A DNA stretch of 27,003 nt, from the IMG/VR virus record IMGVR_UViG_3300048911_000077, one strand, 5' to 3'. This document shows, one piece after another, positions 1 through 27,003 of this stretch. This DNA is from an uncultured virus (IMG/VR IMGVR_UViG_3300048911_000077). Its lineage: Duplodnaviria > Heunggongvirae > Uroviricota > Caudoviricetes. The first letter of the stretch is position 1, and the number at the start of each line of letters is the position of its first letter. The position numbers and the translations under genes were made by a program. Under the pieces are notes generated by a model. The model saw only the letters and a list, made by a program, of their open reading frames with translations. It did no database searches and was not told where the DNA came from.

Positions 1-63
1 GAATTTAGTGGCGATAATGCTGCTGTGATTGCTAAGTATAAAGAGCTTACAAAATACGATTGA
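1..63 (+). CDS. 3' end of an upstream gene (partial, ...EFSGDNAAVIAKYKELTKYD*)
   Basis: Frame 1 is open from the window edge to TGA at 61-63 and is followed by a terminator hairpin. Confidence 0.6.
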   Translation, partial: EFSGDNAAVIAKYKELTKYD

Positions 64-80
64 TAAATATCAGTATTACT

Positions 81-109
81 GAGGGGAGCTTTTTTGCTCC
101 CTTTTATTT
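81..109 (+). terminator. Rho-independent terminator
   Basis: GAGGGGAGC-TTTTTT-GCTCCCTTT followed by TATTT. Confidence 0.7.
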
Positions 110-125
110 ACCAAGGAGAACTAAA

Positions 126-419
126 TTGGGCGTAGAATATTCAGCACGAATTATTGTTGGTCTTCCTCACGAAGATCTTGAAGAGTTCTTAGAAGGTTTA
201 GATGATCCTTATGATGTGGGGCTGTATGTTTGCAGTCCTTATTATGATGCAAGTTATGGGGCTTCATTATTTGGAGTTCTTGTAAGTCACTGTGATGATT
301 TTGGCTATACAGAAATTGATGAGTTTAGTTGGTCTGAAAAAGTGACAAAAGCACATCAACAGTTTACAAAGATCACAGGTAAGAAGGGTGTTTTGTTCCT
401 CTCTACTTACGGGAGTTGA
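126..419 (+). CDS. hypothetical phage protein (97 aa, TTG start)
   Basis: AAGGAG RBS at 113-118 precedes an in-frame TTG at 126; the ORF-track start at 60 runs through the terminator. Confidence 0.7.
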   Translation: MGVEYSARIIVGLPHEDLEEFLEGLDDPYDVGLYVCSPYYDASYGASLFGVLVSHCDDFGYTEIDEFSWSEKVTKAHQQFTKITGKKGVLFLSTYGS

Positions 420-420
420 A

Positions 421-1419
421 ATGACAAAACTAACATCAATAATTGACCTAGATTACGTAAAGTATGCTTCTGCATCAGTTGGTGAAAAACGTTCTATCAT
501 CGTCACTCACAAATCATCAGGACGTGAGAAACAGTTTAACACACGAACTGAATTTTACGGGCGTGACAAAGCTAAATCTGGTGGCTGGCTTGGTCAACTA
601 AACTCTAAACGTGATAGCCCATTTGCTGTGGATGAATTTGAGATTGTAGATCAACAGATTGCAGAACCAATTGATCACGTATTGCAGATTGCAAAGACTC
701 AAGTTGAAGGTGATCTAAAGCGACTTGGTACAAACAAATACAAAGCATTCTTAGGTAAAGGTGATAGCTTTCGTGTTGAACTATCTACCCTTAAAAAGTA
801 CAAAGATAACAGAAAGGATATGTTACGCCCTTTGCATATGGATGCTGTGACAGAGTATCTTGAACGAAAGTTTAAAGCGGAGATTGTAACAACCATCGAA
901 GCAGACGACCGTTGTGTGATTGAGGCTTACAACAATCCTAATGCTGTGATTCAGGGGTTGGACAAGGATTATTATTCAGCTCCAGTGAACTTCTTTAACG
1001 TCAATCGTCCAGAGGAAGGTATTCAAGACTGTAATCAATTTGGTAGTTTGTGGTTAGACGATAAAGGTGATGTTCGGGGTATTGGCAGGATGCACCTATA
1101 CTGGCAGATGGCAAGCAATGACACCTCTGACAACTACGCAGCTAATTGCTTCTCAGACATTAAGTGGGCGGGGAAATCAGCCTACAAAAGCCTTGTAGAA
1201 GCTAAGACAGACAATGAGGCATGGGAGAAGCTTAAAGGGATTTTCCAGTACCTTTATCCCGAAGAAAAGACTGTTTTAGGCTGGAGAAATGACCCTATCA
1301 ACCTCACTTGGGATTATGTTTTGAATGAGATGTTTGTGATGGCTAGGATGTTAAGGTTTGAGGGTGAGAACTTGAATGCTTATGATGTGATGGATAAGCT
1401 TGGTGTGTCATATGAGTGA
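421..1419 (+). CDS. 5'-3' exonuclease (T7 gp6/T5 D15/FEN-like PIN fold)
   Basis: Acidic motifs IDLD, YKDNR, EADD, DKD, DTSDN; ATG at 421 after GGGAG. Confidence 0.85.
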   Translation: MTKLTSIIDLDYVKYASASVGEKRSIIVTHKSSGREKQFNTRTEFYGRDKAKSGGWLGQLNSKRDSPFAVDEFEIVDQQIAEPIDHVLQIAKTQVEGDLKRLGTNKYKAFLGKGDSFRVELSTLKKYKDNRKDMLRPLHMDAVTEYLERKFKAEIVTTIEADDRCVIEAYNNPNAVIQGLDKDYYSAPVNFFNVNRPEEGIQDCNQFGSLWLDDKGDVRGIGRMHLYWQMASNDTSDNYAANCFSDIKWAGKSAYKSLVEAKTDNEAWEKLKGIFQYLYPEEKTVLGWRNDPINLTWDYVLNEMFVMARMLRFEGENLNAYDVMDKLGVSYE

Positions 1420-1951
1420 TCCGTGGACTAATTATCCTCATATCTGGAAGACAAAGGCTGCATTCCTAAGTTTCATACGTGGGGGAATTCGTAGAGCTTT
1501 ATGGAATAGAAGCCCTATCAAGCTTGAATTTATCAAGAAGTATCGTAAGCGTATCAAGAACCCAAACCCTAAAGGAAAGGTTAAAGAAGTGTGGGGCGGA
1601 AGCTGTGCCTTGTGCAACAAAGACTTCCCCTCTCAACAGCTTAACGTAGACCACAAGATAGGTAACAACTCTTTAAAGGAATTGTCCGACCTACAATCTT
1701 TTATTGAATCAATTGTACTTGTTCAAGAAAGTGATCTACAATTTGTATGTATTCCTTGCCACAAGATTAAGAATCTACAGGAAAGGAGTGGTGTGGATTT
1801 TGAGTCAGCAAGGATAACCAAGGATGTGATCGCTATCTGTAAAGCTAAAAAAGACGTGCAATGGCTAAAAGATCATGATATAATCCCTGCAAGCAATGCT
1901 GCGAAACGTAGAAAGCAAATCGAGGAGAGTATGAGACATGAAAAAGAATGA
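1412..1951 (+). CDS. HNH endonuclease (Zn-binding)
   Basis: CALC...VDH...LQFVCIPCHKIK; overlaps the exonuclease stop. Confidence 0.75.
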   Translation: MSDPWTNYPHIWKTKAAFLSFIRGGIRRALWNRSPIKLEFIKKYRKRIKNPNPKGKVKEVWGGSCALCNKDFPSQQLNVDHKIGNNSLKELSDLQSFIESIVLVQESDLQFVCIPCHKIKNLQERSGVDFESARITKDVIAICKAKKDVQWLKDHDIIPASNAAKRRKQIEESMRHEKE

Positions 1952-2177
1952 AGTTTACACAGAGCTGAGTATTCAAATTGGTGTTCTTGAGAGTAAAGTT
2001 GATAAAGTCCTTCAACTGCTTCTTGAACAACAAAAGCCTTACATTGTCAATAATGATTTTGTAGGTGTTGGTGAGGGATTTGACATAGAAAAATTTAAAC
2101 ATAGTTTGTCTACATCCCAGCTATTCCAGACAACCGGTATTGTTGATGATGAAACTTTTACAACGGAGTTTAAATAA
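1938..2177 (+). CDS. hypothetical protein
   Basis: GAGGAG RBS, ATG, tightly packed in the operon. Confidence 0.7.
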   Translation: MKKNEVYTELSIQIGVLESKVDKVLQLLLEQQKPYIVNNDFVGVGEGFDIEKFKHSLSTSQLFQTTGIVDDETFTTEFK

Positions 2178-2290
2178 TGATGCTTAAAGATCGATTCACT
2201 CTTGCAACCTATATTGAGATGACAGTTCAATATTATACATTTGCTTATGTGTGGCTAAGTTGCATTGACACTTATTTGTTTGGGTTTTAG
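2177..2290 (+). CDS. small hypothetical protein (37 aa, MMLKDRFTLATY...), not in the ORF track
   Basis: TAATG stop/start coupling, GGAG upstream, fills the gap to 2293. Confidence 0.45.
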   Translation: MMLKDRFTLATYIEMTVQYYTFAYVWLSCIDTYLFGF

Positions 2291-2292
2291 CT

Positions 2293-2532
2293 ATGGGAGA
2301 CGTCAGAGAGTTATTTCCTAAGAAGGCTGTACAGGTCACTACATCTAACAGAGAGCCACAGGAAATTATTACAGACTTCCATAATAAACTTGAGGAAGTG
2401 TTGGATGAATTTAATACATTGTCTGTTAGAGACAAGTACGAAGTTGTAGAGAGCCTGACGGTTATGAATAAGGATCTGTTTAAGCTTTATATGGATTTAC
2501 GTAAACGTCATGAATTTCATTTGAATAATTGA
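2293..2532 (+). CDS. hypothetical protein
   Basis: ORF in operon context, helical composition. Confidence 0.65.
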   Translation: MGDVRELFPKKAVQVTTSNREPQEIITDFHNKLEEVLDEFNTLSVRDKYEVVESLTVMNKDLFKLYMDLRKRHEFHLNN

Positions 2533-2543
2533 GGGGAATTGGT

Positions 2544-3443
2544 TTGATCGAAGTTAATTGGAAAGAACAGGCAATTGAGCTAGCTAAGACTGGTAAGAGC
2601 TGGAGGAAGATTTCAGAGCTGTTGGACAAACCGCGTTCAACTGTTTCTGATTACCTTCGTAAAGAATTTAGCCAAGTTGTAGTGGATAATCGTAAATCAT
2701 CGGAGACTTATTCTGTTCGTAAGAATGATGGTGTAGAGCATGATAACAGTCGTATTTTGTTGATTAGTGATTTGCATATTCCTTATCATCACCAAGATGC
2801 TATTGCTTTCTTGCTGCATTTGAAAGAGAAATACAACCCAACGCGTGTTATCTGTTTGGGTGATGAGGTTGACGGCCATGCCTTGAGTTTCCATGATAGT
2901 GATCCAGATTTGCCAAGTGCTGGTGATGAAATTCGTCAAGCACTTCCTGTAATTGCAGAGCTGTTCAAGATCTTCCCTAAAATGGACATTCTTGAAAGTA
3001 ACCATGGTAGTTTGGTGTGGCGCAAAGCTAAAGTGTTTGGTATTCCAAAACATTACATCAAAAGTTATAATGAGGTATTGGGCGTAGATAGCGGTTGGAA
3101 GTGGAGCTTTGATCTTACGGTTGACCTTCCTAATGGTCAAAAGTGTTACATGCATCATGGTAAGACAAGCAACATTATTCAGCTGAGCCAGCAGATGGGT
3201 ATGAATGCGACTCAAGGTCACTACCACGAGACATTCAAGATTGATTACTGGGGTAATAGTACAGGGTTGTATTGGGGTATGCAGTGTGGTTGTTTGATTG
3301 ATGATGACAAACTTGCATTCAACTACAATAATGTAAATATTAAACGTCCAATCATTGGAACCGGATTGATTATTGACTCTATGCCTGTGCTGGAGCCGAT
3401 GCGGTTAAATTCAGAGGGTCGTTGGGTTGGAACTAACACATAA
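2544..3443 (+). CDS. calcineurin-like metallophosphoesterase with N-terminal helix-turn-helix
   Basis: Motifs SDLH, GD, SNH, HG, GHYH; N-terminal GKSWRKISELLDKPRSTVSDYLR is HTH-like; TTG start 7 nt after GAGGGG. Confidence 0.85.
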   Translation: MIEVNWKEQAIELAKTGKSWRKISELLDKPRSTVSDYLRKEFSQVVVDNRKSSETYSVRKNDGVEHDNSRILLISDLHIPYHHQDAIAFLLHLKEKYNPTRVICLGDEVDGHALSFHDSDPDLPSAGDEIRQALPVIAELFKIFPKMDILESNHGSLVWRKAKVFGIPKHYIKSYNEVLGVDSGWKWSFDLTVDLPNGQKCYMHHGKTSNIIQLSQQMGMNATQGHYHETFKIDYWGNSTGLYWGMQCGCLIDDDKLAFNYNNVNIKRPIIGTGLIIDSMPVLEPMRLNSEGRWVGTNT

Positions 3444-3990
3444 AATCTTGCATGAGGCATTAGATTATAATAAAGAAACTGGTCTGTTTACATGGAAAGT
3501 TGACAGACCCTTGGAGCACTTCAAGAATACACATGCCAGAAACACATACCTTGGAAGATTTGCTGGCAAGGTTGCAGGCTATCCATCTAAATACGGCGAG
3601 AAAGATTTATATTACCTTCAAATACGTATTAAGGGTAAGCTCTTTCTGGCACACAGGTTAGCTTGGTTCTATGTGAACGCTGAGTGGCCTGAGCAACTTA
3701 TAGACCATGAAGATGGTGATGGGTTGAATAACAGATGGGATAATTTGCGACAAGCTACATCAATCAGCAACGGACGTAATTGTGGTTTATCTAGTAATAA
3801 CACCTCTGGCGTAAATGGTGTATACTGGAACAAAGCTAACAATAAATGGGTCGCTGAGGGTCATTACACAGAGGCTGGGGTCCACAAGAAGACTAATTTA
3901 GGTTCGTATATCAACCTAGAAGATGCTAAACTTGCCCGTGAAAGATGGCAAGAAGATCAAGGTAATTTCACAGAGAGGCACGGAAAATGA
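3427..3990 (+). CDS. free-standing HNH homing endonuclease with C-terminal AP2-like domain
   Basis: AHRLAW...IDHEDGDGLNNRWDNLR (HNH_3 type), then NNTSGVNGVYWNKANNKWVA. Confidence 0.85.
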   Translation: MELTHKILHEALDYNKETGLFTWKVDRPLEHFKNTHARNTYLGRFAGKVAGYPSKYGEKDLYYLQIRIKGKLFLAHRLAWFYVNAEWPEQLIDHEDGDGLNNRWDNLRQATSISNGRNCGLSSNNTSGVNGVYWNKANNKWVAEGHYTEAGVHKKTNLGSYINLEDAKLARERWQEDQGNFTERHGK

Positions 3991-4295
3991 GCATTCACAA
4001 CCGAGTAAACGAGGCATACCGACATCAAGTCTTGAATGCTTTCAATGAAAACAAATATCTTCCCAAAACACCAGAAGGTTTGCTAGACTTCTTGTTTGAT
4101 GAATATAGTGAATATGTGATCTATCACTACAAAGACCAGTATGACAGCACCACATTCATGCAGCGTTTTAACCGTCTGTGGGTGATTCCTTGCTGGTGGG
4201 TGGTAGCCCCATTCAAATGGATCATCACAGGTTCTGCTGGTGTAAATGACCACACAAAGTTTGCTAAATGGTTAGCTAAGATCACTGGACTTTAG
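3987..4295 (+). CDS. hypothetical protein
   Basis: ATGA overlap with the upstream stop. Confidence 0.7.
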   Translation: MSIHNRVNEAYRHQVLNAFNENKYLPKTPEGLLDFLFDEYSEYVIYHYKDQYDSTTFMQRFNRLWVIPCWWVVAPFKWIITGSAGVNDHTKFAKWLAKITGL

Positions 4296-4305
4296 GAAGT
4301 AAATA

Positions 4306-4476
4306 ATGTACAGAATCATACAAAAGAACGGAGGCTATCAAGTGCAGAAGAAATCTTTTATATTCTGGACAGATTGTTATTATTTTACACCTGATTACTC
4401 TAGATATTTGGCTTGCTACGACAGCTATGAAAATGCTTTACAATATTTAGATTATAAAGATTATTTGGAGATTTAG
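4306..4476 (+). CDS. small Tyr-rich hypothetical protein (56 aa, MYRIIQKNGGYQVQKK...), not in the ORF track
   Basis: AGGA RBS, ATG at 4306, TAG at 4474-4476 abutting the next gene. Confidence 0.65.
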   Translation: MYRIIQKNGGYQVQKKSFIFWTDCYYFTPDYSRYLACYDSYENALQYLDYKDYLEI

Positions 4477-4659
4477 TTGGAAGATTTTCGCCTAAAGAAT
4501 AGCGTATCACGGTTGGAAAAAGAAGTAGACATCCTGACAAAAGAGGTTTATACTTTAAACCAACAAATGAGTGGTATGCTTGACCAAATACAGAAATTGA
4601 AGAATATTGCTAAACAGAATGAGGAGAGGGTTGATGCAGGTAAAGAACAAACTGTTTAA
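4477..4659 (+). CDS. small coiled-coil hypothetical protein
   Basis: GGAG plus TTG start; heptad pattern. Confidence 0.6.
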   Translation: MEDFRLKNSVSRLEKEVDILTKEVYTLNQQMSGMLDQIQKLKNIAKQNEERVDAGKEQTV

Positions 4660-5104
4660 GTGTAAAGATGATATGACGGTTTACACTCTCCATACACTTT
4701 TCAGTGGAGATTTTAAAGTTCTGTGGAAGGATGATTCTGGACAAGACTGGATTCAACGGTATACAAAAGAAGAAGTAAATTCTCGATTTGAAGAAGGTGA
4801 TTGGTATTTTACAGGAGAAGTTACAGATTTTAAAAATACTTCCGATAAAGTAAAATCGGATGGAGGTAGTTCCTCCTATTACGAACTCACTATCACAAAC
4901 AAAGCTGGCGAGTCAATCAAGTGTGAAACTGGTGATGTTATTCGTGCTTTGGTAGGTAATGACTTTGACTTCGGTAACTGTGTAAAAGCTCTTCGCCGTA
5001 TGTACTTAGCAACACTAGGTAAAGGTAAAGAAGGTACAGACATTCCTTATGACTGCAACAAGGTAAGGTACTTTCTTAGTGAGATTGAGCGGGTGAATAA
5101 ATGA
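4634..5104 (+). CDS. DUF3310-like (T7 gp1.7/SaV-related) domain protein
   Basis: C-terminal SDGGSSSYY...GDVIRAL...FDFGNCVKALRR...GK...YDCNKVRYF pattern; GAGGAG RBS. Confidence 0.6.
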   Translation: MQVKNKLFKCKDDMTVYTLHTLFSGDFKVLWKDDSGQDWIQRYTKEEVNSRFEEGDWYFTGEVTDFKNTSDKVKSDGGSSSYYELTITNKAGESIKCETGDVIRALVGNDFDFGNCVKALRRMYLATLGKGKEGTDIPYDCNKVRYFLSEIERVNK

Positions 5105-5652
5105 CTAAGCGCATCATCGGGGTAGATGTTGATCTAACAGTATGCCCAAGTGATATCGGCTGGAGTAATTGGCTACAAGAAAGGACAACAGGGCCAAAGC
5201 ATTATAAAGAATACTTGAAAGGTAAACCTTATAATCTAGCTGAACTTTATGTTGCCGTGGAAGACCCCTTTGAATACTGGCGTTCTCTTGAGTACTCACA
5301 GTTTCAGCCACTGAAAGGTTCTGTAGAGAAGCTTGAACAATTGAGTACTTACTTTGATATTGTGTTTATCTCAGCAATTAAGGGTAAGCACAATAAAGAA
5401 AAATACTATTGGCTCAAAGAACATTTCCCGTTTCTCAAGGGATATATAGCAACTAAAGAAAAGTTCTTGATGAATAACTCAGTATGCGCTATGATAGATG
5501 ATCGCTTGGATAATCTTCAAGGGTTTGCTCAGCACAAGAGAGTGTTCTACAACACGCCTTATTCACAGAATGAAACATGTGGTGTTGGTTATGTGGTTGA
5601 TGATTGGGAAAGCTTTAGTGTGAAAGATTTCTGTGATCAATATTTAAATTAA
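5101..5652 (+). CDS. HAD-family 5'(3')-deoxyribonucleotidase (NT5C-like)
   Basis: HAD motif I GVDVDLTV, KYYWLKEHFPF, motif IV MIDDRLDNL. Confidence 0.8.
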   Translation: MTKRIIGVDVDLTVCPSDIGWSNWLQERTTGPKHYKEYLKGKPYNLAELYVAVEDPFEYWRSLEYSQFQPLKGSVEKLEQLSTYFDIVFISAIKGKHNKEKYYWLKEHFPFLKGYIATKEKFLMNNSVCAMIDDRLDNLQGFAQHKRVFYNTPYSQNETCGVGYVVDDWESFSVKDFCDQYLN

Positions 5653-5660
5653 GGAGAGTT

Positions 5661-6149
5661 TTGGTGTCAAAGAAAGAGTGTATTAAGTTTGGTTATGCAA
5701 TTGGTAATCAACCAGCTATGGGTGATCATTGGGAAGTATGGAGGCAAGTTAAAGCTCAGTCTAAGCTTATTCTAGAAGAAGTGAATGAACTTGAGGATGC
5801 TTGTTCAGAGGAAGATCTTCTAGAAGTGCTAGATGCTTGTATGGACATTAAGTACCTCAACACTTATTTGGAGCACTTGCTTGAAGCTTATGGATGCAAG
5901 ACTAAGCAAGCTTGGGAAACTGTTTGCTCAAACAATGCACAGAAGATTACAACCAGCTATACTTACGCACAAAGCAGCAAAGAATATCTAGAATCTCGTG
6001 AAAAAGGTGAGTTTTACATTGACGAAACTCTGTTTGAAGGCGAACGTCTGTATACTGTCAAACGCAGTTCTGATAATAAAGTAATGAAATTGAAGTCCCA
6101 TGTACGACCTGATCTTATTATCTGTATTCCAGAAGAGTTTAAAGTATGA
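5661..6149 (+). CDS. MazG-like/PRA-PH-like NTP pyrophosphohydrolase
   Basis: LILEEVNEL...EVLDACMDI...VCSNNAQK...DNKVMK; start is TTG 5661 or GTG 5664. Confidence 0.75.
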   Translation: MVSKKECIKFGYAIGNQPAMGDHWEVWRQVKAQSKLILEEVNELEDACSEEDLLEVLDACMDIKYLNTYLEHLLEAYGCKTKQAWETVCSNNAQKITTSYTYAQSSKEYLESREKGEFYIDETLFEGERLYTVKRSSDNKVMKLKSHVRPDLIICIPEEFKV

Positions 6150-6301
6150 CTAAGCCCACAATGAACTGGAAGCTTGACGTAAGAACAAAAGACTATTATA
6201 ATGAATTAGTTTCTACAGGGTTAGCTTGGGAACTTTATCCTTCGATGCCTTTGAGCTGGGAAGAATGTTTGGAAGAATTGGAGGAGAGTGGGGATGTTTG
6301 A
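6146..6301 (+). CDS. small hypothetical protein (51 aa, MTKPTMNWKLDV...), not in the ORF track
   Basis: ATGA coupling to the upstream gene; overlaps the thyX start. Confidence 0.6.
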   Translation: MTKPTMNWKLDVRTKDYYNELVSTGLAWELYPSMPLSWEECLEELEESGDV

Positions 6302-6953
6302 TTTCATTAAGTGTCGTGTAATCGGGGTGACACAACCTGTTGTAGAAGACATTCCAGATAGTGAAGGTATTATCTCATACGCAGCACGAGTAAGTGCCCC
6401 AAAGAATCAAAGCAATTTTGATACAGCAGCAAAGCTTCTAAAGTATTGTGTAGAACATCAACACTATTCAGTATTTGAAACCTGTAATATTACAATGGAG
6501 ATTGAAGCTCCACGAGACATTGCACGGCAGATTCTTCGTCACCGTAGCTTTAGCTTTCAAGAGTTCAGCCAACGTTACGCAGAATCGACAAACTTTGTAA
6601 CTCGGGAATGTCGAATGCAGGATACAAAGAACCGACAGAACAGTTTACCTTGTGATAATACTGTACTTGAAACTTGGTGGGAGCTAGAGCAACTAAAATT
6701 AAACAGTTTCATTGAAGCTCTTTATAAAAAATCTTTGGGTATGGGTATTGCTAAAGAGATTGCTCGTGTTATCCTTCCAGAAGGTTTGACAATGAGTAAG
6801 ATGTACATGAATGGGACTGTGCGTAGTTGGCTACATTATTGTTCCCTACGCGAAGCCAACGGTACACAACTAGAACATCAAGATGTAGCTATCAAATGTA
6901 AAGAAGAAGTGGTAAAATACTTCCCGTTCCTTAAAGAAGTTATGGAGAAATAA
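6294..6953 (+). CDS. thyX: FAD-dependent thymidylate synthase
   Basis: Signature RHRSFSFQEFSQRY; ATG at 6294 after GGAGGA. Confidence 0.95.
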   Translation: MFDFIKCRVIGVTQPVVEDIPDSEGIISYAARVSAPKNQSNFDTAAKLLKYCVEHQHYSVFETCNITMEIEAPRDIARQILRHRSFSFQEFSQRYAESTNFVTRECRMQDTKNRQNSLPCDNTVLETWWELEQLKLNSFIEALYKKSLGMGIAKEIARVILPEGLTMSKMYMNGTVRSWLHYCSLREANGTQLEHQDVAIKCKEEVVKYFPFLKEVMEK

Positions 6954-6954
6954 A

Positions 6955-7152
6955 ATGAAAGACTTTGATTACACAATTTCCAATTTCATTCAAGAGCTAC
7001 AGAATCTTTATATGGTTCGTCTTGGAATGAGCATATCGGAATCTAGTAGGTACATCGTTGACAGTATCCAAGACATTGAGATTGCAATTACTGAAGACAT
7101 TAGTGCATTTGAATACTTTCAGCAAGACTTGGCAGATGGAGTAGAAGTATGA
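6955..7152 (+). CDS. hypothetical acidic protein
   Basis: GGAG RBS, operon packing. Confidence 0.65.
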   Translation: MKDFDYTISNFIQELQNLYMVRLGMSISESSRYIVDSIQDIEIAITEDISAFEYFQQDLADGVEV

Positions 7153-7520
7153 GTATTGGATTTAATCTTTCACTGAGTGACTTGATGTTAGTTGATAACT
7201 TTGCTGAAGCTTTCGGTAAGGACGATAAACAAACTATCTATAAGATTCTTGAACAGAACGGATTTGACGTGTCTATGGGAGTGGAAGAAGTTGTCTGTCA
7301 GCACCGTAATCTTCAAGGTAAAGTAGTTAATTGTTTGATGTATCAAGGCCATGAACTTTCGAGCCCTGAATGGTTGTCTAGTGGCAATGCAACTTGGAGT
7401 AACGTTGTGGAGCACTCTAGTTTAGACCTACGAATTGACCTTAAGAATATGAGCAAGATGTGGTCAACTGGTGATTCGCTAGACTACGCTCAGAAGCACG
7501 GAATCCAATCAGATAATTAA
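7149..7520 (+). CDS. hypothetical protein
   Basis: ATGA overlap, GGAG RBS. Confidence 0.7.
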   Translation: MSIGFNLSLSDLMLVDNFAEAFGKDDKQTIYKILEQNGFDVSMGVEEVVCQHRNLQGKVVNCLMYQGHELSSPEWLSSGNATWSNVVEHSSLDLRIDLKNMSKMWSTGDSLDYAQKHGIQSDN

Positions 7521-7533
7521 TAAGGAGTAAGTT

Positions 7534-9390
7534 TTGAAAGAAGTGGAAGATACAGTCAAAGAACATCTTGGTATTATCATTGATCTTTCACGAGACCAAG
7601 ATATCCCAGAACAAGGTTTCTTAATGCTTACCCGTAAAGGGTTTTATAAAAAGGATTGGGAAACTAGCCCACAAGAGGGGTTTGCAAGAGCTGCTACTTG
7701 TTATTGCTTTGGGGATTATGAGCTAGCTGATCGTATTTACGAATACTCAAGTAAGGGTTGGTTCACAAATGCAAGCCCCGTATTAAGTAATGCTGTAGAG
7801 ATTGAGTGGCCTGTGTTCTCTAAAGAACAGTTTGAAGAAGCTGGTGATTGGCTTGCAGAGAACGTAGACCCAGATGGTATGCCAATCAGCTGTTTCTTGG
7901 TGAAAATTCCTGATACTAAAGAGGGTTTAGTGGAATCTAGTAGCGAGGCTAAATGGCTGTCTATGATGGGTGGCGGTGTAGGTATTTGGGCCTCTAATCG
8001 CGGTCCTGATGAGAAATCTACTGGTGTGATGGCGCACATGTCGGGCTATGATGCTGATACTCTTGCCTACAAACAGAAAGAATCTCGCCGGGGCAGTATT
8101 GCAGCATATCTTGATATTGATCATCCTGAGATTGTTCAGTTTATCTCTATGCGTGATCCCGTAGGTGGTGATCAGAACAAAAAATGCTTTAACCTGAATA
8201 ACGCAGTGAACATTACAGATAAGTTTATGCACGCTGTTATTAAAGGTGAGGAGTATGAACTTGTTGACCCTAAACATGGTGGTACAGGAAGGTTCCTAAA
8301 AGCTCGTGAAGTATGGGAAAAGATTCTTCAGATGCGTTTTGAAACTGGGGAACCATACATCATGTTCAAGGACACTGTTAATAGGTCTATTCCTGAGTGG
8401 ATTAAAAACCCACACTACACAGTAGGACAAAGTAACTTATGTTCGGAAATTACCCTCTGGACTTCTGAGAAACGAACTGCTGTTTGCTGTCTCTCAAGTC
8501 TCAACCTTGAGAAATATGAGGATTGGAAAGATACAACGATTGTGCAAGACCTTGTTCGTTACTTGGACAACGTCTTAGAGTTCTTTATTCGACTAGCTCC
8601 AGCACAACTTAATCGTGCCGTTTACTCAGCTTATAAAGAAAGAGCAATCGGATTAGGGAGTCTGGGCTGGAATTCTTACCTTCAAAGCAAGATGATTCCT
8701 TTTGAAAGTGGCGGTTTTAATAGTGCTATTCAACATACACATAAAATTTACAGCCTAATCAAGGAACGTGCTGTTGAATCGAGTAAACAATTGGCTAACG
8801 AACGGGGAGAGTCACCAGATTGTGTTGGTAGTGGTATGCGTAACAGCCATCTATTAGCAATCGCACCCAACGCATCTTCTTCGTCTATCGTAGGGGCAAG
8901 TCCAAGTATTGAGCCCTGGAAAGACAATTATTTTGTCGCGGACGGACGGGCTGGTGCATTCCTTATTAAGAACAAGTACCTAGAAAAGATTCTAAAGGCC
9001 TATTCCATGGATGTGCCGGAAGTCTGGAAATCAATTCAGGATAATAAAGGGAGTGTTCAGCATCTTGATTTTCTAACTGATCTTGAGAAGTCTGTCTTCA
9101 AAACTTTCAGTGAAATCAATCCTATGTATGTGATTGAACAGGCAGCAGCACGTACACCATACATTTGTCAATCAACTAGTGTGAATATTCAAGTAACAAA
9201 GGATATCACCAAAGAAGAGATGTCGGATATTCACATTAAAGCTTGGGGATCTGGTGTAAAGACATTATACTACTGCCGAGCTGAAGGTGCAGATAAAGCA
9301 GATATCGGGACTGGTACAGAAAAGCCTTTGAATGCTGTTCCTGTACGTAAGAAGATTGAATATGAAACATGTTTTGCCTGTGAGGCATAA
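7534..9390 (+). CDS. nrdA: class I ribonucleotide reductase alpha subunit (no obvious ATP cone)
   Basis: SCF, QSNLCSEI, CCLSSLNL, AIAPNASSS, KTLYY, C-terminal CxxC (CFAC). Confidence 0.95.
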   Translation: MKEVEDTVKEHLGIIIDLSRDQDIPEQGFLMLTRKGFYKKDWETSPQEGFARAATCYCFGDYELADRIYEYSSKGWFTNASPVLSNAVEIEWPVFSKEQFEEAGDWLAENVDPDGMPISCFLVKIPDTKEGLVESSSEAKWLSMMGGGVGIWASNRGPDEKSTGVMAHMSGYDADTLAYKQKESRRGSIAAYLDIDHPEIVQFISMRDPVGGDQNKKCFNLNNAVNITDKFMHAVIKGEEYELVDPKHGGTGRFLKAREVWEKILQMRFETGEPYIMFKDTVNRSIPEWIKNPHYTVGQSNLCSEITLWTSEKRTAVCCLSSLNLEKYEDWKDTTIVQDLVRYLDNVLEFFIRLAPAQLNRAVYSAYKERAIGLGSLGWNSYLQSKMIPFESGGFNSAIQHTHKIYSLIKERAVESSKQLANERGESPDCVGSGMRNSHLLAIAPNASSSSIVGASPSIEPWKDNYFVADGRAGAFLIKNKYLEKILKAYSMDVPEVWKSIQDNKGSVQHLDFLTDLEKSVFKTFSEINPMYVIEQAAARTPYICQSTSVNIQVTKDITKEEMSDIHIKAWGSGVKTLYYCRAEGADKADIGTGTEKPLNAVPVRKKIEYETCFACEA

Positions 9391-9402
9391 TAAGGAGGGG
9401 TT

Positions 9403-10419
9403 TTGTCAGTATTTAAAGCTAGTAAATCGTATCGACCGTTTACCTATTCTTGGGCAGCAGAAGCAGCACAGAAACATTCCATTGATATGTTCTGGGATAT
9501 TCATCAACTAAATTTGCAAGATGATGTTCAACAGTACTTCTCAAAAGATGGGTTGAAGACAGCCACTGTATCTCACGAACAGAATAAGAATATCCTTGAT
9601 CGGACTTTGTGCCTGTTCACAGAGATGGATAAGACAGTTGGAGAAGGTTACACTGAACTTCTTCCTCTGATCAAGAATAATGAAATTCGTAATATGTTGT
9701 TGACATTCGCAGCCCGTGAAGTTGTTCACCAGCGTGCGTATGCTCTTGCAGCCGAAACCTTTGGATTTAGCAACTCTGATTGGTTGGCTTTTGCTGACTA
9801 TAAAGAGATGGTTGATAAGTTAGATATTATGCTTGAGGATCTAACTCCAGAAGGTGCTTCTAACGAATTGAAAGCTGCCATTAAACTTACACAAATCTTC
9901 TTGGGAGAAGGTATTGGTTTGTTTGGTGCATTCGCTACTCTCCTTAACCAAAAGCGTAGTGGTATTCTGAATGGCTTCAACGATGTTAATGAGTGGTCAC
10001 TTCTTGATGAAGCTGAACATGTTGCAAAGAACATTCGTGTTGTTGAGGAAATGGAGAAAGATCTTTCAGAAGTAGAACGTGTTGCTTTGAAAGCTATCAC
10101 CTTGAAGTTTGTTGATATGTTTGAACAGGCCGAAGACAAATATATTGACTTGGTATTTGAGATGGGCGGTGCTGAGGGTTTGACATCTGAAGAGATGAAA
10201 GGATACATCAAATATCTTGGTAAACTTCGTCTCTACCAGCGGGGCTACGTCAGTCTTAAGGATGTGCCTAAGAATCCTTTGGAATGGATGGAATGGTTGC
10301 TAGGTGCAAACAAGCATTCAAATTTCTTTGAGAAGAAGGTTACGGACTACCAACACTCGGAGCTTCCGGGAGAAGTGAATTATAACAAATATCGTCATTT
10401 GCTTGAAAACGTGGCTTGA
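9403..10419 (+). CDS. nrdB: class I ribonucleotide reductase beta subunit
   Basis: Di-metal ligands FTEMD, REVVHQRAY (radical Tyr), GEGI, DEAEH; C-terminal NFFEKKVTDY. Confidence 0.95.
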   Translation: MSVFKASKSYRPFTYSWAAEAAQKHSIDMFWDIHQLNLQDDVQQYFSKDGLKTATVSHEQNKNILDRTLCLFTEMDKTVGEGYTELLPLIKNNEIRNMLLTFAAREVVHQRAYALAAETFGFSNSDWLAFADYKEMVDKLDIMLEDLTPEGASNELKAAIKLTQIFLGEGIGLFGAFATLLNQKRSGILNGFNDVNEWSLLDEAEHVAKNIRVVEEMEKDLSEVERVALKAITLKFVDMFEQAEDKYIDLVFEMGGAEGLTSEEMKGYIKYLGKLRLYQRGYVSLKDVPKNPLEWMEWLLGANKHSNFFEKKVTDYQHSELPGEVNYNKYRHLLENVA

Positions 10420-10443
10420 CACAATAATCTGATGTGCTATCCT
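10416..10443 (+). promoter_or_regulatory. sigma70-like promoter overlapping the nrdB stop
   Basis: TTGACA-16 nt-TATCCT with a TG extended -10. Confidence 0.55.
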
Positions 10444-10444
10444 T

Positions 10445-10481
10445 GGCTGCATGTCCTTCGGGATGTGTGGCCTTTTTCTTT
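10445..10481 (+). terminator. Rho-independent terminator with cUUCGg loop
   Basis: GGCTGCATGTCC-TTCG-GGATGTGTGGCC-TTTTTCTTT. Confidence 0.85.
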
Positions 10482-10495
10482 AAGGAGAATTTAAA

Positions 10496-10657
10496 ATGAA
10501 CGAAGATGAATTAAAAGAGCTGATAAAAGCATACATCAAAGAAAACCTTTACATTGGTATTGAGACAACATCTGAAAGCTATTATGAAAGCGCATCAGTC
10601 TGTGTTAAAGTATACCTAGAGGGTGAGGTTATTGCACAAGACTGGAGTACTTTGTAA
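10496..10657 (+). CDS. small hypothetical protein (53 aa, MNEDELKELIKAY...), not in the ORF track
   Basis: TAAGGAG RBS; TAATG coupling to the next gene. Confidence 0.75.
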   Translation: MNEDELKELIKAYIKENLYIGIETTSESYYESASVCVKVYLEGEVIAQDWSTL

Positions 10658-10896
10658 TGTTAACAGAAAACTGGAACCACTTAGAAATAGGGAGCGTTGT
10701 CTACGCACTTAAACAGCTTACAGAGTGGAATGATTGTCATGGGCACTGTATTTGTGCTGAGAAGGGTGATAAGCTGATTGTACGTGGATTCAACCATCGC
10801 GGTGATCCTTACTTTAGTCACGAACACATTACAGATGGTAGGTCATTCTATTTAGATAAAGATGAGTGTTCTACTTTTAAACATATCCAATATTAG
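10657..10896 (+). CDS. hypothetical protein
   Basis: Coupled start, GGAG RBS. Confidence 0.7.
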   Translation: MLTENWNHLEIGSVVYALKQLTEWNDCHGHCICAEKGDKLIVRGFNHRGDPYFSHEHITDGRSFYLDKDECSTFKHIQY

Positions 10897-10905
10897 GAGA
10901 GTAAA

Positions 10906-11502
10906 ATGAAATTCTATAAACAATACCGAAAGTCTTACTGGTCTGACTCAAAAGTATTCTCTTGGATGCTTCCTGAAAAGGTAAAGCAGCCTAAGTCATT
11001 TACAGTTGATGAAATGATTGCAAGCATCTGTACAAAAGACCCTTTGATTGAACTCTTCATTGATAAGCTTCAAGACATAATCTTGTTCCCTTCGGATTTG
11101 ATCTACTCTGTAAAGATTTATATGAAGAACTCAAAAGGGAACACTCATGTCCTTGATGGTGGGTTGAACAAAGGTCAGTGGTATGATCTTGTATATCGTA
11201 TCCCTGTTTGCCTTTTCTACGAGCTTGAGAAGTTTATCGAACAAGAGAAAGGACTTGAGACACATGAATGGGAAATGAAGCTTACTTATGATGAAGACTG
11301 GGGAGTTTTACCAGATGACCCTAAATATGGAACTCTGACACCACAAGCTCTTGCAGCTATTGAACAGAACGAGATCTATAAGTGGTATAAGACCAATAAA
11401 GACAGAAAAGATGTTGACTTTGAGAACGAAGAAGAATATCTTAAACAAGAAGAAGAAATGCTTATTCGGCTGATTAAAATTCGTGGGAGTTTGTGGATAT
11501 GA
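10906..11502 (+). CDS. hypothetical phage protein
   Basis: AGGAG RBS; 198-aa ORF. Confidence 0.75.
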   Translation: MKFYKQYRKSYWSDSKVFSWMLPEKVKQPKSFTVDEMIASICTKDPLIELFIDKLQDIILFPSDLIYSVKIYMKNSKGNTHVLDGGLNKGQWYDLVYRIPVCLFYELEKFIEQEKGLETHEWEMKLTYDEDWGVLPDDPKYGTLTPQALAAIEQNEIYKWYKTNKDRKDVDFENEEEYLKQEEEMLIRLIKIRGSLWI

Positions 11503-11726
11503 AAAACAACAACCCTTTGGTAGACGTTCTAGCCATCCTTCTGTGCATGCTAGCTGTAGTCGCTCTTGGTCAGTACTTCATTAAACATAAGAAGGATTCA
11601 GAACCAAGCTTGCATAAAATTGAACAGAGGTTGGAGTTGAAACAAGAAGCCAGCAAGAGTAAAGTACAATTGGAAAAGTCTTTTGAGTCGGCGGTTAAAG
11701 TAACTAATTTGGAGGAAACAAAATGA
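11499..11726 (+). CDS. small membrane-anchored protein
   Basis: N-terminal hydrophobic helix VLAILLCMLAVVALGQYF; ATGA overlap. Confidence 0.7.
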   Translation: MKNNNPLVDVLAILLCMLAVVALGQYFIKHKKDSEPSLHKIEQRLELKQEASKSKVQLEKSFESAVKVTNLEETK

Positions 11727-11863
11727 AAAATAAAAATCGTAAGAAAAAGAAAGAATCTTTCTTTAAAATTCTTGATGACTACACAAAAAGTATTTCTGAA
11801 GATCTTTACCATAATGGATACAGGGTAGAGTATACAAAGTCGGCTGTGAAGGTCTTTATGTGA
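11723..11863 (+). CDS. small basic hypothetical protein (46 aa, MKNKNRKKKKESFF...), not in the ORF track
   Basis: GGAGG RBS, ATGA overlap. Confidence 0.6.
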   Translation: MKNKNRKKKKESFFKILDDYTKSISEDLYHNGYRVEYTKSAVKVFM

Positions 11864-11881
11864 AGAAGTGGAGGAAACAAA

Positions 11882-12256
11882 GTGAGTATTCAAAAGATCA
11901 AAGATGCCATCGAAGTCTACAAGAAAATGACTGCTGGAAATATCATGGAAGATGGACGTCACCGTGCAGAATACTACGGCGTACAACTTCGTATTGCTCA
12001 AGCAGCTTATGACTTTAATGGTTATATTGTTACAGGGACACGTCACAGCTGTCCCATTATGCAACTACAGATGATTGCTATTGGTGATGATGTACTTGAT
12101 GAGTGGTGTCACCCTGATGATATGGTTCAAGGCTTCACTGACCAATATGGGACATTCTATAACCGAAAAGATGCTTATGTGATTGCCAGAGCGGCTGGTC
12201 AACTGAATGACAGGCATGAATGGGGTGACACACTTTATTCTGAAAGTTATATCTGA
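11882..12256 (+). CDS. hypothetical phage protein (RH...QGFxD..G.F..R..A..IA..AGQ...LYSE motif)
   Basis: GGAGG RBS plus GTG; motif pattern typical of an uncharacterised phage family. Confidence 0.75.
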   Translation: MSIQKIKDAIEVYKKMTAGNIMEDGRHRAEYYGVQLRIAQAAYDFNGYIVTGTRHSCPIMQLQMIAIGDDVLDEWCHPDDMVQGFTDQYGTFYNRKDAYVIARAAGQLNDRHEWGDTLYSESYI

Positions 12257-12273
12257 TAAAATTTAGGCAAAAG

Positions 12274-12307
12274 AAAGCTCCCTATCCAATCACGGAAGGG
12301 AGCTTTT
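12274..12307. terminator. bidirectional terminator between the convergent arms
   Basis: AAAGCTCCCT-A-TCC-AATCAC-GGA-AGGGAGCTTTT, A-rich upstream and T-rich downstream. Confidence 0.8.
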
Positions 12308-12372
12308 AAGTATCTGAGATAAGCTGATGGCGCAGCTTAGCGTGCCTACTGGCTTGTTATTGTTTTTATTCT

Positions 12373-12714
12373 TCAGTTCGTGGTAAGTGTATTTATATTG
12401 TTATTCACGATTTTCTGATTGGACTTCTTATCTTCCACCAAACCTTTAAGTTGCATCTCCATTATATGCATTCTGCGATCAACAAGTATTTGATAGTTAT
12501 CTTGATTCTCAGACAGCTTATTAACTCTACCGTCTGTATAATCCATATTATTGGATATAACCTTTCTCAAATCACTCTTAGAGCTTTCTATCTTTGTTTC
12601 CAAAGAAGTGAAATCATGAGTGCTTCTGTTATTCGTGAAAATTATGGATAACATCACAATTAGAAGGACTAGGGTAGTTAGGTGTACCGAACGCTCAACT
12701 ATAACCCAAAACAT
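12373..12714 (-). CDS. membrane-anchored coiled-coil protein, lysis-cassette associated
   Basis: Single N-terminal TM helix, GAAGG RBS. Confidence 0.7.
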   Translation of the reverse strand: MFWVIVERSVHLTTLVLLIVMLSIIFTNNRSTHDFTSLETKIESSKSDLRKVISNNMDYTDGRVNKLSENQDNYQILVDRRMHIMEMQLKGLVEDKKSNQKIVNNNINTLTTN

Positions 12715-12723
12715 ACTTCCTTC

Positions 12724-13038
12724 CTATTTCTTATTTTTTAAACTTCCAAAGTACAAATCCATCCTTCCTAGGATATCTGCTTTATTAGCCATTGAGTTAG
12801 CTGATAAGGTTGCTCCTAGGGATTCAATCTTTGTGTTAAGCCTAACCTCAACTTCACGTAAATCTTCTTTATTTACTTTAATCATCTGAAGCTGGTTTAT
12901 GCTTGTCTGCATCTCTTTGTAATCACTCTTCATACCTTGGTAGGTAATGAACATGATTGTCACAAATAGAGAAAGAAGGGCAAGGCAAGCCTTCTCAAAC
13001 AAGTTGCTAATACGGTTGTTGGCGTCATTCCCTGTCAT
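12724..13038 (-). CDS. membrane-anchored coiled-coil protein, lysis-cassette associated
   Basis: TM helix ACLALLSLFVTIMFITY; GGAGG RBS; ATGA overlap with the o-spanin. Confidence 0.7.
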   Translation of the reverse strand: MTGNDANNRISNLFEKACLALLSLFVTIMFITYQGMKSDYKEMQTSINQLQMIKVNKEDLREVEVRLNTKIESLGATLSANSMANKADILGRMDLYFGSLKNKK

Positions 13039-13307
13039 TTGTAAAGTTCCTCCTTGTCTTTCTTATTATCACGAAGCTTTTGCATTTGTTTTTCCCACTT
13101 ACCAATGCAAGCGACATTAGTGTTTTGGGCAATAGCTAGGTCTATAAGGCTCTCACCCGATGGTTTGGCCTTACAGGGGTTTATCAGAAGACTGTCTGGT
13201 GGGAAGACATTGGTTACTGTCGGGGTAGACCGAACACCACCCGTTGTTGAGCAGCCGTTTAACATTAGGACTAAGAAGCCCATCATCAGGCAAGAAATTG
13301 CTTTCAT
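13035..13307 (-). CDS. o-spanin (Rz1-like lipoprotein)
   Basis: Signal peptide MKAISCLMMGFLVLMLNG/C with lipobox, Pro-rich PPDSLLINPC; overlaps the i-spanin 3' end. Confidence 0.8.
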   Translation of the reverse strand: MKAISCLMMGFLVLMLNGCSTTGGVRSTPTVTNVFPPDSLLINPCKAKPSGESLIDLAIAQNTNVACIGKWEKQMQKLRDNKKDKEELYK

Positions 13308-13659
13308 CTTTAGTAGTCTCTTTTGGTAAAATAGCTGCACTTGAGACAGCTTTATTAGGAATTTTCTTAACAGCGGCTAAGTCTCTTAATTGATCATTAA
13401 TGGGAGAAATAGCTTCATCAATCTTGTTTTTGTCTTCTGTTAATTCTGAGGCACTAAGGTCATCAATTTTACAGCTCAAATCCTTTAGTTCGGCATCCTT
13501 TTTATACCCTACAATCGCATCATTAGCATCTTTAAGCTGAGCTACTGCTACAGCCTTATCGTTGCTCAAACTATATGAAAGATAGCCAAACCCTGCTGTT
13601 GAAGCTAACAAGGCTAGGATGATGTACAGACTGGCACCAGAGAATAGGTTACTGAACAT
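13171..13659 (-). CDS. i-spanin (Rz-like)
   Basis: N-terminal TM, coiled coil, C-terminal Cys pair; overlapping lipoprotein gene. Confidence 0.8.
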   Translation of the reverse strand: MFSNLFSGASLYIILALLASTAGFGYLSYSLSNDKAVAVAQLKDANDAIVGYKKDAELKDLSCKIDDLSASELTEDKNKIDEAISPINDQLRDLAAVKKIPNKAVSSAAILPKETTKDESNFLPDDGLLSPNVKRLLNNGWCSVYPDSNQCLPTRQSSDKPL

Positions 13660-13990
13660 TATCCTTATCCTCTGGCTGCCACAACTTATGTTGTTTAATC
13701 ATCCTGAAAACAGCAGCTGAGACGTTCAGCACGAACATGCATGTCCCATAGGCTGCTACAGACATTGTAGGTTCAAGGAGAGAAAAGAATGGAAGAATGA
13801 TTTCAACCAACGACAACAGGGCAGACAATACAGTAGTCCAAAAGGAATAAGTTTTGAGAACTTTTTTCCAATTGGGCACGAGCGCTAATTTAGTAGGAGT
13901 AGATGACAGAGTGGAAGTGATAGTTGCTTCAACAGCTGTATCTTTTGTGATGGGTGTTACAGTATCTTCAACTTTTACTGAATCGTTCAT
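13649..13990 (-). CDS. putative holin
   Basis: Two TM helices after LVPNWKKVLKTYSFW; located between endolysin and spanins. Confidence 0.65.
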   Translation of the reverse strand: MNDSVKVEDTVTPITKDTAVEATITSTLSSTPTKLALVPNWKKVLKTYSFWTTVLSALLSLVEIILPFFSLLEPTMSVAAYGTCMFVLNVSAAVFRMIKQHKLWQPEDKDNVQ

Positions 13991-14546
13991 AAGCTTCTTT
14001 CATCTTAATGTCATATTTATTAACGGCGTACCCAGGACCGTTGTAACCACGAGCCACACCAACCCAGTCTTTAGCTTTCAAAGCCCTCAAGACATTTGGG
14101 CTTGCTTTAACAAAACTAACAAAAAGATCAAGTTGACCTTCTTCTGTATAAGCCTTATTTACTAATTCTTGAACAGAGTTAAATCCTAAAGCCTTCCAAT
14201 GGAAACCCATTATTTGAAACGAACCCCAAGAGGCACTTTCCAAAGCCGATACACGATCAATCTTAATGGCCCTTTCAAGACGTTCCCATTCAGCTAAACC
14301 TCCCTTATAACCGCCTGGAGATTCATTGACAATATCAGGATACTTAGCAGCCATATCTTTAGACTTGATTGGGGTGAAATCCCTAAGTCTCTCGAACATG
14401 ATATGACGTTCAAAAAGAATCTTAGGCACATCAGCTCCAGTAGCATCCTTGATGAAACCATATCCATTACTCTCGACAGAAGCGACAGCCTTTACGGCTG
14501 CCTCCTCTACACCCAAGAGCTTTGCAGCTTCTGAATAGTTTGTCAT
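13968..14546 (-). CDS. endolysin, N-acetylmuramidase (DUF3380/Muramidase family)
   Basis: AVASVESNGYGF, ILFERH, ESASWGSFQIMGFHW, YNGPGY; probable start MTNYSE at 14546. Confidence 0.9.
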   Translation of the reverse strand: MTNYSEAAKLLGVEEAAVKAVASVESNGYGFIKDATGADVPKILFERHIMFERLRDFTPIKSKDMAAKYPDIVNESPGGYKGGLAEWERLERAIKIDRVSALESASWGSFQIMGFHWKALGFNSVQELVNKAYTEEGQLDLFVSFVKASPNVLRALKAKDWVGVARGYNGPGYAVNKYDIKMKEAYERFSKS

Positions 14547-14562
14547 AAACATCCCATTAAAT

Positions 14563-17463
14563 TTATGCTGCGCTGATAACAACCACACGCAATGTAGGGT
14601 TTGAGACAATCCCCGCCCCTGTCCTATTTTGCGCCCGAACAGTAACTGTATTGGTCGCCGTAACTGCTGCATCCATTATAATGCCATCTACGCTTAAGCC
14701 AGACACCGAAGATACAGTTACGACATCTCCCACAGATGCGCCTGTTACTGTTATAGTGATACTGGTAGAGCTATTTGCTGCAACCGTACCAAAACTTGCA
14801 ACTTGGCTTGCTGTCAATACTTTGGTGAGCAGTGCACCACCATTAACTCTGAGGGTATTAATCCCATAAGCTGTGGCGGCTGAGCCAGTACTAATCATGG
14901 CACCATTGATTGCATATTCATCAAATCTTGCAACGCCAGAGATGCCAGGAGTTGGGGTAATAGAGTCTGCCAGCACAGTCGCACCAGAAGCGACTGTAAT
15001 ACCTACAGTTGAACTAAGCTTACTCCCTGTCAATACAGCACGACTAAGCTGTGAATAACTAACATTTGATAAAAAGGCTGCTGGAGTGTTCATACAGCTA
15101 AACGGCCCGGATAAGGACACAGCTGTTGATGCATTACCATAACTGTTTAAACCTAGTCCCGATAGGATACAATCGGTCGCTGTAATACCAAAACCAGAGC
15201 CTGTTGTGCCTAGAGAGCCCACACTCGTGGTTTCTACCACAGCGACCAACGAGTTTTCAGAAATCTCAATATTATTTCGTGCATTACCAACAATTAAAGC
15301 TCTTGATAACGTTGCTGTAGCGGAACCCGTACTGAAATACCCAGAACCCGTACAACTTCCATAAAAACCTTCAGGGGCGTCGAAGTTGGCACCATCGTTA
15401 CGAACGCCCATGACACCAGCTCCGTAAACGACAATAATCTCTCCGTAAGCAGTTGCACCGGCGACAATATTAATATTATCAGAAGTGTTACCCTGAAACC
15501 AAGAAGCTGTAATTATTGAGGTTGAACCGGAATTTAGTTGCGCACCTCGTCCTAAGGTACTACCCACTACACACTCTCTGAGTGCTACATTTGTACCTTC
15601 AAGAGCCCACACACCAAATGCAGTTGAATTGAGAATATGACTCTTACGTAGTTGCGCACTACAGCCAATGCCTGCAAAAACCCCACGACCCCAACCAATT
15701 AGAGCAAATCCTGCACCAGCTTGGAAGTTGTTAACTGGTCCAGTCTGTGTTGGACCTTCGGGGGTTCTGCCGTTTATAGCTATACCGTGGGTTCCTGTAC
15801 TCCCTGTAGTATTGACAAGAACCATATTGTCAATCCATTTAAGATTAGACCCACAAGAGAAAAACACCCCATCACCTGAGGAAGTGTTTTTCAAAACAAC
15901 TTTAATAGTTTTTACTTCTCCCCCACTAATTTTATTAATCGGAGGGGAGTACGGGCCTCTCCAACCACTCTTAACTGTAACTTGATTGCCTGAAACAGCA
16001 GTAATCTCAAATGTACCTTGATGAGAAACGCCGGGGGTGATTATAGAATATTTAGTTCCATTTGCAATGACAACAGCGGGACTTACTGTAATACTAGTTG
16101 CTGAGTTTATTGCTGTAATGGTGGACATAACTCCATCGCAGAGTAAATAATCTCCAAGATTTGCTTCTGTAGTGAACAGACTTGAAGTCCCGGTTACAGT
16201 TGAACTGCTTACACCACCAGTTCCTATAGTACCTGTATTAGGACGAGTAAGTCTCCATCCCCGTGAGCCTGTTGTGCCCAGGGTCCATGCGCCGGAAATT
16301 CCAACAGATAAGGTAGAAACACTGGTAATCTCCCTAGTCTGCCCTCTTATTGTTAATAAATCTCCTACGGATATATAATCTGTTAATACGCCTGAAGCTA
16401 TTGAGGTCCACGCGGCGGAGCCACCACCAGTGTTTGCAGTTATATTACCAAGAAGGGCTGAGCATTGCAGTATCTCATTTTGAGACACCCTTTTTCTGAA
16501 TACAGACTGATCACCCGCAAGCGGTAGAAGGGGAACAACGTTATCCAATTTCAGATAATCCCCAACCACCATACCAGAAGATGATGATACATTATATACG
16601 ACAGTGTAGTTACCAGAAGTACCAGTTACAGAGTTAACACTAACCAGTGTCGTAGAAGCGGGTGTAGAACCGGTTAGGGTGATTTTACCATTTTGTCCTA
16701 CATTGACAATATTACCAGAAGTAAAAGTAAAAGTCCCATCCGGAACAATTATTGTTAAATCTGTCTCTACGTCAATCATATTTAAAAGTGGCAGGGCGGC
16801 TGTCACGGCAGCAGCATCTAGTGTTATGCTTGTAACAGAGGAGGGTATCCAAACACGTTTACCTGTTGAAAGGGCTGCTTGAAGTGAAGGATAATCAGCA
16901 TATTGTACTTGGTCGTTAAGTCGGCTATATACAGTTCGATTTCTGTATCCAACCAGTGTGGAACCAAGTGTGGGGGCTGCTTGTGTTGCTAGGTCAGTTC
17001 TGAGAGAATCGGTGTAGCTATTGGCCTGTGCGGATGCCACGTCTAACTCAGAATTGGATGCAAAATACTCGGTATTTTGAAAAGCAGCCGTCCCTAAAGA
17101 GGACAAAGTAACTTGGATTGCTTGAAGTTGTGATGAAAGGTCGGTGTTATTTGCTACAGCCGTAAGGGCAGTACCGTTGAATTGGTAACTGGCGCCGGAA
17201 GAACGTAAGATTAATGTAAACCACTTAGGGGTTGGTGTCGAATACCACGCCCCCGAAACACCAAAGTAGATCCTATTATCAGTAGTTAAAAAGTAAGCTG
17301 TACCATTAACTACCGAAGGAAGTGATGAAACAATACCGTCGATGTTTTTGTCAAACAAGAAAGAAAACTTAGTTAGGTTTTCATCCATCCCCGTATTCCA
17401 ACCACTTTCTCCGTAGTTCCAACCATATTTGGCTTCTAGGAATGGAGATGTTTGCTGAGTCAT
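14563..17463 (-). CDS. tail fibre/tailspike receptor-binding protein (966 aa)
   Basis: Position after the baseplate and fibre genes; G/S/T-rich; beta-helix-like repeats in the C-terminal half. Confidence 0.8.
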   Translation of the reverse strand: MTQQTSPFLEAKYGWNYGESGWNTGMDENLTKFSFLFDKNIDGIVSSLPSVVNGTAYFLTTDNRIYFGVSGAWYSTPTPKWFTLILRSSGASYQFNGTALTAVANNTDLSSQLQAIQVTLSSLGTAAFQNTEYFASNSELDVASAQANSYTDSLRTDLATQAAPTLGSTLVGYRNRTVYSRLNDQVQYADYPSLQAALSTGKRVWIPSSVTSITLDAAAVTAALPLLNMIDVETDLTIIVPDGTFTFTSGNIVNVGQNGKITLTGSTPASTTLVSVNSVTGTSGNYTVVYNVSSSSGMVVGDYLKLDNVVPLLPLAGDQSVFRKRVSQNEILQCSALLGNITANTGGGSAAWTSIASGVLTDYISVGDLLTIRGQTREITSVSTLSVGISGAWTLGTTGSRGWRLTRPNTGTIGTGGVSSSTVTGTSSLFTTEANLGDYLLCDGVMSTITAINSATSITVSPAVVIANGTKYSIITPGVSHQGTFEITAVSGNQVTVKSGWRGPYSPPINKISGGEVKTIKVVLKNTSSGDGVFFSCGSNLKWIDNMVLVNTTGSTGTHGIAINGRTPEGPTQTGPVNNFQAGAGFALIGWGRGVFAGIGCSAQLRKSHILNSTAFGVWALEGTNVALRECVVGSTLGRGAQLNSGSTSIITASWFQGNTSDNINIVAGATAYGEIIVVYGAGVMGVRNDGANFDAPEGFYGSCTGSGYFSTGSATATLSRALIVGNARNNIEISENSLVAVVETTSVGSLGTTGSGFGITATDCILSGLGLNSYGNASTAVSLSGPFSCMNTPAAFLSNVSYSQLSRAVLTGSKLSSTVGITVASGATVLADSITPTPGISGVARFDEYAINGAMISTGSAATAYGINTLRVNGGALLTKVLTASQVASFGTVAANSSTSITITVTGASVGDVVTVSSVSGLSVDGIIMDAAVTATNTVTVRAQNRTGAGIVSNPTLRVVVISAA

Positions 17464-17496
17464 ATAATTTCCTTAAATTTTAGAGGCTGTTGTAAC

Positions 17497-18393
17497 TTAG
17501 ATACCAATTGCTACCCATCTAACTTGTCCCGATATACGTTGACCAACGGGGTTGCTATCACCATTGACAGATGCTCTCAACCTAAAATTTGTAGTAGCTA
17601 CAGACGATGTTTGAGCTACAGCATATAGTGCAGGATCACCTCCGACCGGAACATCAGACGTAGCTACTACACTGAAGATTGTGGTAAATTCTTTTGGGAA
17701 TGTTACAAGAATGTCCTCACTTGCAGAAGTTGTGGTCAATCCGAATTGTACAATAAGGCCACCTGGAAACTTTTGAAAACCTGGATTTGTGAGTGACTGA
17801 TTAGCGCCTTGGAAAGATTGCGCAAGCTTCAGCGCAGAAATTAACACCGTATCACTGCTCTGAGCTTGCGCTTGTGCTGTGGATGCAACTGTGGTCTTGG
17901 CATCTACTTCTGTTTTAGTATAAGTCTGAGCTTGTGAATATACAGAAAGATTTGTACGGGCGACCGCTGTATTTGTTAGGTCAGAGAGATTAGCCGATTT
18001 TTGTAAGTATCGGGCATCACTTTGAGTTGAAGTATAAAAGTCTGCTGCACTAGCAAAGGCAACTTCCCAATAGGTATCAGTGGTATCTGTTACTGGGTTT
18101 TGGTTAATACTTACTTGTTTTGCGCGATAAATAATCCCATCAGAACCCATGCAAATTGATTTAGTGCCGCTTAAACTATACTGGTATTCTGTAGTATTGT
18201 CCCAAACAGCAATACCATGCTGATTGATGTGGGCAATAGCTTGGTCCTGTTTATTATCGATGTAATTAAAGTATTGCCTTGCTGGAATCTCAACCTGCCA
18301 GCCTGTAGCAATTTTTGAATCAGATGGAGCTAAGACATCACCGGCAGCGGCCCATATTTTATTGATATCAGCAGGTTTGGTTATTTCAGCCAT
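17497..18393 (-). CDS. tail fibre protein (baseplate-proximal, gp53-like C-terminus)
   Basis: GWQVEIPARQYFNY N-terminus; GFQKFPGGLIVQFG...VTFPKEF...WVAIG C-terminus. Confidence 0.85.
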   Translation of the reverse strand: MAEITKPADINKIWAAAGDVLAPSDSKIATGWQVEIPARQYFNYIDNKQDQAIAHINQHGIAVWDNTTEYQYSLSGTKSICMGSDGIIYRAKQVSINQNPVTDTTDTYWEVAFASAADFYTSTQSDARYLQKSANLSDLTNTAVARTNLSVYSQAQTYTKTEVDAKTTVASTAQAQAQSSDTVLISALKLAQSFQGANQSLTNPGFQKFPGGLIVQFGLTTTSASEDILVTFPKEFTTIFSVVATSDVPVGGDPALYAVAQTSSVATTNFRLRASVNGDSNPVGQRISGQVRWVAIGI

Positions 18394-18407
18394 GTCTATA
18401 TTTTTCC

Positions 18408-18436
18408 TTTACAAGAATTCATGATTGTGTTATAGT
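18408..18436 (+). promoter_or_regulatory. sigma70-like promoter of the antisense endonuclease gene
   Basis: TTTACA-17 nt-TATAGT with a TG extended -10. Confidence 0.7.
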
Positions 18437-18472
18437 TTCGACATTACCAAAAAACTTAATTGAGGTTATAAA

Positions 18473-19087
18473 GTGAAACTGAGAAAGAGAAACAAATTAC
18501 TTAGCGGCGTAGGTGTTAATGATGCAAACTACAATGTCTATGAATATGGTATTGTAGAAGGTAAAAGAAAGATGACTTGGATTTGTCCATTTTACAATAC
18601 ATGGGGTAGTATGTTAGTTAGATGTTACTGCCCTAAGTACCAAAAGCAATTCCCTACCTATGTAGGTTGCTCCGTTACGGAAGAGTGGCATCTGTTCTCT
18701 ACTTTTAAGGCTTGGATGGAGAAACAAAATTGGGAAGGTAAGCACCTGGACAAAGACATCTTGTTTAAAGGAAACAAGACTTATAACCCTGAAACTTGTG
18801 TATTTGTTGATCCGAGAATTAACACCTTTCTTCTAGAAAATGGTGCAGTACGCGGAGACTATCCTATCGGTGTGTGTTTTCATAAGAGGGATAAAAAATA
18901 CACAGCAAAGTGCTGTTCTGCGGAGTCTGGTAAACGAAAACACTTAGGCTATTTTGATACAGCCGAAGAAGCTCATCAAGCATGGTTAGCTTTCAAACTA
19001 GAGCAAGCCAAGATATTGGCATCTGAGCAGTCTGATGAAAGAATTGCCAAGGCTCTTATTGAACGCTATGAGAACTATACTTACTAA
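18473..19087 (+). CDS. free-standing HNH-like endonuclease with C-terminal AP2-like domain, antisense to the tail operon
   Basis: WGSMLVRCY...PTYVGCSV.EEW..FSTFKAW...LDKDIL..GNKTYNPETCVFV...IN; PIGV.FHKRDKKY.A...HLGYFDTAEEAHQAW. Confidence 0.8.
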   Translation: MKLRKRNKLLSGVGVNDANYNVYEYGIVEGKRKMTWICPFYNTWGSMLVRCYCPKYQKQFPTYVGCSVTEEWHLFSTFKAWMEKQNWEGKHLDKDILFKGNKTYNPETCVFVDPRINTFLLENGAVRGDYPIGVCFHKRDKKYTAKCCSAESGKRKHLGYFDTAEEAHQAWLAFKLEQAKILASEQSDERIAKALIERYENYTY

Positions 19088-19108
19088 GCCCCTAATGGGG
19101 CTTTTTCT
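19086..19108 (+). terminator. Rho-independent terminator of the endonuclease cassette
   Basis: AAGCCCC-TAAT-GGGGCTT-TTTCT directly at the stop codon. Confidence 0.8.
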
Positions 19109-19113
19109 CTTAC

Positions 19114-19914
19114 TTAAATTTGGTAGAGGCTAGCAAAATATCCGCCAGAAACTGTAGTGTAGTCACTATCTCCGTAGTTTAAACCATAACCAAGCCCCCA
19201 GCCATAGCTTCCTGTAAATTCCCCGAAACCCTTAGCCCCTGGTACTCCGTCAAAACCAAAGAAATTGTCTCCATCATATTCTCCAAAATTTATCCTAACA
19301 CCAACCGTCTTTGGGATAAGTCTTGATGGGTAACCCGGTTCATTACTGATGTAGAAGAGGAGCGCTCTTTCAAAGTCAGTTAAGGTTCTAGATAACAATA
19401 CAGTAATAGAGGCGTCTCCCTCTTCTGTTAATACTGTCGTATCAGTCCCGAAAACAAGATTAAGTACTGCTAGAAATTCTTCTGGTGTAGATGATGTTGT
19501 ATTCTTGAAGATCTTGGCTTTAATAAAAAGTCTGTAGGTCGCATCGTCCAGTTCAATATTACCTCCAAGTGGTTTACCAAAGTCGTAGAACATGCCCCCT
19601 ACTGCTGTGTTACCAAGTTCACCAAAACTTGCTGCTTTAGTTGCACCTTGAAACCCAAAGAAGTCATAAAAGTCAGCATTCAATAAGATACGCTCTTGAC
19701 CAACGATTCTACCAATTACATCAAGCTGAGCACCTGTAGCAGTATCAAGACTTCTAAGCTGCATCAAATCTTTGAATACTTTCTGAATTTCTACTTGAGC
19801 GTTGATAAGGAGTTGAAGATATTTATCAAAAACTTCCTTTCCTACAAACTGCTCCGTCACTCGTTCACGAGCTTCAGAAAGATAATCGATTTCTTCAAAA
19901 GGCGTGATAGCCAT
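19114..19914 (-). CDS. baseplate wedge protein (DUF2612-like)
   Basis: LDTATGAQLDVIGRIVG, LDDATYRLFIKAKI; AAGGAG RBS before ATG at 19914. Confidence 0.85.
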   Translation of the reverse strand: MAITPFEEIDYLSEARERVTEQFVGKEVFDKYLQLLINAQVEIQKVFKDLMQLRSLDTATGAQLDVIGRIVGQERILLNADFYDFFGFQGATKAASFGELGNTAVGGMFYDFGKPLGGNIELDDATYRLFIKAKIFKNTTSSTPEEFLAVLNLVFGTDTTVLTEEGDASITVLLSRTLTDFERALLFYISNEPGYPSRLIPKTVGVRINFGEYDGDNFFGFDGVPGAKGFGEFTGSYGWGLGYGLNYGDSDYTTVSGGYFASLYQI

Positions 19915-19924
19915 ATACCACTCC

Positions 19925-21367
19925 TTATGTATTGATAATAATGTTGTCTGAGGATAGTGAAGCAATCATATCAAATGAAACTGGAATGCTATCTGTACTT
20001 GTAGGATTGGGAGATGTTCCAATAAACAAGCTATCTACTTCATGTCCTTTGACTGTGTTAATTGGGGTAAATAATCTACTCCAAATAACATCATCACCAA
20101 TACCAAGATTACTATCAAAGTATGCAATCAATGCTGATTTGATGTCGTCAACACCCGTACCTGGGAATTCACTATCAGTAGTGAGGTTGATCGTAATATA
20201 AACAGGTAGTGGATCAGGTCGTTCAAAACCAATATTATGAGAAAAACCTTGAGTGTCATAGATAACTACAACTGTGTCACCATAACTTCTGATACCCATT
20301 GGTTTATTTTCCCAAATGGTGTTTGCAATATCAATACTAACCCCACCAAGAACAATCGGCATAAAACTGTGTGCAGGAACACCAAAGGCATCTACAACAT
20401 CTGTATCATTTTCGTAGATTCTTACTTCCTCAACACCTTCAAGATTAATCAATGCTGAGTACAAAGCTTCAAGAATATTAGAAGCCCGTTCAAATTTAGT
20501 CTCTCTAAACCGTAGACGAAGTTCCTCATCTGTTTCAAGATTACGTCCGGGGCTCGCAGCTTGGGGGTTTGTAACGCTGTCCCAACCAAGCTGAGGGGTA
20601 AGAATAACATTCAAAGTATTAGCTTCAGCATTAACCTCTCCCACTACACTGCTCTGAACCTCACCAAGCTTTTGTACTTTAGTGATTCCAATATTAGAGG
20701 TAACAGTGAAAGTTACAGCAGAAAATTCATCAACACGACTAATTTTAAGAGCCGTACCTTCAATGCTGCTAACAAGACTTGGGTGGCTTGCAATTATTAC
20801 AGCATTCAACCCAGCAACAATTTCAGCAGCTGTAGCAGATGCATCACTTGTGAAATTGATCGTATTAGCAGTAGTGACGGATGTATAAGTTATGCTATAA
20901 ACTGTGGTGTTAGAAACCGTTATAGGAGTGACCGTAACACCGACAGCTTGAGAAGGAGAAAGAGCTACAGGAGACAGAATAGTCCACTGACTACTGTCAA
21001 TTGAGCTGCCTACAGTGAGCCCTGATGATACCAGAGTACCGTTGTCACCAGAAATGATCACTTGTGCCGTGGAATAGGTCTGTTCCTGTCTGGTGATACC
21101 ACCAAGGGCTACAAGGTTATCCAGAGCAATACCTGTTGCAGAGTTAGGATCAAATGCTTGATAATCAGCTTGTGCAACTTCCCACAAATCAGCCATACTA
21201 GGAGATACAAGCGCGATTAGTCTACCTAAAGCTGAGCTATCAGATGTATCGACCTGATCACCGGGTTCTATGAGATCTTGAAATAAAGAGGTAGCTTCAG
21301 CTCGTAAGTCTGAAAGTATCTCTGTCATTCTTTTTATTGTAAAGCCTTGGTCAGAAATACCCGCCAT
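19925..21367 (-). CDS. baseplate J-like wedge protein
   Basis: FDPNSATGIALD, GRNLETDEELRLR, PAHS, KPMGI. Confidence 0.9.
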   Translation of the reverse strand: MAGISDQGFTIKRMTEILSDLRAEATSLFQDLIEPGDQVDTSDSSALGRLIALVSPSMADLWEVAQADYQAFDPNSATGIALDNLVALGGITRQEQTYSTAQVIISGDNGTLVSSGLTVGSSIDSSQWTILSPVALSPSQAVGVTVTPITVSNTTVYSITYTSVTTANTINFTSDASATAAEIVAGLNAVIIASHPSLVSSIEGTALKISRVDEFSAVTFTVTSNIGITKVQKLGEVQSSVVGEVNAEANTLNVILTPQLGWDSVTNPQAASPGRNLETDEELRLRFRETKFERASNILEALYSALINLEGVEEVRIYENDTDVVDAFGVPAHSFMPIVLGGVSIDIANTIWENKPMGIRSYGDTVVVIYDTQGFSHNIGFERPDPLPVYITINLTTDSEFPGTGVDDIKSALIAYFDSNLGIGDDVIWSRLFTPINTVKGHEVDSLFIGTSPNPTSTDSIPVSFDMIASLSSDNIIINT

Positions 21368-21376
21368 TTTATTTCC

Positions 21377-21748
21377 TTAATTTATAGGGTTTAAAGTGAG
21401 GGGTGCTGAGATTGTCCCGTCCACAACTTTAATTTTAAAAATGAGATTATAATGTCTATTAACAAAAGTAGAATCCCAAGAAACAATTTCTTTAACACCT
21501 TTATCGGATAATACTTTTTGTTGTAGTATTAAATCAACTGCTGCTTTTGAAGTTTGCTTTTTGGCAAGTATTCTTTGTTCCCAAGGTATACCGTAAGTCG
21601 TATCTAAAAACCATTCTTCCATCCACGTTCTAAGAAGAATTAAAAGTCTTTGACCTGTAACTTCTACTGGTGTTTGAGTTGTGTCTTGTTTAAGCAACGC
21701 CCCATTCCGCCAGATGATATCTCCATCTAGATTTAGTTTAAAATCCAT
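21377..21748 (-). CDS. baseplate wedge/sheath initiator subunit (gp25-like)
   Basis: EWFLDTTYGIPW motif; AAGGAG RBS before ATG at 21748. Confidence 0.8.
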   Translation of the reverse strand: MDFKLNLDGDIIWRNGALLKQDTTQTPVEVTGQRLLILLRTWMEEWFLDTTYGIPWEQRILAKKQTSKAAVDLILQQKVLSDKGVKEIVSWDSTFVNRHYNLIFKIKVVDGTISAPLTLNPIN

Positions 21749-21758
21749 TAGTAACTCC

Positions 21759-22544
21759 TTATACTGTAGGAGTACCAGAAGTACCACTACCGGGTGTAAC
21801 CCCAATGTGTTTGTGTGTTGAAAATGGGATTCCATTAAAGGTGGCAATACCTGTTATGGTGTAGTTCCCCACTTGAGTCAGATTACCTTGTAGATTAATA
21901 TTTCCAATCCATTGTGTTATATCAGCATCTACTATCAAACTTGGAGTGTTAAAATTCAAACTACTTGCAGCGTTGATAGTTACATCAGAACCATTAATAA
22001 TAATCGGCATATTACTCGTTGTAATACCTATACTACCATCGGCCCTAATCCTAATCTCTGCCTCAGTACCACTTAAGTTGCCAAAAATTACAGTATCTTT
22101 AGTATCATGCGGGAGAATGTGTTTAGATGGATTATTGACAGCAGTTCCAGGAGGTTGAATACCCGGAAGGAAGATGGCATCACTTTTATCCATCTTAGCA
22201 AAATTCATAGGACTAGATGGTCTTCCGTTACCAGATTTCCATCCATCCATATTACGCATAGAGAATATAGCCATTCCTGTATCCCCAACCTCGATAGGAA
22301 AGGTAAAGCCAGACTTCTTAGAAACTTGGAAAGAAACCGGTATACCGGCGAGAATTGGGTACTCTTTAACTGTACCATCTTGAAACTTTTGATTAATAGT
22401 AGGTTGAATATCAACCATTTGACCATTCAACCCATCTCTGACAGCTACAACAATACAAGGAATATTTGTAAAGACATTATCCATCTGACTACTAAAGGCA
22501 CTGACCATTGAAGCTTGGATTGCTGCAACTGCTTCTGAACTCAT
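21759..22544 (-). CDS. baseplate central spike (Gp138/gpV-like)
   Basis: VDIQP, FPIEVGDTG, C-terminal iron-binding HKH then GVTPGSGTSGTP. Confidence 0.9.
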   Translation of the reverse strand: MSSEAVAAIQASMVSAFSSQMDNVFTNIPCIVVAVRDGLNGQMVDIQPTINQKFQDGTVKEYPILAGIPVSFQVSKKSGFTFPIEVGDTGMAIFSMRNMDGWKSGNGRPSSPMNFAKMDKSDAIFLPGIQPPGTAVNNPSKHILPHDTKDTVIFGNLSGTEAEIRIRADGSIGITTSNMPIIINGSDVTINAASSLNFNTPSLIVDADITQWIGNINLQGNLTQVGNYTITGIATFNGIPFSTHKHIGVTPGSGTSGTPTV

Positions 22545-23440
22545 CAGTTACCTCCTGATTTAATAACTTTTTCAAGGCTTGTTGCACGAATCTCTGTATA
22601 CCAACTTGAGCTTCTCCAGCCTCCAGTATGTCTCAACGATTCAACCTTTAACCAGCCATTAATTAGAGTGTCTTCTAATTTTATTATATCGCCTGCCCGA
22701 ATATCTGGGTTTAATAAAATCTTCATTTGGATGCCAGGTTTTTTTACTTTATCTTTCTTAGATCTTTGACGATCCCCAGAGACTCGATATGGGGTTTCAA
22801 TCAAGCCTGTGTATTTAGAAATAACGTAGGCTTCTTGAAAGTTTTCAGTGTTTCCTCTGTCGTTGTCATGGATATAAACAACGCCATCATCAAGTTGCCA
22901 ATTACACGCATACTTCTCACACAATTCATTTAACATTTCTTTAGGTGTACCACTTAAAGGGTAACCATAAAGCAAAGGATTGTTAAGATTTGTACCATTG
23001 AAAACCCCCCTATCTGCCCCAATTGCTTTAATTAATCTGTTGGCAGCATCTTTAGGAGATTGTCCTTCGGGGACAAATTCAGACAAGACTTGATGATTCA
23101 ATTCAACATAGCCAGTGCCTAAAGTGATCTGAGTCACCCTATCCGTCCCAGACTTTCTAGTACTCACATGTGTTACTTGCCCAGAAAACAATCTTTGTGG
23201 ACCGCCTGTATCTAGATAACCAGCTTCAAAAACTGCTGCTGGGTAATCGGTGTCTAAAAGTTTTATATGATCTTCACTTAGATTGTAAATTTCAATAGCA
23301 GCACTGTTAGTTTTTTTCTTATTATCTGAAGATTTAGAAATATCAAAAGTTACCTGAAGATCTGTAATCTCTAGCGCGTCTCCAGATTGATAATCACCCA
23401 CTATCAAACGATACTGCCTGTTGCGTTGTAGTAGGTCCAT
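22544..23440 (-). CDS. baseplate hub protein
   Basis: NSAAIEIYNL, EAGY, LLNPDIRAG; located between Dit-like and spike genes. Confidence 0.8.
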   Translation of the reverse strand: MDLLQRNRQYRLIVGDYQSGDALEITDLQVTFDISKSSDNKKKTNSAAIEIYNLSEDHIKLLDTDYPAAVFEAGYLDTGGPQRLFSGQVTHVSTRKSGTDRVTQITLGTGYVELNHQVLSEFVPEGQSPKDAANRLIKAIGADRGVFNGTNLNNPLLYGYPLSGTPKEMLNELCEKYACNWQLDDGVVYIHDNDRGNTENFQEAYVISKYTGLIETPYRVSGDRQRSKKDKVKKPGIQMKILLNPDIRAGDIIKLEDTLINGWLKVESLRHTGGWRSSSWYTEIRATSLEKVIKSGGN

Positions 23441-23443
23441 ATA

Positions 23444-23776
23444 TTACTCTTCTCTAAAAATATAAAAACAGTTATAGTACTGATCAATTGAGTCTGGATA
23501 GGTTTTATAGGGTTCAGAAATAATATCTGCCTTTTCTTCCATCCAAATAAACCCAGTAAGTGGGAAAATAGCGTAATCTTTTAGAATTGGATAATTTGGA
23601 ACTAATGCCTCACCAAGTACAATTGGATTACTCTCGGAGTCATATAAACTTATAAAATACAAACCAACTCTTTCATTATAGACGAACTCAATTATGTAAG
23701 AATTACCTTGAAAAGCTATTGTATAAGTGTAGTAAGGATCTGGAAATAAAGGCATTGTTACATATTTATCAGCCAT
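23444..23776 (-). CDS. small baseplate/virion structural protein
   Basis: Typical size and position in myovirus tail modules. Confidence 0.7.
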   Translation of the reverse strand: MADKYVTMPLFPDPYYTYTIAFQGNSYIIEFVYNERVGLYFISLYDSESNPIVLGEALVPNYPILKDYAIFPLTGFIWMEEKADIISEPYKTYPDSIDQYYNCFYIFREE

Positions 23777-24566
23777 TTTCTCTAGCCTTCCTTAATGGGT
23801 CAGTGTCTTTAGGGGCATTGTCCCCTGCATTAGCTCCATCAACATTCTGGGGTGTGCTGTCTTGTTTGCCTTTGGATGCTTTACTAGAAGCTTTCTTCTT
23901 AAGAGAGTTTTGTACATCTTTAGGAATTACAGTTTTTTTGAGGAAAGCAAAGGTAACTTGTTCGAATGTAATGTCACAATACAATCCATAACCTGTATTA
24001 GCATCTTCCTTAAAGGTGATCTTAGTCATTACAAGGTTGTTAATCAGCTTACGAAGAAGGGTATTATCATATTCGAATAAACGAACAAGTTGTATATTAG
24101 GATCAAATTGGCCTGATTTTTCGTTGAAGACAACTCCGGCAGTAAGGTCAATAAGGGCTTGTCTAATCTGCTCAATTAGATCTGTACGTCTGCTATCTAC
24201 TACAACTTCTGGTGTACTGTCAGATAAAAACTGTCCAATACTATCTGGAATAAATTTCTTGAGAACGCTTTTATCGGTTGAGTTTACACTAACAGCTGTA
24301 GGTGCCTCGTTGCTATTGTAAGGGGCGTTACCATCCAAATCTTGGATTAAATAGGTTCCTGTAGAAATATCTACACCTGTAATAACGGCACTAATAGTAA
24401 ATACAGGATTATTACGGATAAAATGGTCCGTGATATTTCCACCTTGATCTACTGGATGTTTTGTAACACTCCCAGAATAGTTCTGTGTATAGGTCTGGAC
24501 TGCATCACAGTAGATAAAACCTCCCTCGTCAATTGAGGAGTCACCCCACCCGATTGCTAAACTCAT
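23769..24566 (-). CDS. tail tube initiator/Dit-like baseplate protein
   Basis: VTKHPVDQGGNITDH motif; immediately downstream of the tape measure gene. Confidence 0.8.
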   Translation of the reverse strand: MSLAIGWGDSSIDEGGFIYCDAVQTYTQNYSGSVTKHPVDQGGNITDHFIRNNPVFTISAVITGVDISTGTYLIQDLDGNAPYNSNEAPTAVSVNSTDKSVLKKFIPDSIGQFLSDSTPEVVVDSRRTDLIEQIRQALIDLTAGVVFNEKSGQFDPNIQLVRLFEYDNTLLRKLINNLVMTKITFKEDANTGYGLYCDITFEQVTFAFLKKTVIPKDVQNSLKKKASSKASKGKQDSTPQNVDGANAGDNAPKDTDPLRKARENG

Positions 24567-24576
24567 AGGTGACTCC

Positions 24577-25636
24577 TTATTGTTTCACTGGAAATTGAAC
24601 ATTTACTTGGTCAAAAGACTGAACAAACATATTTGCAACTGCCTCACCGATAGCTTGAGCTTGAGCAGTTGCATCCAAACCTTGAAGGGTTGATCCATCA
24701 ACATTAACTTCAATATTGATTTCATTACTATTGTTATTCACAATACCCATAGCCTTATCTTCAGCAGCAGCCTTTGCCATCTCAGCTTGTTGATCATCAT
24801 AACCAGCCGCATCGTGATAGTACAAAGAATTTGGATCTTCGTATACAGCCCTGCCGCGTTCCCTGGCCCTAGACATATTAACACCAGTGTTATTAATGAT
24901 GTCTCCAACAATTGCAGCAGGAGATGCGTACTCTAAACCAAATAAATTGGCTTTTTCTGTTGCGCTATTGTTTGTAGGCTCTGTAGGGAGCGTTCCACTC
25001 TTCCACTTTTGAAATTCAGCTATTGCATTCATAATAGAAGCAATTTCACGAGCGGTTGACTCTAAAGTTGGTAAGAAGTCAAATTTAATAGAAGATATGT
25101 CTGTAAATATTTGTTGGATATTTTTCCAATCTTCCTGTAGTTGCTTTGTTTTATCAATTCCCAGCCAATCAGCAACTACGCTATCTTTACCCTCTAAAGC
25201 CCTGATAAAAGATTGAGGAAAAAGAAGTAAATCATCAGCCCATTTAGTGGCTTCATTAAAGCCCTCGGCTAAAGTCCTGACCAACCCACCACTCTCACTC
25301 AAACCAGCATTAAGGGTACGGAAAATACGCGCAAAACCCTCCTCTACGCCTGAATTTGAAGCTAGTACAGCCATGTCGTTTACAGAGTTTTGGTAGCGGG
25401 CTTGTTCAGCCTGGGATGCTTGAGAGGCATTTGCCAACGCACCCCCTTGGTTTGCTCTTTGTGACGCAGCAGCGCCGGCATAAGTCAGGATATCACTAGT
25501 AACTTTACCTTTTTTCATATCAGCTAAAAGAGCCTGAATGGCGTCAGCACCAGTTTTGTTTCCTCCCAGCTTAGCTTGGTATGCTTGTGCGAAGAGTGCT
25601 GTACCTCCGGGGAGGGCTTCTGCGATTTGACCTGTA
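24577..25636 (-). CDS. tape measure protein, 3' exon
   Basis: The frame of ORF 24577..25518 stays open 39 codons upstream (TGQIAEALPGGTALFAQAY...ALLADMKKGKVTS), continuing the tape measure domain. Confidence 0.9.
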
Positions 25637-25710
25637 CTTTATATTCAAGCAGAGACGCTACTCTCTGCCCCGTTCTCAAGGAACTGCTATAACTCTCGCT
25701 ATAGAATAGA

Positions 25711-26115
25711 CTACATCTTGGTGTTTTGTAAATATTCGATTGCGTTGTGTAAGATATCAATTTGATCCTTTGCGTGACCAATGATTAAATTACAACTATT
25801 ACAAAGAAGACCCCTAACCTTGCCTGTTGCATGACAATGGTCAATATTTAATCCATAGTAGATATTTCTACCATTTCTGCAAATACTCTCGTGTTTACCA
25901 CAAATTTTGCAGCAGTCGTTTTGTATAAGTCTAAGATGATCATACTCAGCTTTTTCTATACCAACGAACTTTATTTTTGTTTTTAAAGCTAAACATTCAA
26001 AGCATATAGTGCTGTACTTTAAAGGATTATCTTCTTGGTAGTGGTCACGGTCTTTTCTTTTAAAGAACTTAATAATTTCCAGTTCTTCTTTGCAATACGT
26101 ACAAATTTTATACAA
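25711..26115 (-). CDS. intron-encoded Endonuclease VII-family (His-Me finger) homing endonuclease
   Basis: N-terminal CxxC...CxxC; QNDCCKIC...LNIDHCHATGKVRGLLCNSCNLIIG; lies in the P8 loop. Confidence 0.9.
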   Translation of the reverse strand: MYKICTYCKEELEIIKFFKRKDRDHYQEDNPLKYSTICFECLALKTKIKFVGIEKAEYDHLRLIQNDCCKICGKHESICRNGRNIYYGLNIDHCHATGKVRGLLCNSCNLIIGHAKDQIDILHNAIEYLQNTKM

Positions 26116-26267
26116 GTAACACCCCCCCTGTTTCGGCTACGCTTGTAGCCTACTCTACTCCGTTCCACATTAATGTGCCGTTTCGATAGTCGTTGAACGT
26201 TCCCTTTCGGGCTTCGCTGCTGATTTTCCAAAATAGTTGTTTTCAAACATTCACGCTTGAACCATAT

Positions 26268-26296
26268 ATTATACTTAGGTTCTACGTTGTAGTCAA
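26268..26296 (-). promoter_or_regulatory. intron-internal sigma70-like promoter upstream of the endonuclease ORF
   Basis: TTGACT(26296-26291)-17 nt-TATAAT(26273-26268). Confidence 0.6.
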
Positions 26297-26370
26297 CTAT
26301 TAATAAGGACTTTCCAGCAATTAAAGGGGTAAATTTTTCTGCATATTTCTATGCAGCGAGCCTAATATTA

Positions 26371-27003
26371 AGCTCTTCGCTCATGAGCTTACCTTTACCG
26401 GCTACTTGGGAGAGCGCCCTAAATAGCCTGTTTTGAGTCGTCTTGTCCAACTTATTGACTCGTGCCAACTCAGCAAATCCTGAGAAGACCTTCTGACTTT
26501 CTTTTAATCCAATACCAGAACCTGTTAGACCCGATATTAACTTATTATAGTCTCCAGAGGCATCGAGGAAATTGAAGCCTATTCGCTGTCCCTCAGACCT
26601 TAAATATTGAAAGGAATCAGAACCTTGCTGTGCTGTGCCACCAGCTTGTTGCACAACAGCAGAGGATTGTAATTGAGCAGAGACAACTTCTTGGTTACGT
26701 CTATTTAGGGCGCCAAGGCCATATCCGCCCAATCCCAATGCAAGTGCCGGACCAAATAGGTTAGGCATCCCGCGAAGACCTCCTACACTACCTGCAACAG
26801 CTCCGGCAGCAAGGCCCTGTCCTCCCGCACCAACACCCGGCCTTACATTCGGTCTGATAGTGGCAGCTTCACCAGCAACACGGGTTGCCTGAATTGTGGC
26901 AGCTGTCATTACTCTGTTAAGATGTTGCTGGTTGACATCAAAGCGGCTAATCTCAAACACTAACCTAGAGGAAGCCATGTCTAAGGCATTGCCCAGGGCT
27001 ATG
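26371..27003 (-). CDS. tape measure protein, 5' exon (partial, begins beyond the window)
   Basis: Frame open to the window edge; ends ...RALSQVAGKGKLMSEEL, the conserved tape-measure-domain motif. Confidence 0.9.

Follow-up and report, generated by a model that had tools for sequence, protein, structure and literature searches.

A putative sigma70-type promoter in the P5 arm of a phage group I intron whose P3 helix doubles as the Shine-Dalgarno sequence of an endonuclease gene

A group I intron in the tape-measure gene of an uncultured phage carries a putative host-type promoter inside its P5 arm, and the Shine-Dalgarno (SD) sequence of its endonuclease gene is the 3′ strand of the catalytic helix P3. 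We analysed a window of 27,003 nt, which is most of a 31-kb virus record, and the reading that we favor, at a probability of roughly 0.55, is that an inherited early promoter serves an endonuclease gene that has co-opted P3 as its SD and that is passively locked in splicing-competent RNA. The anatomy of the intron, the register of P3, its overlap with the SD and the conservation pattern of the promoter match are direct observations (Table 1). The ribozyme-embedded promoter with its probable early timing is the stronger half of the reading, and the P3 lock is a plausible co-option. Homing requires the nuclease during DNA replication, and an intron in a late gene is transcribed mostly afterwards. 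The T4 model explains only how a nuclease is delayed, and this locus together with its intron subfamily suggests the mirror solution, in which a host-type promoter is written into the ribozyme.

Table 1. Coordinates of the intron, its flanking exons and its regulatory features in the window
Feature	Position	Strand	Basis or remark
Exon 1 of the tape-measure gene, a late structural gene (portion within the window)	26371..27003	-	Pfam TMP_3, E 3.5e-9, below the curated cut-off; spliced frame open
Tape-measure gene exon 2	24577..25636	-	Internal transcript would read through exon 2
Group I intron, 734 nt	25637..26370	-	RF00028, E 4.2e-8, 38.6 bits (gathering score 50 not reached)
P1 (GAGCU/GGCUC) with splice-site wobble	26358..26375	-	Sequence and Rfam alignment
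P3 5′ strand CCCCUU, anti-SD element	26324..26329	-	Covariation; missing from internal transcript
P element / P4 5′ strand	26314..26320	-	Missing from internal transcript
-35 hexamer TTGACT	26291..26296	-	TTG ends the P5 stem; ACT in the conserved P5 module
-10 hexamer TATAAT	26268..26273	-	In the loop of a GAACC/GGUUC hairpin (26282-26259)
Predicted transcription start, ~26262	26260..26263	-	From spacing to the -10 box
P7 5′ strand GACUA	26187..26191	-	Pairs as GACUA/UAGUC
P3 3′ strand AGGGGG, the SD, 8 nt before UUG	26124..26129	-	Covariation; AGGAGG in relative L016
P8 5′ strand GGUGUU, SD-to-start spacer	26118..26123	-	Pairs with AACACC 25725-25720
EndoVII-family homing endonuclease ORF, 134 aa, UUG start, in P8 loop	25711..26115	-	PF02945, E 6.4e-19
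ORF 3′ end: P8 extension, P8 3′ strand, J8/7 and P7 3′ strand	25709..25730	-	Stop codon within P7

The source is presumably a Pseudomonas-type myovirus, because the closest named-phage match of its baseplate protein is Pseudomonas phage vB_PsaM_M1 (56%). At Rfam gathering thresholds nothing in the window matched, and the intron surfaced only in an E-value search. Its 5′ splice site lies after U26371, which forms a U·G pair in P1, and its omega-G is at 25637. In 40 of 50 tape-measure loci the exons are contiguous at exactly the codon that holds the intron, the junction matches, and removal of the intron restores the frame; the other 10 comprise 2 loci with an intron (L010 and L016) and 8 that are truncated or distant. 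The exon-1 frame terminates within P2 (stop at 26351-26349). Judged by its sequence, the element is a group I intron with a P3-P7 core and P, Q, R and S elements, and it is predicted to self-splice. None of the cultured phages among the matches listed has a close intron of the subfamily described below, the long matches being at about 72-78%.

The ORF in the P8 loop is intact, and its sequence matches in the PDB are Hpy99I and T4 EndoVII; it would encode an EndoVII-type homing endonuclease, predicted to cleave the intronless allele. An earlier note on this DNA had taken the UUG at 26115 as the start codon, which is plausible because the frame offers no alternative (ahead of codon 134, UUG is the sole in-frame ATG, GTG or TTG, and a stop lies 8 codons upstream) and because homologues at 78% and 55% also have a UUG start, just ahead of the first Cys pair. 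All three introns with an EndoVII gene in P8 retain the UUG. The last codons and the stop overlap the ribozyme core, a point absent from the earlier note. An alignment search with the endonuclease found 3 loci only in viral contigs and no match in metagenome contigs. An EndoVII of the same family sits in P8 of a terminase-like intron, with its UUG 5 nt past P3 (L139:1315-1707), and a more distant EndoVII-family ORF with its own SD and a UUG start follows the core of another intron (L201:900-1280). A truncated exon-2 protein starting at ATG 25518 was rejected as lacking an SD (-2.5 kcal/mol).

The promoter match reported earlier, TTGACT and TATAAT separated by 17 nt and agreeing with the sigma70 consensus at 11 of 12 positions, is present in the P5 extension as described. 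The transcription start had been put at about 26261; this position is a U and the nearest purines are G26263 and G26262, so a start near 26262 is more likely. When the 255-nt 5′ part of the intron was shuffled 3000 times with dinucleotides preserved, 0.1% of the shuffles contained an 11/12 site. Genome-wide, 2 such sites are present against an expectation of about 1.07 per 31 kb, the second being intergenic at 6174. The single match is therefore only suggestive by itself, and it is the comparative data that carry the promoter claim. Intergenic sigma70-like sites elsewhere in the window lie on the plus strand at 6174-6202, 10416 and 18408, the last of which precedes a lone plus-strand ORF (18473-19087) within the minus-strand structural block.

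For the comparison, we scanned for the P5 extension module, which is common to many phage introns, with search patterns that constrained neither the TTG nor the -10 hexamer. One scan listed at least 119 loci, with short flanks and hence incomplete ORF content in 39 of the 119, and further searches yielded mostly hits that were not introns; removal of duplicates and non-introns (by a P/Q motif filter) gave 101 introns among the matches listed. Fifteen of these have an AACC/GGUU hairpin and form the subfamily; the other 86, with the same P5 module and again among the matches listed, served as the comparison set. At the anchored position, 11 of the 15 subfamily introns reach at least 10/12, 2 have 8/12 and 2 have no fitting -10, while among the matches listed none of the 86 other introns reaches 9/12 there and just one has any 10/12 site in the region. 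The -35 bases T, T and G are found in 15/15, 12/15 and 10/15 subfamily introns, respectively, compared with 47/86, 24/86 and 8/86 of the others among the matches listed. Stem positions just upstream of the -35 are variable in the subfamily (commonest base 40-73%) with pairing kept, and the spacer is confined to 16-18 nt even as the loop that follows the -10 differs by 0-5 nt. Related introns mostly have a GNRA-type word at the position of the -10 loop; by a loose pattern it is present in 82 of the 86 other introns among the matches listed, and it is replaced in the subfamily. All 101 introns among the matches listed have the CT of the -35, and 81 of them have its A. L010, an intron of different structure that occupies the same site, has TTGATT-17-TATATT (9/12). 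This intron (L010:2830-3930, runs X6 and X19) shares the tape-measure site and the ends and has another P5 fold, an HNH ORF in P6 and a short P8. The subfamily forms a single lineage that includes several almost identical pairs (identity 0.67-0.98), so its 11 promoter-bearing introns are not independent. The conservation pattern looks like that of a selected promoter, and we consider it quite likely that the promoter is active.

The 15 subfamily introns differ in their ORFs: 3 have an ORF in P8, 7 have an ORF after the core (4 with a Pfam HNH hit), 3 have a promoter without an ORF, 1 has neither and 1 is truncated. Each of the seven post-core ORFs has its own separate SD. The three introns that retain the promoter without an ORF, L183, L232 and L241, reflect either recent loss of the ORF or a second use of the promoter, such as transcribing downstream tail genes; they are tail-sheath introns with promoters of 10-11/12, two of them with an extended -10. 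L139, with the same P8 arrangement as the window, has only a poor promoter match. Host genes across the subfamily are the tape measure and the tail sheath (two identified by DUF3383, the rest by resemblance) and, in our reading of the sequences, a terminase. Because the promoter is found both with post-core ORFs and without any ORF, it is, on this comparison, an inherited trait of the intron lineage, independent of the P8/P3 arrangement.

As to timing, the pattern TTGACN-N16-18-TANAVT has 39 hits in four related genomes versus 12 for a reversed control. In G001, which carries the same intron, promoter matches cluster in the small-ORF and replication regions, and inside the structural block (36-64 kb) the intron site is the only sense match of at least 9/12; two strong sigma70-type sites stand at the head of that block. 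A sigma70-type site is no proof of early timing, because such sites head the structural block and also dominate the promoters of PAK_P3, where 78.7% are reported to be sigma70-like (PMC10914365). Of the 14 occurrences of a T4-late-like motif, TATAAATA, in G001 and G003, four are followed at 14-50 nt by a long sense ORF (G001:54129 and 67790; G003:5949 and 10868), and three of these ORFs are structural by our reading. A similar late motif is reported for rV5 (PMC3606486), and TATAAATA, which was not found at the intron, weakly hints at a separate late-promoter class in this phage group.

The strongest timing evidence is by analogy and comes from ICP1, whose tape-measure gene is reported to have three introns spliced in vivo, one of them with an HNH ORF (PMC10448857). 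GenBank annotates a sigma70-like Porf80 inside this intron cluster, and we found 9/12 sites in the ORF-bearing intron. Data Set S1 of PMC7567579 gives, for the intron endonuclease ORF80 at 4 min, 6259/6855/10486 reads, compared with 83/80/172 for the upstream exon and 2025/2453/7168 for the downstream tape-measure exon. From these counts we compute a 70-fold excess of ORF80 over the upstream exon at 4 min, down to 1.6-fold at 16 min, and a 35-fold excess of the downstream over the upstream exon at 4 min; four further count sheets of the same source have the same ORF80 pattern. ORF80 was binned as late by the authors and is absent from the accessible main text (PMC7567579). The library appears to be unstranded and PAK_P3 makes early antisense RNA over its structural genes (PMC4933390), so the ICP1 early signal may come from antisense RNA; the sharp upstream edge and the downstream decay fit a sense start. 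The counts suggest an early start within the ICP1 intron cluster that has previously been unreported. The earlier proposal that an element in a late gene is expressed earlier thus stands by analogy with these counts, and early timing of endonuclease expression is, on that footing, probable. Reads of ORF78 are also raised in Data Set S1 (ORF79-ORF81 is L001:479-4282), and the ICP1 intron closest to the core of the window's intron (L001:1505-3300) has the same P5 module, with neither an ORF nor a promoter match there.

Turning to translation, the earlier note had read AGGGGGGG (26129-26122, 6 nt before UUG) as the SD and paired it in P3 with CCCCU (26329-26325). The location holds, and the SD is the 3′ strand of P3 because covariation fixes the register of that helix; the extent was overdrawn, as G26123 and G26122 begin P8, and covariation replaces the CCCCU register with CCCCUU (26329-26324) paired to AGGGGG (26129-26124). 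In this register, 98.7% of cells pair in 13 subfamily introns and 4 of the 6 pairs change on both sides, compared with 61-72% pairing in slid registers of the same introns; covariation rules out the Rfam and MFE register, which is slid by 2-3 nt. In the covariation test, related sequences inflate the shuffle control. The relatives have CCUCCU/AGGAGG (L016) and CUUCUC/GGGAAG (L010). L016 has a perfect AGGAGG SD with P3 pairing preserved by compensatory changes, and the SD of the window has a G·U wobble where L016 is perfect, with P3 pairing kept. With G·U counted, the anti-SD pairing of the window's SD (-11.6 kcal/mol) ties for the strongest among 21 starts tested in the window.

The P3 3′ strand is SD-like (-7.8 kcal/mol or stronger) in 8 of the 10 subfamily introns that have a short P8 without an ORF, and the median over all 59 short-P8 introns is -3.3 kcal/mol. 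On this comparison the G-rich P3 3′ strand is the ancestral state and would predate the P8 ORF. Because anti-SD pairing at P3 is strongest in the three P8-EndoVII introns (-10.7 to -11.0 kcal/mol), the data suggest that SD strength was tuned after capture of the EndoVII gene. Eleven long-P8 introns have a placeable start: 4 start 5-8 nt after P3 (the window, L016, L139 and L095), in 2 others a separate SD lies farther on and 5 are without a clear SD, the P3-SD introns having been sampled via scans built for other features. One 6-nt stretch would carry three constraints, namely P3 pairing, the SD and the spacing to UUG, and "core creep" would extend from ORF overlap to regulatory signals.

The P3 5′ strand lies upstream of the predicted internal start, and at the level of sequence only read-through RNA carries the occluder. 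An internal transcript had been expected to lack P1, P2 and the P3 5′ strand and to be unable to splice, which stands, although the list was incomplete in that the P4 5′ strand is missing too; that such a transcript cannot build the ribozyme core is supported. P3 belongs to the catalytic core and a ribosome cannot bind there in folded RNA, and by this anatomy folding and translation are mutually exclusive on one RNA molecule. We folded nascent RNA ending 35 nt after the start and compared the cost of opening the SD with versus without the P3 5′ strand. The cost is 5.9 versus 1.4 kcal/mol in the window, 1.5 versus 0.6 in L016 and 4.1 versus 2.0 in L139, a difference of 1-4.5 kcal/mol (0.9 in L016, 2.1 in L139). 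For full-length window RNA at 37 °C, the nested model gives 2.5 versus 2.3 kcal/mol. The predicted exposure of the SD in the internal transcript is therefore recovered as a modest gain in nascent RNA and vanishes in full-length RNA at 37 °C.

When the full pre-mRNA is folded as an ensemble with the nested model, P3 has a pair probability of 0.15; the model cannot represent the P3/P7 pseudoknot or tertiary contacts and so probably undervalues P3. The extended P8 of the earlier note is borne out, with UUGUA (26115-26111) pairing with UACAA (25730-25726), and P8 plus its extension has pair probabilities of 0.69-0.90 in pre-mRNA and 0.76-1.0 in internal RNA. Because both transcripts form it alike, P8 masks the UUG in each, and start-codon masking drops out as a differential part of a switch. 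The difference between transcripts is likely kinetic in this modelling, with a window of ~400 nt on internal RNA before P8 closes. Translational silencing by P3 in pre-mRNA is plausible from the folding, and whether the block is material is, in our judgment, evenly poised.

In the mechanism that we favor, an intron lineage in late structural genes of Pseudomonas-type myoviruses would carry a host sigma70-type promoter in its P5 arm, which would yield a 5′-truncated, splicing-dead RNA early, ahead of the structural operon, so that the endonuclease would be present during DNA replication and recombination. An EndoVII gene would have entered P8 directly behind P3, whose 3′ strand was G-rich beforehand and would have come to serve as the SD of the new gene, the start codon being a weak UUG. 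P3 would be partnerless on the internal RNA, where ribosomes would load while the ~400 nt ahead of the P8 3′ strand are being transcribed; on the late pre-mRNA, P3 would form once the SD emerges and would damp initiation. Ribosomes would thereby be kept out of P3, P8 and P7 on the pre-mRNA, and tape-measure mRNA could splice. If this is true, early transcription would, as a side effect, also run on past the intron into exon 2 and the tail genes that follow, as with the downstream exon of ICP1.

The promoter could be real and early and P3 still have no meaningful regulatory role, the SD overlap being a by-product of where the ORF landed, with UUG and P8 setting a low output on either transcript. 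We judge this unlikely. The SD-like P3 strands of 8 of 10 subfamily introns without a P8 ORF would fit it, as would the seven introns whose post-core ORF has a separate SD, the nearly equal opening costs in L016 and in full-length RNA, and the pairing of P3 at only 0.15 in the nested ensemble of the full pre-mRNA. However, that ensemble leaves out the P3/P7 pseudoknot and undervalues P3, and it is established that a core helix such as P3 bars the ribosome in folded RNA. The ORF end also overlaps P7, the arrangement in which early translation of I-TevI is reported to have impaired td splicing (PMC2988022).

At the other extreme, promoter position, P3 and P8 would have been jointly selected as a fully co-evolved splice-versus-translate switch, with only internal RNA translated. 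Although the three P8-EndoVII introns have the strongest P3 SD of the set and all keep UUG, and L016 maintains a perfect SD together with P3 pairing, we find such a switch improbable. The evolved promoter-plus-P3 switch of the earlier note finds no support in the comparison as it was put, since the promoter is older than, or unconnected with, the P8 ORF and stands mostly ahead of post-core ORFs with their own SD, the G-rich P3 is ancestral and P8 is not differential between transcripts; L139 has a P3 SD with a poor promoter match, and the window keeps P3 pairing with a G·U wobble in the SD where L016 is perfect. Most improbable to us is an accidental promoter match, produced by the AT-richness of an RNA loop together with a conserved P5 module of single ancestry, with the endonuclease made from pre-mRNA or a broken excised intron. 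An accident would accord with the roughly one 11/12 site expected per 31 kb, with a -35 CT in 101/101 introns and its A in 81/101 among the matches listed, and with retention of the motif by ORF-less introns. It would not accord with constraint in the subfamily falling only on promoter-relevant stem bases, with a spacer held at 16-18 nt despite loop-length variation and replacement of the GNRA-type word, or with the early intron-region RNA in the ICP1 counts.

Our best reading, by analogy, is that the working mode resembles T4 I-TevI control with the timing inverted and without a dedicated hairpin. As reported for T4 I-TevI (td), I-TevII (nrdD) and I-TevIII (nrdB), segB and Aeh1 mobE, there would be an intron-internal promoter, an SD masked by an RNA structure for which sequence upstream of that promoter's start is required, an ORF end that overlaps the core (P7), and a shared logic in which the core is spared from ribosomes and nuclease synthesis is matched to replication (PMC2988022, PMC3073962). 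The T4 host genes are early or middle and the promoters are phage middle or late promoters, whereas this intron sits in a late gene and its promoter is of the host sigma70 type, and the timing would thus be advanced rather than delayed. In T4 the SD is held by a dedicated hairpin in a loop, whereas here the lock would be the catalytic helix P3, with no dedicated hairpin outside the core. A homing-site-like operator over the promoter had a best match of 11/20, and 199 of 200 shuffles reached at least 11, so an autorepression operator was rejected as no better than shuffles. Three defining features of T4 I-TevI are accordingly lacking at this locus: the dedicated hairpin, the phage middle or late promoter in an early or middle gene, and the operator.

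ICP1 is similar in that its tape-measure gene holds group I introns whose P5 module is related, a sigma70-like promoter is annotated in the cluster and RNA over the endonuclease is early; it differs in that its HNH ORF has its own SD and lies before the P3 3′ strand (in the P6 loop by our reading) and in its insertion sites. The SPO1-type DNA polymerase intron is reported to have an ORF in the P8 loop whose end overlaps P8, as here (PMC3073962 Table 1), but the HNH ORF of SPO1L3 has its SD in the P8 loop, downstream of P3 and the P8 5′ strand by our reading, an AUG start and a replication host gene. In I-PfoP3I of Pf-WMP3 and in the PhiI/W31 introns, the ribosome-binding site lies in an intron stem, as here, and is thought to lower nuclease output; the Pf-WMP3 stem is the peripheral P6b, and the accessible text mentions no internal promoter (PMC3428280). 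Ribosome-binding sites inside intron stems and ORFs in P8 are thus already known (PMC3428280, PMC3073962). In the literature that we searched, we found neither P3 as the SD of a homing endonuclease nor an early promoter in a late-gene intron, and a term search of the accessible text of PMC11878797, PMC3984707 and PMC3706429 found nothing on either; the primary T4, SPO1, Bastille, Twort and PhiI papers may hold precedents.

A broader reading, which we offer tentatively and at somewhat less than even odds, is that this lineage turned a ribozyme arm into a portable early promoter, with the GNRA-type loop of P5b becoming the -10 box and the P5 stem the -35 box. The lineage would home while resident in late structural genes and would pick up unrelated endonucleases in P8 or P9, and those that invade P8 would use the catalytic P3 as SD, ribozyme folding would act as the translational repressor, and each RNA would either splice or make nuclease. 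Early intron-internal transcription would then be general in late-gene introns, overlooked so far and visible in the ICP1 counts.

A related strain is represented in run X4 (window 25640-27002), where the intron pieces are 98-100% identical to the window and the exon-1 piece is 92% identical, a contrast as expected after recent movement of the intron. Its endonuclease ORF has a one-base insertion. A 63-nt contig of RNA library X4 (depth 4) links the intron's 3′ terminus with its 5′ terminus (window 25640 to 26369) with three non-matching letters, and gives a weak hint of a circular excised intron.
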